NCBI GenBank assembly: GCA_965219445.1
Contig: CBDCNQ010000003.1
Coordinates: 224,001-288,000 of the forward strand
Direction of reading: 5' to 3'
DNA from: Longimicrobiales bacterium
Lineage (GTDB): Bacteria > Gemmatimonadota > Gemmatimonadetes > Longimicrobiales > Gaopeijiaceae
Length of the DNA: 64,000 nucleotides
The position numbers were made by a program, and so were the translations under genes. Below the pieces are notes generated by a model, which saw only the letters and a list, made by a program, of their open reading frames with translations, made no database searches and had not been told where the DNA came from. Below are positions 1-64,000 of this stretch, piece after piece; within the stretch, counting starts at the first letter, position 1, and each line of letters starts with the position of its first letter.

Positions 1-228
1 CAGCCCGCGCTGGCCTCCGGACAAAAGCGAAGCCATCGCCAGCGCGTAGAACAGTCCGGCGAGCAGCACGAGGGCGCGGAGCCCGGTCCACATCGACATG
101 TACTCCAGGCAGCCCCCAAGGACCGCTCCAAGGAGATTCGATCCCAGAGAAGCCGCCGGCTTCGCCGTTTTCTGCAACCGCGTGCTCACGATCACGCCAG
201 CGAACCCGATCGGCAGCCCCACCAAGGC
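1..228 (-). pseudogene. C-terminal fragment of a membrane protein resembling spermidine-synthase-like membrane proteins; runs off the window edge
   Basis: Minus frame reads ALVGLPIGFAGVIVSTRLQKTAKPAASLGSNLLGAVLGGCLEYMSMWTGLRALVLLAGLFYALA. Upstream the frame is non-homologous-looking and hits a stop near 436. Confidence 0.45.
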
Positions 229-526
229 TGGCGAGCCATCGGATGAAGGCGAGTTCGAGGGCGAGAAGGCCAAAGGTCCTCGGGCCGAAGAGGGCTCATT
301 ATCAGCCCCGGAGCTCTCGGTACGCCACCGACTGTTCAACACTAACAACCGAAGCCAGAACACCGTACAATTCTGTTTCGGCACAGGGTCAGGGTACACG
401 TCTCGCGCAGGTCTTGGGGTTGGGCCCATGTGCCCTTACTTTCTAACGGAAAATGATTGGCGGCGGGCAGCCGAGAGGGTCTCGGTGTGATCTGGAACGC
501 CACCCACAGATCGTAGAGGATTTCAC

Positions 527-952
527 ATGAAGCGTACTTCTCCCGCCTTTGCCGGGCTAGTTCTGGCATTCCTCGCTTGCGCTCGCGCCCCATCTATGTC
601 CGGGGGTATGGCTGACCCTGAGCGCGTTGCTGATGCTGTAAGTATTCCTGAGCCCGCGGCTTTTACTGATGAGATGGTCCGAGAGGGCCAACTGGTGTTC
701 TCGGGCGCCGGCATCTGTGCGGTCTGCCACGGCCCGGGTGGCGGTGGAGGCATCGGACCGGACCTAACGGACGCTGAGTGGCTTCTGGGCGACGGCGAGT
801 ACGAAGAGATCGTTGATCGGATCATGCAAGGAGTCTCGGCTTCCGAGGCCACGTTCCGCCGGGGCGCCACCATGCCTCCGAAAGGTGGGGCGGCCATCAC
901 GGACGCTCAGGTCGAGGCGGTCGCGGCCTATGTATATACGTTGAGTCACTGA
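527..952 (+). CDS. monoheme c-type cytochrome, probable lipoprotein
   Basis: CAVCH heme motif, GPDLTD..W segment, distal MP, lipobox-like FLAC, AGAGGA RBS. Confidence 0.9.
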   Translation: MKRTSPAFAGLVLAFLACARAPSMSGGMADPERVADAVSIPEPAAFTDEMVREGQLVFSGAGICAVCHGPGGGGGIGPDLTDAEWLLGDGEYEEIVDRIMQGVSASEATFRRGATMPPKGGAAITDAQVEAVAAYVYTLSH

Positions 953-994
953 GAACGAGTGCTCTCATGGACGCCTAGCCCGCTGCCTGCCCTC

Positions 995-1234
995 CTACCG
1001 CGATCCTGTAATAGAATCGTAGGCCCGGGCGCGCGCAGCGGCCTGATCGCTGGCGTTGAGTGCCCTCCCCACACCCCTCGCTCCTGGGATCGGAAGGTCC
1101 GCGATGATCTCATTCTTCTGCCGGCGTGTCAGGGTGTCGGCGGCATTGCTGGCACTGGCGTCACCCAAGGCGTCGCACCCGAGGGCAAGAATGGTCAGAG
1201 CCGCCAAAGCGGCCATCGAAACTCTCTTGTACAT
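995..1234 (-). CDS. small hypothetical lipoprotein
   Basis: Signal peptide with LALGC lipobox; GGAGG RBS. Confidence 0.7.
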   Translation of the reverse strand: MYKRVSMAALAALTILALGCDALGDASASNAADTLTRRQKNEIIADLPIPGARGVGRALNASDQAAARARAYDSITGSR

Positions 1235-1288
1235 GGTAAACCTCCAACGCGCTTCACCTCATAAGCCAGCGGCACGGAGGTACAGGAT

Positions 1289-1804
1289 CTAAGGCAGATC
1301 CCGCGGCCGGACAAACTCTTTCAGGCTTCCGCATCCGCTTTCGACGTCTTTCCAACGATCGACACGAAGCTCGATAATTGCCAGTCCCGCGGTTGGGAAC
1401 TTGGCCCTCATGAGGTGAACCCTCTCCGGTGGACCCTCGCCGGAAAGGGCAGCGGCCAGCATCCCTGTTCCCGGGTTATGGCTCACCAGGAGTACCGACT
1501 CCACCGTATCGGGCACAGACCGGACGAGATCGAGCATCTCACCCGGACCCGACAAGTAGAGCTCCTCCGAGAACTCGACCGCGGGCTCCGTCTCTAACTC
1601 GCAGAGCACGCCGTCCAGTGTCTGCCTTGTCCTTACGGCCGTGGAGCAGAGAACCAGATCAGGCAGATGACCCGCCTCCTTCATATGTGCCCCGATTCGG
1701 GGAGCGGCGGCACGGCCCCTTTTGTTGAGAGGGCGGTCATGGTCGGGGAGTGAGCTGTCGTCCCAGGACGACTTCGCGTGGCGAAGCATATAAAGCGTCT
1801 TCAT
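1289..1804 (-). CDS. sixA: SixA-like histidine phosphatase
   Basis: LRHAKS, DHDRPL, STAVRTRQT, SHNPG, FPTAG motifs. Confidence 0.9.
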   Translation of the reverse strand: MKTLYMLRHAKSSWDDSSLPDHDRPLNKRGRAAAPRIGAHMKEAGHLPDLVLCSTAVRTRQTLDGVLCELETEPAVEFSEELYLSGPGEMLDLVRSVPDTVESVLLVSHNPGTGMLAAALSGEGPPERVHLMRAKFPTAGLAIIELRVDRWKDVESGCGSLKEFVRPRDLP

Positions 1805-1906
1805 CGTGCCACCTATTCGGGATTTCTAAACATTTGACGGAAAGCGTGGTAGTATACGAATATCGTCCTCCGGGGCGACATCCCTTCGGAACCAGGAAGC
1901 TGATAC

Positions 1907-4033
1907 GTGGCAAAGGCCGCCGAGAAAGACCTCACCTCAATCGGGCTTCGGTCGCGGAAGCGGTTCATCAACCGGGAGCTTTCCTGGTTGGCGTTCAATG
2001 AGCGAGTGCTCGAAGAGGCGATGAATGAGCACCACCCCCTCCTCGAGCGTCTTCGGTTCCTTTCGATCTCCGGGACCAACCTGGACGAATTCTTCATCGT
2101 TCGGGTGGCAGGCCTCCGAGCCCAGGTCAGGGCCGGCGTAAGGTCGCTCAGCCAGGACGGCCGAACGCCCCTCCGGCAGTTCGGCCAGGTCAACAGCCGT
2201 GCGATCACGCTCATGGTCCGGCAACAGGAAACCTGGCAGGTGCTGAAGCGGGAGCTGGCCGAGCATGGGGTCACCGTGCTCCATCCGTCGGACCTCGATG
2301 AGAAGGCGCAGCTATGGCTCGATGATCACTTCAGTCACGAGATCTTCCCTGTCTTGACCCCGCTGGCTGCGGACCCAGCGCACCCGTTCCCGTTCATACC
2401 CAACGGCGGAATGAGTTTGGCGCTTTCGCTGCGGCGTGTCGACGACGGGGCCTCGATGTCGGCGCTGCTGCCCTTGCCGGGCCAGATGCCACGCTTCATC
2501 CGGCTACCGGGGAGGCCCAAAAAGGCCAACTTCGTGAAGGTCGAAGACGTGATCTGTCGGCACCTCGATGCACTGTTCCCCGGCTTCGAGGTCGAAGAGG
2601 TCGAGCACTTCAGAGTCCTCCGGGACTCGGATGTGGAAATCGAAGAAAAGGCGGAGGATCTGCTCCTCGAGTTCGAGTCCCTGGTAAGACGGCGGAGAAG
2701 AGGATCGGCTATCTCCCTCCGCGTATCGTCGTTCATGTCGAAGGAGATGAAGGACTCCATCATCGAGGAGTTGGATGTCCAGGAGGAGAACGTCTTCCAG
2801 GCCAGTAGTCTCCTGGGCATCGATGACCTGAAGCAGTTGATCGTATCGGAACGCTCGGACCTCCTGTTCGAACCCTTCGTGCCGCGTCTCCCCGAGCGCA
2901 TCCGGGATTTCGATGGGGATCACTTCGCCGCCATCCGGGCGAAGGATCTGCTGGTTCATCATCCGTACGAGAGCTTCGATGTGGTCGTCCAGTTCGTACG
3001 CCAGGCGGCGCGTGATCCGGATGTGGTGGCCATCAAACAGACGTTGTATCGCACGAGCGACGACTCATCGATCGTCCGGGACTTGATCGAAGCTGCCGAA
3101 TCCGGGAAGAACGTGACCGCCTTGGTCGAACTGAAGGCGCGCTTCGACGAAGAGGGGAATGTTCGGCTGGCGCGCAAGATGGAGGCGGCAGGGGTCCACG
3201 TGGTATACGGCGTTCTGGACCTGAAGACGCACGCCAAGATGGCATTGGTCGTTCGGCGCGAAGGGGGCGCGTTGCGCTCCTACGCACACTTCGGCACCGG
3301 GAATTATCACCCGGACAACGCGCTGGTGTACACCGACCTTTCCTATTTCACCTGCGACGAGGAGCTGTGCCGCGACGCTGCCCGCCTCTTCAATTTCACG
3401 ACCGGGTACGGCCGCCCCCGCGATTTGGACAAGCTGGTCGTCGCACCCTTCCATCTTCGGGACACCTTGATTCGCCTCGTCGACGAGGAAGTCGAGCACG
3501 CTGAGGCCGGTCGGCCGGCAACCATCTGGGCCAAACTCAACTCGCTCGTGGACGGCAAGATCATCGACGCCCTGTATCGGGCTTCTGGGGCGGGCGTCCA
3601 GATCCGTCTCGTGGTGAGAGGGATCTGCTGCCTCCGGCCGGGCATCCCCGGGCTATCGGACAACATCACAGTTCAGAGCGTGGTCGGGCGCTTCCTGGAG
3701 CATAGCCGCATCGTTTGCTTCGGCAGCGGGCATGCGCTGCCCTCGGCCCAGGCGAGGGTCTACATCTCGTCCGCCGACTGGATGCCCCGCAACCTCGATC
3801 GGAGGATTGAGCACCTGGTTCCCATCGAGAATCCTACCGTCCACCGACAAATTTTGGCGGAGATCATGGGAGCCAACCTCCAGGATAATTTGCAGAGCTG
3901 GGACCTCCAGCCGGATCGGACCTACCTGAGAAGTGAAGCCGGCGATGATCCTTTCGGAGCACACCGCTACTTCATGTCCAGCCCAAGTCTTTCAGGCCGG
4001 GGAACCGCGCTGAAAGACCAACCTCCGACGTAG
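1907..4033 (+). CDS. ppk1: polyphosphate kinase 1
   Basis: NRELSWLAFNERVL, HHPYESF, ELKARFDEE, KTHAK, GTGNY, SSADWMPRNLDRRIE. Confidence 0.98.
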   Translation: MAKAAEKDLTSIGLRSRKRFINRELSWLAFNERVLEEAMNEHHPLLERLRFLSISGTNLDEFFIVRVAGLRAQVRAGVRSLSQDGRTPLRQFGQVNSRAITLMVRQQETWQVLKRELAEHGVTVLHPSDLDEKAQLWLDDHFSHEIFPVLTPLAADPAHPFPFIPNGGMSLALSLRRVDDGASMSALLPLPGQMPRFIRLPGRPKKANFVKVEDVICRHLDALFPGFEVEEVEHFRVLRDSDVEIEEKAEDLLLEFESLVRRRRRGSAISLRVSSFMSKEMKDSIIEELDVQEENVFQASSLLGIDDLKQLIVSERSDLLFEPFVPRLPERIRDFDGDHFAAIRAKDLLVHHPYESFDVVVQFVRQAARDPDVVAIKQTLYRTSDDSSIVRDLIEAAESGKNVTALVELKARFDEEGNVRLARKMEAAGVHVVYGVLDLKTHAKMALVVRREGGALRSYAHFGTGNYHPDNALVYTDLSYFTCDEELCRDAARLFNFTTGYGRPRDLDKLVVAPFHLRDTLIRLVDEEVEHAEAGRPATIWAKLNSLVDGKIIDALYRASGAGVQIRLVVRGICCLRPGIPGLSDNITVQSVVGRFLEHSRIVCFGSGHALPSAQARVYISSADWMPRNLDRRIEHLVPIENPTVHRQILAEIMGANLQDNLQSWDLQPDRTYLRSEAGDDPFGAHRYFMSSPSLSGRGTALKDQPPT

Positions 4034-4062
4034 AAGCTCGACTTCTTCAACAGCCTTCAGGG

Positions 4063-4668
4063 TCAAACCCAGAACGCTAATTTGAGCCGCTCCCACACTC
4101 CGAGCGGCTCACCCGAGCCCGAGCAGGTAGCGGGATCTTCGCGCAGGTTGTACTCACCGGCGGTCGTTGCGACCTGATCGAAGCGACTCTCCCCCAATTC
4201 ACTCAGTGACTCCGAACCGAAGCTGATGAGGAGCCGGTCCTCGGAAGCGATCAGTTGATTGTGTGCCGAGGTGAGCGCTCTGCCATTGAGGACGTATGTA
4301 AAACGGCCGTCCTCTCCGTCGAAAATCCGGGTGCCATCATCCAGAATCAGGTACCCCTCACCGAGCCCGATCCCGAGGTTGCCGGCGAGATGCCCCCAGG
4401 TCGCTCCGAGATGGTGGACGTGGACCACGTCGTAGTTGCCCTCGTGCATGTGCACGCGTGACTGGGGCGTCACCTGGCCATCCACCGTATAGCAACTCGA
4501 AATCTCTTCCATATATCGCTGGTCCGAGAGATCCAAGTGCTCGCCATCGATATAGATGGCCCAGTTGGCATGAAAGTGAGTCGCCTCAGGGGGAGGAACG
4601 CCCAGGAAGCGCGCCACTCCGAGCGCCAAGACGCCGAGCGCCATACCGACCCACAGTCCTTTAGCCAT
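4063..4668 (-). CDS. membrane-anchored His-rich hypothetical protein, possibly metal binding
   Basis: N-terminal TM/signal from MAKGLW; HFHANW, HMHE, HVHH motifs and two Cys. Confidence 0.75.
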   Translation of the reverse strand: MAKGLWVGMALGVLALGVARFLGVPPPEATHFHANWAIYIDGEHLDLSDQRYMEEISSCYTVDGQVTPQSRVHMHEGNYDVVHVHHLGATWGHLAGNLGIGLGEGYLILDDGTRIFDGEDGRFTYVLNGRALTSAHNQLIASEDRLLISFGSESLSELGESRFDQVATTAGEYNLREDPATCSGSGEPLGVWERLKLAFWV

Positions 4669-4875
4669 TACCTTCCCCCGTGTCGCTCCCGCAGCTCGCG
4701 GTAGGCTACTGTAATATGATAGTGCGATGCCCAAGAAGTGTCTCGGCTATGGATCTCGCTGCGTTCGATCGTCTCGCGGTTGACTCGGCGCTCACGACGA
4801 GCATGAAGGTCGCTCGGCTCGAACACCGATGCATGGAACCCTGGAGTAGACCACCATCAGCATGAGTCCTTCGAA

Positions 4876-5790
4876 ATGAACTGGAGCACCGTGAGTAGCG
4901 AGGGCGCCCGCGACGAGCTGTCGCGTGCGATCTCGGCCCAGATCGTGCGTGCGACGGAGGCCTTGGAGGTGGGGACAGACCCGGCGTCTTCCGTGCACGA
5001 GGCACGCCGGGCGATCAAGCGTGCGCGAGCACTCCTCAAGCTGGCCGACCCGTGGCTGAGGAACTCGCACATCGATCACATGTTACGCGATGCGAGTCGA
5101 ATCCTCGCGGTGCTCCGAGATGCCGACGTAATGGTCCTGACCGCCGAAGGCATCCGTCAGGGCCCTGAGGCCGCTGAGCCGAACGTCGTCCCCGTACACC
5201 TGCTCGAGTCTTTGGAAGAGGAGAGGCGGCGGCTCTTCACCGAGTCGGGCTCAGCAGATGGACCACTCCCCGCAGCCAGTGAACTGCTGAGGTCGGTCGC
5301 GCCGGAAATCGGGGAACTGAGGGCACCCGAGATCACGGCCGGGCACGGGCCAACGGCCTTGAGCGGTGTGGAGCTCCTACGGTTCGGTCTCGGTACTTCG
5401 TACACGTCCGTTCAAGCACGATCCGATCCGACAGCGGGTGAGGGACCAGAGGACGAGCGATCTCACAAGCTCAGAAAGCGGGCCAAGGATCTACGTTATC
5501 AACTCGAGTTCCTGCACACCGGACAACCGAAACTCGGCCGGCTGGTCAGGGATCTCCACCATCTCACCGATCTCCTGGGCGATAGAAACGACCTGGCCAC
5601 ACTCTCGACTTACACGGCTTCTGCCGACGTATTGGGCGACATCGAGCGTGCAGCGTTGAAGGTCCATGTCGAGGGATTGAAGCAGACGCTCCGATCGGAG
5701 GCGGGGGCGCTGAGCGCCCGACTATTCGAGGAAGAGCCGGATTCGTTCGTTGCGCGAATCGAGGCGTGGGTGACCTCACCTCAGGGATAA
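4876..5790 (+). CDS. CHAD domain protein (polyphosphate binding)
   Basis: VHEARRAIKRARALL, LRDADV, HKLRKRAKDLRYQLE, LLGDRND. Confidence 0.9.
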   Translation: MNWSTVSSEGARDELSRAISAQIVRATEALEVGTDPASSVHEARRAIKRARALLKLADPWLRNSHIDHMLRDASRILAVLRDADVMVLTAEGIRQGPEAAEPNVVPVHLLESLEEERRRLFTESGSADGPLPAASELLRSVAPEIGELRAPEITAGHGPTALSGVELLRFGLGTSYTSVQARSDPTAGEGPEDERSHKLRKRAKDLRYQLEFLHTGQPKLGRLVRDLHHLTDLLGDRNDLATLSTYTASADVLGDIERAALKVHVEGLKQTLRSEAGALSARLFEEEPDSFVARIEAWVTSPQG

Positions 5791-6434
5791 AGGAGGCTCG
5801 CGGCCCAGCCTCCATCGACCCTCGTGAACAGAAGGCGATCGTGCAGCCGGTTCAGGCGTCCCTGCCAGAATTCGATGCGCTTGGGGATGAGGCGGTATCC
5901 TCCCCAAAAAGCGGGGGAAGGAACATCCTGGCCCTTGAAGCGCTGCTCGATCTCTATTCCCTCCCCCTCCAGCACCGAACGGCCCTCGAGTTCCTCACTC
6001 TGCCGGGACGTCCATGCACCGATCTGGCTTCCCCGGGATCGTGTGCGAAAGTACGCCGCAGATTCCTCGGAACCGACGCGCTCGACTGAACCCTCCACCC
6101 GGACCTGTCGCTCGAGCACCCGCCAGTACAACAGGAGGGAGGCGTTCGGATTCTCGTCCATTTCCTTGGCTTTGCGGCTCCCGTAGTTCGTGTAAAATAC
6201 GAATTCGTCCACGGCAAAGCTCTTGATAAGGACCATGCGAGACGAAGGAACGCCGTCCCGGTTGGCGGTCGCGAGGGAAGCCGCCTCCGGAAGGAGGATG
6301 CCAGACTCTTTCGCCTGTTCTAACCATTCACCGAACAGCTCTATGGGATCCCGGTCGGCGGTCGCCTCGGGCAACCCCTTCGTAACCCCCTGGCCCAGCG
6401 TGACAACGGACTTGATTGTTGATTTGATCGACAT
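5781..6434 (-). CDS. pdxH: pyridoxamine 5'-phosphate oxidase
   Basis: SRMVLIK, FYTNYGSRKA, RQVRVEG, EFWQGRLNRLHDR; start at MSIKST. Confidence 0.95.
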   Translation of the reverse strand: MSIKSTIKSVVTLGQGVTKGLPEATADRDPIELFGEWLEQAKESGILLPEAASLATANRDGVPSSRMVLIKSFAVDEFVFYTNYGSRKAKEMDENPNASLLLYWRVLERQVRVEGSVERVGSEESAAYFRTRSRGSQIGAWTSRQSEELEGRSVLEGEGIEIEQRFKGQDVPSPAFWGGYRLIPKRIEFWQGRLNRLHDRLLFTRVDGGWAASLLYP

Positions 6435-6459
6435 GAATGAACGGTAGCGATGATGGGAT

Positions 6460-7035
6460 TCACACGGTAGACGCCATAAGAGCCGCGCTCGCCGCCGCCA
6501 CCTCCCAGAGGGGCTTCGGGGCGTCAGGCGGGTCCCTTGGTTCCCGGAGGCGTAGGGCCCACCACTCCACGTCGTGCCACCGTGTGGCCTTGAACCCGAC
6601 GTCCTGGAGTACGCCCACCGGCTTGAAGCCGAACTGTTCATGAAGGGCCACACTTGCGTCGTTCGGCAGGGCGATGCCCGCGAGGGCGTTGACGAATCCC
6701 TGGATGCGTAGGATTCCGAGCAGAGACGTGTAGAGGGCACTCGCGACACCCTTCCGCTGGGCTTCGGGACGGACGTACGCAGCAACCTCGACGGACCACT
6801 GGTAAGCCGACCGTGACCGGAATTCGGTCGCATATGCGTAGCCCAAGACGTGTCCGGCCTCGTCACAGGCAAGCCACGGGTAACGCTCAAGCGTGTTGCG
6901 GATGCGACCGGCCATTTCCAGCCTGGAAGGCACCACCTCTTCGAAGGAAATGGCCGTATCCGCAACGATCGGCCCGTATATGTCCAGAATTTGCGCGGTG
7001 TCGGTCTCGGCAGCGAATCGAATCGTCTGAGCCAT
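6460..7035 (-). CDS. GNAT N-acetyltransferase, phosphinothricin/ArsN1-like
   Basis: TAISFEE, GYAYA..FRSRSAY, GIALPNDASVALHE, GFK..WHDV. Confidence 0.9.
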   Translation of the reverse strand: MAQTIRFAAETDTAQILDIYGPIVADTAISFEEVVPSRLEMAGRIRNTLERYPWLACDEAGHVLGYAYATEFRSRSAYQWSVEVAAYVRPEAQRKGVASALYTSLLGILRIQGFVNALAGIALPNDASVALHEQFGFKPVGVLQDVGFKATRWHDVEWWALRLREPRDPPDAPKPLWEVAAASAALMASTV

Positions 7036-7067
7036 GTGGCTAGTGTAGTGTCGGCCCAGACGCCGTA

Positions 7068-8162
7068 CTAGGGTCGGTCCAGACGCCGTGCCTCCCGAAA
7101 GCTGATGAGGCGCCTGGAATCGTCGTCCCAGAGGGAAAGCCGCAACATCTTGATCCCGTCCCAGATCGTAATCCGAGTCACGTGCTGGAGCTCAGGATTC
7201 TCATCCAGGCATTCTTGGAGCCGATAGTTCGGAATTCGAGCGCTGAGGTGGTGGACGTGATGGATACCGATACTGGCGGTGATCCACTGGAGAGGCTTGG
7301 GGAGTACTAAATGAGAACTACCCTCGAGGGCCGCGTCGAAGTAGGACCAGCCGGCGTGTTCGTACCAGTACGTATCTTCGAACTGGTGCTGTACGTAAAA
7401 GAGCCACACGCCGACCATGGTCGTGAACAGCAGCACGGGGAGGTGAACTAGCACGGCTGCCTTGAGGCCAATCGTCAGTCCCAACAGCCCGACGATCGCC
7501 AAAAGCACCGCATTCGTCTTCCAGACGCTGGCCCATTCTCGCTTCCATCGCCTCGGGATATCCCAGGGAAAGCGGTGCTTGAAGGCGAACACGAATAGTC
7601 CCCCCACGCCCAGAAGCACGAGCGGGTTTCGGTAGAGGCGATAACGGAGGCGCCCGAGAAAAGGCTTTTCCCGATACTCCGCTACGGTGATCGTGTCGAC
7701 GTCACCGAGGCCCCGGAAACCCAGGTCACCGGAGTGAGCGTGGTGATAGGCGTGTGTCTTACGCCAATACCGGTACGGCGTAAGGGTCACCACGCCGAGC
7801 CAGAAGCCAACGAGGTCCGCGACCTTTTGAGACTTGAAAAACGATCCGTGACCGCAGTCGTGTTGGATCAGGAAGAGGCGCATTACAAAGCCGGCGGTCG
7901 GCACGGCGAGGATCAAGGTGAGCCAATAACCGACCGAAAGGGCACGGTAGGCCGCGTACCAAAGGACGAAGAAGGGAGCCGCAGACGTGAAGATCTGGGT
8001 CAGACTACGACGAAGGTCTGAGGCGCCGTACGGCCCTAGAATCTGGTGCCACTCCTGCGAAGTCTGTTCGGAGGGCCCTCCAGAGATCAGATTCTTGTAG
8101 AACTGTCCGTCCTCATTCTGCCGTTCCGCGAGTTCCTCTGGCGACCCCTCGTTGCGACCCAT
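7068..8162 (-). CDS. membrane fatty acid desaturase (Des-like)
   Basis: His boxes HDCGH, HAYHH, HHVHH; FYVQHQF. Confidence 0.95.
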   Translation of the reverse strand: MGRNEGSPEELAERQNEDGQFYKNLISGGPSEQTSQEWHQILGPYGASDLRRSLTQIFTSAAPFFVLWYAAYRALSVGYWLTLILAVPTAGFVMRLFLIQHDCGHGSFFKSQKVADLVGFWLGVVTLTPYRYWRKTHAYHHAHSGDLGFRGLGDVDTITVAEYREKPFLGRLRYRLYRNPLVLLGVGGLFVFAFKHRFPWDIPRRWKREWASVWKTNAVLLAIVGLLGLTIGLKAAVLVHLPVLLFTTMVGVWLFYVQHQFEDTYWYEHAGWSYFDAALEGSSHLVLPKPLQWITASIGIHHVHHLSARIPNYRLQECLDENPELQHVTRITIWDGIKMLRLSLWDDDSRRLISFREARRLDRP

Positions 8163-8950
8163 CAGAACCCGACCCCGAGAGCTGCGGGAAGCGTCGCCAC
8201 CGAATCCAGAACGAGATCGGGGCGAGGCATACTGGGGGCGAGTGTCCCCTCTTGGAAGCTGCCGGTTTTCACCAGGATCGCCGCGGCATCACAGGCGTGC
8301 GCTCCCGCCACGTCCGTCCCGGGATCGTCTCCCACGACCGCCAGATGGAACAGTTCCACTCCCATCGACTCAGCAGCGGCTTGAAAAAACATGGCACTCG
8401 GCTTGCCCGCTAGCGTGGCTTCCCGCCCGGTAGCGTATTCCAGGGCCGTGACGAATGTGCCTGCGTCCAACGCCAATCCCTCACCTGTGTCCCAATATCG
8501 GTTCCGCTGTAACGCGACGAACTCGGCACCTTCCATGATGTGGCGGAACACTCCGTTGAGCCGAGCGAAGTCCCAGCCCTTGCCGAGATCCCCTACCACG
8601 ACGGCCTGGGGGGACGTCTCGTTGACTTTGAAATGCCCGAAGTCGGCATGGGCGGCCTCGGGGACGCACAGAGACAAGTTCCAGAGGCCTTTTTTTTCGA
8701 GCCAAGCCGCCGCGGCGAGAGGAGCGGTGAAGACCTCCTCGGGCTCCACTTCGAGCCCCATTTCTTTCAGGCGAGCCACCAGGGCCGTACGCGACATCCG
8801 CGTAGTGTTGGTGCCGAACCTCAAAGGCAGGCCGCCACGCCGCAGCGCATCCACGGCATCAGCCGCTCCTGGGACCAGCCGGTCGCCGATGAAAATCGTG
8901 CCGTCCAAATCGAGCAAGACGCCTTGGATGTCTTCGAGCGGCTCTGACAT
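8162..8950 (-). CDS. HAD IIA hydrolase, LHPP-like
   Basis: DLDGT, TNTT, GKPS, VGDD...D, LVKTG. Confidence 0.9.
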   Translation of the reverse strand: MSEPLEDIQGVLLDLDGTIFIGDRLVPGAADAVDALRRGGLPLRFGTNTTRMSRTALVARLKEMGLEVEPEEVFTAPLAAAAWLEKKGLWNLSLCVPEAAHADFGHFKVNETSPQAVVVGDLGKGWDFARLNGVFRHIMEGAEFVALQRNRYWDTGEGLALDAGTFVTALEYATGREATLAGKPSAMFFQAAAESMGVELFHLAVVGDDPGTDVAGAHACDAAAILVKTGSFQEGTLAPSMPRPDLVLDSVATLPAALGVGF

Positions 8951-9183
8951 TTACATGTCCTCTTCTGGAAAGCTGTTGAAGAAGTACATCGGTGGGCACC
9001 AGGCAAGAAATCCCCAGCGCCACCGTCCCGGGTTGTGTGGGTGTGGCATCCGGTGGCGGCAGCGGAAGGTAGGCTCGAAAGAAATCGAGGTCCATGGTGT
9101 TCGCCGATCGGCACTTTCGTTCACCTGATCGTTGCCGTAATCTCCCGACCCTCGGACCTGCTCTACCCACCGACGGGGGATTG

Positions 9184-9672
9184 ATGACGCCGATCATCCG
9201 GAGCGTGCTCACCGTCCTGGGTGCGTTCTTCGTCGTGGCCGTGCTCGTGGGACTGACCACGGCGCTCGCCGCAGAGCTCATCTTGGGATCCACGGGGCCC
9301 GGTGCCGAACCGACCGCGCCGTTCTTGGTCGTCAACCTGACCTACAGCGTGCTATACGCAATCGTCGGTGGGTATGTTGCCGCAACGGTGTCGGACCACT
9401 CCCCGCTCGCACACGCTGCCGCCCTCTCCGTGTTCATGATGCTACTCGGGCTGACCACGTGGGTGATCAACGGCGGCCAGCCGGCACCCGGACAGCCCGT
9501 CTGGTATCCGTGGGTGATCACCTTAGTCGTCCCGCCCACCGCCGTTCTCGGGGGCATCCTGGTTACACGGCGCACCCGCTCGCCGACGTATTTCAGCAGG
9601 CGAGCACGCGAATCGGCGGGGCCCCATCAGGAGACCGAGTCGGACGGCCCTGAACTCAAAGGTCGCTCCTGA
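9184..9672 (+). CDS. hypothetical 4-TM membrane protein
   Basis: Four hydrophobic segments, GGY and QP.WY motifs; GGGGGA RBS. Confidence 0.75.
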   Translation: MTPIIRSVLTVLGAFFVVAVLVGLTTALAAELILGSTGPGAEPTAPFLVVNLTYSVLYAIVGGYVAATVSDHSPLAHAAALSVFMMLLGLTTWVINGGQPAPGQPVWYPWVITLVVPPTAVLGGILVTRRTRSPTYFSRRARESAGPHQETESDGPELKGRS

Positions 9673-10150
9673 GTGTCCGGCTCCAAGGCGGCCGCCTCCC
9701 CTCCCCCTCATCGTCGACTTCATCCTGTGGGCTCTCGTCCCACTCTCCATAAGATTCTTCGCCGACCGAAGACCGCCCGGCCGCGCCGCGGATCTCGGTA
9801 AGAATCTCGTCGAGCCGTCGCTCTGCGACAGCGATCTCCGCCTTCACATCGTCCTCATTGCGCACCCGCCTCTCCAAATCGACGGTCAGCCAGTTGAGCC
9901 GCCGAACCACATCCAGAAGCTGCATGACCTCGGAACGGAGGACGCCAAATTGTCGATTACGGATCGAGCGGTCCGGCAGAGCGTTGAGCATTGCGGCGAT
10001 CCCCAATCCGTCGGCCGCGTAGATGATGGGAAACAGGAGGAGCGCGGCGACCAAAACTCTAATCCACGGGATGATGTCGATGTACATTGCCGCCGCCCCC
10101 AAAACGAGACTGAGGAAAAGGACGACCACATGTCGCAGCTTGAAAGTCAT
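9656..10150 (-). CDS. hypothetical membrane protein with coiled-coil and acidic tail
   Basis: Two N-terminal TMs; GAGG RBS. Confidence 0.7.
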   Translation of the reverse strand: MTFKLRHVVVLFLSLVLGAAAMYIDIIPWIRVLVAALLLFPIIYAADGLGIAAMLNALPDRSIRNRQFGVLRSEVMQLLDVVRRLNWLTVDLERRVRNEDDVKAEIAVAERRLDEILTEIRGAAGRSSVGEESYGEWDESPQDEVDDEGEGRRPPWSRTLRSDL

Positions 10151-10388
10151 GGACCTCGGGTCACCCCTGAGAGGGCTCCCAGTTAGTGTTTCTTCTCGCG
10201 GATTCCCGGTGAGGAATCCGAACGGAGTGACACTCTCTACCTTACTCGTGGAGCCCGTCTCACGCCAGAAAATATGTACGGTAAGAAAAACACCCTCGAG
10301 CCATGAGGCGGCGATATATTCGATCCAGCGACCCGAACTGAACGCTCGTACTTGTTTGAAAATCCATCAGCCCAGATGAGGTCAACCC

Positions 10389-11105
10389 ATGAAGACGACT
10401 TTGCCGAGAGGTGAGAGCTCAAAGAGGACAGTCCGCGTACGCCGCGATGGAACCACTCTTGCCTTGGTCCTGGCCCTTGCCGGCGCCGGATGCTCCGGTA
10501 TGAGCAACACACAGCGTGGAGCCCTGATCGGGGCAGGCGCTGGAGGGGCGGTGGGGGCCGTCGTCGGTAACGCAGCAGGTTCGACCACAAAAGGCGTGCT
10601 CATCGGTGCCGCAGTGGGAGGGGCAGCAGGCGCGATCATCGGGAGTCGAATGAACGACCGGGCCGAAACGCTGGCAAGGGACCTCCCGAACGCCACGATC
10701 GAGCGCGTGGGAGAAGGGATCCTCGTGACCTTCGACTCCGGCATCCTCTTCGGCTTCGACTCGTTTGCCCTTCGGCCGCAGGCTCGTAGCAACCTCGGGG
10801 ATCTGGCTGGCGTGCTAGCGGAAGACTCGGACGACTACGAGTTGCTCGTGGCGGGGCACACCGATAACTCCGGAGCCGAGTCTTACAACCAGACTCTCTC
10901 CGAAAGGCGAGCCTCGGCGGCTTCGGACTATCTGGCCACCCACGGGATCCCACACACACAGATCCGCACCCAGGGCCTCGGCGAGATGGAGCCCATGGCC
11001 TCGAACGAGACCCCATCGGGTCAGGAGACCAACCGGCGGGTCGAGGTCGCGATCTTCGCGAGCGCTGAATACCGCGATGAGGCAATCCGGCAAGCCCGAA
11101 ACTGA
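10389..11105 (+). CDS. OmpA-family lipoprotein with glycine zipper
   Basis: AGAGC lipobox, Gly zipper, GHTD, YN..LS.RRA, NRRVE. Confidence 0.95.
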   Translation: MKTTLPRGESSKRTVRVRRDGTTLALVLALAGAGCSGMSNTQRGALIGAGAGGAVGAVVGNAAGSTTKGVLIGAAVGGAAGAIIGSRMNDRAETLARDLPNATIERVGEGILVTFDSGILFGFDSFALRPQARSNLGDLAGVLAEDSDDYELLVAGHTDNSGAESYNQTLSERRASAASDYLATHGIPHTQIRTQGLGEMEPMASNETPSGQETNRRVEVAIFASAEYRDEAIRQARN

Positions 11106-11156
11106 TACTGCCCCCCCTCGGAGCGGGAGGCCTCGGCTATCTCGCTCCGGCCGGTT

Positions 11157-11396
11157 CTAGCCGGACCACGGAGGTGGGCTCGCCCCCTCCGGCTCATCTT
11201 CGGCGCGAGCTTCCATCACTCGTCGTATGCCATAGATCGCGAGACATGCCAACGCCACCGCAAGCCCGATCTTGAGCCACATGGTTAGAACTCCAAGGAT
11301 CCAGGCAATCACCGGAGCCATGAGAATCTGAAGAATCTTCCACAGGATGACGCCGGCGATTCCCGTAAGGGCAACGGGGGCAAGAGATTTCATCAT
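11157..11396 (-). CDS. small hydrophobic membrane protein
   Basis: 79 aa, 2-3 TM segments, GAGG RBS. Confidence 0.7.
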   Translation of the reverse strand: MMKSLAPVALTGIAGVILWKILQILMAPVIAWILGVLTMWLKIGLAVALACLAIYGIRRVMEARAEDEPEGASPPPWSG

Positions 11397-11594
11397 TTCG
11401 TCTTTCCTCGAAAACCTGATTCCTATCAGCTTTTACAAAGCGTAGGCCTCCCTTGTTTCAGGCGGCCGTGATGGTCATGGGGCTTGCCCAGCCCGTGCTT
11501 CGAAAGTGCTGGGCGCCCGGCCGTCTTGCGACCCCGAATGAACTCTTGCTAATGTGCCGAAGCGATACGCGGTTCTCACCCCACGCGCGCCCTG

Positions 11595-11670
11595 GTCCCG
11601 GTCTCTCGACGGACTCTCACGGACGAGTGTGGACGCTGAAACGCCCAGAGGCAAGCGAGACGACCGGGAC
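11595..11670 (+). promoter_or_regulatory. candidate structured 5' leader RNA (multibranch)
   Basis: GTCCCGGTC-TCTCG (11595-11608) pairs with CGAGA-c-GACCGGGAC (11656-11670) and encloses two small hairpins. Confidence 0.4.
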
Positions 11671-11718
11671 GGACCCAGATCGCCCGAAAATCCCATCGCG
11701 GCCCAGCGAGGCGCCACC

Positions 11719-12702
11719 ATGAGCGAAACCCCGGCCAACACAGATGCGCTCCGCGTTCCAGGGATCCATCACGTTACCGCGATTTCGGGGCCTGCACAGC
11801 AGAACGTGGATTTCTACGCGGACCTCCTCGGACTCCGTACGGTCAAGCAAACCGTGAATTTCGACGATCCGGGGACGCACCACCTTTACTACGGCGACCA
11901 GTCCGGGACACCGGGCACCGCAATGACCTTCTTTCCCTGGGAGCACGCAGCCCAGGGTGCGCCCGGATCGGGTGTCACCGAAGCGACCGGCTTCTCGGTG
12001 CCCCCCGGGTCACTCGAGTTCTGGGCCGACCGCCTCGAAGCCGCGGGCGCGTCGCCGAGGGAGGTGACCACTCGATTCGGCGAGGAGTCACTTCGCTGTG
12101 AGGATCCCGATGGGTTGGTTTTCGAACTCGTGGCGGGGCCCGCCACACGCGAGACATCGGCAGGCCGCCCCGTTCATGCAGATGTTCCCGCGGAGTTCGC
12201 CATTCGCGCCTTCCACGGCGTGCTTCTCGATGTGATGGACCCGGACCCAACGGCGAGGCTCCTGACGGACGTCATGGGCTTCGAGCACGTCGGCGAATAT
12301 GGTGGACGGCTCCGTTTCAGGGGTAATGAGCAAGACGTCGGCTCGATCGTGGACCTGCGTTCCGCCGGGTCAGGGGCGATGCCGCGGATGGGACGAGGTA
12401 GCGTCCACCATGTGGCCTTCCGCGCCCGGGACGACGATGAGCAACAGTCCTGGAGGGAGACGGTCGCCGGCACGGGTATCCCGGTGACAACGGTCAAGGA
12501 CCGCTGCTACTTTCGGTCCATCTACTTTCGGGAGCCTGGCGGCGTTCTCTTCGAGATCGCGACCGATACGCCCGGGTTCGGAGTCGACGAATCCCCTATG
12601 GAGCTCGGGCGGAGCCTCAAACTCCCTCCCTGGTTCGAAGCCCGCCGGGAGGAGCTAGAGGCACGGCTTCCGGTGCTCATCCTCCCCGACGAACGTCCGT
12701 GA
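11719..12702 (+). CDS. ring-cleaving dioxygenase (VOC, MhqO/MhqA-like)
   Basis: GIHHVTAI, TVNFDDP..HLYYG, VHHVAFR, DR.YF.SIYFREPGG.LFEIATD. Confidence 0.95.
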   Translation: MSETPANTDALRVPGIHHVTAISGPAQQNVDFYADLLGLRTVKQTVNFDDPGTHHLYYGDQSGTPGTAMTFFPWEHAAQGAPGSGVTEATGFSVPPGSLEFWADRLEAAGASPREVTTRFGEESLRCEDPDGLVFELVAGPATRETSAGRPVHADVPAEFAIRAFHGVLLDVMDPDPTARLLTDVMGFEHVGEYGGRLRFRGNEQDVGSIVDLRSAGSGAMPRMGRGSVHHVAFRARDDDEQQSWRETVAGTGIPVTTVKDRCYFRSIYFREPGGVLFEIATDTPGFGVDESPMELGRSLKLPPWFEARREELEARLPVLILPDERP

Positions 12703-13346
12703 AAGACGATCCTCACAGAGGGAGTGAGGAGGTTCGGTTCGGTCCGTCGCTTGAAGAGGCCGAGAGCGCAGTCGTTCTGATCCATGGTCGAGGCGACAGC
12801 TCCCGGGGCATTCTTACCCTGGCACCGGAGCTCCAAGCGCCACGAACGGCGTTTGTCGCTCCACAGGCAGTGGGCTTTTCGTGGTACCCCTTCAGCTTTC
12901 TGAGCGAGGTCGAATCGAACGAGCCTTGGCTCTCTTCGGCTCTCGACCGGGTCGAGGCGGCCGTCGCTAGCGTCGCCACGGTCATTGGGGAGAGCCGAGT
13001 CGTCCTCCTGGGCTTCTCTCAAGGAGCGTGCCTGGTTCTCGAGTTCGCGGCCCGAAATACACGGCGGTACGGAGGCTTGGTCGCGTTTTCGGGAGGGCTC
13101 ATCGGACCTGACGGTACGCCGCGTGACTACCCTGGGTCCCTGGAGGGTACGCCGGTCTTCCTGGGCTGCAGCGACGTCGACGCGCACGTTCCGGTGGGCC
13201 GCGTCCATGAATCCGCGCAGGTTTTGGAGGATCTCGGCGGCGAGGTCGAGGAGCGGATCTATCCGGGTATGGGGCATACGATCAACGGAGACGAAATCGC
13301 TTGGGTCAGCAGGATGCTCACCTCCATCAGCGCTGAGAACCCTTGA
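12699..13346 (+). CDS. phospholipase/carboxylesterase (alpha/beta hydrolase)
   Basis: HGRG, GFSQG, D.HVP, MGH; GTGA overlap with the upstream gene. Confidence 0.93.
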   Translation: MKDDPHRGSEEVRFGPSLEEAESAVVLIHGRGDSSRGILTLAPELQAPRTAFVAPQAVGFSWYPFSFLSEVESNEPWLSSALDRVEAAVASVATVIGESRVVLLGFSQGACLVLEFAARNTRRYGGLVAFSGGLIGPDGTPRDYPGSLEGTPVFLGCSDVDAHVPVGRVHESAQVLEDLGGEVEERIYPGMGHTINGDEIAWVSRMLTSISAENP

Positions 13347-13487
13347 TACCGCCCAGTCCCAAACCGACCTGCGAGCTCTTTTTCACAAAAAGAGCTAGGT
13401 TTCCCGCCCAACTGACCGGTATACTTAAAGGACCGGTAGGTGCTCCGCACGAGGACGGCTGCTCATGTCATGTAGGGATGTAAAAGG

Positions 13488-13970
13488 GTGTTTACAGATA
13501 CAACCATCCTCGTTATCGAGGACAATCCCGATCACGTCGGGTTGATCGAGGCAGTGATCTCCCGCGGCCTCGGTGGAGCCCGGGTTCAGGTGGCTCTCCG
13601 CGGCCAGGGGGCTCGCCGGCATCTCCGCGGGGAATGGTCCGCATACGAGGACGACGGCAAAAACAACCCGGTCCCCGACTTGATCGTGTTGGATATCTCG
13701 CTACCGGATGGGAGCGGCTTCGACGTCCTCCGATGGATTTCGAGGCGTGATGAGCTCAAGAACATTCCCGTTATCGTGTTCACAGCCTCTACGGATCCCG
13801 AGCACGCCCGGATGGCGGAAGAGTACGGTGTCCGCCAATACCTCCAGAAACCCGCCGACCTCGGCGACTTGGTGGTGACAATCAAGGAGGCGCTACGGGG
13901 AGGGGCTGCGCCCCAAGCCCCCGGTACGACAGTTCGGCCACGGGCACAGTCCCCCCTCGCCGAGAATTGA
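13488..13970 (+). CDS. single-domain response regulator (Rcp1-like)
   Basis: IEDN, PDLIVLD..LP..SG, FTAS, KP. Confidence 0.9.
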   Translation: MFTDTTILVIEDNPDHVGLIEAVISRGLGGARVQVALRGQGARRHLRGEWSAYEDDGKNNPVPDLIVLDISLPDGSGFDVLRWISRRDELKNIPVIVFTASTDPEHARMAEEYGVRQYLQKPADLGDLVVTIKEALRGGAAPQAPGTTVRPRAQSPLAEN

Positions 13971-14031
13971 TATAGTTTCGGTGTTCCTTTGAGAAAGCGC
14001 GGCCCTTCGTGCCGTGACCTGAACGCTATCA

Positions 14032-15351
14032 ATGACGGGGGACACCCCGGTACTCATGACCCGCTCCGAAACGTTGACCCCGGCTCGGCCCCCCGAAGCC
14101 CCGGCATTCCACGTGGGCTCAGAGATCGGGCGTCTAAGAAAGGTTCTGGTCCACCGTCCGGACCTGAGCCTCGAGCGGCTCACACCTTCGAACGTGCAGG
14201 ACCTGCTCTTCGACGGTGTGCTGTGGGTGCGGAGAGCTCGGGAGCAGCACGATGTTTTCGTCGACCACCTCCGGGACCGGGGTGTCGAAGTCTACCTACT
14301 GCGAGACCTCCTTTCGGAGACACTCACGCTGAGCGAAGACGCTCGATGTGAGATCGTGCGGCACGTGGTCACCGAGTGGACCGTCGGGCCCTCCCTCCGT
14401 GATGAGATTCGAGCATATCTCCTGGAGATGAACCCGGACGATCTCGCGACCCACCTGATCGGCGGCCTCGAAAGGAGTGAGCTCGAGGGACTCGATCTCA
14501 CCCGCTCGCTGATGGCGCGGGCAGGCTTCGACGCGTCTTTCGTTCTTCCGCCGCTGCCCAATTCTCTTTTCACGAGGGATTCGTCGTCGTGGATCTACAA
14601 TGGCGTGACCCTGAATCCGATGTATTTCCCCGTGAGACGGTTGGAGACCGTGAACGTGGAGCTCATCTACAAGTATCATCCCCTGTTCGCAAAGGCGGAT
14701 TTCGAGATCTGGTATTCCCGCGATCAGAGGAGTGTGGATGCTCCCTTCGAGGATTTCGGAAGGGCCTCCCTGGAGGGCGGAGACGTCATGCCGATCGGCA
14801 ACGGTACCGTGCTGCTGGGCATCAGTGAGAGAACCACGGCGCGGACGGTGGAGCTCTTCGCAAAAAAGCTCTTCGAGGCGGGTGCCGTGGAACGTGTCAT
14901 CGCCTGTGACATCGGCCAGGACCGGGCGCATATGCACCTCGACACAGTGATCACGATGTTGGACGTGGACGCCGTGACCATCTACCCGCGGGTCGTGGAT
15001 CACATCACGGCTTTCAGCCTTCGCCCCTCGGACCGGGCCGGGGGCGGGATGGACATCACTCCCGAGAAAAGCTTCCTCGACGCGCTCAAGGACGCGTTAG
15101 AGGTGAGGCAGTTGAGGGTCGTAGGGACAGGAGGTGATGAGTTTCAAGCCCAGCGGGAGCAGTGGGACGATGGGAACAACCTCTTGGCCGTCGAACCTGG
15201 CGTGGTCGTAGCATACTCGAGGAATGAGTACACGAACACGAAGTTACGAAAGGCGGGTATCGAGGTGATTACGATTGACGGGTCTGAGTTGGGACGCGGG
15301 CGGGGCGGCGGCCACTGCATGACGTGCCCGCTGTTGAGAGACCCGGTCTAG
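14032..15351 (+). CDS. arcA: arginine deiminase
   Basis: [39 protein letters not shown]. Confidence 0.98.
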
Positions 15352-15394
15352 GATGCTGTCTGAAGCGCATCACGACGGAGGTAGGAGCTAACCC

Positions 15395-16399
15395 ATGACT
15401 GTGGAGCTGGGCCGGCGGAGCTTTCTCAAGCTCGACGACTTTACACCGGAGGAGATCAGGTACCTCCTGGACTTGGCGGCCGAGCTGAAAGCCGAGAAGG
15501 CCGAACGTCGGGAGCACCCACGTCTGGCCGGTAAGAATATTGCCCTGATATTCGAGAAGACCTCCACCCGGACGCGCTGTGCGTTCGAGGTGGCCTCCTT
15601 CGATCAAGGCGTCCGTGTTACGTATCTGGGGCCAAGCAGCGGATCCCAGATCGGGCACAAGGAATCGATCAAGGATACCGCCCGCGTGCTCGGCAGAATG
15701 TACGATGGTATCGAATACCGGGGATTCGGACAGGAGATCGTCGAGGAGTTGGACAGGTTTGCGGGTGTGCCGGTGTGGAATGGCCTGACCGACGAGTTCC
15801 ACCCCACTCAGGTGTTGGCCGACCTCCTCACAATGGAGGAGCACAGCCAGACGCCACTCTCGGAGGTCTCGTTCTGTTATCTGGGCGACGCCCGCAACAA
15901 CATGGGCAACTCACTGATGGTCGGGGGAGCCAAGATGGGCATGGATGTCCGGCTGGTGGCTCCCCAAACGTGCTGGCCGGAGGCGGATCTCGTCAGCCGG
16001 TGCCGGGAAATCGTCGAGTCCACGGGCGGAATACTCACGCTGACCGAGAGTGTGGAGGAGGGCGCCTCCGACGTGGACTTCCTCCACACGGACGTGTGGG
16101 TGTCGATGGGTGAGCCAGAAGCGAAGTGGACGGAGCGGATCGAGCTTCTGAGACCCTATCAGGTCAACGGGGATGTGATGGCCAAGACCGGGGATCCGCC
16201 GGCAAAATTTCTACACTGCCTGCCTGCCTTCCACGACAGGGAAACACGGGTGGGAGAGGAAATATTCGAGAAGTTCGGGCTGGATGGAATGGAAGTGACC
16301 GACGACGTGTTCGAGTCTGAACAATCGATCGTGTTCGACCAAGCAGAGAATCGGGTGCACACCATCAAGGCGGTGATGGTGGCGACGCTCGGGGGTTGA
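15395..16399 (+). CDS. arcB: ornithine carbamoyltransferase (catabolic context)
   Basis: STRTR, HPTQ, DVWVSMG, HCLP; lies between arcA and arcC. Confidence 0.97.
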
Positions 16400-16411
16400 G
16401 CCGCGCCCCCC

Positions 16412-17317
16412 ATGCGCATCGTCGTGGCGCTCGGAGGGAACGCACTGTTACGCAGGGGCGAGCCTCCCACAGCTAGGGTACAACGTGGGAACGTGCGGAT
16501 CGCGGCAGAGGCGTTGGCGCCCGTCGCCAACGATCACCAGCTCGTGATCACGCACGGGAACGGTCCCCAAGTAGGTCTCCTGGCGCTGCAGGCGGCGGCG
16601 TACGAAGACGGGCGCCCCTACCCGCTCGACGTCCTCGGTGCGGAGAGCGAGGGAATGATCGGATACTTGATCGAGCAAGAGCTGGGTAACCTGCTGCCGT
16701 TCGAGCGGCCTCTAGCGACCCTCCTTACGATGGTGGAGGTCGATCGCGACGACCCGGCGTTCCAGAATCCGACAAAGCCGATCGGCCCCCTCTACACCGA
16801 GGACGAAGCACGCACGCTTGCGACGGACAGGGGATGGGCCGTCGCACCGGACGGCGACGCGTGGCGACGCGTGGTGCCGTCACCGCTTCCCAAACGTGTA
16901 TTCGAAGTTCGACCTGTGCGCTGGCTCCTGGAGCACAACGTCATCGTGATCTGCTCGGGAGGGGGAGGGATTCCCACCGCCTACGACGATCAGCGAAAAC
17001 TGCATGGAGTGGAAGCAGTGATCGATAAGGACCGGGCTAGCGCGCTACTGGCCGAGGAGGTCGAAGCGGACCGCCTGATCCTGGCCACCGACATCGATGC
17101 AGTCTATTCAGGATGGGGTACACCCGACGAACGCCCGATCGTACACGCGTCTCCGGGTGATTTCCGGCGCCAGGACTTCCCTGCCGGCTCGATGGGTCCT
17201 AAGGTCGAGGCGGCCTGTACGTTCGTGGAGAATACGGGAAGGAGGGCGACGATCGGCGCGCTCGAAGACATCGCAAAGATGTTGGCCGGCAAAGCCGGAA
17301 CGGTGATCGAACCGTGA
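16412..17317 (+). CDS. arcC: carbamate kinase
   Basis: [35 protein letters not shown]. Confidence 0.98.
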
Positions 17318-17378
17318 CGGCCTCTGAGCGTGGACGGGCGCTGGGCGACGTCGGCCTCGGCGCAGACGCGTCGCCGCC

Positions 17379-18302
17379 GTGAATGACTCAGCCTTTCGCA
17401 TCGGAATCGACTTCGGCGGCACCAAGATCGAGGGCTTGGCACTCAGCCGAGACGGAGCCGAGGTCGCGCGCAGGCGAGTCGAGACGCCGAAGGGCTACGA
17501 GCAGGCGCTGCTAGCTATCGAGGGGCTCATATCGTTTCTCGAGGACGAAGCGAGTGCGGTGAGCGGCAACGCCGGGCGCGGCTCAGTCGGCGTGGGTATC
17601 CCGGGGACCCTGTCGCCCGTGACGCGAGTCGTGAAGAACTCCAATTCGACCTGGCTGAATGGCCGCGCGTTCGACAAGGACCTGGAAGCGATCATACGAA
17701 GGCCGATACGTGTGATGAACGATGCGAATTGCTTCACGGTCTCCGAGGCCACCGACGGCGCGGGTATGGGAGCGGAAGTTGTGTTCGGCGTCATCCTCGG
17801 TACCGGAGTCGGCGCCGGCATCGTAGCAGGAGGAACCGTGTTGGAGGGCCACCAAGGAATCGGTGGAGAGTGGGGCCACAACTCGCTCCCCTGGCCAAAA
17901 GAAGGCGAGTGGCCCGGACCGGCCTGCTACTGCGGACGGAGCGGTTGCATAGAGACGTATGTGTCAGGACCGGGCATGGAGCGGGACCACGCGGCGGCCA
18001 CGGGCCAGCAGCTCTCGACTCGAGAGATTGTGGCCAGAGCCGTCAGCGACGACGGCGATGCCGCGGCCTCGTATGGCCGTTATGTGGACCGTTTGGCTCG
18101 GGGCTTGGCCTCCGTCATCAACGTTCTGGACCCGGAGATCGTCGTTCTAGGCGGGGGCATGTCGAACCTTCCGGCGCTACCCGAGGACGTGGAGGCAGCC
18201 CTGCCTCCGTACGTCTTTAGCGATCACGTCGCCACACGGGTCCTGCGGAATGTGCACGGGGATTCGAGTGGCGTCCGGGGGGCGGCCTGGCTCTGGCGGT
18301 GA
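17379..18302 (+). CDS. ROK family sugar kinase (Mak-like)
   Basis: GIDFGGTK, NDANC, GTGVG, GEWGH, CYCG..GC.E. Confidence 0.93.
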   Translation: MNDSAFRIGIDFGGTKIEGLALSRDGAEVARRRVETPKGYEQALLAIEGLISFLEDEASAVSGNAGRGSVGVGIPGTLSPVTRVVKNSNSTWLNGRAFDKDLEAIIRRPIRVMNDANCFTVSEATDGAGMGAEVVFGVILGTGVGAGIVAGGTVLEGHQGIGGEWGHNSLPWPKEGEWPGPACYCGRSGCIETYVSGPGMERDHAAATGQQLSTREIVARAVSDDGDAAASYGRYVDRLARGLASVINVLDPEIVVLGGGMSNLPALPEDVEAALPPYVFSDHVATRVLRNVHGDSSGVRGAAWLWR

Positions 18303-18333
18303 CGCCCGAGAACGCACCCCTCCAGGTACCCGG

Positions 18334-18624
18334 TCATATCTTCCCCAATTCGTGCATGATGGCCATGACGTTTCCTTCGGAGTCGTGGAAAGAGGCGATG
18401 GACAGCTCGTAGTTGTCGGTCCGATGTACGATCTGCGGCGGCCGGATCAACATCAACCTCGTCCCGCCGAGGTCGAAGAATGCGAGCCCGGGTGCGTCGA
18501 AGAGGAACGGAACGCCCAGTACGTCGCGATAAAACGCCGTGGCCCGCTCGACGTCTTCGACCGTGACCGCGATCTGTCCCAACTCGGTCAGTCCTGCGTT
18601 CTTCTCTCTACCGGCCTCTACCAT
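18334..18624 (-). CDS. VOC/glyoxalase family protein, apparently internally deleted
   Basis: GQIAVTV.D.ERA..FYRDVLG and F.DSEGN ends are present; only 96 aa. Confidence 0.7.
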   Translation of the reverse strand: MVEAGREKNAGLTELGQIAVTVEDVERATAFYRDVLGVPFLFDAPGLAFFDLGGTRLMLIRPPQIVHRTDNYELSIASFHDSEGNVMAIMHELGKI

Positions 18625-18660
18625 CGCTCCATCCTCCGTTGACGGGTTCGCGCCATATAT

Positions 18661-19467
18661 CTAGCTGCCACCCCGGCTAGGCGGAACGAGGCCCCATCGC
18701 TCGATGAGCTCCTGGATCCCGGCGACGCCGTCCGTGAGAGCCGCGGGGCCCGGTTGAAGAATGATCGACGACTTGATCTCGTAGACGTGCCCATCACGTA
18801 CCGCCGGGACGTTCTCCCATCCCGGCCGCGCCACGACTCTCTCCGGACGGAATTTACGGCCGCACCACGAACCGATGATGATATCCGGTGCTCTACGTAC
18901 GACCTCGTGCGGATCCTCTATGATCCGGCCCTTCGCGAGCGGGGACTCGGACAACTCGGGAAAGCAATCCTCCCCCCCCGCGTAGCCCAAGAGCTCCGAA
19001 ACCCAGCGGATGCCAGAAATCATCGGATCACTCCACTCCTCGAAATAGATGCGGGGCCGATCCGTGAACCCGCGGGCTCGTTCCTGGACCCTAGCGAGAT
19101 TGGCGGCGAGGCGGACCGCAAGTCTTTCTCCCTTCTCGGCGCATCCCACCATGGCTCCCAACGTGCGGATCATCCGCAGGATACCGTCCACGCTCCGGTG
19201 GTTGAACACGTGGACCTCGATCCCATGGCCGATCAACTCCGCCGCAATGTCGGCTTGGATGTCCGAGAACCCCAGGACCAGGTCCGGCCTAAGGCTCAGT
19301 ATCTCGTCGATCTTAGCAGTCGTGAAGGCCGAGACTCGCGGCTTTTCTCGGCGGGCGTGAGGGGGGCGAACGGTGAACCCGGAGATCCCCACGATCCTCC
19401 AGTCCTCGCCGATCTCGTAGAGCGTCTCGGTGGTTTCTTCAGTCAAACAAACGATCCGCTCATACAT
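18661..19467 (-). CDS. BtuF-like cobalamin/iron-chelate binding-protein family member, no signal peptide seen
   Basis: RIVCLTEETTE, PRIYFEEW.DP, SWCG, ILQPGP. Confidence 0.85.
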   Translation of the reverse strand: MYERIVCLTEETTETLYEIGEDWRIVGISGFTVRPPHARREKPRVSAFTTAKIDEILSLRPDLVLGFSDIQADIAAELIGHGIEVHVFNHRSVDGILRMIRTLGAMVGCAEKGERLAVRLAANLARVQERARGFTDRPRIYFEEWSDPMISGIRWVSELLGYAGGEDCFPELSESPLAKGRIIEDPHEVVRRAPDIIIGSWCGRKFRPERVVARPGWENVPAVRDGHVYEIKSSIILQPGPAALTDGVAGIQELIERWGLVPPSRGGS

Positions 19468-19568
19468 GGGACGCTTCGGGATTCAGAATTGCGGTTGAAT
19501 GGGCATGGTACGATGATCCATACCGTATACCAAGAGTTTCCACGACCGACACCCAAAGGAGTGAGCAC

Positions 19569-19928
19569 GTGTCTCATAAAAGCACGAAGGAAGTTCCCGC
19601 CGAGCCCGTGCGCGCAGGCTCCGGAACCGTCCGCCAAGTCCTGATCGGCCCGGAGGAGGGTCCGAATTTCTCGATGCGGCGTTTTGTCATGGAGCCGGGC
19701 GGGGGAATGCCGAATCACACGAACACGGTGGAGCACGAGCAGTATGTGCTGGGTGGAGCCGCTCGAATTGGTATCGGCGAAGATGTGATCGAGGTCACTC
19801 AGGGTGACGTCGTCTTCATCCCGGCCGGCGTTCCGCACTGGTACGAATCCCTCGGCCCGGATGAATTCGAGTTCCTGTGTGTGGTCCCCAACGGGCCAGA
19901 TGAAACACGCATCGTGGAGAACGAATAG
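19569..19928 (+). CDS. cupin domain protein
   Basis: H.N..EHEQYV and GDVVFIP.G..H; AAGGAG RBS, GTG start. Confidence 0.9.
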   Translation: MSHKSTKEVPAEPVRAGSGTVRQVLIGPEEGPNFSMRRFVMEPGGGMPNHTNTVEHEQYVLGGAARIGIGEDVIEVTQGDVVFIPAGVPHWYESLGPDEFEFLCVVPNGPDETRIVENE

Positions 19929-19933
19929 GCGGC

Positions 19934-21349
19934 ATGGAGACCATCGGATGGCTTTCGATTCTCCCGCCCGTGGTGGCCATCGCCATGGCCATCAAGACTC
20001 GGGAGGTCTACATCTCGCTGGCCCTCTTCGTCTGGCTGGGCTGGACCATCATGAACTCGTGGAATCCAGTCGTTGGATTGGTGGACGGCGTCAACACGTT
20101 CCTGGCCGCGATCACCAGCCCCGGCAACGCCAGAACGCTCGTCTTCTCCGCGCTGATCGGAGCGATTATCACTCTGACGCAGGCGTCGGGCGGCATGGAG
20201 GGATTTACCAACTGGGCCGAGCGAAAGCGGTTGGGCCAGAATCGCCGCACCGTGCGGCTGTTCGCCATCGGCACCAGCATGTCTCTCTTCCTGGAATCGA
20301 ATTTCGGACTTCTGGTGTCGGGCTCCGTCGCGCGCCCGCTCTTCGATCGGGCCAAGATTTCCCGTGAAAAGCTGAGCTATATCCTCGACGCGACATGTGC
20401 GCCGAAGCAGCTCCTCATCCCGATCAACGCCTGGGGAGCCTACATCGTGACACTCTTGGCCGCACAGAACGTCGCCGAGCCAAACCGAGTCCTCATCTCG
20501 GCCCTCACGTTGAATTTTTACGCGATCCTCTCGGTAATTCTGGTCGTTTTCGTGGCCCTGACTGACTGGAATATCGGACCCATGAGGGAAGCCGAGCGCC
20601 GGATCCGGGAAGAGGGAAAGCTCCTACGTGAGGGCGCCGAACCCATGATGTCCTCGGACGTCTCCATGTTGGAGGCGAAGGAGGCGGTACCGCGACGGGC
20701 CTCCAACATGCTTCTTCCGGTCATCGCCATGGTCGCCACGGTACCGCTCGTCCTATGGATCACCGGAGGAGGAGAGATGCTCCAGGGTAGTGGCTCGGAC
20801 GCCGTGCTCTGGGGCGTGATCGTCGGAATCCTGCTCGCAGCCCTCATGTATCGGGCGCAGGGGATCATGACATTCCGGGAGGTGACCAACCATACAATCA
20901 AGGGAATTCAGGGTCTGACACCCGTCGTGATTGTGCTCGCGTTGGCGTTTTCGATCGCGGGAACGCAGCAGGCCTTGGGCACGGGTGTTTGGCTGGCTCA
21001 GGTGGCGGAGGCCAACGTGAATCCTGGCTTCGTGCCGGCCATCGTCTTTGTACTTGCATGTATCATGGCCTTCTCGACGGGAACGTCGTGGGGCACGTTC
21101 GCGATCATGATTCCGATCGTGGTGCCGATGGCGGAACTGCTGGATCTACACCTCGGGCTCACGCTGGCGGCCGCGTTGGGCGGCGGGATCTTCGGGGATC
21201 ACTGTTCCCCGATCTCCGACAGCACGATTGTGGCGTCGATGGCCTCTGCGACGGACCATATCGACCATGTACGTACACAGCTTCCCTACGCGCTCTTGGC
21301 TGCAACCGGTGCCCTCGTGCTGTTCCTGGGTGTGGGCTTCATGCTCTAG
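19934..21349 (+). CDS. NhaC-family transporter
   Basis: About 11-12 TMs; STGTSWGTFAI, GDHCSPISDSTI, H..TQLPY. Confidence 0.93.
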   Translation: METIGWLSILPPVVAIAMAIKTREVYISLALFVWLGWTIMNSWNPVVGLVDGVNTFLAAITSPGNARTLVFSALIGAIITLTQASGGMEGFTNWAERKRLGQNRRTVRLFAIGTSMSLFLESNFGLLVSGSVARPLFDRAKISREKLSYILDATCAPKQLLIPINAWGAYIVTLLAAQNVAEPNRVLISALTLNFYAILSVILVVFVALTDWNIGPMREAERRIREEGKLLREGAEPMMSSDVSMLEAKEAVPRRASNMLLPVIAMVATVPLVLWITGGGEMLQGSGSDAVLWGVIVGILLAALMYRAQGIMTFREVTNHTIKGIQGLTPVVIVLALAFSIAGTQQALGTGVWLAQVAEANVNPGFVPAIVFVLACIMAFSTGTSWGTFAIMIPIVVPMAELLDLHLGLTLAAALGGGIFGDHCSPISDSTIVASMASATDHIDHVRTQLPYALLAATGALVLFLGVGFML

Positions 21350-21391
21350 CCGTGCTGAGTCCTGGGGCCATGGCCCTGAGGCCTGTTGGAG

Positions 21392-23257
21392 CTAGCGGCT
21401 CTCGAAAAAGATCAGCCCGCCCCCCAATCCCCCCGAGAAGAGGTCTAGGTCGCCGTCCCCATCGATGTCCACGACAGAGGGCGTAGAGTAGTTCGGAAGC
21501 GGAAGCGTGAACGTTGAATCCAGGACGAAAAGCGGATCGGCGTCCGCCGCGGAGCCCCCCCTTCGGTAAAGAAGCACACCCCCCTCTTCGCGACCGAGTA
21601 GCAGGTCATCGTCACCGTCCCCGTCGACATCCGCGAATGTCGGAAAGCTCCTGCGGCCCGCATCGATCTCTCCAAAGCGATCGGTCACGAGGTCGAACGA
21701 CGGGGCCCGCGGTGTGCCGACATTGCGGTAGAAGTTGAGTTCGCCCGAGGACTCCCCGATAAAGAGATCGAGATCCCCGTCGCCATCGACATCCGTCAAT
21801 GCGGGCGTGCTGTTGCTCCCCCGTGTGAGTCGAACGAGCGTCGTGTCCTCGAGGATGAACTCCGGTTGGGCACGCGTACCCTGATTCAGGTAGAGCGCGA
21901 CGCCCCTGTTCCACGTGCCCACGAGCATGTCCAAGTCGCCGTCCCCGTCCAGGTCACCCAGCGCGGGCGCATAGTGATACATGACGAAGAGCGGTAAGTG
22001 AGCACGCTGCAAAAACGCAGGATCCCGCTGCGAACCCACGTTCTCAAAATGAACCAGACGGGAGGTCTGGGTGTCGTTCGGGTCCAACTTGTTCGCGAGA
22101 AGTATGTCCAGGTCGCCGTCTCCGTCCAGGTCGGCGAACGATGGAATACTCTCGCTTCCGACATCGAGTGTGTAGATGTAGCGCCCGCTGCGGTGGACGA
22201 AGTTTCCGTCCACCTGCTCGTAGAAGTGGAAGTTCTGCGTGGTCGTCAGATTGGGATTGAAGGCACCGCCGAGCACGCCCACGAACAGGTCGAGATCGCC
22301 ATCCGAATCCACGTCTTCAAGAACCGGTACGTTATACCCGCTCGTGGAGATGGTGTCGTCGACAACCAGAGGAAGTGGATCTGTCCTAAGGATCGGCTCG
22401 CTACACGAACCCGTGTTCTCCACGAAGAGCACACCGGGCTCGAAGAAATCACCCCAGAAGAAATCGAGGTCTCCGTCCTGGTCGATATCCGCAAAGGCCA
22501 TCGCATTGGCGCCATGCATACTGCCCAGCTGGGCCACGATTTCGATGTTCTGAAAGCGATCCTCCAAGAACCGGAACATGGGGACTCCGTCCTCCGTCAA
22601 CTCGGCCACCTCGTAGCGGCTGAGTGTGCCAGTGACGCGGCCGAGGAAAAGATCCCAATCGCCATCGCAGTCGATGTCGTTGACGTTGGGAATATTCTGC
22701 CGATCCGCGAAGACCGGCTCACCCGCCACGTCCCGGACCGAATCACCGAGGGGCGTGAACGCCGCAGCCCGGGCGGTACCGTCATTACGGAAATACCGCA
22801 CGTAGCTGAACAGCCGCTCGCTCAGAAGGTCTAGATCACCATCCCGGTCGAAGTCGACGAAGCGGGTCCACTCGCCAACCGGCAGGTCTTGATATCGGTC
22901 TGTACGCCACACGAACTCCGGCCGGCTCGGTTCGCCCACGTTCTCGAACAGCATCAACTCACCCGGGCGCTCCTGAAGGAAGAGATCGACATCTCCATCG
23001 CCGTCGATGTCGGCAAACTGTGGACGCGGCACGTTGAAGCCACCAAGAAACGGAGGGTCGTACGCCCTACCGCTTTCGTCATATACTGGAAAAGCATCGA
23101 CGGAGCGGACGAGTGAGGTCACGCTGGCCAGGGATGCTTCTCCATCGGACCCGGTGGGCGAAGAGACTCCGTCGGCACGCCCCAAGGAGGATGCCCCACC
23201 ACAACCCACCACAATCACACATGCGGCCGCCAGTGCGCCGCCACGGATGCATCGCAT
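21392..23257 (-). CDS. FG-GAP/VCBS repeat lipoprotein (Ca-binding propeller)
   Basis: Many D.DGDGD.DL repeats; lipobox-like VVGC. Confidence 0.9.
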   Translation of the reverse strand: MRCIRGGALAAACVIVVGCGGASSLGRADGVSSPTGSDGEASLASVTSLVRSVDAFPVYDESGRAYDPPFLGGFNVPRPQFADIDGDGDVDLFLQERPGELMLFENVGEPSRPEFVWRTDRYQDLPVGEWTRFVDFDRDGDLDLLSERLFSYVRYFRNDGTARAAAFTPLGDSVRDVAGEPVFADRQNIPNVNDIDCDGDWDLFLGRVTGTLSRYEVAELTEDGVPMFRFLEDRFQNIEIVAQLGSMHGANAMAFADIDQDGDLDFFWGDFFEPGVLFVENTGSCSEPILRTDPLPLVVDDTISTSGYNVPVLEDVDSDGDLDLFVGVLGGAFNPNLTTTQNFHFYEQVDGNFVHRSGRYIYTLDVGSESIPSFADLDGDGDLDILLANKLDPNDTQTSRLVHFENVGSQRDPAFLQRAHLPLFVMYHYAPALGDLDGDGDLDMLVGTWNRGVALYLNQGTRAQPEFILEDTTLVRLTRGSNSTPALTDVDGDGDLDLFIGESSGELNFYRNVGTPRAPSFDLVTDRFGEIDAGRRSFPTFADVDGDGDDDLLLGREEGGVLLYRRGGSAADADPLFVLDSTFTLPLPNYSTPSVVDIDGDGDLDLFSGGLGGGLIFFESR

Positions 23258-23585
23258 TACGCGTACCCGCTCAACGGTCTCGGGAACCGCGTCTCACCGA
23301 TCGTCGTCACGTGCATGGGCGTCCCTTCTTCAGAACGAAAGAGGGCTCACGGCCTCTCCGGACGAGGCCTGCACACCCTCCTTCGGAAACTCGGAGCGCC
23401 GCATGAATGAGGCAATGGGTCGGGCTATTTGCACGTGGAGCCCTCTCCCGTGGAACCTTAGTCCATGGTTCGCCCGTATGTAATAGCGACAGGTGGACGC
23501 GAACGGGTTTGATCAACGGGTCTGCGAGAGTGTCTAGGACGGGAGGGAGCATGAGCGAAGGCGTTGCGGGGACCGGGGGCTTGGG

Positions 23586-24647
23586 ATGAAACGATGGGGG
23601 CGCTGGTCCAAGCTCACACTCCTGGGGGCGTTGCTGGCTGAGTTCCTCCTGCCCTCCCCCTCGGCGATCGGTGGGCGCTGGCGCGCTCGATTGGGCCTTG
23701 ATCCGTCGTACACAGCCCTCTCCGCCGCGATCGCCACCCAGGACCTCTACACAACGGATCTGCTCGGGATCGACGGAGTGGTGGGCACGGCGGTGGGCGT
23801 CAGCGCCGACGGTGCTCCGGTGGTGCTCGTTTACACCGCTCGGCCCGGTGTCCTAGGCCTACCAGCGATGCTCGACGGCACCCCTTTGCGCATCGAGGTC
23901 ACCGGTGAATTCTGGGCACTCGGTGAGGGACCCCGAGCCACGGAGGCCGACAAACCTGTCAACCGGCGGGGCCGCTTCCCTCGTCCGGTGCCCATCGGCG
24001 TGTCCGGAGGCCAGCCGGACGTGACGGCCGGAACCATCGGGGCGCGCGTCAGCGACCGCAAACGCACGTTCGCTCTGAGCAATAACCATGTCTTCGCAAA
24101 CCGGAATGACGCGAATCGGGGAGACGATATCCTCCAGCCGGGGCGAGTGGACGGAGGGACCGATCCCGCGAACTCCATCGGCACGCTGCACGACTTCGAG
24201 CGCCTGCAGTTCTGCGCGATACTGACGTGTCCGGACAACCGAATCGACGCGGCCATTGCGCTCACCTCCTCCGACAATCTGGGGACGAGTACGCCCGCAG
24301 ACGGCTATGGTGAACCGCGGACGGGGACGACGAGTGCGACACTCGGGCAAGCGGTCCAGAAGTATGGTCGTACCACCGGTCTGACCACCGGCCTGGTGAG
24401 CGGCATCAATGCCACAATCAACGTGAATTACAACAAGGGAACGGTGCGCTTCGTCGACCAGATCCTGATCAGCGATGGGCGCTTCAGCCAAGGCGGAGAC
24501 TCGGGATCTCTGGTGGTCACGCAGTCGAGCGGCCGAAGCGACCGGCGGCCGGTGGGACTACTGTTCGCGGGAAGTAATACTCATACCATCGCCAACCCGA
24601 TCGACCTCGTGTTGGAGCGCTTCGACGTGCAGATCGACGGAAGTTGA
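23586..24647 (+). CDS. secreted trypsin-like serine protease (Nal1-like) with N-terminal pro-type domain
   Basis: Triad motifs SNNHV, DAA, GDSGS; QPG..DG, KYGRTTGLT.G, VGLLFAG. Confidence 0.9.
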   Translation: MKRWGRWSKLTLLGALLAEFLLPSPSAIGGRWRARLGLDPSYTALSAAIATQDLYTTDLLGIDGVVGTAVGVSADGAPVVLVYTARPGVLGLPAMLDGTPLRIEVTGEFWALGEGPRATEADKPVNRRGRFPRPVPIGVSGGQPDVTAGTIGARVSDRKRTFALSNNHVFANRNDANRGDDILQPGRVDGGTDPANSIGTLHDFERLQFCAILTCPDNRIDAAIALTSSDNLGTSTPADGYGEPRTGTTSATLGQAVQKYGRTTGLTTGLVSGINATINVNYNKGTVRFVDQILISDGRFSQGGDSGSLVVTQSSGRSDRRPVGLLFAGSNTHTIANPIDLVLERFDVQIDGS

Positions 24648-24672
24648 CGTCATCGGAGATGCCGAAGAGGAG

Positions 24673-24882
24673 ATGCCGGAAGAAATGAAGGCCGCGCTCA
24701 GTAAGCTCACCAAAGCGGTGATCGATCGGCCAGGCGTGACCGGAACCGCCATCGGGCTGTCCAGGGGGAAACCCTGCCTCAAGGTCTACGTGGAAGACCG
24801 CCATGCGGCCGGGCAGATCCCCTCGAGGGTAGACGGACACCGGGTCGAGGTGGAGCAGACTGGAACCTTCAACCGCCGCTAA
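24673..24882 (+). CDS. small protein homologous to the N-terminal domain of the upstream protease
   Basis: GAGGAG RBS; PGVTGTAIG..G..CLKVYV...IPSRVDG..V.V..TG.F aligns with the protease N-domain. Confidence 0.8.
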   Translation: MPEEMKAALSKLTKAVIDRPGVTGTAIGLSRGKPCLKVYVEDRHAAGQIPSRVDGHRVEVEQTGTFNRR

Positions 24883-25045
24883 CACAGGTCCAGCGCGGAA
24901 CGATTGAACACAGCGAGCCGGCACCAGGCAACTCTGGGAGACGGTTCCCCGTCTCATCTTCAGGGAGTTGCGGCGAGATGGTCGGCGGCGGCAGTTTCGG
25001 GGGTATCCTCCGGATCGGGACGGAGTTCAGACACAGGAGCCTCAA

Positions 25046-25534
25046 ATGGGGAAACGGACCTCGGATTTCATGGCGCTCGCAGCGATCGTCAGCGGCGCTG
25101 CCCTCGGGTTGGGACTGACGAACCTTTACGCCCAGAGTCGAGCCGACCGCGTGCCCGACGTGGATGACTCATCTGTGAGAATCCGGGTGCTGCGTCGCAA
25201 CATGGTAGTGGAGCCTAGGCGGATCCATGACTCGTTCGCCGATGCCCCGGTGGTGCGCCACGCTTTGATTGAGCCTCGGCAGATCACGGTCGGGTACGCC
25301 GAAGCCCTGGCCCCCCAGTTGGAAAGACTTCGGACTCAGGTGGAACAGCTACAGCTTCAGGCACGGGAAACGGGTGATATCGAGGCACTCCTCGAGGCTC
25401 TGGAAGGGCTGGAGGCCCTCGAAGATCTGGACTTGGAGCAGGATATGACGATCGACATCCTCTTGGGTGACGAGGACCAACGGCGCCGGAAACGCCGGAG
25501 ACGCCGTCCCCGTTGGGCTACCGAAGGCCCGTAA
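25046..25534 (+). CDS. hypothetical exported protein with coiled-coil and Arg-rich tail
   Basis: AGGAG RBS, signal-like N-terminus. Confidence 0.65.
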   Translation: MGKRTSDFMALAAIVSGAALGLGLTNLYAQSRADRVPDVDDSSVRIRVLRRNMVVEPRRIHDSFADAPVVRHALIEPRQITVGYAEALAPQLERLRTQVEQLQLQARETGDIEALLEALEGLEALEDLDLEQDMTIDILLGDEDQRRRKRRRRRPRWATEGP

Positions 25535-25556
25535 TCCGACCCATCAGGGAACGAAT

Positions 25557-26225
25557 GTGCTGAGTCGACGCCGGGGGTTCGCCCCCTTTTCCGTTCTCGC
25601 CGTGACCCTGCTGTCCGCCTGCGCCGGGGACGGTGACGAGCCCGAGGACCCGCGGCTCCAGAATCCACTACTCCGCGCTAGCCAGTTCAACGAGACGGCT
25701 CCGGATGTGTTCCGGGCTCGCCTAGAGACCACGGGGGGGGTCTTCGTCATCGAGGTACATCGTGATTGGGCCCCCCTCGGGGCTGACCGCTTCTACAACC
25801 TCGTAAAGAGCGGGTGGTACGACGGGGTCCGATTCCACAGGGTGCTGCAGGACTTCACGGCCGGATGGGGTATCCACGACAATCCCTACGTGAACGTCGT
25901 CTGGCAAAGGGAGCTCCTCCTCGACGATCCCGTCATCCAGTCGAACACACGGGGGCGCGTATCCTTCGCCCGATCCGGAGCCAACAGCCGGACGACGCAG
26001 GTCTTCGTCAACCTCAAGGAGAACCCCAGCCTCGACGACCGCTTCGCTCCGTTCGGCGAGGTCGTCGAGGGGATGGACGTGGTTGATGGACTGTACGCGG
26101 GCTACGGAGACGGTCCACCCCGCGGCGACGGTGTGTATCAGGCGAGAGCACTCGCCCGGGGCGCCGAGTACTTCGATGCCGAGTTTCCCGAGTTGGATCG
26201 AATCGAGCGGGCAACGATCCTTTAA
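25557..26225 (+). CDS. cyclophilin-type peptidyl-prolyl isomerase, lipoprotein
   Basis: LSAC lipobox, WAP.GADRFY.LV, FHRV, RTTQVF.N, F.PFG.V..GM. Confidence 0.93.
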   Translation: MLSRRRGFAPFSVLAVTLLSACAGDGDEPEDPRLQNPLLRASQFNETAPDVFRARLETTGGVFVIEVHRDWAPLGADRFYNLVKSGWYDGVRFHRVLQDFTAGWGIHDNPYVNVVWQRELLLDDPVIQSNTRGRVSFARSGANSRTTQVFVNLKENPSLDDRFAPFGEVVEGMDVVDGLYAGYGDGPPRGDGVYQARALARGAEYFDAEFPELDRIERATIL

Positions 26226-26368
26226 CCACCCGGCCCGTACGGTTAACCCATCCGCAGCCTCTGCTCCTACCCCATTTAACGTTCTCATCCCGCCGGGGGT
26301 TTAAGCCGGTTGGAAGGGATGATCGGACGTTTCGTTCGGCATTCGAGCAGCACTGAGGAGAGTGGGAA

Positions 26369-27103
26369 ATGAACCATCGTGTGAAATCCGGAGCCCTGAC
26401 CCTTGGCCTGATCGCTCTGGCGGCTTGTAGCGACACGGTTGGGCCCGACCCAGTCGAGGACAGCTTGACCCTTGATGTCGCCATGATCGCTGCGGATGCC
26501 GCCATCGATGAGTTGGGCGATATGGGCCTGCTGTTCGGCGGCGGCGCCGTACTGGCGCCCAGCCAGGCGGCCACGCGGACCGTGACACACACCGCCACGT
26601 TCTTCGACGCGGACGGGAACGAGCAAGGGGCTCGGGATCCGCTTACGACGGCGTCGATTCACCTCGTCATCGAATCAAGCCACGAGTTCTCTCGCGACTC
26701 CTGGTCGGCAACGGGGACGCGTATGCGTGACCTCATGATCACCGGGCTCGAGGGCGGAGAGACGAGCCGGACCGTGAACGGAACCGGAAGCGGCAGCGTG
26801 ACCAGGAGCCAGCACACGGGCGAGGACGGCACGAGGACCTATGACATGTCTAGCACGTCGGTAATCGAGAACGTCGTCCACCCTGTGCCGCGGACGGACG
26901 ACGCATGGCCCCTGTCGGGCACGATAACGCGCAATGTGACGATCAATATCGTCAACGGACCCCAGGGGGATATCACGAAGAGCCGTACGGTCGTGATCAC
27001 CTTCAACGGTACGAACCTGGCCACCATGACCGTGGGTGATGAGACCTTCGAAATCGATTTGTCGACTCGGAGTGGCCGTCATCCCTTCCGAAAACGCGGT
27101 TAG
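26369..27103 (+). CDS. hypothetical beta-rich lipoprotein
   Basis: LAAC lipobox, Thr-rich strands, WP.SG.I; followed by a terminator. Confidence 0.85.
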   Translation: MNHRVKSGALTLGLIALAACSDTVGPDPVEDSLTLDVAMIAADAAIDELGDMGLLFGGGAVLAPSQAATRTVTHTATFFDADGNEQGARDPLTTASIHLVIESSHEFSRDSWSATGTRMRDLMITGLEGGETSRTVNGTGSGSVTRSQHTGEDGTRTYDMSSTSVIENVVHPVPRTDDAWPLSGTITRNVTINIVNGPQGDITKSRTVVITFNGTNLATMTVGDETFEIDLSTRSGRHPFRKRG

Positions 27104-27126
27104 TCGGCGGTTCGGTCGCGTACCGT

Positions 27127-27159
27127 AAGCGGGAGGGGCCATCCCCTCCCGCTTTTTTT
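27127..27159 (+). terminator. intrinsic terminator
   Basis: AAGCGGGAGGGG-CCAT-CCCCTCCCGCTT stem, T7 run. Confidence 0.9.
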
Positions 27160-27173
27160 CGGCTCAACTCCGG

Positions 27174-27566
27174 CTAGACGTCTGGTATGCAGGCCGGATC
27201 CACGAAAGAAACGAGCATTCCTTCCACGGCAATGATCTCAGGAGCGTCATTCTCGGCCGCCACAAGATCCCGGTCGTATACGAGTTCGCGGACCATGACG
27301 GCGTCCGCGCCTGACCCGGCGGCCTCCTGACCCACCTCGAGCCGAACACCTTGCAAAACAACTTCTCGAGGCGCCCCGTCGAGGTCGTCTCGCGCCGGAA
27401 AAGGCCCCGGGACCGTCAACTCGCCGACCACCTCGAACAGGCAGTCCACTCGCTCTCCAGGCAGGAAGACGGGAAGCATGGCACTGGTGCATGCCAAAGC
27501 CAATGGTGCACTCAGCACGGTCAAGATTTTCGCCGCCCTGGAGACCGCACTAGGGATCCGGAACAT
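27174..27566 (-). CDS. hypothetical lipoprotein
   Basis: ALAC lipobox; GADAV motif. Confidence 0.6.
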   Translation of the reverse strand: MFRIPSAVSRAAKILTVLSAPLALACTSAMLPVFLPGERVDCLFEVVGELTVPGPFPARDDLDGAPREVVLQGVRLEVGQEAAGSGADAVMVRELVYDRDLVAAENDAPEIIAVEGMLVSFVDPACIPDV

Positions 27567-27585
27567 CGCCTCAGCGCCGCCTACG

Positions 27586-28168
27586 CTACCCGCCACGGAC
27601 CATGGCCTCCAGGGTCATGCGCGGACACACGTTCTGTCGGATATAACCCAGGAGGTTTTCAGCCAATCCCTGAAGGCGGCCCTCTACGCCGGGGTCGAGA
27701 CACTCTCCGTCCTCGTTGAACGCGCTTCTCACATGGGCTACCGAGACGGGTCCGGGAAGAACGATCGCACCGACGTGGGAGCATACACCCCTCAACTGCT
27801 CCAGGGCCTTGATGGCACCGATCGATCCGCCGGCCACACCGAGAAGCGCCACGGACTTGCCGGCAAGAGCCGAAGGGAAGCCCAGGTTCTCGATCATGAG
27901 CTTCATCACGCTGGAAAAGCTGCCGTGGTATTCAGGCGTCGCCAGGACTACTCCCGTCGCGTCACGTATCACGTCCTGAAGCTCCGAGACGGAATCAGAC
28001 GTGCTTTCCAGTCCCGGGAGCGGGAGATCGAGCTCTGAGGGATCCACTACATCGACGGCAACGTCAGGATCGGTGGAGAGCGACGCCACGACCACCTCGG
28101 CGGCCATGCGTGTATAGTTGGCCGGACGCACGCTCCCACAGAGTACGGCGATTCGTATACGGCCATTG
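27586..28168 (-). pseudogene. NADPH-dependent FMN reductase interrupted by IS3; its first four codons lie at 29424-29435
   Basis: IAVLCGSVR, TPEYHGSFS..MK, GKSV. Start MTSN and RBS are on the far side of the IS; in-frame TAA inside the IR. Confidence 0.85.
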
Positions 28169-28222
28169 TGGAGTTAGCCCCTGACGGTGGACACCTATTC
28201 TCTTTAGAGAGAGGAGTCCACG

Positions 28223-28537
28223 ATGCCAAGAACGAGACCGCCGTATTCGTTGGAGTTCCGCCAGCAGATGGTGGAGCTGGTCAAAGCAGGTCGCACGCCT
28301 GAGGAGCTGAGTCGGGAGTTTGAGCCCACAGCGCAGACGATCCACAATTGGGTGAAGCAGACGGACCTCGACACGGGAGTCAGAAGCGACGGCCTGACGT
28401 CGTCAGAGCGCGAGGAGCTCCGCGAGCTTCGGCGTGAGAACAAGCGGCTTCGTGTCGAGCGGGAGATCCTAAAAAAAGCCGCGGCCTGGTTCGCTCAGGA
28501 GTCCGACTCGGTGCCCCCGAAGCGTTCGAGTTCGTGA
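28223..28537 (+). CDS. IS3 transposase OrfA (HTH)
   Basis: YSLEFR, LRRENKRL..EREILKKAAAWF. Confidence 0.95.
   Translation: MPRTRPPYSLEFRQQMVELVKAGRTPEELSREFEPTAQTIHNWVKQTDLDTGVRSDGLTSSEREELRELRRENKRLRVEREILKKAAAWFAQESDSVPPKRSSS
28471..28478 (+). other. -1 ribosomal frameshift site AAAAAAAG of IS3
   Basis: A7G at the ILKKA codons; orfB is in the -1 frame. Confidence 0.8.
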
Positions 28538-29382
28538 GGGCCAACCAGGCCGAGTTCAGCGTGCAGATGATGTGCGAAGTCCTGAGCGTCTCGCCCAGCG
28601 GGTACTACGCATGGAGAAAGCGTCCTCCATCGCATCGCGCGGTCGAGAACGAGCGACTGCTAGGTCGGATGCGTGAGATCCACACGTTCAGCCGTGAGAC
28701 GTATGGCCAGCCACGGATGTACGCCGAGCTCAGGGACGACGGCTGGCAGGTCAACCACAAGCGGGTGCGTCGTCTGATGAGGCTGGCAGGACTACAAGGC
28801 GCTACGCGGCGAAGGAAGTGGCGCACGACGAAGCGAAACAGAGATGCTCGACCTGCCCCCGATCTCGTCGCGCGCGACTTCAGTGTGCACGGCCCGGACC
28901 AGCTCTGGGTTGCCGACATCACCTACGTGCCGACCTGGAGCGGCTTCTTGTACCTGTCAGTCGTCGTCGATGCGTGGAGCCGCCATGTGGTCGGATGGTC
29001 GATGAAGACGCATCTCAAGACCGATCTCGTGCTCGACGCGCTGAACATGGCGCTGCAGCAACGACGACCGAACGGTGTCATCCATCATAGCGATCAGGGT
29101 ACCCAGTACACCTCGATCGCCTTCGGCCTACGCTGCAAAGAGGCCAGCGTCCGACCCTCGATGGGCTCGGTCGGCGACGCGTACGATAACGCGATGTGCG
29201 AGAGCTTCTTCGCCACGCTCGAGACCGAACTCATCGAACGAAAGAGCTTCCGCAATCAGGCCGAGGCCAGGATGGCCGTGTTCGACTTCATCGAAGCCTG
29301 GTACAATCCCCACCGACGGCACTCTGCCCTCGGCCAATTGTCTCCTCTTAACTACGAAAAGGAACACGCCCCCGCCGCGTGA
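28534..29382 (+). CDS. IS3 transposase OrfB (DDE)
   Basis: WVADITY, HHSDQG.QY, DNA..ESFF..LE.E, YN..RRHS. Confidence 0.96.
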   Translation: MRANQAEFSVQMMCEVLSVSPSGYYAWRKRPPSHRAVENERLLGRMREIHTFSRETYGQPRMYAELRDDGWQVNHKRVRRLMRLAGLQGATRRRKWRTTKRNRDARPAPDLVARDFSVHGPDQLWVADITYVPTWSGFLYLSVVVDAWSRHVVGWSMKTHLKTDLVLDALNMALQQRRPNGVIHHSDQGTQYTSIAFGLRCKEASVRPSMGSVGDAYDNAMCESFFATLETELIERKSFRNQAEARMAVFDFIEAWYNPHRRHSALGQLSPLNYEKEHAPAA

Positions 29383-29442
29383 ATCTCTAGTCCAAAACCG
29401 TCCACCGTGCGGGGCCAACTCCAGTTCGAAGTCATGAGCACC

Positions 29443-30002
29443 TCATGCCGGCCAAAGCCAGCCGAAGAGTCCAGCGGTAAGGAGGCCGTATACGAGAGCA
29501 TCCAGCAGCCCTTTGATGATTCCGGACCACGGTCGCCCAAACCAGATCGCATCCGGAACCGTGGCAGTGCCGTACGCGAGCCATGCCACTGTGCCAGTGA
29601 CCCTGAACACGGCAAGGTAATCCTCACCCGGATCGAGCGTACGACTTGCCATGTAGGCGACCACCGTACCGATGAAGAGATAGAAGACGAATGACATCAC
29701 CACTTTGCTCCCCATGGCCGGAACACCTCGGGGCAGGACCGTGAGAAAACCCACTGGACCCTCCTCGAATTTCCGAACTACCTCCGGATTCTGGAGATCG
29801 CCCTGAGCTGCGATGTGTGGAACGTTGTAAAGGCCGGGGGCGAGGCCTTGTGGCGTCAGCGCCTCGCGGGCTGCGTCCTCATCCGGGAGCTTCGCGTAGT
29901 CCGACTTATGGTGCGGCATGACCATCCAGTGAGGGCGCTCGCCGCCCACACCGAGATGGCGGAGAGCAGGATGGGGAGCCAGAGTGCACCGATGGTAACC
30001 AT
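29443..30002 (-). pseudogene. membrane protein with a 1-bp deletion frameshift near 29930
   Basis: MVTIGALWLPILLSAISVWAASAL in one frame continues as WMVMPHHKSD in another (GCC CTC AC TGG); 560 bp; GGAGG RBS. Confidence 0.8.
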
Positions 30003-30111
30003 GGGTCCTCCCGCGTCGGGGTCAGGGGTGGAGCAGAAGTTGCATGATCCGCAACCGCGGCGCCACTCGGTGCACCCTTTACCAGCCGACTGGTGTCTGG
30101 TAGACTGGGTC

Positions 30112-30171
30112 GGTCAACAGAAATGCAGGGGACAGTGTCCCGATTAGTACATGGGTCCACAGAGATGCAGG
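30112..30171. repeat. 18-bp direct repeat, 42-bp period
   Basis: GGTCAACAGAAATGCAGG (30112-30129) and GGTCCACAGAGATGCAGG (30154-30171). Confidence 0.7.
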
Positions 30172-30632
30172 AGCAGGAATTGTTCGGTAATCGGCAACAC
30201 ATCTCGCTTATCCGCTTGACGCAGGAATCCGCGAGGGGCGCTGTGCTCAATGCCTCAACTCTCGCGGTCTTCCTATTTGGCATGATCGGCCAGGGTTTCA
30301 GCCCCTGCCCGCACCACGCAGGTCTGGACCCGCGGGGACCTGTCCATGGCGCGGTGTCCACCGGGGCTACGCCCGGTGGGATGCACCACGGAGCGTCCAC
30401 ACCCGACGGCTCGGATTCCGAAGACCACGAACCGATTTGTTCCTGCCTAGAGGCGTGTGATACGGAATCTGGAGATTCCCTCTCATCCGGCCAGTTCCAT
30501 ACCCGACCCACGCTTCCCACCGCAGTTCACGTCGTAGAGAGGCCAGCCGAAAGCGTCCTCGACACCCGCCAAAACGCATACGTCGTTCCGCTTCCCCAAC
30601 CACCTCCCCATAGCTCCTTACAATCGAGCTAA
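30165..30632 (+). CDS. DUF2946-like Cys/His-rich leader protein (start uncertain)
   Basis: Hydrophobic segment, CPHH, MHH, CSCLEAC, Pro-rich end VPLPQPPP; directly upstream of an OM protein gene. Confidence 0.6.
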   Translation: MQEQELFGNRQHISLIRLTQESARGAVLNASTLAVFLFGMIGQGFSPCPHHAGLDPRGPVHGAVSTGATPGGMHHGASTPDGSDSEDHEPICSCLEACDTESGDSLSSGQFHTRPTLPTAVHVVERPAESVLDTRQNAYVVPLPQPPPHSSLQSS

Positions 30633-30764
30633 ACGAACTTTAGCAAGTCCCAAATCTCAAGCCGGTAGGCCATTCGCGGTATCCGTGTACGCCAGTATCC
30701 CATCCGCGTACGCCCATCCGCCTGCGTGTAGAACCGGCAATGATTCATGACAACGGAGGACGGA

Positions 30765-31595
30765 ATGAAGTGCGGTAATCAAAAAAGGAATCTGAGAAGG
30801 AATCTGGGCTTGTGCGCCGTTGTGCTGAGCGCCTTCTATCTCCCCGTGTCGGCCTCGGGGCAGGGGGGCCCTCTAGAGGACGGACATCCGCACGGCCGCC
30901 ACTTTTCCCACCCCATATTCACCGAATCGGTGTCCCCCGATACGAAGGTGAGATTCGACTTCGGCCGCGAATGGGAAACCGACGGGACGGTCTCCGAACT
31001 GGAGGTAGAGGCCGAGTATGCGTTTCATCCCTCGTTCAGCGTCGAGATCGTCGGACCGTACGCCTTCGTCAGCCCCGATGTGGGGCCCGGTGAGAACGGA
31101 GGCGGGAACGTGGAACTGGCGCTCAAGTTCGCCAACTTCGCCTTCGCGCAGAGGGGGCTGCTATTGGGCTACGGCCTCGCACTCGGCATGCCGACCGGCG
31201 ATGAAACCAAGGGCATCGGCAGTGGGCATCTCTGGGAGATCGAGCCTTTCCTGAGCATGGGAATCGCCGCCGGTAACCTCGAGTTGGTAAATCTCACCCG
31301 CTTCGGCATCCCCACCAACCAGGACGTCGGCGAAGAGGTCGAGACCGAAATCCACTACGATTTCGCCGCTCTGTACCACTTTAACGCTCGTCTGCAGGGG
31401 CTTCTGGAACTGAACGGAGCGGTGGGCCTGAGCGGTGACGAAGCGGGTCAAGGGATCGTCAGCATCTCACCGGGGATCAAGTTTGCGCCCCTGGCCGTGA
31501 GAGCTCTATTCGTCGGCGTTGGCGGCAGCTTTCCTCTCGGAGATGAAGTACTGGACGCTCGGCTGAAGTTGTCATTTTTCTACCACCTCCCGTAG
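30765..31595 (+). CDS. outer-membrane beta-barrel/transporter-like protein with His-rich N-terminus
   Basis: Signal peptide, GHPHGRHFSHP, alternating strands, PTG....G.G motif, aromatic C-terminus; GGAGG RBS. Confidence 0.7.
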   Translation: MKCGNQKRNLRRNLGLCAVVLSAFYLPVSASGQGGPLEDGHPHGRHFSHPIFTESVSPDTKVRFDFGREWETDGTVSELEVEAEYAFHPSFSVEIVGPYAFVSPDVGPGENGGGNVELALKFANFAFAQRGLLLGYGLALGMPTGDETKGIGSGHLWEIEPFLSMGIAAGNLELVNLTRFGIPTNQDVGEEVETEIHYDFAALYHFNARLQGLLELNGAVGLSGDEAGQGIVSISPGIKFAPLAVRALFVGVGGSFPLGDEVLDARLKLSFFYHLP

Positions 31596-31619
31596 GCCGG
31601 GCGAGAAGCCCAAAAGCGA

Positions 31620-31649
31620 AGGGCCGCTCCGACAAATCGGAGCGGCCCT
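31620..31649 (-). terminator. terminator of the first csp gene, between convergent genes
   Basis: 13-bp stem AGGGCCGCTCCGA/TCGGAGCGGCCCT; T-rich tail on the minus strand. Confidence 0.85.
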
Positions 31650-31677
31650 GCCTGATGCTTTTGGCTATCTGGACTGG

Positions 31678-31884
31678 CTAAAGTCGAACAACGTTCTCCG
31701 CAGCCGGACCCTTCTGCCCTTCCACGATCTCGAACTCCACCGCGTCACCCTCGTTCAGGGTCTTGAACCCCTCTGCTTGGATGGCGGAGTGATGGACAAA
31801 GCAATCCTTGCTGTTGTCCTCCGGCGTAATGAATCCGAAGCCCTTCTGATCGTTGAACCACTTCACAGTCCCTTTCGTACGCAT
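31678..31884 (-). CDS. csp: cold-shock protein
   Basis: GTVKWFN.QKGFGFI, FVHHSAI, G.KGP.A.NV. Confidence 0.98.
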
Positions 31885-32146
31885 CTTCCAACTCCTTTGG
31901 TGGTCATTGTCGGAGTCCGGATGATCCGTACCGCCTGACCACATAGCACGCGTGGAACGTCCCCCGCGCTGGGTGCCACGACAAACGAGCCGTGGGAAGT
32001 TCCCCGGCATCCGCCGAGAAACATCGGAAGGGTTGCGACGGAAAACGCCCCGGTCAAGGGCCCGTCACCATGGAATCCATCCATACTCCACCGCGTCATC
32101 GGAAATCACAGGGAACAAAGCGGTTGTGAAGACTCTCACTATTGTC

Positions 32147-32166
32147 TTGACAGTTATTCCTGTCAA
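32147..32166. promoter_or_regulatory. palindromic operator TTGACAG-N6-CTGTCAA
   Basis: Perfect 7-bp inverted repeat in the AT-rich divergent region upstream of an HTH gene. Confidence 0.65.
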
Positions 32167-32208
32167 TTATGTTGGTGCAATCGTTCGCTTCGAAAATCGG
32201 GAGGCACA

Positions 32209-32820
32209 TTGACCACAGCCGTACATGTCATCGATAAGGGCGGAGCGGCGACGGCCGCTCTCCATCCCCTTCGGCTCGAGATACTCAGCGAGCTCGCTGA
32301 GCCTGAGTCGGCGGCCGGTCTCGCGCGGCGGATCGGGATGCCTCGGCAGCGAGTCAACTACCATATCCGCCAGCTTGAGGTTCAAGGGCTCGTCAAGCCT
32401 GTTGGAGAACGAAGGGTGAGAAACTGCATGGAACGACTCGTCCAGGCGGTGGGTCGTTTCTACGTAATCAGCCCCGCGGCACTCGGCGAGCTCGCGGCAG
32501 ACCCGGAGCAAATCGAAGACAAGGGCTCTGCCGGCTACCTGATGGCTGTCGCCTCGCAGATGATTCAGGACATCGCCGGCCTTCGGGACGGATCCGACCA
32601 TCCGGACGAGAACGCCCCGACACTGACACTTCAGGCCGATCTACACTTCAAGTCTCAGAAAGCCCAGAACGCATTCACCGCAGAGCTAACCGAAGAGATG
32701 GCACGGCTGGTGGCGAAATATCAGGTCACGAGGCAATCCAAAGGGCCGCTACTCCGGCTCCTGGCCAGTACCTATCCCGTTCGGATGAATGAGCGTACTC
32801 CGGTCAAAAGAGGGCAGTGA
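32209..32820 (+). CDS. ArsR-like winged-HTH regulator
   Basis: LHPLR.EIL..L.EP.SA..LARR.G.PRQ.VNYH; GGGAGG RBS, TTG start. Confidence 0.9.
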   Translation: MTTAVHVIDKGGAATAALHPLRLEILSELAEPESAAGLARRIGMPRQRVNYHIRQLEVQGLVKPVGERRVRNCMERLVQAVGRFYVISPAALGELAADPEQIEDKGSAGYLMAVASQMIQDIAGLRDGSDHPDENAPTLTLQADLHFKSQKAQNAFTAELTEEMARLVAKYQVTRQSKGPLLRLLASTYPVRMNERTPVKRGQ

Positions 32821-32830
32821 CCGTCCCTCC

Positions 32831-33286
32831 TCACGGCCGCCGCTTCCGAATCGCATGGATCATTTGATCCAGAGCTTGAAGGAACTGTGACCGGTCCCGC
32901 TTCTCGAAGGGCGCTGGTCCTCCAGCCACCTCCCCCATTTCGCGGAGTTGCGACATCAATTCTCGCGTGGCGAGCGCATTACCGATCGAATCCTCGGTAA
33001 AGGGACACCCTCTAGGTCCGAGGACGCCTGCGCCCTTCTCCAGGCACAGGGCCGCCAATGGAATATCGGCCGAGACCACGATGTCGTCCGCGGTGATGTG
33101 TTCTACGATCCATGCGTCAGCGGCGTCGAGCTCGGCGCCGACGACGACAAGCTCGAGCCACTCCTCGTCCGGAGTTCGCAGCCACTTGTTCGACACCAAC
33201 AAGACCCTGAGCCCATAACGCCGGGCAACGCGATAGACCTCTTCCTTGACCGGGCAGGCGTCCGCATCGACAAAGATGTCCGTCAT
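32831..33286 (-). CDS. YaiI/YqxD (UPF0178) protein
   Basis: IFVDADACPVK, DAAD, DIPLA, GGPAPF. Confidence 0.95.
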   Translation of the reverse strand: MTDIFVDADACPVKEEVYRVARRYGLRVLLVSNKWLRTPDEEWLELVVVGAELDAADAWIVEHITADDIVVSADIPLAALCLEKGAGVLGPRGCPFTEDSIGNALATRELMSQLREMGEVAGGPAPFEKRDRSQFLQALDQMIHAIRKRRP

Positions 33287-34263
33287 GGCGGGTCGGAGCG
33301 GAGGAGGCGGTCCCGCATCCCACGGATGTCCTCCGGGCCGACACGGCAGCAGCCGCCAATGACCGAGGCTCCCAGATCGAGCCAGTCCGCCACCAATGCC
33401 GGCCAGTCGTGCCGAGGGGCATCGCCCGCCCACGTTTTGTGCTTCGTGTCGTATCGACCCCCCGCGTTGGGATAGACGATGATCGGCTTCTCGGTCGCGC
33501 CTCGGACCACTGTAATCAACTCCGAGATATGCTCGGGCCGTGTGCAGTTGACTCCAACCGCAGCGACTCGGGGCACGGAATCGCAGATCCTTGCCGCCAC
33601 CTCAAGGGGGCTACCGTCGCTCAGGTGCACTCCGTCACGGCAGATGAAGCTCATCCAAGCCCATCGATCGGAGGTTCGCCGCAACAGTTCAAGGAGCAAC
33701 TCCGCTTCTCGCAGCGATGGAATGGTCTCACAGCCCAGGAGATCGGCCGCGCTCTCCGACAGGATCTGCCAACGCCCTTCGTGGAATTCCAAGAGCTCAT
33801 CGTCGGCCAGACCGTACTCACCCGTGTACTCCGACCCATCGGCCCGAAATGCGCCGTACGGTCCCACGCTCGCAGCTACCAACGGACGTAGCCGCTGGTC
33901 ACGATTTTCAGCATCGCTCCAAAACACGTCGCGCGCTTCTACAGCAAGGCTGACGGCTCCGCTCAGAACCTTCGCTGCACCGTCGTGGGTCAGCCCTCGA
34001 GCCACCAATCCGGGGATGGACGCCTGGTAGGTGTTAGAGGTGATGCAATCGGCTCCCGCCTGAAGAAAGTCGGTGTGCACGCGGCGAACGGCGTCGGGGT
34101 CCTCGAGAAGAACCTTGGCCGACCACAGGTCGTCAGCAAGGTCGTACCCAGACGCCTCCAAGCACGTGGCAAGCCCCCCATCGAGGACCGTCGCCCCTTG
34201 TTCATCGCGGAACGCTTCGAAAGGACCTCTCGCAAGCGGAATCGCACATCCGTCCATGCCCAT
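33283..34263 (-). CDS. mmuM: homocysteine S-methyltransferase (start uncertain)
   Basis: LDGG, LWSA, GPYGA..ADGSEY.G, ETIP, GVNC, YPN.G, GGCC. Confidence 0.95.
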   Translation of the reverse strand: MGMDGCAIPLARGPFEAFRDEQGATVLDGGLATCLEASGYDLADDLWSAKVLLEDPDAVRRVHTDFLQAGADCITSNTYQASIPGLVARGLTHDGAAKVLSGAVSLAVEARDVFWSDAENRDQRLRPLVAASVGPYGAFRADGSEYTGEYGLADDELLEFHEGRWQILSESAADLLGCETIPSLREAELLLELLRRTSDRWAWMSFICRDGVHLSDGSPLEVAARICDSVPRVAAVGVNCTRPEHISELITVVRGATEKPIIVYPNAGGRYDTKHKTWAGDAPRHDWPALVADWLDLGASVIGGCCRVGPEDIRGMRDRLLRSDPP

Positions 34264-34288
34264 GCATGCTTCAGGTTTCAAAGAGAAA

Positions 34289-34315
34289 GGGCCGCCCCCG
34301 TGACAGGGGCGGCCC
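34289..34315 (-). terminator. terminator of the second csp gene
   Basis: GGGCCGCCCC/GGGGCGGCCC stem, then TTTCTCTTT on the minus strand. Confidence 0.85.
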
Positions 34316-34345
34316 AGCTTTCAGTGACGGCTCTCCGGCCGGGAG

Positions 34346-34555
34346 CTACGAAAGCTTCACGACGTTCTCAGCTGCGGGACCCTTGGCACCCTCCACCACG
34401 TCGAACTCAACGCTCTCCCCCTCGGCGAGGGACTTGAAGCCCTCGGCCTGGATCGCGCTATGGTGGACGAACAAATCCTTGGTCCCGTCTTCAGGGGTGA
34501 TGAATCCAAAGCCCTTCTGATCGTTGAACCACTTCACGGTTCCTTTGCTACGCAT
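34346..34555 (-). CDS. csp: cold-shock protein (paralog)
   Basis: Same RNP1/RNP2 motifs as the first copy. Confidence 0.98.
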
Positions 34556-34836
34556 CTTCTACTCCATCGTTTTGTCGTGGTCGGAACTACGGACGATCCG
34601 TAGGTCGCGACCTCCTGGCACTCGCGGCCGAAAGTCATGCTGGGATCGTGGTTCTCACCACGAAAGAAGCGGGCAGTCGCGATTATTCTGAGAATAGGCG
34701 GTAAAGATTGTCCAAGCCAACTCCCCCGTCAAGTTTTCCGGCAAGGCGCAAGGCTGCCGGCAAAGCGGTATCTTGACACGGTCACGCGCCCGGCTAAGTA
34801 TCGCCGCATGCGCCGTACATTCCGGAAAAGGTGGCG

Positions 34837-35706
34837 ATGACCAAGGTCGCCATACAGGGCGAAGCCGGGGCGTTCAGCCACGAAGCGGCTCACAAGTTGC
34901 TGGGGCCCGACATCGAGCTGGTACCCTGCAGGACGTTCTCCGAGGCCTTCCACACAGTCTTGAGCGGTGATGCGGACCGAGCCGTCATGCCGGTTGAAAA
35001 CGCCCTGGCGGGACCGGTTGTGGAGAGCCTCGACCTTTTGTGGTCATCCGGTTTGACGGTTCGGGGAGAGACGCGTGTTCGCATCCGACTCTGCCTTTCC
35101 GTCCCACCCGCTATGGTGCTGGAGGACGTTCGGTCCGTCGCGTCCCACCCCGTCGCCCTGAAACAGTGCCGCAACTTGTTCGAGAAGAACCCGCAGATGG
35201 AACCCGTCGTGGTCTACGATACGGCTGGAAGCGTGAGGGACATGATGGAGGGCTCCGTCGAATACGATGCGGCGATCAGCTCGCGGCTCGCCACCGAGCT
35301 TTATGGGGCGCACTTGCTCCGGGCCGACGTCGAGGACGACCACCGTAACTACACGCGCTTTTTCGAACTGGCGGCCCGGGGTACGCTTCCCGAGTCCAGC
35401 GGGGTATGCGGCGCCGTGGCCGTGGGCATCCCCAATGAGCCCGGGGCACTGTACAACCTCCTCGGTGTCTTCAATCAGTACGGTGTAGACATGAGCCAAA
35501 TCGTTGCTCGTCCCATCCGTGGGGAACCGTGGAAGTATCGGTTTTACATGGAGATCGTGGCCCCCGCAGCGGAGACTCTACAAGAATGTCTCAAGGCGCT
35601 CGACGAAGCCTCCGACGAGATGCGCTTATTCGGGACCTACGCACCATACGAAGGCCCTGAAATGGACGAGGGACCGGACGTCAATTTGGAGGACGTGGGC
35701 AGCTAG
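34837..35706 (+). CDS. pheA: prephenate dehydratase with ACT domain
   Basis: QG..GAFS, PVEN, SHPVAL.QC, DTAGS, NYTRF, PG.L, RP. Confidence 0.93.
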   Translation: MTKVAIQGEAGAFSHEAAHKLLGPDIELVPCRTFSEAFHTVLSGDADRAVMPVENALAGPVVESLDLLWSSGLTVRGETRVRIRLCLSVPPAMVLEDVRSVASHPVALKQCRNLFEKNPQMEPVVVYDTAGSVRDMMEGSVEYDAAISSRLATELYGAHLLRADVEDDHRNYTRFFELAARGTLPESSGVCGAVAVGIPNEPGALYNLLGVFNQYGVDMSQIVARPIRGEPWKYRFYMEIVAPAAETLQECLKALDEASDEMRLFGTYAPYEGPEMDEGPDVNLEDVGS

Positions 35707-35845
35707 TGTCACTGTCGGGGAGGCACTCCGATCGCGACACCTGATGCTTACGGCCTGCCGGGGCCTTACCTTGGAACGCCGACGCGGCCGAACGAGTTTA
35801 AACGGGCATCGATTCCCACTGACGCTGGAATTGGAGAGATTCACC

Positions 35846-36386
35846 ATGCGACGAGTCTTGTTGATTCCCACTATAGTCACATTAGCCTCGGCAATGAGCG
35901 TCGCCTCAGGATCCTCGCAGAGCACGGCGCCGCAGGCCAGCCAGCACGGGATGGTGGCGCAGACGGTCAACCGGACGGTGATCACCCTGGAGTACGATCG
36001 TCCCGTGGCCCGGGGGCGTGAGCTCTTCGGGGCTCTGGTCGAGTGGGACGCGATCTGGACGCCAGGAGCGAACCGAGCGACCTGGATCGACTTTTCCGAG
36101 CCCGTTACGCTCGAGGATCGCGCTCTCGACGCCGGCCGATACGCGATCTGGATGGTGCCGAAGGAGAACCAGCCCCGCGGAGATTGTTGTCGTCCGTGAT
36201 TGGGACACGGATCACGGCATGTTCCCCTTCGGGGAAGAGGTCTTCCGGACGATGGTCAGGCCCGAGACCGGATCCCACATGGAGGTCCTGGCCTACTACT
36301 TTCCTGTGGTCGGGCCCTACCGCGCGACGCTCCGCTTCCATTGGGGCTCTACGGTCATCCCACTCAGGATCGAGGTCGGACGGTAG
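35846..36386 (+). pseudogene. DUF2911-like exported protein with a +1 frameshift near 36173-36176
   Basis: SQ...V.Q.V, Y.RP..RGR..FG, W.PGAN.AT; C-terminal half (EIVV...HWG) is in the next frame; 541 bp. Confidence 0.8.
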
Positions 36387-36518
36387 ATCGGGGCTGTCAG
36401 CCCGTCCGGAAGTGGGATCAAGGATACTCACGAGGTACCGGGCATCACGCAAAATGCTTGTCCTTCGTCCACAATCGCCGTAACATAAGCACCTGATCCT
36501 CAGCAGGGAGTGGTGCCC

Positions 36519-37238
36519 ATGTCCGAGAGGAAAACCGTCGCCGTCGGTCTCGCGGGACCAAACGTGGACTCTTCCCCCCCCCAACCCGCGGGGTCACAGG
36601 ACCCGACGTGCGGTCACTATTTCGGTGGCACGCCGTTCGGGTGGCAGGAGGGCCGGGGTAGTTGGTCCCGGAGGAACTTCATCAAGGGAATCATCGCCTC
36701 GGGGGTGGCAGTATCTGGGGTGCCATATCTGGCCTCCGCTGCTTCCAGGCCGGCCATTCAGGCGGGTGCGGTAGAGCGCTTGATCTCGTTGAACGTCAAC
36801 GGGCAGACCCGCCGCGTCGACGTGCTCCCCAATGAGACGCTCGCGATGACCCTACGCTACAAGCTGGGGCTAACGGGTACCAAGCTCGGCTGCGACCGCG
36901 CAGAGTGCGGGGCGTGCACGGTGTTGATCGACGACGTGACGCACTACTCGTGCTCCACGCTGACGCAGCGCGTTCGCGGGAAGGAGATCACGACGGTCGA
37001 GGGGTTGGAGAGTCCGACTGGAGAGCTACACCCGGTCCAACAGGCATTCATGGACGAGTTGGGTCCGCAGTGCGGCTTTTGCACGCCGGGCCAGGTGATG
37101 GCCGCCGTAGGTCTCCTGACGGCGAACCCGAACCCGACTCGGGCCGAAGCGCGTCAGGCGATGTCAGGTAATCTGTGCCGATGCGGATCCTACGACCATT
37201 ATCTGAACGGAATCATGCGTGCAGCGGGGGAGGTGTGA
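36519..37238 (+). CDS. 2x[2Fe-2S] subunit with Tat signal (PaoA/CoxS-like)
   Basis: SRRNFIK; GC..AECGACT, QCGFCTPG, NLCRC. Confidence 0.95.
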   Translation: MSERKTVAVGLAGPNVDSSPPQPAGSQDPTCGHYFGGTPFGWQEGRGSWSRRNFIKGIIASGVAVSGVPYLASAASRPAIQAGAVERLISLNVNGQTRRVDVLPNETLAMTLRYKLGLTGTKLGCDRAECGACTVLIDDVTHYSCSTLTQRVRGKEITTVEGLESPTGELHPVQQAFMDELGPQCGFCTPGQVMAAVGLLTANPNPTRAEARQAMSGNLCRCGSYDHYLNGIMRAAGEV

Positions 37239-37239
37239 C

Positions 37240-39666
37240 ATGGCACATCTGATTGGCCAAGACCATACGCCACCGGATGTTCGTGCCAAGGTGACGGGTC
37301 GAGCAAAGTACGCCGAGGATATTCGCGCGGACGGCATGTTGTTCTGCCGGCTGCTGACCAGCCCCATGCCGCATGCGCGCGTCTTGAACATCGACGCGTC
37401 CGAGGCGCTCGCGATGGAGGGCGTCGTTGCGATTCTAACTGCCGACGAGCTGCCCGACGTGGACGCGCCCGGCAATACGATCCTCACGAACGAGCCACTC
37501 TACGTGGGCGCGCCGATCCTCGCGGTGGCGGCAGTCGATGAGACCACCGCGCAGAACGCCATCGCCGCCATCAATCTGGATCTGGAGCCGCTTCCGTTCT
37601 GCGTGGATCCGCTCGAGAGCCTGCGTCCCGGTGGACCGAACGCCAGGGCTACGGGAAACGTGCCGAGCCGGCGCGTGACCGCAGTGGAGCTCGACGCGAG
37701 CGACGGCGTAGCGGAGGTCAAGTGGACGGCGGAGGACTTCGCGGCCGCCGGGGAGGGCCAGATGCCCACGGGCATGGCCACAACGGACTGGTCGTACGGC
37801 GACGTCGAAGCAGGCTTCGCAAACGCAGCGCTCGTGCTCGACGAATCCTTCGTGACCGCCGGCCACCCGCACCACTCCATGGAGCCCCGCACTGCCATGG
37901 CGTACTGGCAGAACGGGACGTGCTACGTATACGGCTCGAGCCAGAGCCAGGCCTACGTGGTGCCAGGGCTGGCGGCACTCCTCCAGATCGAGCCAGAGGA
38001 CCTCGTCTATGTCGCGGAGTTCTGTGGTGGTGGGTTCGGGTCGAAGGGGAGCGCCTACCCCGTGATGGCGATTCCAGCTTATATGGCAAGGAAGACCGGC
38101 CGGCCCGTGCTGATGCGCATCAGCCGGGCGGAGGAGAACTTCATCGGTGTATGCCGACCCGGGTTCCAGGGCCGGATCAAGATCGGGTTCCAGTCGGACG
38201 GACGCATCACGGCGGTCGATCTGTACATCGTCCAGAACAACGGACCCAACTCCGGTGGGGGTGACTATAATTCCGCCGGAAGTGCGATGTCACTCGTCTA
38301 CACGCCGCCCGCCATGCGCTTCCGAGGGATTCCGATCCTGACCAACACACCGCCCACGGGTGCCCAAAGGGGGCCGGGGCAGAACCAGCTCGCCACGGCC
38401 GTCGAGCCGATTCTAGACAAGGCTGCCCGACAGTTGGGCCTGGACCTCGTCGCCATTCGGCGGATCAACGCACCCGACAATAGTGCCGGGTACGGTGAAA
38501 GTCAGGGTCCTGTAACTAGCGCTTATCAACGTGAAGCGCTCGACATGGGCGCGGAGCAGTTCGGCTGGGAAGCCAGGCGCGTACGCAGTGGGCAGCGTAG
38601 GGGCTCAAAGGTCACCGGTGTTGGTGTCGGCCAGGCGTTCCACGGGGCCGGAAACAACGGATTCGACGGACTCTTACGCATTGCACCCGACGGAAAGCTG
38701 TACGTCCACACCGGCGTGGGGAATCTGGGTACATATTCGTATGCCAGCACGTCCCTGGTCGCGGCGGAGGTGCTCGATTACGAGTGGGAGAACGTCGAGA
38801 TCGTCCGCGGCGACTCCAGCCGCAATCTTCCCTGGACTCTGGGTCAGTTCGGGAGCAACACGTCCTTCACGGAGTCCCGCGCCAATTACGCCTCGGGCAT
38901 GGACGCCGTCCAGAAGCTCAAGGAGATCGCGGCGCGGGACCTTGGAGGCTCGCCCGGAGACTACGATATCGGTAGCGAAACAGTCTTCTCGCGGGCAAAT
39001 CCCTCTCGACGTCTTACCTACGCAGCCGCGGCCCAGAGGGCTATCGAACTCGGCGGACGCTTCAGCGGCGAGGAGGTGCCCGACGACATCAACGAGATGA
39101 CGGCGCGTGCGGTGGAGGGTCTCGCGGGTATGGGCTTGATCGGGGTGGCGCGGGATAATATGCCGAAAAACGGCACCGTTCCCGCCTTGGCAACCGGGTT
39201 CATCGAGATTGAGTTGGACGTTGAGACCGGCCAGTTCGAGATCATCGACTACCTGGGCGTCGCGGACTGCGGAAAGGTGCTCCATCCGCTAGGGCTGTCG
39301 GGGCAAATCAAGGGCGGCGCCGTGATGGGTTTCGGTATGGCATCCCTCGAGCGCCATATCTACGACACACACTACGGTCTGCCGGGGGCCGTCGGATTTC
39401 ACCAGGCCAAGCCCCCGACGTATCTGGACGTTCCTGCCGAGATGTCGTGGAGCGCCGTGGACATAGCCGACCCCCAGAACCCGGTGGGTGCGAAGGGAAT
39501 CGGTGAGCCAACCATGGGATGCGCCGCGGCCGCACTGTTGTGTGCGATCTCCGACGCTCTGGGAGGACACTACTTCAATCGATCGCCAATCGTGCCTGAC
39601 ATGATCGTAAATGCCGCTTCGGGGCGGCCCCAATCCCACAGTGCGCTAGCGGTTCACACGCCATGA
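37240..39666 (+). CDS. xanthine-dehydrogenase-family molybdopterin subunit
   Basis: KVTGRA.Y, MEP, GGGFGSK, RGPG, AKGIGEP. Confidence 0.96.
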   Translation: MAHLIGQDHTPPDVRAKVTGRAKYAEDIRADGMLFCRLLTSPMPHARVLNIDASEALAMEGVVAILTADELPDVDAPGNTILTNEPLYVGAPILAVAAVDETTAQNAIAAINLDLEPLPFCVDPLESLRPGGPNARATGNVPSRRVTAVELDASDGVAEVKWTAEDFAAAGEGQMPTGMATTDWSYGDVEAGFANAALVLDESFVTAGHPHHSMEPRTAMAYWQNGTCYVYGSSQSQAYVVPGLAALLQIEPEDLVYVAEFCGGGFGSKGSAYPVMAIPAYMARKTGRPVLMRISRAEENFIGVCRPGFQGRIKIGFQSDGRITAVDLYIVQNNGPNSGGGDYNSAGSAMSLVYTPPAMRFRGIPILTNTPPTGAQRGPGQNQLATAVEPILDKAARQLGLDLVAIRRINAPDNSAGYGESQGPVTSAYQREALDMGAEQFGWEARRVRSGQRRGSKVTGVGVGQAFHGAGNNGFDGLLRIAPDGKLYVHTGVGNLGTYSYASTSLVAAEVLDYEWENVEIVRGDSSRNLPWTLGQFGSNTSFTESRANYASGMDAVQKLKEIAARDLGGSPGDYDIGSETVFSRANPSRRLTYAAAAQRAIELGGRFSGEEVPDDINEMTARAVEGLAGMGLIGVARDNMPKNGTVPALATGFIEIELDVETGQFEIIDYLGVADCGKVLHPLGLSGQIKGGAVMGFGMASLERHIYDTHYGLPGAVGFHQAKPPTYLDVPAEMSWSAVDIADPQNPVGAKGIGEPTMGCAAAALLCAISDALGGHYFNRSPIVPDMIVNAASGRPQSHSALAVHTP

Positions 39667-39727
39667 GTAACAGACCCATGAGTGAGAGCCCACTGACAGG
39701 CACCCGCATGTTGAAGGAGATCCGCGC

Positions 39728-40717
39728 ATGCTGAACGACATGATGCCGCACTTCGAGCTGTTCCAACCCGTCGATGTAGACAATGCATTCGAACTCCTGG
39801 ATCGGTTCGGGGAGGATTGCTGGACCATTGCCGGAGGACACGACAGTCTGGGCTGGTTCAAGGATCGGGGGAAACAGCCTTCGGCCGTAATCGACCTCGC
39901 GGGGATCGCCGAGCTTCATGGCATCCGAGAGTCGGCTGGGGGCCTCGAGCTGGGGGCAATGACTACCCTCACCGAAGTCGAGCGCCACCCTGTCATCCAA
40001 GAGAGATTCGGTTTGCTCGCGGAGGCGGCCCGCATGGTTGCGAGCCCCCAGATCCGTAACTCGGGCACCTTGGGTGGCAACGTCGTACAGGACACACGAT
40101 GCTGGTACTACCGCTTCGGGCTCGCATGCTATCGAGCCGGCGGTAACACGTGCTACGCCAGCGCGCCGGAGGCCATGAATCGGGAGCACGCCATCTTCGG
40201 AGCCAACCGGTGCGTGGCCGTTACTCCGTCCGATCCCGCACCCGCCTTGGTGGCGCTCGAAGCGGAGATGGTGATTCGCAACTCCCGCGGTGAGCGGGTG
40301 GTGTCTGCGGAGGACTTCTTCATGACACCCGCCGTCGACATCCAACGCATGACGGTCCTCGAGCCCGAGGATCTGCTGACGACCATCCGCATTCCCAACA
40401 CCTGGGCTGGAGCCAACTTCTACTTCGAGAAGGTGGCGGACCGGGGTGCCTGGGACTTCCCGCTCGTGAACGTAGCCGCTGCGCTCCGGCTCGAGGGAGG
40501 CCGAATCGCCGACGCCCGCATCGTCGTGGGTGCCGTCGAGTGCATCCCTCGGCGCCTTACGGACGTCGAGGACCTCGTGAGGGGCCGTGTCAAGAACGAA
40601 GAGACCGCCGTCCTGGCGGGTGCGCTCGCGGTAGAGGGTGCGGAGCCCTTGCGGTACAATCACTTCAAGGTGCCGCTCATGGAGAACCTCGTGAAGAGGG
40701 CCGTGCGCGACGCCTGA
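39728..40717 (+). CDS. FAD-binding subunit with Cys insert (PaoB-like)
   Basis: AGG.D, ASPQIRN.GT.GGN, RCWYYR...CY...C...C. Confidence 0.95.
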   Translation: MLNDMMPHFELFQPVDVDNAFELLDRFGEDCWTIAGGHDSLGWFKDRGKQPSAVIDLAGIAELHGIRESAGGLELGAMTTLTEVERHPVIQERFGLLAEAARMVASPQIRNSGTLGGNVVQDTRCWYYRFGLACYRAGGNTCYASAPEAMNREHAIFGANRCVAVTPSDPAPALVALEAEMVIRNSRGERVVSAEDFFMTPAVDIQRMTVLEPEDLLTTIRIPNTWAGANFYFEKVADRGAWDFPLVNVAAALRLEGGRIADARIVVGAVECIPRRLTDVEDLVRGRVKNEETAVLAGALAVEGAEPLRYNHFKVPLMENLVKRAVRDA

Positions 40718-40733
40718 GGCGCCCCTGGATACT

Positions 40734-40780
40734 GCTGGAGGCCCCGGCGTAGCTACGGCTAGCTCGCCGGGGGCTCCAGC
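40734..40780. terminator. long hairpin between convergent genes
   Basis: GCTGGAGGCCCCGGCG...CGCCGGGGGCTCCAGC; no T tract. Confidence 0.6.
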
Positions 40781-40805
40781 TAGCTAGGCTGGGAAACCCA
40801 GCTAA

Positions 40806-41174
40806 CTAGGCCGAGGACTCCAGCCAGGTCGTCTCCTCCCCCGTGTTGATCGCGAGGTGTTCGCCCACCGTACCGGGGGCCGCCCCGTGCCAGTGCTCCT
40901 CGTCGGGACCGATCACGACCATGTCCCCCGTGTGCAGCGGGAGTTCTGTCCCCATGCGGTCCACCACGACGCAAGTACCGCTCAGCCCGTAGAGCACCTG
41001 GACGTCGTCGTGCTTGTGCCAGTTGGTCCGGGCACCCTCGCCAAAGGTGACGCGGTAGACCCGTATGGGCAGCCCGTCCGTAGGGCCCAGTAGAGGCTGC
41101 ATCAGGGCGGGGAGAACAAAATTCTTTTCGTCGGCTGCATCGTGCGGCCGATTTGCGTGGTCGATGGCTCTCAT
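40806..41174 (-). CDS. cupin domain protein
   Basis: GARTNWHKH...Q, EEHWHGA; GGAGG RBS. Confidence 0.9.
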   Translation of the reverse strand: MRAIDHANRPHDAADEKNFVLPALMQPLLGPTDGLPIRVYRVTFGEGARTNWHKHDDVQVLYGLSGTCVVVDRMGTELPLHTGDMVVIGPDEEHWHGAAPGTVGEHLAINTGEETTWLESSA

Positions 41175-41305
41175 GTTCGGTCACCTCCCTTCCTATGTCT
41201 GTAAAGCTCTTCTACGTTATAATGCCCCCCGAGGCGCCCCTGACCAGCGGTCAACACAGCCCAGGGACGGAGCTGGTCAGCGCTATCAGAGACATTTTCT
41301 AGCCA

Positions 41306-41377
41306 ATGGAATTCGCCAGTCTCGTAGAGAAAGCCACCAAAATGGAATTCGCCAATCTCGCAGAAAAAGCCATCAAA
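41306..41377 (+). repeat. 36-bp in-frame tandem duplication of the bioB start
   Basis: MEFASLVEKATK / MEFANLAEKAIK; 4 nt differences. Confidence 0.9.
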
Positions 41378-42313
41378 GAGGACCGTCTTACTGCGGAGGA
41401 GTGTCGGGCAGTCCTATACACTCCAGACGAGGAGATCTTGGCGTTGCTCTCGGCCGCCTACAGCGTGAGGAAGACCTTCTGTGGCAACAAGGTGCATATT
41501 CACGTCTTGATGAACGCCAAGAGCGGCCTTTGTCCTGAGGATTGCAACTACTGCTCCCAATCCAGGCTTTCCACGGCTGATATCTCCAAGTATCCGATGG
41601 TGAGCGGAGATCGGCTCCTGGAAGCAGCAAGGGCCGCGAAGGAAGCGAGAGCCAAACGTTTTTGCATCGTGACGAGCGGGAGAGGTGCCACGTGGGGAGA
41701 AATCGAATACCTCAGTGAGGCCGTCCGTACGATTCGGGATGAGGTTGGGATCAAAGTCTGCTGTAGCGTCGGGCTACTGGATGAACCGAAGGCCAAGGCC
41801 CTCAAAGACGCCGGCGTGGACCAGCTCAACCATAACCTCAATACCAGCGAAGAGTTCTATTCGGAGATCTGCACCTCGCACACGTACCAAGACCGGTTGG
41901 ATACCTTACGAGCAGCCCGCTCCGCGGGATTAAACCTATGTACCGGTGCCATCTTCGGGATGGGCGAGTCGGACGACGACGTGATTGACACCCTCATGGC
42001 GCTACGGGACCTTTCTCCGCAATCGATCCCCATCAATTTCCTCATCCCCATCGAGGGCACGCCCTTACAGGACGTGCATCGCTTAACCCCATATCAGTGC
42101 CTGAGGATTCTGTGCTTGGCAAGATTCCTGAACCCGAGGCAAGAGATTAGGATCTCGGGCGGCAGGGAATTCCACCTGAGGTCTCTCCAGGCCATGGCGC
42201 TCTATCCGGCCAACTCCCTTTTCGTGGAAGGGTATCTGACCACACCGGGACAGTCGACGAAAGATGCCTGGCGGCTGATCGAGGACATGGGTTTCGAAAT
42301 CCAGCTAGATTGA
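41306..42313 (+). CDS. bioB: biotin synthase
   Basis: CPEDCNYCSQ radical-SAM motif, NHNL, GMGE, PINFL, GGRE, YLTT. Confidence 0.98.
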   Translation: MEFASLVEKATKMEFANLAEKAIKEDRLTAEECRAVLYTPDEEILALLSAAYSVRKTFCGNKVHIHVLMNAKSGLCPEDCNYCSQSRLSTADISKYPMVSGDRLLEAARAAKEARAKRFCIVTSGRGATWGEIEYLSEAVRTIRDEVGIKVCCSVGLLDEPKAKALKDAGVDQLNHNLNTSEEFYSEICTSHTYQDRLDTLRAARSAGLNLCTGAIFGMGESDDDVIDTLMALRDLSPQSIPINFLIPIEGTPLQDVHRLTPYQCLRILCLARFLNPRQEIRISGGREFHLRSLQAMALYPANSLFVEGYLTTPGQSTKDAWRLIEDMGFEIQLD

Positions 42314-42348
42314 CCGTTCCTGGAGAAAGGCCTTAAGCCGGCTGCATC

Positions 42349-43695
42349 ATGGCTCACCCCTATCGGATATGGCATCCCTTTACGCAGATGGCCCGCTTCG
42401 ACGCGGAGCCGAAGCTCGTCGTGGAGCGCGCTGAAGGAAACCGTCTGATCGACCGCGACGGTCGGAAATACATAGACGCTGTGGCATCGCTGTGGTCCAA
42501 TATCCACGGCCATGGGCATCCTCAAATCGTCGAAGCCATTCAGGCGCAGGCTGCGAAGCTTCAGCACAGTACGCTGCTGGGCATCAGCCACCCCTCGGCC
42601 ATCGAATTCGCTGACTGCCTCATCCGCCATCTACCTCAGGGCCTCTCGCGGGTCTACTACAGCTCAGACGGCGCTAGTGCCGTCGAAGTGGCCCTGAAAA
42701 TGGCGATCCAATACTGGGTCAATCGCGGTAGCCCTGAACGGAAGCGGATCGTCGCTTTGGACATGGCCTATCATGGAGATACCCTCGGAGCCAACAGCCT
42801 GGGCGGAGACGGACCCTTTCGGGACCCGTATGAGCCGCTGCTTTTCGAGCCGCTGCGGATTCCGAATGGGTATCGGTACCGTTGCCAGTGGTGCGCGGAC
42901 GACCTCGAGTGCGACTCCTCGTGCGTCAACGCACTGCGCGACCTCCTCGAGACCCGGGGGAGCGAAATCGCGGCGGTGATCGTCGAGCCCCGGGTGCAAG
43001 GAGCGGCCGGGATGATCGTCGCGCCCGACGGCACCCTTTCGGGCATCCGACAGCTATGCAACAACCATGATGTATTGCTCATCGCGGATGAGGTGGCAAC
43101 CGGATTCGGGAGGACAGGCGAAATGTTCGCCTGTGACCTAGAAGGCGTCGTGCCCGACATCATGGCGCTGGGGAAAGGCATCACCGGCGGGTACCTTCCG
43201 CTGTCGGCTACGGTCACTACCGACCGGGTCTATGATGCTTTTTACGACGTTTCCGATCGTCATAAGACGCTCTTTCACGGCCATACCTTCGCCGGGAACC
43301 CCATCTGTTGCGCCGCCGCCATGGCGAGCGTGAGGATCTTTGAAGCGGAGCCGGTCTTGGAGCGCGTGCGCCGGCGAGCCACTTTTCTTGAAGAGCTCCT
43401 GAACGAGTCTTTCGCTGACCATCCTTGGGTTGGGGAAATCCGGCAGCAGGGCCTAATGGTCGGCATCGAGTTGGTACGAGACCGAACGACACGAGAATCG
43501 TTTCCTCCAGCCGACGCCGTCGGTTGGCGAGTCTGCATGGCCGCCCGTGATCGAGGCGTCTTCATTCGTCCTTTGGGTGACGTCGTTGTCATCATGCCGC
43601 CTCTCTCCATAGAAGAGGACGAGCTTGCTCAGGTCGCCGAGGCCGTCCGATATGGTCTTCGCGAAGTTGGGAGAGACCATGACGTCGTGGACTGA
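42349..43695 (+). CDS. bioA: DAPA aminotransferase
   Basis: WHPFTQM, YHGDT, DEVATGFGRTG, GKG.TGGY, HGHTF.GNP. Confidence 0.97.
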   Translation: MAHPYRIWHPFTQMARFDAEPKLVVERAEGNRLIDRDGRKYIDAVASLWSNIHGHGHPQIVEAIQAQAAKLQHSTLLGISHPSAIEFADCLIRHLPQGLSRVYYSSDGASAVEVALKMAIQYWVNRGSPERKRIVALDMAYHGDTLGANSLGGDGPFRDPYEPLLFEPLRIPNGYRYRCQWCADDLECDSSCVNALRDLLETRGSEIAAVIVEPRVQGAAGMIVAPDGTLSGIRQLCNNHDVLLIADEVATGFGRTGEMFACDLEGVVPDIMALGKGITGGYLPLSATVTTDRVYDAFYDVSDRHKTLFHGHTFAGNPICCAAAMASVRIFEAEPVLERVRRRATFLEELLNESFADHPWVGEIRQQGLMVGIELVRDRTTRESFPPADAVGWRVCMAARDRGVFIRPLGDVVVIMPPLSIEEDELAQVAEAVRYGLREVGRDHDVVD

Positions 43696-44827
43696 GGATC
43701 TGGAAAACGACCTGCGGCGCCTGGACGAGCTGTCCCTCAGGCGCAGTATCATCACGCCGGAGACTGGACCGGAGCCTCACGTTGTCATGGAGGGGCGCCG
43801 ATACACGCTCTTTACGTCCAACAACTACCTCGGATTGAGTACCCACCCGGAGGTCATCGAAGCATCCATCGAGGCGACCCGCACCTTTGGAACCAGCGTC
43901 TCGTCCTCCCGGCTCCTGTGCGGGTCCACCCCGCTCCACGAAGAGCTCGAAACCCGGTTGGCTGTGTTGAAATCGAGGGAGGCGTGTCTGCTTTTCAGCT
44001 CCGGATATTTGGCAAACCTGGGATTGATGACCGCCTTCTTAGATTCCGAGGACGTGATCTTTAGCGACCGTCTGAATCACGCCTCCATCATCGATGGCTG
44101 TCGCTTGTCAGCAGCGAAAGTGGCGCTCTACGACCATTGCGACCCAGGCCACCTCGAGGCTCTTTTGGGCGAAACACCCGCGAAGCGGCGGCTCATCGTG
44201 ACGGAGTCGGTGTTCAGCATGGACGGAAACCTGGCCCCCGTCCCGGAGTTGCTCACGCTAGCCGAGCGTTTCGAAGCGCTAATGGTCTTGGATGAGGCAC
44301 ATGCTACTGGATTATTGGGCGAAGACGGCGCCGGAGTCCTCAGTCTCTTCGGCATCTCCGACGGCCCCATCGTTATCGTCGGCACCCTCTCGAAGGCCCT
44401 CGGTTCCGTCGGCGGATTCGTGGCCGCGGACCAGACTTTGATCTCAGTGCTGCTGAATCGGTCCCGCTCCTTTATTTTTAACACCGCGCTCCACGCTGGC
44501 GCGGTGGCAGCCGCCCTTACCTCCATAAAGCTGCTAGAGACCGAGCCATGGCGTAGAGAGCGATCACTCTCTCTGGCGCGTACTCTCCGCGATGGAATCG
44601 TCCAACAGGGGTTTCCCCCCTCCAAGTCCGTCACGCCAATCGTCCCTCTGATGATCGGCGATGCCGAGGCGGCCCTAGCCCTCGACTTACGACTTCGCGA
44701 GGCCGGTGTACTCGCTCGAGCAATACGACCGCCAACGGTACCGAAGGGAACCTCGCGCATCAGGTTCAACGTGATGGCAACCCACGAGGAGGAGGACATC
44801 AGTCACGTGTTGGGCCTGCTCTCCTGA
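43679..44827 (+). CDS. bioF: 8-amino-7-oxononanoate synthase
   Basis: SNNYLG, NHASIIDG, FSMDG, DEAH, TLSKA. Confidence 0.96.
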   Translation: MTSWTEDLENDLRRLDELSLRRSIITPETGPEPHVVMEGRRYTLFTSNNYLGLSTHPEVIEASIEATRTFGTSVSSSRLLCGSTPLHEELETRLAVLKSREACLLFSSGYLANLGLMTAFLDSEDVIFSDRLNHASIIDGCRLSAAKVALYDHCDPGHLEALLGETPAKRRLIVTESVFSMDGNLAPVPELLTLAERFEALMVLDEAHATGLLGEDGAGVLSLFGISDGPIVIVGTLSKALGSVGGFVAADQTLISVLLNRSRSFIFNTALHAGAVAAALTSIKLLETEPWRRERSLSLARTLRDGIVQQGFPPSKSVTPIVPLMIGDAEAALALDLRLREAGVLARAIRPPTVPKGTSRIRFNVMATHEEEDISHVLGLLS

Positions 44828-44833
44828 TCGGAT

Positions 44834-45556
44834 ATGGGTCGCATCGTACTGGTGACTGGCACGGATACGGGCGTCGGCAAAACCATCGTCGCTGCCTGGT
44901 TGGCCTGGCTCACACGCCGGTCGCAACGAGTAGCGTTGGTGAAGGCCGCTCAAACCGGGGCAGACCCCCGCGTGGACGGCGACGAGGCGTTCTATCGTGC
45001 GGCCCTCACCGACCATCCCGTTACGATGACCACATTGGCCACATTCCCCGAGCCCCTGGCCCCATCGATTGCCGCCCGGAGGGCAGGGAAAAGCGTTCAA
45101 GCGAGCGACCTCGCGCGGTCTTGCATGGAGATCGCCCAGGATCACGACTTGACCATCGTCGAAGGCTCCGGGGGCCTAATGGTGCCTATCGATGAAGACA
45201 CGAACTTCGCGGATTTTGCAGGGGCCCTGGGTGCCACCCTGGTTCTGGTGATCCGGCCTGGGCTCGGGACGTTGAATCACACGATGCTCACGCTGGAGGC
45301 TGCAGCGAGGCGAAACATTTCCATCGAGATGTTGGTGTGCAACGGATTAGTGGCGAAGCCTCGGACCGTGGAAATCGAAAATCTGCGATTCTTTCGCGGC
45401 CACTATCCAGAGATACCGTTGATCTCGCTCCGCCGCCTGCGCCGGGCTGATCTACATCGTCTGTCTCTCCTCCGACCGCGCCTCCTAGGCGACCCGCCAC
45501 CCATGATCCAGGGCTCGATGTTGGAGCGCATGGAGCTTCCACCGCTGGGCTCATAG
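44834..45556 (+). CDS. bioD: dethiobiotin synthetase
   Basis: TGTDTGVGKT, QTG, EGSGG, LGTLNH. Confidence 0.96.
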   Translation: MGRIVLVTGTDTGVGKTIVAAWLAWLTRRSQRVALVKAAQTGADPRVDGDEAFYRAALTDHPVTMTTLATFPEPLAPSIAARRAGKSVQASDLARSCMEIAQDHDLTIVEGSGGLMVPIDEDTNFADFAGALGATLVLVIRPGLGTLNHTMLTLEAAARRNISIEMLVCNGLVAKPRTVEIENLRFFRGHYPEIPLISLRRLRRADLHRLSLLRPRLLGDPPPMIQGSMLERMELPPLGS

Positions 45557-45835
45557 CTCTCGGGTACATCCACCCCCCGCTTAAGGCGAAACAACCAGTC
45601 CCATGATCCGTCCTAGTGCCCTAGCAGGACGCGGCACGGCCGCAGGCGCCCCGGTTACCTCGCCTCGACTAGAACCAAAGTCACCGATTCGGGTGGGCGA
45701 GCGAACCGTGGTGAGCACCCTCCGAGCGCGGTGCGTCAGCATGCGAACTTTCAGTCCGAAGAGAATCATTGCACAACCGGTCCGCTATACCACAGGATTG
45801 AGCATGGAATACATTCGCCCAACCATCTCAGAGCC

Positions 45836-47020
45836 ATGAACCACACCCAAAAAAACGAATCCTCTGAAGGCGCGTTTATCCATCGAGTGCTACACGAGGG
45901 GATTACGCAAGGCGCCTCCCACATCCATGTCGAACCCGTGGACGACGATGTCGCCGTGCGATATCGGGTAGGGCGTGAGTATCGAGAATTCGCGAAGGAG
46001 ACGAGGGACATCTCGGGGGTCATGACACAGCTTCGGACGTTAGCGGGCCTCAGTGTAGTACCGCCCTTCGGTCCGGAGTGGGGCGTCATCAAATTCGAGA
46101 ACGAGGAAAAGGTGCACCGGTTCGCCGCTCAGATGTTGCCGAGCCTCACGGGCGAAAAGGCCGTACTTCAGTTGCTCCGAGAGACCTATATGGACCCCCG
46201 CCGTCTCGACGAGTTGGGCCTGATGGACGACCAGTCGGCCACGCTGAAGTCCACCCTCGAACAGAGGTCTGGCCTCATCGTGTTGTGTGGCCCGACCGGC
46301 AGCGGACTGGACACGACCGCGTACGCCTCACTGCTGCGACTCGACCGGAGTGCTCGCAGCGTGGCGACGATCGAAATGGTCGCCCAGGGGGAGGTTCCCG
46401 GCGTGCACCGGATGGAGGCCGGAGACGTGGACGAAAAAAATGCCATGCTGAGAGCCCTCATCCGGACAGATACCGATGTCGTGTATGTACAGGACCTCTC
46501 CGGAGGTGAATCCGCCACGCTCGCGCTGAGCGCGGCGATCGAGCACCAAAAGCTCGTGATCGCCTCCCTCCATAGCTCCAGTGCCGCCGCGGCCGTCACG
46601 CATTTCGTGAATCTCGGGATCGAGCCCTGGCTCGTGGGGAGCGGAATCAGGCTGATTCAGGCGCAGCGGCTACTTCGGCGGCTCTGCCCCGTATGCCGGG
46701 AGCATGCGGTGGTTCTCGGAGGACCCCCGCCCGAGGAGGCATCCGAGCAAACGACACCCGAGTCCTTCGCTTCCCATCGGGCGGTCGGGTGTGACGCGTG
46801 TCAGGGTGTTGGCTACACAGACGAAAGAGTGCTCGTATGTGAGTCCATGCCTTTCTCAGAGCACCTGCAACAACTGGTCATCGAAAAGGCCTCGGAAAGC
46901 GATATTCAGGCTGAGGCGGTACAGGAGGGCATGACCACCCTGCGCTCGATGGCCCTCGAACTCGCCCGAGAAGGAGTGACTACACTGGATGAGGTCTACC
47001 TCCACACACCGCCCGAATGA
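45836..47020 (+). CDS. GspE/PilB-family protein with degenerate ATPase motifs
   Basis: ASHIH.EP, AQRL.R.LC..C, GC..C...GY, G.TTL.EV retained; Walker A reads GPTGSGLD. Confidence 0.85.
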   Translation: MNHTQKNESSEGAFIHRVLHEGITQGASHIHVEPVDDDVAVRYRVGREYREFAKETRDISGVMTQLRTLAGLSVVPPFGPEWGVIKFENEEKVHRFAAQMLPSLTGEKAVLQLLRETYMDPRRLDELGLMDDQSATLKSTLEQRSGLIVLCGPTGSGLDTTAYASLLRLDRSARSVATIEMVAQGEVPGVHRMEAGDVDEKNAMLRALIRTDTDVVYVQDLSGGESATLALSAAIEHQKLVIASLHSSSAAAAVTHFVNLGIEPWLVGSGIRLIQAQRLLRRLCPVCREHAVVLGGPPPEEASEQTTPESFASHRAVGCDACQGVGYTDERVLVCESMPFSEHLQQLVIEKASESDIQAEAVQEGMTTLRSMALELAREGVTTLDEVYLHTPPE

Positions 47021-47088
47021 GAGCACCACCCAACCGATCAGCTCCGTCTAAGTAGGCACGTCGCAGGGAGAAGCCGATCGCCCAGTGG

Positions 47089-48288
47089 TCAACGCACGCG
47101 GAGCCTGAACTGGCCGACTTCTCCGCCAAGAGACGAAGCGACCACATGATACACGCCGTCGGCCGGGAAGGAGATTTCAAGACGCGAGTTTAGGCCCTCA
47201 CCGCCGTCGTCGTCCGACAGCGGCTCTTCCAGATCTGGTCCGGCTATAAACAGGTAGCTGTCGAAGTCATCGGAAATCAGATCGATCCTCACCGAGTCCC
47301 CGGCGCGCACCTCGAGGGCCCATGCTTGCATAGGCTTACCCCCAATCACCGGATCCTCCCCGGTGAGCGTCCCCCTGGCGTTCGATCCTACCTCAAGCAG
47401 CCGGCCATCGGTTGAGAGGCTGTTCATATCGATCGGATCCGCGACGGTCAGCGAGTACGACCCGGTCGAACCGGAACTCAGCGCCCCCGCCCCGATGATG
47501 TAAGTGCCCGTCTCGGGAAACAAAACCGTCAGCTCGGAGTTCAGGCCCACGCCGCTGTCGTCGTCTGTCATGGTCTCGATCATGCCCGGACCGTAGGCGA
47601 AGAGATACGCATCGAAGTCGTCGGACTCGAGCCGGATCGTTGCGGTCTCGCCCGCTAACGCCTCTAGAGCCCACGCCTGCGCCGGTTTGCCGTCAGCGAG
47701 CGTAGCCTCGGTGCCCAATAGGCGGCCCCGTGCCGGTTCACCCCAGGTCAACTCCCTTCCATCGGTCGGCAGCGCAGCCAGCGCAGATCCGTCGATCCCG
47801 CCACAGGACCGCTCCGCCACCGGGCCGGGCTCGCGGGACATAAGGAGTTGATAGGTGCCGGTCTGCCGCGACGACGAGGAACTCGCGACGACGTGAAAAA
47901 GGCCTCGGTCGAGGACCGTCAAGTTGATCCGCGAATGACAGGCGCCACCACTGTCATCGTCCGCAAGGGTTTCCTCGAGACCCGGACCCGCCACGTACAG
48001 GTAACTATCGAAATCGTCGGAGACGAGATCGATCGTTACCTCTTGGCCCGGCTTTCCCTGAAAAGCCCACGCCTCAACATAGCTGTCGTCCGTCGTAATG
48101 AAGTCGGCCACAGAAAGCGCGCCTCGGACCTCGTCGTCGATCTTCAACTCTCGTCCATCGGTGTCGAGGAGCATCAGGACCGAAGTCTCCTGCGCCCGTG
48201 CATCCGCGGGCGACAAGAGGACGAAGAACGCGAAGCAGACGGCCGCCTGCCGCGCCCAAACAGAGTATTGGAGCAAGAAATTAGACAC
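47089..48288 (-). CDS. exported protein with three PPC (pre-peptidase C-terminal)-like domains
   Basis: Three repeats of AW...G..V.I.L.SDDFD.YL...GP......DDD.G; signal peptide. Confidence 0.85.
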   Translation of the reverse strand: MSNFLLQYSVWARQAAVCFAFFVLLSPADARAQETSVLMLLDTDGRELKIDDEVRGALSVADFITTDDSYVEAWAFQGKPGQEVTIDLVSDDFDSYLYVAGPGLEETLADDDSGGACHSRINLTVLDRGLFHVVASSSSSRQTGTYQLLMSREPGPVAERSCGGIDGSALAALPTDGRELTWGEPARGRLLGTEATLADGKPAQAWALEALAGETATIRLESDDFDAYLFAYGPGMIETMTDDDSGVGLNSELTVLFPETGTYIIGAGALSSGSTGSYSLTVADPIDMNSLSTDGRLLEVGSNARGTLTGEDPVIGGKPMQAWALEVRAGDSVRIDLISDDFDSYLFIAGPDLEEPLSDDDGGEGLNSRLEISFPADGVYHVVASSLGGEVGQFRLRVR

Positions 48289-48395
48289 GAGTCACCTCGG
48301 AAAGATGTGACGAGGGTCGATCCGGCGCGATCGACACCGTTTCGTCGAGACCGTTCATATGATTAAAGCTAGGAAGGCCCTCCCGCCGCACTCAA

Positions 48396-48484
48396 CACAT
48401 TTCTCGCCGCGACTCGCCCACATTTCTCGCCGCGGCTCGTCACAAGAGTCGCCGCGGCCCGCCACAAGAGTTACCGTGGGGCAT
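48396..48484. repeat. four degenerate ~22-bp tandem repeats
   Basis: Units start at 48396, 48419, 48441 and 48463 (CACA.....CGCCGCGG). Confidence 0.8.
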
Positions 48485-48875
48485 GACCCCCCAGATTCCA
48501 GTTGTTGCGGCGATCATCCGGAGGGAGAACATGGTTCTATTGGGCCGGAGGCCCGACCACAAACGTCATGGAGGCTTGTGGGAGTTTCCCGGTGGGAAGA
48601 TCGACGAGGGGGAGACGGAGGCCGACGCGGTGACGCGTGAGCTGCTCGAGGAGTTCGGCGTTGAGACGATATTGGTCGGGAGCGTCGTGTACGAGTGTCG
48701 AGACCCCGATTCATCATTCATCGTTCGGTTTCTGGATGTTGGCATCCGTGGCGAGCCCGACCCGACCGAGCATGCCGAGATCGGTTGGTTCGAGCCCGAT
48801 TCGCTACCGACGCTCGGTCTCGCTCCTTGTGACGCCCGTTTCGTCGCGGAGCATTTCCTCCGGGTTCCCGGCTGA
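48483..48875 (+). CDS. NUDIX hydrolase (MutT/NudG-like)
   Basis: WEFPGGK...GE....A..RE..EE.G. Confidence 0.93.
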   Translation: MTPQIPVVAAIIRRENMVLLGRRPDHKRHGGLWEFPGGKIDEGETEADAVTRELLEEFGVETILVGSVVYECRDPDSSFIVRFLDVGIRGEPDPTEHAEIGWFEPDSLPTLGLAPCDARFVAEHFLRVPG

Positions 48876-50375
48876 TCCTTCTCCGAAGCCCGACGTCGAG
48901 CGGTTCGAAGCCAACTCCAAGATTTTCGCGAGCCAGCGCGCCGGCACTTTCGGAATCTCGTGTCGCACGGTTTCTCCACGCACGAGGCCTCGGCCCGCGA
49001 CGTGCCCCTGAAGTCCCAAGGGCACGAACCCGGATTCGACGCCTGGGACCTCGACATCTTCGCCATTGAGGAGCTGCGTCCACTGATCGAGTGAGAGCGA
49101 GATCAGTTTGGGCAGGATCGCGCCTTCGAGGAGCCGAAACAGATCATTGGTGGGCCTGGGGCGATTCCGGTAATCCGGCACCATGGCCCGTAGGCCGACC
49201 GAGACCACTCGCCAACGGTCGCTCTCACCCCAGCTCTCCAACGGCCAGCCTTCGCAACGATGGACCCAAAGATCCTCGCCTCGTACGATCCACCCGAAGT
49301 CGCTCCGGACGTCCGCTCCGATCCCGAACAACGACTCCAGACGATCGAACCCGGCCTCGATCGTGTCAGCTGCGGCCTGGGGATCCGTGCGCCCATCCGG
49401 AAAGGCGGCCGGCACGGGACTCCACCCGGGCAGCTTCGGTACCGCGTTCACGACTGACCCGGCGGGTTCGTTCCCGCCTAACCGCTTGAGACATGCCAGG
49501 AACAGTCCCCCAGAATCGAAGTGGTGAGGATATATCCGGCAGGCTCCCTCGAGACTGGAGTCGAACGTCTGACCCTCGAAGGACGTGAGGCCGGGGGCGT
49601 GTGGAGCGTCGATCGTGATCGGGTCGAGTACAACGGGAGCGTCTTCGAGAACACGATCTACGATGGCCTCGTTCTCCTCGGGGGCGAAGGTGCAGGTCGA
49701 GTAAAGGACGGTACCGCCAGGGCGTGTAAGGGCGATGGCTCTCCGGAGCAGCGCCTCCTGCCGCCGCGGCGCCTGCCTACGGAACTTGGCCGTCTGCCCC
49801 CTCGGCTTGCCGCGCTTTCTCCGCAGCGTCCCTTCGGCCGAGCAAGGGGCATCTACAAGCACCCGGTCGAAGAGCGCTCCGTCCGGCAGTGACCTGCCGT
49901 CCCCTGCCACGACGAGCACGTTCGGGTGTGCCGTGCGGTACATATTTCCGAGGAGAGCCCGGATGCGATCCTCGTTCCGGTCGACGGCCACGATGCAGCC
50001 GCGGTCCTGCATGAGGTCGGCAGCGTGGGTGGTCTTCCCTCCCGGAGCGGCGCAAAGATCCAGGATCCGCTCACCCGGACGGGGCGCCAGGAGGGGTGTG
50101 GCCACCCCTGTGGAGGCTTGCTGGATGTAAAACAGGCCCAGCCAGTTCTCGAGCGTGTCGGCTACGGCGTGGGGGCCATCATCAACGCGTAAGAAGTCCG
50201 GCAACCCCTCCACCTCCGAGAGGACGAAGCCCTGAGCCTGGAGCCGGTCTTTGAGGCTCACCGAGGAGATCCGTCCCGTGCGAACCCGGAGCGTGGGAGG
50301 ATCGCGACGAAGCATGGCGTCCCGAAAACCCTCCCAATCGGGGATGATCGTCCGGTATCGCTCGAGCGGATTCAT
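48804..50375 (-). CDS. RsmB/RsmF-family RNA m5C methyltransferase
   Basis: DLCAAPGGKT, VDAPCS, YSTCT..PEENE; RsmF-like C-terminal extension. Confidence 0.93.
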   Translation of the reverse strand: MNPLERYRTIIPDWEGFRDAMLRRDPPTLRVRTGRISSVSLKDRLQAQGFVLSEVEGLPDFLRVDDGPHAVADTLENWLGLFYIQQASTGVATPLLAPRPGERILDLCAAPGGKTTHAADLMQDRGCIVAVDRNEDRIRALLGNMYRTAHPNVLVVAGDGRSLPDGALFDRVLVDAPCSAEGTLRRKRGKPRGQTAKFRRQAPRRQEALLRRAIALTRPGGTVLYSTCTFAPEENEAIVDRVLEDAPVVLDPITIDAPHAPGLTSFEGQTFDSSLEGACRIYPHHFDSGGLFLACLKRLGGNEPAGSVVNAVPKLPGWSPVPAAFPDGRTDPQAAADTIEAGFDRLESLFGIGADVRSDFGWIVRGEDLWVHRCEGWPLESWGESDRWRVVSVGLRAMVPDYRNRPRPTNDLFRLLEGAILPKLISLSLDQWTQLLNGEDVEVPGVESGFVPLGLQGHVAGRGLVRGETVRHEIPKVPARWLAKILELASNRSTSGFGEGSAGNPEEMLRDETGVTRSETERR

Positions 50376-50379
50376 GGAA

Positions 50380-51021
50380 TCAGCCAGCGGCAACGTCACC
50401 CACAGGAACGCGGTCGGCGCTACGCGACGCTTGGCTGTGTCTCCTCCGCCGACGAATACGAAGGAGCATCAATACGGCCAGCACGGTCGTGGCCACGATC
50501 GGCCAGTACGTATCCGCCTTGACCTGCCAGTAGAAATGCAGCACACCCAAACTGGTCGACAGGTATACCAATCGATGGAGCCTCTGCCAGTTCTTCTTGA
50601 GTCTTCGGATCCATCCTTTGGTCGAGGTGATGGCTAGGGGTATCAGCAGCAGCCAAGCCGTGAAGCCCGCCAGGATATAGGGGCGCTCCATGACGTCCTC
50701 GATGACGAACTCCAAGTCGAGGGTCTGATCCACGACGGCATACCAAAGGAAGTGCATCGTCAGGTAGAAGAATGCGAAGAGCCCTACGGGGCGCCGGAGA
50801 GGAGCGATGCTGTTCCAACCGGTGAGGCGCCGAACGGGGGTGATGGACAGTGTGACCAGGAGGAAGATCAGGGCGGTGTCGCCAAACCAATGCAGTACCT
50901 CCTCGATCGGGTTGGCACCGAGGCGATCCGTAAACCCGAGCCATAGGAGCCACACGGCGGGTGCGAGTCCCAAGAACCAAACCAGACCCTTGAGGAAGAG
51001 GAGACGACGCTTCTTGTTCAC
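50380..51021 (-). CDS. msrQ: heme-binding membrane subunit MsrQ
   Basis: GANPIE, RR..GL.AF.Y...H, LA.TS, W..LHRLVY, LHF.W. Confidence 0.95.
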   Translation of the reverse strand: MNKKRRLLFLKGLVWFLGLAPAVWLLWLGFTDRLGANPIEEVLHWFGDTALIFLLVTLSITPVRRLTGWNSIAPLRRPVGLFAFFYLTMHFLWYAVVDQTLDLEFVIEDVMERPYILAGFTAWLLLIPLAITSTKGWIRRLKKNWQRLHRLVYLSTSLGVLHFYWQVKADTYWPIVATTVLAVLMLLRIRRRRRHSQASRSADRVPVGDVAAG

Positions 51022-51064
51022 ACCCCACCCCCGATTCGACTCAAGCGATCCGGTCCGGTTCCGC

Positions 51065-52051
51065 TCAGTAGTAGACCCGGAGATCCATCCCCGCGTAGAG
51101 GCCGGCCACTTGATCGACGTATCCGTTGAAGAGCAGGGTCTCACGTCTGCGTAACTCACCGAGCCGCCGCTCCCGAGCCTGGCTCCAGCGTGGGTGGTCG
51201 ACCTCCGGATTCACGTTGGCGTAAAAGCCATACTCGTTCGAAGCCGCCCTCTTCCATGAGTTATACGGCTCTTGCTCCGTGAACGTCATGCTCACGATGG
51301 ACTTGATGCCCTTGAACCCATATTTCCACGGTATTACAAGCCGGATGGGCGCACCGTTCTGGTTAGGAATATCCCGACCGTAGACACCGGTCACCAGAAT
51401 GGTGAGCGGGTGGCGCGCCTCGTCCAGGCGCAGACCCTCCACGTAGGGCCAGTCCAGGACTCTGCTCCGCTGACCGGGCATCTGCGCGGGATCGTGGAGC
51501 GTCTTGAATTCCACATAACGAGCGCTGCCGAGCGGCTCGGCGCGGTCGATCACGTCCTTGAGCGCGAAGCCATACCAGGGAATCACCATGGACCACGCCT
51601 CTACGCACCGCATCCGGTAGACCCGATCCTCCATCCTCCCGGGCCGAATGAAGTCCTCCAGCCCGTACACGCCCGGATTGGCACACATGCCTCCCACTTC
51701 GATCGTCCAAGGTCGGGGTCTAAGCGTATGCGCGTTTTTGACCGGGTCGTCCTTCTCGGTTCCGAACTCGTAATAGTTGTTGTACGAGGTCACGTCCTCA
51801 TAGGGCGTCAACTCCTCGTCCATTTCGGAGCGCACGTTGCTCCAGTCCCTCTGGCCACCCGAGGTCTGAGCCGCCACCCGACCGGGCCCGCCCGCGAGCG
51901 CGCCCCCCACGGCGCCGCCGATCAGCGCACCCCCGGCAGCTCCCCCGAGCGCGATCCCCGCACTCTTCCCAATGAACTGGCGGCGATTGATATAGACTCG
52001 CTCTGGTGTGATGTGGGACGACGGGATGTCGTCAGGCTTTCGGATCAACAT
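51065..52051 (-). CDS. msrP: methionine sulfoxide reductase catalytic subunit
   Basis: NRRQF Tat motif, YNNYYEFG, RCVEAWS, PWKYGFK, NP.VDHPRWSQA. Confidence 0.97.
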   Translation of the reverse strand: MLIRKPDDIPSSHITPERVYINRRQFIGKSAGIALGGAAGGALIGGAVGGALAGGPGRVAAQTSGGQRDWSNVRSEMDEELTPYEDVTSYNNYYEFGTEKDDPVKNAHTLRPRPWTIEVGGMCANPGVYGLEDFIRPGRMEDRVYRMRCVEAWSMVIPWYGFALKDVIDRAEPLGSARYVEFKTLHDPAQMPGQRSRVLDWPYVEGLRLDEARHPLTILVTGVYGRDIPNQNGAPIRLVIPWKYGFKGIKSIVSMTFTEQEPYNSWKRAASNEYGFYANVNPEVDHPRWSQARERRLGELRRRETLLFNGYVDQVAGLYAGMDLRVYY

Positions 52052-52371
52052 GGTCGCTCTCTCCAGTCGGGTGGGCCGCGGTTACAACCCTCTGTAGCGT
52101 GATGGCCGCGCTTCGCTTACCGTCCCAGGTTGGTGGGGCTATTCCATTCTCTTTCATTCTCTCTCGGTGTCTCAGCATCCTCGGTTTCTCTGCCTTCGCC
52201 CTACTCTAATTCCTTAGCTGCTCCGTGTCTCACGTAAGTTGGCAGAGAGGGTTAATCCCTACAACAGGCTCGTAAGTTCCAATCTTACTCGTTGGATAAT
52301 TACTCGTCCACAAAGGCGAAATGAGTGACCAGCGCTTCCTCTTCGCTTGGGCAAGAGAGTGTTCGTCAGCT

Positions 52372-53193
52372 TCAAGGTTGCAGGACCGAACCTGGGCGCA
52401 TGCCCACAACGAACCGAATCAGCAGTCCGATCACAACAGCCAGCCCGAACGTGCATACCAGGAGAGGACCGGTGGGGATGTCCGAACGAAAAGACGCCAC
52501 GACGCCGGTCACGAGCGCGACCGCACCAACGCCCCATGCGATCCAGAGCGCCACGCCGAACCGGCTCGTGAAGAGGAACGCCACCACCCCGGGAATGACG
52601 AGTGAGCTGAACACCATGAGGACTCCCGCTACCGGCACCGAGAACGAGATGACGATTCCGAAGAGTAAATAGAAGAGAAAGTCCCACGCACGGGCCCGTG
52701 GACGTTCGGCCTCTCCCAGCGATATCGACAGGAAGGGCTTCCTGAATATGAAGTAGATCACGCCGAGGACGGTGTAGACGATGGCCATGCGAATGATCTC
52801 AGGCCACCCGACCCAGATCAACGTCCCTGTCAAGGTTTCAGCGATGTGCTCGGCACCCTCCGCCGTGAACCCGGCGATCAGGATCACGGCAGCGGAGGCC
52901 ACCACGAAGGTGATGCCGATCACGGCCTCCTGGGGAACGACGGTCTCCTCGAAACGGCTGAAGGAGAAGATGAGCGCTCCTATTAGGGTAAAGCCCAGCG
53001 AAAAAGCCAGGGATAACGGCGTTTCATGGCCGACGCCCATGAGAAATCCCACCGTGGCACCGAGCGCTGCGATCTGTGCGAACGCGAGGTCGACAAAAAT
53101 CACCCCACGCGCGATGACGTGGAGGCCCAGATACGTGTGGATGGAGAGGATCACGAGGCCGGCCGCGATCGGCGGGATCATGAGATCGAGCAT
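52372..53193 (-). CDS. metal ABC permease (ZnuB/MntB-like)
   Basis: LGLHV..RGVIFVDLA.AQ, EA.IG; multiple TMs. Confidence 0.9.
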   Translation of the reverse strand: MLDLMIPPIAAGLVILSIHTYLGLHVIARGVIFVDLAFAQIAALGATVGFLMGVGHETPLSLAFSLGFTLIGALIFSFSRFEETVVPQEAVIGITFVVASAAVILIAGFTAEGAEHIAETLTGTLIWVGWPEIIRMAIVYTVLGVIYFIFRKPFLSISLGEAERPRARAWDFLFYLLFGIVISFSVPVAGVLMVFSSLVIPGVVAFLFTSRFGVALWIAWGVGAVALVTGVVASFRSDIPTGPLLVCTFGLAVVIGLLIRFVVGMRPGSVLQP

Positions 53194-53197
53194 GGCC

Positions 53198-54238
53198 TCA
53201 GCCTCCGGGCCCGGCAAACGCCTGCGCCAAACCCTCAACCCAGGTGTCCACGAGCGCGAAGTAGTCGTCGACACCGGCCCTCCCCCCGGGGTTCATCGGG
53301 ACCACGACCGAGCGAGCCATCCCACGCTCGGCGACCGTCTCGACCTTTCGTTCGTCGTAATGGGAAGCGGCGAGGATCACCCGGATTCCCTCACTCGCCA
53401 TCCTTTCGAGAAGCGAGGCCACGTGTCCCGGAGTTGGAGGGATCCCGGGCCTTGCCTCGACGAACTCGGCGCAACGCACGCCGAACCGATCCTCCAAGTA
53501 TGCCCAGTTCTTGTGGTAGCAAATGATGTCACGGCCTCGGAATGCTTCCGCCACGCCGAGCCAACCACCCAACTCGGAGATGAGCGGACGGCCCTCGAAC
53601 TCTTCACCTTCCAGGAAGGAATGAAGGCTCCCTTGGAGCGCGAGCTGCTCGAGCAGCTCAGCACCCAGGAGCTCCACGAGCTGATCTCCGAACAGCCGCC
53701 GATGGATCTCCGCCGACACGCGGGCCAGTCCCGCATTCCAGACGCCCGTCCGGTCCGGCGCCACCCGCCCGAGACCCACGCTGATGTTGCGAGCTACCTG
53801 GAGGGCTCGGAGGGGGTCGGTGGTGAGGTGCGGGTTACCGAAAATATGCACGTCTCCTCCGCTCCGGTCCGCCGTTACCGGGATGTCGAGCAATTCGATT
53901 CCCGCGTAGGCCGTCACGTACCCCCTGCCCCCTTCGGCCACATCGGCGTTTCTGGCCCGGTCCAGCACGGTCGGAGCCCAGAGCTCGAGGTCGAGTCCCG
54001 TCGTGATGAACAGATCGGCTCGCCGGAGCGACAGCGCGAAGCTCGGCTTCGGACGCACGAAGTGGGCGTCCTCATTCGGTGCCGCAATGGCGCTCACGTC
54101 GACCCCCGCACCTCCGATCTTCTCGACAAGGTCTGCATAGACCGGAAGCGTCGTCACCACCCGGACGGGATCCGCTTGCGCGGCCCCCTCTCCCGCCAGC
54201 AACCCCAAGACCGTTACCGCCGCGATGATTCTGAGCAT
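53198..54238 (-). CDS. metal ABC substrate-binding protein (ZnuA/TroA family)
   Basis: D.H, G.DLE.W, GDVH..GNPH, YH, E..PG.PP...H. Confidence 0.93.
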   Translation of the reverse strand: MLRIIAAVTVLGLLAGEGAAQADPVRVVTTLPVYADLVEKIGGAGVDVSAIAAPNEDAHFVRPKPSFALSLRRADLFITTGLDLELWAPTVLDRARNADVAEGGRGYVTAYAGIELLDIPVTADRSGGDVHIFGNPHLTTDPLRALQVARNISVGLGRVAPDRTGVWNAGLARVSAEIHRRLFGDQLVELLGAELLEQLALQGSLHSFLEGEEFEGRPLISELGGWLGVAEAFRGRDIICYHKNWAYLEDRFGVRCAEFVEARPGIPPTPGHVASLLERMASEGIRVILAASHYDERKVETVAERGMARSVVVPMNPGGRAGVDDYFALVDTWVEGLAQAFAGPGG

Positions 54239-54251
54239 CGTGTCATCCCCC

Positions 54252-55595
54252 TCAATAAGTTTCGTGTCTATGCGGACCCATCGCGAACGTGATTCGTAGC
54301 GTGAACTGCCCCGTCGTGTTTCCAGGATTTCCCAGGACATCGTACTCCGCCCTCAGCCGCACGTACTCGCTCTGCCAATACGTCAGGGCCGGGGAGACAA
54401 GCCAAGCCGACTCGGTGGGATCCTGCGGATTTTCTACCCACTCATACCGCCCGCCTGCAATCCACTGCTGAGAAAGTTTGACCTCGGCGAGTGACCAGAC
54501 ACCCAACACGGCCTCCGGCTCGGTGAGCCCCGGAACGGCTCCTGGATCCGAGAGCATGACTCCCCCCCGCACAACGACCCCGCTGTAGAGCGATCGCTCC
54601 GGCGGAGCCCAATTGAACGACATTTCAGCTCCGAACAGGCGATTACCGTACCGTCCGGCGAGATCCTCATAATCGCCAAACAGAGCACTCACGCCCACGT
54701 CCAGATCCGTTGATGCAGAGAGCTGCCAGAACGCGTTCATATGGCCCAGATAACTGAGTCCGTGGGACTCCCCGAACAGGATCTCATTACGACTCCGGGT
54801 GACCTCCACGGTGGCCTCATACGCTCCGGATCCCCCGGTCGGAAGCAGCCAATGAACCGAAGCCCCGTCTTGGGCCAAGGACTCCTCTCCAATAAAGGTG
54901 AGGTGCGGGAGTGACCGGCTCTGAAACTGAATCGCATGCGAGTGCCAACGGTTGAGCTGCCCGAATTGCTGGAAGAACCGCCCGACTTTGAGGCCGACAC
55001 CGCCCGGTAATGCGACCCACTCGACGTACCCCTCCTCCACCGCAACGCCGCCCCCTTCGCCTTCCTCTCCTCCGTCGGGAAACACTTCGATCCGACCCCC
55101 CTCCTCTTCTGCGGCAAGGAACACCCTGGCCCGGGTGAAGGGGTCGAGCGCCGATATGAACGCCAACTCGAACTCGCGAGGAATGAAGTTGTTGGTGCCT
55201 GGGTTCTCACTCTGGATGGACGCATAGACGTCCCCATTCAGGCTGATCTCCGGGTTCAATGCCTGCAGCGACCGCGAGCGACCAACGAACTCCTGGTCGC
55301 CCTGTGCCTGGGCCGTCGTGTCGGCTGCAGCACCTCCCGCGGCGGCCCGGGCCGCCGCCCGGAGCCGGGCGAGCTCGTCCGTCGTCTCCAACTGATCCCC
55401 TACCTCCGGCGCCGCCGGCCCACTCGCCACGACGGCCCCGAGGCTGTCGAACTGCGCCCGCAACAGCTCCAGTTCAGCCCGGAGAGAATCGAGCTGCGCG
55501 GACGGCACGTCCTGCGCATGCGCCCGGCCCGGGCCCACTGCGAGAGCCCCCATCAGGGCGAAAGCGCCGAAGCTTCCGGGTAATTTTTTTCGCAT
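54252..55595 (-). CDS. outer-membrane beta-barrel of the metal-uptake operon
   Basis: Signal peptide plus coiled coil, NPEIS, FG..N.WH.H, C-terminal G.H.H..Y. Confidence 0.8.
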   Translation of the reverse strand: MRKKLPGSFGAFALMGALAVGPGRAHAQDVPSAQLDSLRAELELLRAQFDSLGAVVASGPAAPEVGDQLETTDELARLRAAARAAAGGAAADTTAQAQGDQEFVGRSRSLQALNPEISLNGDVYASIQSENPGTNNFIPREFELAFISALDPFTRARVFLAAEEEGGRIEVFPDGGEEGEGGGVAVEEGYVEWVALPGGVGLKVGRFFQQFGQLNRWHSHAIQFQSRSLPHLTFIGEESLAQDGASVHWLLPTGGSGAYEATVEVTRSRNEILFGESHGLSYLGHMNAFWQLSASTDLDVGVSALFGDYEDLAGRYGNRLFGAEMSFNWAPPERSLYSGVVVRGGVMLSDPGAVPGLTEPEAVLGVWSLAEVKLSQQWIAGGRYEWVENPQDPTESAWLVSPALTYWQSEYVRLRAEYDVLGNPGNTTGQFTLRITFAMGPHRHETY

Positions 55596-55738
55596 GGTAC
55601 TCCTGAGAATCCATGTCCTCGGGCGTGTTCAACCAGAAGACACGAGCGGGAGAGCCCTGGAGCGATCCTTGGGTTAACCACCGAAATCGCTGGGCTCAAC
55701 GTGAAAGAGTGGCCCTCTCTGTTACGCGGAGGGCGTTC

Positions 55739-56074
55739 TCAGGGGGTGTGTGGTGGGGCCCTGGATTTCGTGCGGACGATACGGCGGAACTCGACCGGGA
55801 TATCGTGAGGGATCGAGACGGCCTCGCCCGGCGTAGGCGGAAACACCTGCAACGGAATCGATGAGTCCGTGGACCAGCCTTGTTTTCCGAACTGGATACA
55901 GAGGGTGTGGTCGTGGTGGGCGTGTGTGCACGCCTCGTGGTGCCCAGAGGCGATTACGGTTTCCGACCCCAGCAGTTCTCGATCCAGTGACGGGATGATC
56001 GCGCCCAGAGCGACCATCCAGACCGCCAAACCGGCATTGAAACGATCGCTCATGCGCCTTCTCATCCACAGCAT
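55739..56074 (-). CDS. RAPP-ending His/Cys-rich leader protein (DUF2946/CruR-like)
   Basis: Signal-like N-terminus, HHEACTHAHHDHTLC, terminal SRAPPHTP. Confidence 0.75.
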   Translation of the reverse strand: MLWMRRRMSDRFNAGLAVWMVALGAIIPSLDRELLGSETVIASGHHEACTHAHHDHTLCIQFGKQGWSTDSSIPLQVFPPTPGEAVSIPHDIPVEFRRIVRTKSRAPPHTP

Positions 56075-56081
56075 GCGTACA

Positions 56082-56110
56082 ACCTTAGGCTCAGCCCTAC
56101 AGGGTGTCAA
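56082..56110 (-). promoter_or_regulatory. sigma70-type promoter TTGACA-N17-TAAGGT
   Basis: -35 at 56110-56105, -10 at 56087-56082; ATG 7 nt downstream. Confidence 0.7.
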
Positions 56111-56300
56111 TCGGCCTCGTCCCCCAGCGAGGGCTTGCGGAGCTAGGATCAAAGGCATCATAGGGGCATGGCGACCGCTACCGGTACCGATCAGCAGCTA
56201 AGCAGCCCGAAGACGAAGAGGCGTTCTCCTCCGGGAGCGGGTGCGCGTTCATCATTATTCGCGCAAGCAAGCAACCCAACCCGTCCTACCCAAGAGGAGG

Positions 56301-57362
56301 ATGCCCATGGAGAGGTATATCGGACTCGACGCACACGCGTCGAGCTGCACGCTGGGGATTGTAGGCCCCAGCGGCAAGCGCTTGGGCTCGCAGGTGGTGG
56401 AGACGAACGCGCGGGCGCTGATCGAGGTGCTGCGAGGGATTCCGAGGAACCGGCACTTATGCCTGGAAGAAGGGACGCTGTCGGGGTGGCTGTACGAGGT
56501 GCTGAAGCCGCACGTGGAGGAGCTGACGGTGGCGGGGGTCGGCAAGAGCCGGGGCCCGAAGACCGACAAGCTGGACGCGTTTGCCCTGGCGGAGAAGCTG
56601 CGGATCGGATCACTGGAGACGACGGTCTACAAGAACCGGGGCCAGTTCAGGCGGCTGGGGGAACGGGCGAAGAGCTACGACTTCTTGGTCGGCGACACGG
56701 TGCGGGTGAAGAACCGGCTCAAGAGCGTGCTGCGCTCGAGAGGAGTGGCCTACGGCGCGGGGCGCTCGGTCTACTTAAAGCGCGACCGGGAGGAGTGGTT
56801 GGCCAAGCTGCCGGAAGCGAGCAGGACGACGGCCGGGTTGCTGTACGAGGAGCACGACGCACTCGTGGCATTGAGGGCGAAGGCCGAGAAGGCGTTGCTG
56901 GCGGAAGCACGCAAGCATCGAGAGTGGCATGTGCTGAAGACGTGCCCGGGTCTGGGTCCGATCCGGACGGCGGAGCTCCTGCCGGTGGTGGTGACGCCGT
57001 ACCGGTTCCAGAGCCGGAGCAGGTTCTGGGCGTACTGCGGACTGGGCGTCGTGATGCGGAGCTCGTCGGACTGGGTGCGGGGTCCGGGTGGGCGGTGGGT
57101 AAGGGAACCGGTACAGCAGACGCGGGGGCTGAATCGGAACTTCAACCACACGCTGAAGCGTGTGTTCAAGGGCGCAGCGACGACGGTGATCGGTCGGGCC
57201 GAGGACGAGCCCTTGTACCGCCACTACGAGCGACTCCTGGAGGGGGGCACGAAGCCGAATCTGGCGAAGCTGACGATCGCGCGTCAGCTCGCCTCGATCG
57301 TGCTAGCGGTGTGGCGCACGGGCGAAGCGTACGACCCCAAGAGACTGGAAGCGACGGAGTAA
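56301..57362 (+). CDS. IS110-family DEDD transposase/recombinase
   Basis: IGLDAH, LEE, KTDKLDA, PG.GP, AY.GL....RSS, AR.LA; GAGGAGG RBS. Confidence 0.96.
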   Translation: MPMERYIGLDAHASSCTLGIVGPSGKRLGSQVVETNARALIEVLRGIPRNRHLCLEEGTLSGWLYEVLKPHVEELTVAGVGKSRGPKTDKLDAFALAEKLRIGSLETTVYKNRGQFRRLGERAKSYDFLVGDTVRVKNRLKSVLRSRGVAYGAGRSVYLKRDREEWLAKLPEASRTTAGLLYEEHDALVALRAKAEKALLAEARKHREWHVLKTCPGLGPIRTAELLPVVVTPYRFQSRSRFWAYCGLGVVMRSSSDWVRGPGGRWVREPVQQTRGLNRNFNHTLKRVFKGAATTVIGRAEDEPLYRHYERLLEGGTKPNLAKLTIARQLASIVLAVWRTGEAYDPKRLEATE

Positions 57363-57439
57363 ACCGGGCCGGGATCGGCGAGCGTGGGGTCGAAAGCGGT
57401 CACAACATGGGGTCCGACGAAACGGAAGCGAACCGGTTA

Positions 57440-57571
57440 CAGGGGACAGCATCCATACACACCGTGGGCCGGGGCAGAGAGCCCAAGCCCCCACTCAAAG
57501 GCTATGCACCCCTGGAGAGCCGAACGAAGCGATGGGCCACAGAGTCCCAGATAGAAGGATGGTTCCCGCTC
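57440..57571 (+). ncRNA. bridge/seek-type guide RNA core (target- and donor-binding loops)
   Basis: Two hairpins whose internal loops carry TACACACC + TCAAAGG (target) and ATAGAAGG + GATG (donor). True transcript ends are unknown. Confidence 0.8.
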
Positions 57572-57847
57572 CAGAGCGGAGAACGCGACGGCTGTGAACG
57601 TCTTCCGGACTGCGATGCGGACCCTGCGAGCGCACCCCTCCCCACCCTGAGTCGTCGACCGGGCAATCCAAACCATGCGGACGCCGACGGTCAAAAAATG
57701 AGCCGACGGCGCGTGGGGAAGGTGCGTCTTGACCGCCAGCCCCATAGAAGGGTGTGTAAAAAAAGAGGCGACGTACCTTTCCGCTAGGTAGTAAGAAGTT
57801 AACCAGCGAATCCCGGGTGAGCGCCCGGGGGAAAGGAACGATGCCTC

Positions 57848-59092
57848 GTGAGGAAGAATATGGTGGGACCCGAGAGTGAGTCCAGCACGCCGACGTGGGA
57901 GTGCTTGGAAGCGCTGGTTCGTGAGAAGGCCCAGGAGATGGTCCAGCGGATTCTGGAGGAGGAAGTGACGGAGTTGCTCGGCCGGGAGAAGTCGGAGCGG
58001 AAGACGGTCGTAGACCCGGCGCCAGGCTACCGCAACGGCTACGGCAAGGCTCGGCGGCTGGCGATGAGCTCGGGCACGATCATGCTCCGACGGCCCCGGG
58101 TTCGAGGCATTGAGGAGCGGTTCGAGAGTCGGGTGTTGCCGTTGTTCGCACGACGGACGAAGGAGGTGGGTGCTCTGCTTCCGGAGCTGTATCTGCACGG
58201 GCTGGCGGAGGGAGACTTCGAGCTGGCGATGCGGGGCCTGCTGGGCGAGGGGGCCCCGTTGTCGAAGTCTTCGATTTGGCGGCTGCGGGCGGGATGGACA
58301 AGGAAATTCGAGGAATGGTCGAAGCGCTCGCTGGCCGACCGTGAGGTCGTCTACGTCTGGGCGGACGGGATCTACGTGAAGGCGGGGCTCGAGCGGGACA
58401 AGGCAGCGCTGCTGGTGGTTCTCGGTGCGATGCGAGATGGTACGAAGGAGGTGTTGGCCCTGAGATCGGGCTACCGAGAGTCGGTCGAGTCCTGGTCCGA
58501 GGTGTTGCGGGATCTGAAGGCACGCGGCATCGAGGCGCCCCGGCTTTTGATGGCGGACGGCAACGCGGCGATCTGGGGCGCAGTACGGCAGGTATGGCCT
58601 GAGGCGGGCGAGCAACGGTGCTGGAACCACAAGATGAGGAACGTGCTGGACCGGCTGCCTCAGCGGGAGCAGAGCGAGGCGAAGGACCTTCTCAGGACCG
58701 TGGTCTACGCACCGAGGCGGTCCGAGGCGCTGAAGGCCCGTGAGGCGTTCGCCAGGCGCTACAGACCGTGGTATCCGAAGGCGGTGGATGTACTCGAGGA
58801 CGACTGGGAGCGGATGGTGGCGTTCTACGACTTCCCCGAGGACCACTGGAAGCATCTACGCACGACGAACGTGGTCGAGAGCCCCTTTGCCGCAGTACGG
58901 CTCAGGACAACGGCGGCGAAGCGCTTCAAGCGGGTCGAGAGCGCTACGGCGCTGATCTGGAAGCTGCTCTTGGTGGCGGAGAAGCGCTTCAGAAGGCTCG
59001 ACGCTCCTCACCTCCTCAAGGACGTATTTGAAGGAAGAAAGTTCGAAGACGGAAAGCCCGTCTCAACCCAACAGCGGAAAAACGCCGCCTGA
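57848..59092 (+). CDS. IS256-family (mutator-type) transposase
   Basis: YRNGY, Y.WADG, ES..SW..L.DLK.RG, ADG, QRC.NH, LRTTN.VE. Confidence 0.96.
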   Translation: MRKNMVGPESESSTPTWECLEALVREKAQEMVQRILEEEVTELLGREKSERKTVVDPAPGYRNGYGKARRLAMSSGTIMLRRPRVRGIEERFESRVLPLFARRTKEVGALLPELYLHGLAEGDFELAMRGLLGEGAPLSKSSIWRLRAGWTRKFEEWSKRSLADREVVYVWADGIYVKAGLERDKAALLVVLGAMRDGTKEVLALRSGYRESVESWSEVLRDLKARGIEAPRLLMADGNAAIWGAVRQVWPEAGEQRCWNHKMRNVLDRLPQREQSEAKDLLRTVVYAPRRSEALKAREAFARRYRPWYPKAVDVLEDDWERMVAFYDFPEDHWKHLRTTNVVESPFAAVRLRTTAAKRFKRVESATALIWKLLLVAEKRFRRLDAPHLLKDVFEGRKFEDGKPVSTQQRKNAA

Positions 59093-59198
59093 AACATTTA
59101 CACACCTATTGACCCAACCTCGGGCTTGCGAACGCGATGGGTCTGCACAGAGGTTGTGTTCCCTCACGAGCAGGCTACCGAGAACCAGGAGTCGATCG

Positions 59199-60452
59199 AT
59201 GGACAACATCTCAAGACGTGCGATGTTAGGAGCCGCGGGAGGGCTGATCGCAGGGGGCCTGCTGAAGACTCAGGCCGATGCACTCACAGTGGGGGAGGCA
59301 GCCACCGGCCTGCAAACCGCACCGGCGGATCCCACGAAGATGCTCGGTGCGCCAACCAGCGTCCTCGGCCAACGGGCACCGGCGGAACAGCCCCGTCGCG
59401 TCATGGGCAGCCCGGCGACGACAGCATCCTCCAGAACCCCGATCGAGCAACTTCGGGGCATCATCACTCCGGCGGATCTCCACTTTGAGCGACACCACGC
59501 CGGCGTTCCAGCCATCGATCGGGATCGTTACGAACTCTTGATCCATGGGATGGTGGATCGGCCGATGACATTCACGCTCGACGACCTGATGCGCTTTCCC
59601 TCCGAGTCTCGGATTTGTTTCGTGGAATGCTCCGGGAACGGCGGCGCCGCCTATAACCGGAACGCCGCTCGGGAACGCACGCCCAGCCAGATCGATGGCC
59701 TGTTCAGTACGAGCGAATGGACCGGTGTGGCTCTGACCACTCTTCTGCGTGAAGTGGGCGTCAGCCGGGAGGCGAGTTGGTTGCTGGCGGAGGGTGGGGA
59801 TGCGGCACTCATGTCCCGCAGCATCCCGGTAGAGAAGGCTCTCGACGACGCCATGATCGCGTACGGACAGAACGGCGAGGCGATCCGTCCGGAGCAGGGC
59901 TTTCCCGCGCGGCTGCTGCTTCCCGGCTGGGAGGGCAACTCCCAAGTCAAATGGATCCGCCGCCTCGAGGCGTCCGACCGGCCCTCGATGACGCGCGACG
60001 AAACCTCCAAGTACACGGACCCCCTCGCCGACGGGACGGCGCGACAGTTCAGCCTGGTTATGGATGCGAAGTCGACCATCACGTTTCCCGCCTTCCCATT
60101 TGTACTTCCGGAGCGGGGCTGGTGGGAGATCAGCGGACTCGCGTGGAGCGGACGGGGCCGCATCGCTCGTGTGGAGGTGACGACGGACGGAGGGCGCACG
60201 TGGGTGCCCGCTCAACTTCAGGATCCGGTGCTCTCGAAGTGCGCCACGCGCTTCCGGCACATCTGGAACTGGGACGGCGGAGAGGCTCTTCTCATGAGCC
60301 GCGCGATCGACGAGACCGGCTACGTGCAGCCGGATCTGGAGACACAGATAGCGGCCCGAGGTGAGGGCAGCTCGTACCACTACAACACGATCCGGCCGTG
60401 GAAGATCGAAGCCGATGGGCGCGTGTTCTTCGCACAAGGAGGGGCGCAATGA
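59199..60452 (+). CDS. soxC: SoxC-like molybdoprotein (sulfite-oxidase family), Tat exported
   Basis: SRRAML, GIITP..LHFERHH.G, ECSGN, EQGFP.RL..PGWEG, SRA.DETGY.QP. Confidence 0.9.
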   Translation: MDNISRRAMLGAAGGLIAGGLLKTQADALTVGEAATGLQTAPADPTKMLGAPTSVLGQRAPAEQPRRVMGSPATTASSRTPIEQLRGIITPADLHFERHHAGVPAIDRDRYELLIHGMVDRPMTFTLDDLMRFPSESRICFVECSGNGGAAYNRNAARERTPSQIDGLFSTSEWTGVALTTLLREVGVSREASWLLAEGGDAALMSRSIPVEKALDDAMIAYGQNGEAIRPEQGFPARLLLPGWEGNSQVKWIRRLEASDRPSMTRDETSKYTDPLADGTARQFSLVMDAKSTITFPAFPFVLPERGWWEISGLAWSGRGRIARVEVTTDGGRTWVPAQLQDPVLSKCATRFRHIWNWDGGEALLMSRAIDETGYVQPDLETQIAARGEGSSYHYNTIRPWKIEADGRVFFAQGGAQ

Positions 60453-61066
60453 GCCGGCGGAGCCGTGCCGGGGCCTTTTCCGGCCTGTTGGCGACAACCC
60501 TCTCGTTATACGGATGCGTGCCGGACGCGCCGAGCGGAGAGACCAGCACCGTGGTGTCAGGTACCACGGAGTGGCCAGGCTCTTTCGCCATCGGCCGAGA
60601 CGCCACCCCAGCCGAGATCGCAGAGCTGAACATCGACTTCGGACCGGATGGAGCAGACGCTCCACCGGGGAGTGGCTCAGTCGCCGAGGGCAAGGTGGTC
60701 TACGACAGAAACTGCATCGTCTGCCACGGCCTCACGGGGCGAGAGGGTCCGAACGCTCAGCTCGTCGGCCGCGAGCCTCGTGACGGGTTTCCGTTCGGCG
60801 AAACCCGAGGCATCGTCAAGACGGTCGGAAACTACTGGCCCTACGCCACGACCGTGTTCGATTACGTGAACCGCACGATGCCACTCTCGTCCCCCGGGTC
60901 GCTCACGGCCGATGAAGTGTACGCGGTCTCGGCGTATATCCTCTTTCTCAATGAGATCATCCCGGAGAACGCGGTCATGAATGCCGAGACCCTACCAGCG
61001 GTGGTCATGCCCGCCCGGGACCGATTCGTGCCGGACGATCGCGTGGGTGGGCCGGAGGTCAGGTAA
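60449..61066 (+). CDS. soxD: SoxD-like monoheme cytochrome c
   Basis: P.GSGSV..G, CIVCH, KTVGNYWPYATT.FDY..R.MP; ATGA overlap with soxC. Confidence 0.88.
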   Translation: MSRRSRAGAFSGLLATTLSLYGCVPDAPSGETSTVVSGTTEWPGSFAIGRDATPAEIAELNIDFGPDGADAPPGSGSVAEGKVVYDRNCIVCHGLTGREGPNAQLVGREPRDGFPFGETRGIVKTVGNYWPYATTVFDYVNRTMPLSSPGSLTADEVYAVSAYILFLNEIIPENAVMNAETLPAVVMPARDRFVPDDRVGGPEVR

Positions 61067-61198
61067 GACCCGCTTCACCTTGACGGCCTCGAACCTGCAA
61101 CCTACGGTAGCGTTCACGTTTCCGTCCTCCCCGATGACGATCCTTCGGGCATATGCGGACGGGACGATCCATGAAGTTCCCCACAGGAGATCATTTTC

Positions 61199-62026
61199 AT
61201 GAGGGTTGTTTCGACTTTGCTCATGCTCGGCGTCATCACGGCGGCGGCAGTTACGGACGCAGCCGACGCCCAGACGAGATATGTGCGCTACGAGCAGGCT
61301 GGAGACATTTCGTGGGGCGAATTGGACGGCTCCACGATTCGCCAACTCAGCGAGGCTCCCTACCTCGGGGGCGTACGTACAGGACGGACGACTACGGAGT
61401 CCGCCGTGACGATGAAAGCCCCGGTCGATCCGAACCTCGTCTTCATGACCGCCTTCAACTTCCGCAGCCACATCACTGGCGATCCGGCGGAGTATCCGGG
61501 TCTGTTCATCGTGCCCCCGGGCTCGATCATCGGTCCTGGTGAAAACATCGTGCGGCCTGCGGCATCTCAGAATCTTCACTATGAAGCAGAGATGGTGGTC
61601 GTGATCGGCAAGCGTGCCGAGAACGTGAATCCGGAGGAGGCGCCGGAGTATGTTTTCGGCGTGGCGGCTGGGAACGACGTCAGCGAGCGCGACTGGCAGG
61701 CGAATGACATCCAGTGGGTCCGTGCAAAGGGCAGCCGGTCGTTCAACGCCGTGGGCCCCGTCTTGGTGGAGGGGTTGGACTACTCCAACCTCCAGATCGA
61801 GGGACGCCTCAACGGCGAGGTACGTCAGGGGGAGAATAGCGCCGACCTGATTTTCAACATGCACCATATGGTCAGCTACATCTCGAAATACTTCACGCTC
61901 GAGCCCGGCGATCTGATCTGGTCCGGTACTATGGGCACCACCCAGGCGATGGAGCCAGGTGATGTCTACGAGGTGGAAATTGAAGGCGTCGGTGTCCTGC
62001 GGAACCAGCTCGTTCAAGGCCACTGA
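61199..62026 (+). CDS. fumarylacetoacetate hydrolase family protein with signal peptide
   Basis: HYEAE, GNDVS.RDWQ, RAKG, TL.PGD.I..GT. Confidence 0.93.
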   Translation: MRVVSTLLMLGVITAAAVTDAADAQTRYVRYEQAGDISWGELDGSTIRQLSEAPYLGGVRTGRTTTESAVTMKAPVDPNLVFMTAFNFRSHITGDPAEYPGLFIVPPGSIIGPGENIVRPAASQNLHYEAEMVVVIGKRAENVNPEEAPEYVFGVAAGNDVSERDWQANDIQWVRAKGSRSFNAVGPVLVEGLDYSNLQIEGRLNGEVRQGENSADLIFNMHHMVSYISKYFTLEPGDLIWSGTMGTTQAMEPGDVYEVEIEGVGVLRNQLVQGH

Positions 62027-62061
62027 ATGCGACGCGGGTCAGCGTCATTCTAGAGGAGGGG

Positions 62062-62814
62062 GTGACCCGCCAGCCCAACTTCCTGCTCCTTCAGGTCCGC
62101 AATCCGGACGACCCGATGAGGAAGCACGAAATTCAGTGCTTTTCCCGTTCGTTCCGCTGCGATGAAGATCGGATTCGCGTCTTCGATCTCCTGAGCGGGG
62201 TGCCCTCCCAGCGCGAACTAACCGAAGCCGACGCGGTCCTCCTGGGTGGAAGCGGCAGTTACTCTGTCGCCAGAGGCGGCCCGTGGCTTCCCGCGGCGCT
62301 CGAAACCATGCGTCAGCTATACGAAACGTCCAAACCGACGTTCGCTTCTTGCTGGGGGTTTCAAGCCATGGCCAGAGCCATGGGTGGGGAGGTGGTCACG
62401 GACCGCAGTCGAGCGGAAGTCGGAACGCTCTGGATGAAGCTGACGCCCGATGGTAAGAAGGACCCCGTGTTCGGCCCTCTCGGCGACCGTTTCCAGGTCC
62501 AGATCGGCCACGAGGATATCGTTACCAGGCTCCCTGAGGGAGCGAGGCTTCTGGCCTCGAGCCCCAGCGTGGAGATCGAAGCGTATTGTTTCCATGGCAA
62601 GCCCATCTACTGCACACAGTTCCATCCGGAGCTGGACCGTGCCGGCATCATCACGCGAATCGCACAGTACCCGGATTATCTGCCCCTCACCGGGCACGCC
62701 ACGCTCGAAGATTTTTCGGCCGCCACACCGGAGACGCCAAAAGCCGAGGCGATTCTCCGGAGGTTCGTAACGGTGGCGCTGCAGAGTAGCTCTCTTGACC
62801 CTGATAGCGTGTAG
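62062..62814 (+). CDS. type 1 glutamine amidotransferase
   Basis: GGSG, SCWGFQ, QFHPE. Confidence 0.92.
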   Translation: MTRQPNFLLLQVRNPDDPMRKHEIQCFSRSFRCDEDRIRVFDLLSGVPSQRELTEADAVLLGGSGSYSVARGGPWLPAALETMRQLYETSKPTFASCWGFQAMARAMGGEVVTDRSRAEVGTLWMKLTPDGKKDPVFGPLGDRFQVQIGHEDIVTRLPEGARLLASSPSVEIEAYCFHGKPIYCTQFHPELDRAGIITRIAQYPDYLPLTGHATLEDFSAATPETPKAEAILRRFVTVALQSSSLDPDSV

Positions 62815-62866
62815 GCCGCTAGAGCGAGTTATGGCCTGGCGCTCGAATGACTGCCGCGTAGCCGAG

Positions 62867-64000
62867 TCAGTAGGCTCGTGCGGCAGCGATTTTTCGGATG
62901 TCCTTCAAGGCGTAGGCGACGACGAATAGGGCTCCCAGCCCCCCCACCAGAAAGGACGGGTAGAACGCGGTGGCGGCTCCTGCCAGAAGCAGGATTCGAC
63001 CTCCTGCGCTCAGATGACGGCTCAGCGACTGGCCCTCCAGCACCGCGGCGAACGCTGCTAGCGCAACCATGGACATCGTCGCCTTCCCGAGCACCACCGG
63101 CCAGGCACCCCCCAAGGCGAGCTCGGGATGCACCACCATGAGGATGGGAATGAGATAGAGGCCCTTGGCGTACTTCCACGCCTGAAGGCCAGTGCGCATG
63201 GGATCGGCTCCGGCTACGCCTGCGGCTGCGTACGCAGCGAGGCAGACGGGGGGCGTGACGTTGGAGTCCTGGGAGTACCAGAACACGAGCAAGTGGGCGA
63301 TCAAGACAGGAAGACCGAAATCATTGATCAGTACCGGGCCGGCGAGGACGATGAGAACGACGTAGCTGGCGGTCACGGGAAGTCCCATCCCAAGGACGAG
63401 ACTCGCCAGAAGCAGCAGTATCAGGACAAGAAAGAGATTCCCTTGGGAAAGAGAAAGCATGAGACCCGAAAATTTGAGGCCCAGACCCGTGAGGCCGACG
63501 ATGCCCACGATGATTCCCGCCACGGCGCAGGCCAGGCTCACTGGAAGGGTATTTCGGCCCGCGAGGACGAAGGCATCCACACCGCGGACGATCCCACCGC
63601 CGACCCAGCCCGCCAGGGGGCCCTGAGCCGCCACTTCCGGGTTCGAGGCCCTTGGATTTCCCGGCATGGTCCGGTTCCATGCGGCTCGCGAGGCCGCCAG
63701 TGCCGCCACTGCCATACACGAAAGAAAGCCGACCCGGGCAACCGAAAAATCCATGAGCAGAGCGGCCACCAGAGCCACTAGAGCCATAAGGAAGTGCCAG
63801 CCCTTGGCCAGCGTGGTCCCGAACCGGGGGAGCTCGGAAGCGGGCAGGCCCTCGAGGTTCCTCGCGACCGCCACCAGGTGCACGAAGACGAACACTGTTC
63901 CCATGTAGAGAATCGCCGGAATGAGCGCCGCCTTGACGACGTCGAGATAAGCCAGACCGGTATATTCGGCAATCAAGAACGCTCCCGCCCCCATGATCGG
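62867..64000 (-). CDS. TRAP transporter fused permease (partial; 5' end outside the window)
   Basis: MGAGAF.IAE, LGMGLP.TA.Y, TPPV.LAAYAAA. Confidence 0.93.
   Translation of the reverse strand, partial: PIMGAGAFLIAEYTGLAYLDVVKAALIPAILYMGTVFVFVHLVAVARNLEGLPASELPRFGTTLAKGWHFLMALVALVAALLMDFSVARVGFLSCMAVAALAASRAAWNRTMPGNPRASNPEVAAQGPLAGWVGGGIVRGVDAFVLAGRNTLPVSLACAVAGIIVGIVGLTGLGLKFSGLMLSLSQGNLFLVLILLLLASLVLGMGLPVTASYVVLIVLAGPVLINDFGLPVLIAHLLVFWYSQDSNVTPPVCLAAYAAAGVAGADPMRTGLQAWKYAKGLYLIPILMVVHPELALGGAWPVVLGKATMSMVALAAFAAVLEGQSLSRHLSAGGRILLLAGAATAFYPSFLVGGLGALFVVAYALKDIRKIAAARAY

Follow-up and report, generated by a model that had tools for sequence, protein, structure and literature searches.

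The locus raises the question of how an IS110/IS1111-type element came to lie exactly within the left inverted repeat of an IS256 element, and what the insertion means for its host. The locus was analyzed within a stretch of 64,000 nucleotides of a Longimicrobiales genome (contig CBDCNQ010000003.1, positions 224,001 to 288,000), referred to here as the window. Here we establish where the element lies, how its copies are distributed in the genome, the sequences of its guides and their covariation with the flanking DNA. Very probably an IS1111-type element entered at the dinucleotide AG at bp 14-15 of the IS256 left repeat, most likely directed by a bridge RNA (seekRNA) whose two guide strands match bp 10-23 of that repeat.

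Structure of the composite locus

The features of the locus are as follows.

56131-56139, plus strand: IS256 target duplication, left copy, GGGCTTGCG, 9 bp; empty site in three of four runs
56140-56152, plus strand: outer 13 bp (bp 1-13) of the IS256 left inverted repeat, stranded by the insertion
56153-57748, plus strand: IS1111-type element, 1,596 bp, with core AG at 56153-56154 and 57749-57750
56160-56173, plus strand: left subterminal inverted repeat, imperfect, 7 bp from the end and at the same position in relatives
56307-57362, plus strand: DEDD recombinase/transposase, 351 aa (PF01548 and PF02371), with GLD6-8, LEE53-55, TDKLD86-90, GLGP and MRSSS250-254
57441-57513, plus strand: bridge/seekRNA hairpin predicted to bind the target, internal loop of 13+13 nt (from folding and alignment of relatives)
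57456-57463, plus strand: target guide TACACACC, complementary to bp 16-23 of the IS256 left repeat (top strand)
57495-57501, plus strand: target guide TCAAAGG, identical to bp 10-16 of the left repeat and pairing with the bottom strand
57519-57563, plus strand: predicted donor-binding loop, whose ATAGAAGG (57551-57558) is identical to the right end of the element and the core
57729-57745, plus strand: right subterminal inverted repeat; an outward-facing, -35-like TTGACC lies at 57729-57734
57749-57760, plus strand: inner bp 14-25 of the IS256 left repeat, containing TGTAAA
57848-59092, plus strand: IS256-family DDE transposase, 414 aa, open frame
59097-59121, minus strand: IS256 right inverted repeat, intact
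59122-59130, plus strand: IS256 target duplication, right copy, GGGCTTGCG; empty site in three of four runs

Two plus-strand genes, encoding the 351-aa IS110-type recombinase and the 414-aa IS256 transposase, lie between the duplications. A preliminary description had proposed that a 9-bp duplication brackets both transposases, and this is borne out by an empty site: contigs from three of the four sequencing runs compared (X2, X7 and X9) skip 56131-59121, a total of 2,991 bases, and at the joint nine letters fit either flank. The empty site thus carries one copy of the 9-mer, and the repeat at 56131 and 59122 is a true target duplication.

Removal of the insert rejoins a 25-bp left repeat, GAGCTAGGATCAAAGGGTGTGTAAA, which agrees with the reverse-complemented right repeat in 20 of 25 positions (hand count), and restores an IS256 of 13+1373 = 1386 bp, as had been anticipated; a free copy with a junction of the same length is also 1386 bp. 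The boundaries originally drawn, 56156-57751, are the rightmost of several, as AAGG is common to both junctions and the insert can be drawn anywhere over a 4-base slide from 56152-57747 through 56156-57751. In relatives, whose element ends were located by motif anchors, the letter that follows the first A of the left extension varies in step at the two junctions (AG, AA or AC); we therefore take AG as the core and 56153-57748 as the extent of the element. This placement fits the rule given for IS1111 ends in the available part of PMC11187229, with extensions of 7 bp on the left and 3 bp on the right beyond the subterminal repeats; AGA and AGGCATC together leave 10 nt between the repeats, and the 7/3 layout is consistent with the intact target length in relatives. 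The insertion made no target duplication, since its removal yields an intact repeat known from relatives. That intact IS256 copies with the rejoined left end should exist was also predicted, and the exact end was found uninterrupted in 42 of 43 pattern matches in genome G003, in three of three in G005 and in one of three in G001.

The recombinase exceeds the Pfam gathering scores for both of its domains (39.7 against 29 for PF01548 and 32.4 against 21.3 for PF02371), and scores 112.2 bits (E 2.8e-32) with the NCBIfam IS110 model NF033542, under the curated cut-off of 140; by this model it is a divergent member of the IS110/IS1111 superfamily. It has no sequence match in the PDB, and its best plasmid matches are below 28% identity. 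The non-coding flanks of the gene are 386 bp downstream and 154 bp upstream, and a longer downstream flank is the layout of the IS1111 group. The subterminal repeats share 12 matches and need two one-base gaps, compared with the near-perfect 11-13 bp that are the norm in this group; distant relatives have perfect 8-bp repeats at the same place. The host transposase scores 295 bits with NCBIfam NF033543 (cut-off 150) and contains WADG171, MADG235, CWNH258 (C/DxxH) and TNVVE340, indicating a DDE enzyme of the Mutator type. The end features of the IS256 family are likewise present: terminal repeats of about 25 bp, an 8-9-bp duplication and TGTAAA, the motif described for IS256-family repeats in the portion of PMC7780238 consulted.

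By analogy with IS1111/IS110 work, the element would form a circle whose joined ends create a promoter, TTGACC-17-CATCAT as computed from the ends, and a recombinase-RNA complex would then recombine circle and target at the AG core with no duplication. A joined-end sequence is present in one relative (L150). No circle joint was seen among the joints listed from the run contigs, and a promoter scan of the linear form returned 0 sites.

Target choice and predicted guides

The preliminary description viewed the insert as an element that parasitizes IS256 ends and proposed tabulating the flanks of every copy, and here the tabulation agrees with it. The genome contains 24 left ends of the element, 23 of which lie behind GAG[C/T/G]TAGGATCAAAG, the outer IS256 left repeat. 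The 24th, off-target copy lies at ACTCAAAGG and still fits the guides, with a 9/9 match to the loop strand and six consecutive pairs with the other guide in a shifted register. None of the 29 IS256 right repeats is occupied; there AG lies one base further in and the match to the left guide is poor, which presumably is how they are spared. No free copy of the 14-bp target TCAAAGGGTGTGTA is left in the genome. The five free left repeats are all altered within the target, at left-repeat bp 12-13 or 19: junctions AGAAGG, GAAGG, AAGG and AGAGG replace AAAGG, and the fifth reads GTGAGTA. Three of the five belong to IS256 bodies identical to that in the window.

Read together, the two target guides, TACACACC and TCAAAGG, correspond to bp 10-23 of the left repeat; they are the same in each of the 22 full-length copies aligned from the window genome. 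They follow the order given for IS1111 seekRNAs in the accessible text of PMC11187229, with the top-strand complement (57456-57463) preceding the second target match (57495-57501). Both guides co-occur in a fraction of 9.5e-5 of 200,000 shuffles of the non-coding region, a value to be read with motif lengths that were picked after inspection; the region as a whole folds weakly better than shuffles (z -1.45), and positions 55500-59800 gave no match in Rfam. An alignment of 46 of the 65 RNA segments extracted supports two hairpins with 26 pairs, ten of them with two-sided changes, and both target guides unpaired. One guide overlaps most of TGTAAA, which is conserved across the IS256 family, and the host is likely unable to change these letters freely.

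We compared guides and flanks in 156 related loci, 76 of them from the best 80 of 97 genome stretches and the remainder from the best 80 of 358 metagenome stretches. Rows lacking a recognizable end or guide were excluded, and the best of three registers was taken on both sides. The left guide and left flank are identical at 4.12 of 5 variable positions on average (n=57 distinct pairs), compared with a shuffled mean of 2.12 and a maximum of 2.65 in 5000 shuffles; the right guide and right flank pair at 6.38 of 8 positions (n=65), compared with 3.96 and a maximum of 4.6, although the relatives are kin and these shuffle tests therefore overstate the significance. The donor guide equals the element right end in 72 of 78 relatives.

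The same insertion recurs elsewhere. The junction is found in five other genomes and one metagenome contig, and in those five genomes all 15 element left ends lie inside IS256 repeat tips, 14 in the left repeat and one in the right. Locus L092, with a transposase at 69%, has the same guides and is located in an IS256 left repeat. In L009 both guides have changed and the element is located in the IS256 right repeat, which is intact at the orthologous site in G000; the right flank of this single case is no longer IS256, and nine right repeats are free in its genome.

A tree of 48 recombinases (at least 57% identity, six near-duplicates left out) places IS256 guides on two separate branches, and a single clade is rejected (p-AU 7e-12), implying either two reprogrammings or a transfer of guides. 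Most other members of the tree carry a GGATAG-type guide, whose target may be the oriIS end of IS91. An IS91 transposase was found near six of 59 loci when the two longest flanking frames were scanned, and four of these are on the minus strand, facing the right end.

Alternative histories, probable effect on the host and possible escape

The leading alternative, which we regard as unlikely, is that the composite 3-kb unit moves whole, the IS256 transposase using the intact right repeat as the donor end, with the 13-bp left tip serving as recipient, while the IS1111 element rides along. The window IS256 frame is open, and of the 19 composites read at both ends, seven show a perfect 8-9-bp duplication and one more a near match. 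In the sections of PMC7780238 available, the ISCth4 junction RE26(j6)L14, with a left end of only 14 bp, still integrates, more slowly; in the same source, however, integration was lost when the first 14 bp of a pre-cut end were replaced. Moreover, the duplication is equally expected if IS256 arrived first, and the composites in the genome form no clonal group: among the 12 whose IS256 bodies are identical, the IS1111 part has a different haplotype string in each, at 0-30 positions from that of the window copy. A single string is shared by two copies, and the IS256 around one of these differs from the window type at 154 positions. On the preferred reading, IS256 would have landed first, and its copies would then have been invaded one at a time by the IS1111 element. 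The IS1111 haplotypes have a mosaic look, some of them being set apart by just one homopolymer column, and recombination thus blurs the copy history and weakens the argument for IS256 having come first.

Such mosaicism would also fit a still less probable history, in which the high occupancy arose mainly by homologous recombination or gene conversion among IS256 copies after a few insertions. Consistent with this, duplication halves appear to have been exchanged between distant copies, as 11 of the 19 composites have non-matching flanks and several have the partner half elsewhere in the genome; the copy at C5:1030810 has a tip and upstream DNA 99% identical to G001 with an inner IS256 at only ~78%. 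However, the homology left of the junction is just 13-16 bp, too short for the insert to reach a new flank by conversion; guided insertion is needed to explain both the copy off target and the right-repeat one in L009, and the guides track their flanks across the relatives. An artefact of assembly or polishing of two high-copy repeats can be dismissed: the genome is repeat-rich, some copies have homopolymer indels and one (C5:124 kb) is garbled, but the other genomes and the metagenome contig share the junction, the left composite junction and the empty site are both present in contigs from public runs, and contigs from two runs again show two of the variant free junctions.

We therefore return to guided insertion into single IS256 copies and its effect on the host. 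The available part of PMC7780238 describes for ISCth4 one transposase domain that contacts repeat bp 7-11 and another that contacts bp 14-25. With the insertion, 1.6 kb separates bp 1-13, the IS256 tip, from bp 14-25, the subterminal transposase site, such that the split end is likely dead as a donor and might still serve as a recipient; the host would likely be crippled at its donor end and perhaps remain partly mobile. The preliminary description thus stands in its proposal of an element targeting IS256 ends. Its further inference, that the host would be immobile until the insert excises, goes beyond these observations: host immobilization is likely, perhaps incomplete, given the 14-bp ISCth4 junction that integrates, and excision may or may not free the host. 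The free junctions here are altered, not restored, and for ISEc11, an IS1111 element, the excerpts of PMC11187229 report no rejoined target detected after circle formation, while IS621 excises, inefficiently, to a restored target. The possibility that IS256 leaves with the right end of the parasite as a false tip was considered and rejected, since no such copy was found and each of the 24 right ends has either a left end or a tandem repeat as its partner.

Two of the free junctions, AGAAGG and GAAGG, carry the last letters of the parasite right end, AGA or GA, before the core, and their sequences suggest that they may be scars of imprecise parasite loss. Contigs of both X1 and X6 contain AGAAGG with 0 differences and reach 24 letters past the junction (against a bar of 31), and GAAGG is present in contigs of both runs as a loose end; X1 and X6 belong to one study, and one of them may be the window's own sample. 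Polishing artefacts are thus ruled out for two of the five odd free junctions.

Genome G004 provides a parallel. Reconstruction of its five occupied copies gives an AG core in each, and the core of every one of the ten free copies is AT (eight) or TA (two); the bodies compared (four occupied and nine free) differ by 1-30 of ~1,361 positions, so that they represent one IS256 element sorted by its core. A strict rule that free copies have escaped is ruled out by free perfect targets in G003, G001, G344 and G005, with 46 in G003 beside one open-frame copy of the element and five in G001 beside six element left ends; in these two genomes the available targets are also far from saturated, and full occupancy is not a general feature. 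In G289, 37 of 40 free left ends lack a perfect target, and the related IS1111 element (77%) has other guides and targets; core variants can thus spread where no parasite with matching guides is detected. Escape of IS256 by an altered target is suggested by these patterns, with two genomes standing against the simple rule.

A broader reading, which we put forward tentatively and hold to be less probable than not, is an RNA-guided arms race. An IS1111 lineage specialized on the ends of mobile elements would have been reprogrammed twice, from IS91-type targets to IS256 left ends, and would cap IS256 by filling its susceptible copies; IS256 would escape through changes at two or three core bases, in part when the parasite is lost imprecisely and its end letters stay behind as immunizing scars, and the parasite could respond by shifting its guide, for example to the right repeat.

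Relation to known elements

IS4321 and IS5075 of the IS1111 group are said to target the inverted repeats at the ends of transposons of the Tn21 family (work of Partridge and Hall, 2003). The element described here resembles them as an IS1111-type element with subterminal repeats and a fixed position and orientation in the terminal repeat of another element. It differs in that its host is not of the Tn21 family but an IS256 (a Mutator-type DDE, copy-out/paste-in element) with a 25-bp repeat, and in that the left end only is used (0/29 right repeats), on the chromosome and with 23 occupied copies in one genome.

With ISEc11, ISKpn4, ISPa11 and ISPst6, as treated in the part of PMC11187229 at hand, the element shares a non-coding region downstream of the transposase gene, two target matches of which the one complementary to the top strand comes first, a 10-nt interval separating the subterminal repeats where the ends join, and natural reprogramming among close relatives. 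Unlike these elements it has a different target, a divergent transposase and a predicted donor-binding loop that is also visible. The parts of PMC11208160 and PMC13626964 consulted describe for the IS621 bridge RNA the same separation of target and donor loops, a dinucleotide core and guides that covary with targets; in contrast to the present element, IS621 carries its RNA upstream, uses a CT core and has REP targets. Excision of IS621 restores the target, inefficiently (PMC13626964, in part), whereas the window genome has no restored target. The host resembles ISCth4 in its C/DxxH DDE transposase, its repeats of about 25 bp with TGTAAA and its 8-9-bp duplication; unlike the window IS256, ISCth4 has no repeat-interrupting element described in the portion of PMC7780238 examined.

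No title or abstract start returned by a literature search concerns an IS110/IS1111 element inserted in an IS256 end; an example may exist in ISfinder, TnPedia, subscription journals or bioRxiv supplements. The word IS256 is absent from the main text and seven searchable supplements of PMC11208160, and from bioRxiv 2026.08.14.744561. The mechanism is known, from IS4321/IS5075 and from seek and bridge RNAs, and the IS256 end as a target was not found in the literature searched. The additions of the present case are a whole-genome census, free copies that are scarred or changed at the core, and switches of guides.

These copies constitute a natural test set for RNA-guided target choice, in which one guide pair has taken 23 sites, spared 29 right and five altered left repeats, and gone off target once. 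The scarred free copies bear on whether IS1111 elements leave behind a restored target, leave an altered one, or never leave. As the insertion splits an IS256-family end into its two transposase-binding halves, the system also tests whether one insertion sequence can limit the copy number of another.

Swapped duplication halves and variation among copies

In the source genome (G000; positions are given as contig:coordinate), halves of the 8-9-bp target duplication that flanks IS256 insertions are swapped among far-apart copies, for example those at C2:416901 and C2:467795. The exchanges include one reciprocal pair in inverted orientation and at least two three-way cycles, and further copies with swapped halves include:
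C4:199262
C4:326814
C5:654061
This pattern suggests that DNA has been rearranged at these repeats, or that there are mis-joins.

The 3' end of the IS1111 element that splits the IS256 left inverted repeat is in tandem repeat at C5:1612735-1613245 and in two fetched loci (L005:3962-5340 and L244); the repeated unit takes in the guide RNA region, wholly or partly, and arises where the right end is joined to a site inside the element. These tandem ends are reminiscent of the ssr9 modules in ISPpu9 (PMC12288879). At another locus (L002:4443-4460) the right junction contains three additional bases, a further sign that the right end is imprecise. Five IS1111 copies in the source genome have all lost one base close to the 3' end of their recombinase gene, a shared deletion that alters the last residues of the protein:
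C2:522582
C3:162178
C4:326814
C5:1611146
C5:1629070

Guides and targets of related elements

Among the relatives L011-L156, right-flank guide pairing is seen in three registers, each offset by a single base from the next, on one RNA scaffold, with 5, 11 and 19 examples among the 35 pairs scoring at least 7/8. The L091 element has IS256-type guides yet a GGATAG-type left flank, as if the guides had changed after insertion. Six relatives (L086, L097, L101, L110, L128 and L146) adjoin IS91-family transposases, and the majority of these have GGATAG-like guides; their target may be an IS91 end. A relative with 77% identity in genome G289 (L240, L242 and L244-L246) has different guides and occupies another repeated target.

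A more distant IS110 relative (40% identity) is present in 15 copies, many of them clustered, in genomes G010 (L207, L219 and L228) and G009 (L208). All four loci read have abutting GTTAG-type heptamers followed by short genes, an arrangement resembling integron attC sites, which have such a heptamer as a motif.

A group II intron nested with IS256 and IS1111

At C4:1169767-1171670 in the source genome (L238), the inner IS256 repeat is interrupted by a 1.9-kb group II intron, presumably of class IIC, which matches Rfam families RF02001 and RF01998 and contains a reverse-transcriptase-like frame. This intron is present in 13 copies, the majority directly 3' of hairpins. The L238 intron lies a few bases beyond the IS1111 right end, such that three elements are nested at one locus.

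Follow-up and report, generated by a model that had tools for sequence, protein, structure and literature searches.

The locus

The window, the 64,000-nucleotide stretch of contig CBDCNQ010000003.1 analysed here, contains an IS256 element spanning 56140-59121 with its left inverted repeat (IR) interrupted by an IS110-type element (Table 1). The outer part of the interrupted IR is backed by empty alleles in three other genomes (G006, G007 and G444), and the ends of the IS110-type element by 24 left junctions in its own genome and by their conservation among homologs. Downstream of IS256, between 59028 and 61066, lie ORFs which we take to resemble a molybdopterin oxidoreductase and a cytochrome c (SoxCD-like).

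Table 1. Features of the IS110-type element and of the IS256 copy that it interrupts (window coordinates)
Feature	Coordinates	Strand	Basis or remark
IS256 target-site duplication, left copy (GGGCTTGCG)	56131-56139	+	9 bp; sequence
IS256 left IR, outer part	56140-56154	+	left target flank TCAA (56149-52), core AG (56153-54)
IS110-type element	56155-57750	+	1596 bp with one AG core copy (57749-50)
Predicted -10 box of circle-junction promoter (CATCAT)	56156-56161	+	17 nt from TTGACC
Sub-terminal imperfect inverted repeat, left arm	56160-56173	+	two bulged A; sequence
DEDD recombinase/transposase, 351 aa	56307-57362	+	D8, E54, D87, D90, S253
Hairpin 1, target-binding loop of predicted bridge RNA	57440-57514	+	fold, alignment of relatives
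Top-strand target guide, 10-nt loop	57455-57464	+	57456-63 complementary to GGTGTGTA; covariation, 66 distinct guides
Bottom-strand target guide, TCAA plus core AG	57495-57500	+	covariation, 43 distinct guides
Predicted handshake dinucleotide GC	57501-57502	+	first two left-end bases
Hairpin 2, donor-binding loop of predicted bridge RNA	57519-57563	+	alignment of relatives
Likely top-strand donor guide ACGAAGC	57524-57530	+	5/7 pairs with left end GCATCAT; +5 covaries
Bottom-strand donor guide ATAGAAG (right end plus core)	57551-57557	+	covaries with right-end variants
Predicted -35 box of junction promoter (TTGACC)	57729-57734	+	
Sub-terminal imperfect inverted repeat, right arm	57734-57745	+	sequence
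IS256 left IR, inner part	57751-57767	+	right target flank GGTGTGTA at 57751-58
IS256 (Mutator-family) transposase, 414 aa	57848-59092	+	PF00872; NF033543 above cut-off
IS256 right IR	59094-59121	-	TCAATAGGTGTGTA at the equivalent place, not used
IS256 target-site duplication, right copy	59122-59130	+	

The recombinase of the inserted element matches PF01548 (39.7 bits, cut-off 29) and PF02371 (32.4 bits, cut-off 21.3), and scores 112 bits against NCBIfam NF033542, under the cut-off of 140. Its residues D8, E54, D87, D90 and S253 are invariant across 33 homolog proteins, with S253 aligning with the serine of the IS621 SG motif, and in a Foldseek search its AlphaFold model (pLDDT 84) was closest to IS621 and ISCro4 (E 1e-13, TM 0.60, 18-20% identity). 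The best matches on annotated plasmids were at most 27% identical and no relatives of the element were found in viral contigs. Judged by these matches the recombinase is a divergent member of the IS110 family in the broad sense. The non-coding DNA of the element lies mostly 3′ of the gene (388 nt, compared with 152 nt 5′), and the motifs that the preliminary description had placed there are all present: CAGGGG at 57440, TACACACC at 57456-63, TCAAAGG at 57495-501, CCCCTG at 57509-14, GATG at 57531-34 and ATAGAAGG at 57551-58, as are the flanks TCAAAGG at 56149 and GGTGTGTA at 57751 and the reading TCAATAGGTGTGTA in the right IR.

Structure of the predicted bridge RNA

Taken as a single sequence the region folds with ordinary stability (z of -1.45 over its full length and of -0.88 to -1.78 over segments of it), such that relatives were needed to establish the structure, and the region had no Rfam match. 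From 219 loci, 163 passed the filters (at least 45% identity, at least 250 nt downstream, duplicates removed), of which 139 were parsed and 24 were not, giving 125 distinct rows, many of them missing one flank. The fold and covariation analysis against homologous flanks that had been proposed at the outset yielded a two-hairpin fold and covarying target guides. Among 55 relatives with RNAs less than 90% alike, 13 of the 25 pairs have changes on both sides, and 95.9% of cells are paired compared with 87.1% in shuffles, none of 500 shuffles reaching the observed value; pairing falls to 35-55% when the fold is slid. Hairpin 2 is as well conserved as hairpin 1, its helix 5 being 100% paired with two pairs that have changes on both sides. 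Both hairpins of the preliminary description are thus conserved, with altered bounds: the conserved inner stem of hairpin 1 begins after TGG and not at GTGGG/CCCAC, and hairpin 2 occupies 57519-57563 rather than 57517-57571. A motif, TGG then GT/GC-CC ... GAG-T/G-CCC, is common to the two hairpins (57440-57563), which look like products of a duplication.

Target guides and their registers

The reading of this RNA as a bridge or seek RNA with two target guides is supported by covariation in homologs and by the position of 23 of 24 copies at the target. The bottom guide matches the 4 nt before the core at a mean of 3.53 of 4 over 43 distinct guides (shuffled 1.69), and the top guide matches its flank at a mean of 6.36 of 8 over 66 distinct guides with the best of three registers taken (3.63 in shuffles under the same rule); none of 10,000 shuffles reached either value, tests that overstate certainty because the homolog rows are related. 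Guide changes occur on many branches of the tree. Where guides lie far from the consensus, the element's own guide matches its flank better than the consensus does in 30 of 38 rows for the bottom guide and in 22 of 27 for the top guide, and worse in three rows each. When the non-coding region of the window element, minus its last 30 nt, was dinucleotide-shuffled 20,000 times, both target matches arose together once. Guide and flank change jointly across proteins that are 50-100% identical: a 69%-identical protein with the same guides sits at the same site, and proteins 77-83% identical with other guides sit at other sites. The complement of the top strand precedes the bottom-strand match in the RNA, the order given for IS1111 seekRNAs in the available text of PMC11187229.

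The 10-nt top loop lies between fixed anchors and pairs clearly with the flank at offset 0 in 28 of 66 rows, at offset 1 in 14 and at offset 2 in 6, with shuffle means of 2.6, 0.7 and 0.2, respectively. Offset 1, that of the window element, is supported by the empty allele L230, which shares its flank with the filled L034. Offset 0 agrees with the published oriIS of ISCR27 and with an unoccupied site of oriIS type in the element's own genome (C3:19065); for offset 2 no empty allele was found among the genomes searched. Two relatives (L062 and L065) have one guide and two registers. These patterns suggest that the bottom guide sets the position of the cut and that the top guide can pair in three registers, a feature on which no paper was found in the literature listing on register shifts.

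Core and boundaries of the element

In relatives the base directly after ATAGAAG may be A, T or C, and in some of them the core reads AA and is matched by AA in each of the two loops. Because the +1 position varies in this way, and because AA cores sit 2 nt before the left-end G, the core is AG; a core of GG or of AAGG is ruled out by the same relatives. The core boundary first proposed was therefore one base off, the element occupies 56155-57750, and the last G of TCAAAGG and of ATAGAAGG falls outside the core. If the core is assigned to the left end, the element extends past the sub-terminal repeat by 7 bp (AG+GCATC) on the left and by 3 bp (AGA) on the right, the lengths given for IS1111 elements in the accessible part of PMC11187229. 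The arms of the 12-bp sub-terminal repeat can be aligned only if two A of the left arm are bulged out. Insertion is site-specific around the short core with no duplication beyond it, as seen at the one site held by 23 of 24 copies and in the empty L230 and filled L034 that share a flank.

Donor guides, predicted handshake and predicted junction promoter

Of the donor hairpin first described, the guide to the right end and core is supported and the guide to the left end is not. ATAGAAG tracks changes of the right end at positions -6, -5 and -3 and in the core, with 79 A/A, 14 G/G and one mismatch at -5 (n=94), and 85 G/G, 5 A/A and 4 mismatched at the core. GATG, formerly read as the left-end guide, occurs three times in the region and is uninformative alone; it matches left-end positions +2, +3 and +4 in 81, 81 and 72 of 82 RNAs, its bases overlap the TGG motif that also trails the target guide in hairpin 1 (118 of 125 rows), and its last G opens the hairpin inner stem. 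At left-end position +5 the first base of GATG matches in 52 of 82 RNAs, whereas base 57526 within ACGAAGC matches in 77 of 82. With its TG belonging to the TGG motif and its poorer match at +5, GATG was rejected in favour of ACGAAGC (57524-30) as what is probably the second, top-strand donor guide. This assignment is likely rather than proven, because all 82 RNAs show an A-A mismatch between ACGAAGC and left-end position +3, and the change at +5 arose only a few times.

The predicted handshake GC matches the left end at +1 in 82 of 82 RNAs and at +2 in 74 of 82, and so resembles the handshake guides of IS621, which favour insertion according to the text available of PMC13626964. For the corresponding base of the donor loop, a match to target +2 is seen in only 45 of 92 relatives and is lacking in the window element. 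Joining the ends by computation places TTGACC 17 nt from CATCAT, and the linear form is without a sigma-70 match; the circle junction was not seen in the genome or in the contigs of four runs, contigs being unable to show its absence.

Copies in the element's own genome

The element's own genome (G000; five contigs, 4.56 Mb) has 24 left junctions, 23 of them in an IS256 left IR and one elsewhere, in agreement with the target predicted earlier, TCAAAGGGTGTGTA. On the right side GGTGTGTA adjoins the element in 20 copies and follows a partial duplication in one, the others being split by a group II intron-like insert, truncated, or off-target (one each). All 22 full copies carry the same guides. 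That a mismatch of the right IR to the guide accounts for the choice of the left IR, as the preliminary description held, is supported by the right IRs of this genome, of which none of 29 is occupied by the element, and by a relative with a changed guide that has its left junction in a right IR (L039, n=1).

This genome has no exact empty copy of the 14-mer target, and its five empty left IRs carry one change each (TCAGAAG, TCGAAG, a 1-nt deletion, TCAGAG and GTGAGTA). The TCAGAAG allele reads as the left flank fused to the right end of the element. An origin of these mismatched sites as assembly artefacts was checked at one of the five (C4:199262), and there the allele recurs in flank-spanning contigs of two of four runs, of which one is possibly the source data. 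A further IS256-like left end (C1:205750), with two target mismatches (TCAAAGGGTGTGCC), is unoccupied.

The off-target copy (C2:336726) is flanked on the left by ACTCAAAG, which matches RNA positions 57493-500 over 8 nt, and on the right by GTGTGAC, its bottom-guide match being two nt longer than at the normal site; no empty allele of this site was found among 11 genomes of the genus. Within IS256 the element is found at the same base in at least four bodies, differing by 0-24, 46, 154 and 280 positions, which argues for repeated insertion, and within identical IS256 bodies the IS110 copies diverge by as much as 1.9%.

Several further arrangements were seen in this genome. At C4:1169760-1171670 (- strand) a 1.9-kb group II intron-like insert, with a GTGGG start, a CCCTATCCCGAT end and YADD in its ORF, lies 4 nt to the right of an IS110 copy, both of them within one IS256 left repeat, making three nested elements. 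At C5:1023334-1023423 the donor hairpin and the hairpin after it occur as a solo copy (89%) that lacks the transposase and the target loop, with its junction also appearing as loose ends in runs X5 and X6. At C5:1612735, and likewise at L191 and L216, the right end is joined at AG to a site inside the element itself, which at L216 is the top-strand guide loop; such structures could reflect either self-insertion followed by recombination or duplication. Matching 8-9 bp duplications flank only 9 of 24 complete IS256 copies, several flanks being swapped between copies, and the IS110 copies are mosaics of two haplotypes, which may have come about either by recombination between composites or by assembly mis-joins. 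A remnant left end with the oriIS-type flank GGATAG lies at C2:661546-661602, in addition to the empty oriIS-type site at C3:19065, and a search with a single query gave no IS91 transposase match in the genome. Finally, C5:1030810 is occupied with a junction one base short, and the same flank is empty in G007 (L233) with AA in place of the AG core, possibly an excision scar.

Empty sites in other genomes

In G417, with 5 occupied and 10 empty left ends, all 10 empty ends are mismatched, 8 of them by a change of the core from AG to AT, at least 5 of these 8 with their own duplication, and all 5 occupied ends share one +1 A variant. Likewise both empty ends of G272 are mismatched (2 occupied, 2 empty). 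In G007 (6 occupied, 5 empty) two of the empty ends are perfect; G006, which has no close copy of the element, has two perfect empty ends, its empty allele L230, with a flank as in the filled L034, carrying the exact 14-mer. In G444, with one left end occupied by a full-length copy, 45 of 47 empty left ends are perfect. The perfect empty sites of G444 (45) and G007 (2) contradict the notion that the element always saturates its targets, and presence of the element does not therefore imply saturation. A Fisher test on the empty sites was set aside, since the copies are non-independent and the groups were picked afterwards. The pattern fits guide-based filtering in genomes where the element has spread; selection for escape and the formation of scars would be further steps that one might infer from these alleles.

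Targets of relatives and retargeting

The commonest guide pair among relatives is GGATAG-GAA(A/T)TTCAA, the reverse complement of an IS91-family origin; for ISCR27 the accessible text of PMC8894482 gives oriIS as GCGGTTGAACTTCCTATACC, lying 236 bp beyond the stop codon of the transposase. Among the 99 relatives that have a right flank, 16 have an IS91 transposase pointing at the insertion site; the share is 11 of 53 where the flank reaches at least 800 nt, and within these 7 of 25 where the guides lie near the consensus. As such most oriIS-guided copies are without a detectable adjacent IS91.

Other relatives sit elsewhere. L114 and L096 adjoin an ISAzo13 or a DDE transposase. L197, L097 and L196 have the guide AACAAG and are inserted after GCCTAAC, which in L197 has a matching GTTAGGC 117 nt on, a site that we presume to be attC-like. 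Five copies in one genome (L082, L084, L085, L087 and L088) lie at CTAACAG/GCTGCTGAA, the start of a repeated sequence, and no transposase was found in the 5 + 15 ORFs scanned for their host element.

Two relatives bear on changes of target. L119 (69% identical) has the guides and the IS256 site of the window element and falls in another clade (support 1.0) among oriIS-guided elements, in a FastTree tree of 61 proteins with a poor midpoint root and no topology test; it may represent either a second origin of IS256 targeting or a transfer of guides. L039 (95% identical) has the guides TCACTAG and ATACGCACCG, with its left junction in an IS256 right IR, where the bottom guide TCACTAG matches TCAATAG at 6 of 7 positions, and in its genome six perfect left ends are empty. 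Its right flank is not IS256, such that this single case (n=1) amounts to half a site. Natural guide changes of this kind suggest that the recombinase and its predicted guide RNA may form a complete, potentially reprogrammable pair, as the preliminary description had proposed.

Proposed mechanism and alternative explanations

The reading preferred here, to which a probability of roughly 0.86 is given, is that the predicted bridge RNA guides the element's recombinase to the IS256 left end. By analogy with IS621 and ISEc11 the element would excise as a circle, the joined ends of which would form the promoter TTGACC-17-CATCAT. The RNA would be bound by the DEDD/serine recombinase, with hairpin 1 of the RNA-bound tetramer pairing with both strands of TCAA-AG-GGTGTGTA. 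The circle junction, ATAGA-AG-GCATCAT, would pair with hairpin 2, and the circle would be inserted by an exchange of strands at AG, with no bases lost or gained. The split left end probably disables that IS256 copy, such that copies with a changed site would remain free.

It is scarcely credible that the matches are due to chance or are relics of local duplication and that the protein alone picks the target: the motifs are short and the single-sequence fold z-scores unremarkable, but both target matches together are met in one of 20,000 shuffles, the guides change with the flanks across the 50-100% identity range, and the site follows the guides (shared at 69% identity, different at 77-83%). 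A narrower alternative, differing from the preferred reading only on hairpin 2, is that the working RNA is hairpin 1 alone (~75-85 nt), with the protein reading the ends through the sub-terminal repeats and hairpin 2 accessory. An 82-nt seekRNA sufficed for ISEc11 movement, as the available text of PMC11187229 reports, and the top-strand donor guide pairs poorly (5/7); set against this, hairpin 2 is conserved like hairpin 1, with helix 5 fully paired, and ATAGAAG follows the right-end changes at all four positions, which makes a hairpin 1-only RNA improbable.

Occupancy in the element's own genome raises a different question, namely whether a few guided insertions were followed by movement of the IS110-IS256 composite by the IS256 transposase, such that occupancy would not reflect repeated targeting. 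This is compatible with guiding, and as an account of occupancy it is unlikely, if less so than the loss of a role for hairpin 2. Most composites have identical IS256 bodies and the 5 of 5 occupied ends of G417 share the +1 A variant, as composite movement would have it, whereas at least four distinct IS256 bodies carry the element at one and the same base, and one copy lies outside IS256. The divergence of IS110 copies (up to 1.9%) in identical IS256 bodies also speaks against it, although recombination between copies could produce such divergence too, and target-site duplications cannot separate the two accounts.

Building on the preferred reading of guided insertion, a wider picture can be put forward that is speculative and, taken as a whole, rather doubtful. 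The elements would form a divergent clade of bridge recombinases that live on the ends of other elements and switch host by guide rewriting, with two independent moves from the IS91 oriIS to the left end of IS256 and one further move to its right end, and with a top guide that slides in three registers. They would be in an arms race in which the element plugs nearly every left end, and IS256 copies with a changed core or a scar of imprecise excision would be immune and keep spreading.

The divergent recombinase/RNA pair has its target, core and three of four guides fixed by natural covariation, with 24 copies in one genome, and is therefore a ready candidate for testing as a programmable tool. 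Natural retargeting becomes testable through the guide pair shared by two clades and the switch from left to right end at 95% identity, the register tolerance of the top guide bears on off-target rules, and the empty-site pattern may offer a simple model of parasite-on-parasite escape between insertion sequences.

Comparison with known systems

Both the RNA-guided mechanism (IS621, ISEc11) and insertion in the ends of other elements (IS1383, IS4321) are already known from the papers cited below. No paper on this clade was found in a search for IS110/IS1111 elements with IS256 ends or oriIS that covered literature listings, the starts of abstracts, few subscription papers, and passages of PMC11208160.

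Like IS621, the element has a DEDD and serine recombinase of the same fold, a predicted two-loop RNA for target and donor, a 2-nt core (its AG being the CT of IS621 on the other strand), a predicted handshake dinucleotide that matches the product and a predicted junction promoter (PMC11208160, PMC13626964, available text). It differs in that its RNA, located 3′ of the gene, reads the opposite strand, its protein is ~19% identical, its target is an IS256 end where IS621 targets REP (same sources), its top guide appears to pair in three registers, and its top donor guide has a fixed mismatch.

With ISEc11, ISKpn4 and ISPa11 of the IS1111 group it shares the 3′ non-coding region, the top-strand match before the bottom-strand match, the 7-bp and 3-bp extensions and natural reprogramming among relatives, so far as the accessible text of PMC11187229 describes them. 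Its sub-terminal repeat is imperfect (two bulges), unlike the perfect or near-perfect 11-13 bp of IS1111, and its C-terminal GLGIVMRSSS, with no proline and SS for SG, departs from the GL-P----S(t)G motif (PMC11187229), such that an IS1111-like layout is assigned and strict membership is not claimed. There is a weak similarity to the RNA-binding part of TIGR-Tas (NF052498 57 bits, cut-off 100; Foldseek E 5e-6), from which the element differs in having a full IS621-type recombinase, ends and a single RNA, with no tandem array.

IS1383, in the inverted repeats of IS1384 (PMID 11523772), and IS4321/IS5075, in the terminal repeats of the Tn21 family (PMID 14563872), are reportedly likewise IS110-family elements inserted at one place in the terminal repeat of another element. 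Unlike these, the element described here has IS256 as its host and uses the left end only, its guides are readable and covariation-tested, and its relatives carry guides for IS91 oriIS and attC-like sites.
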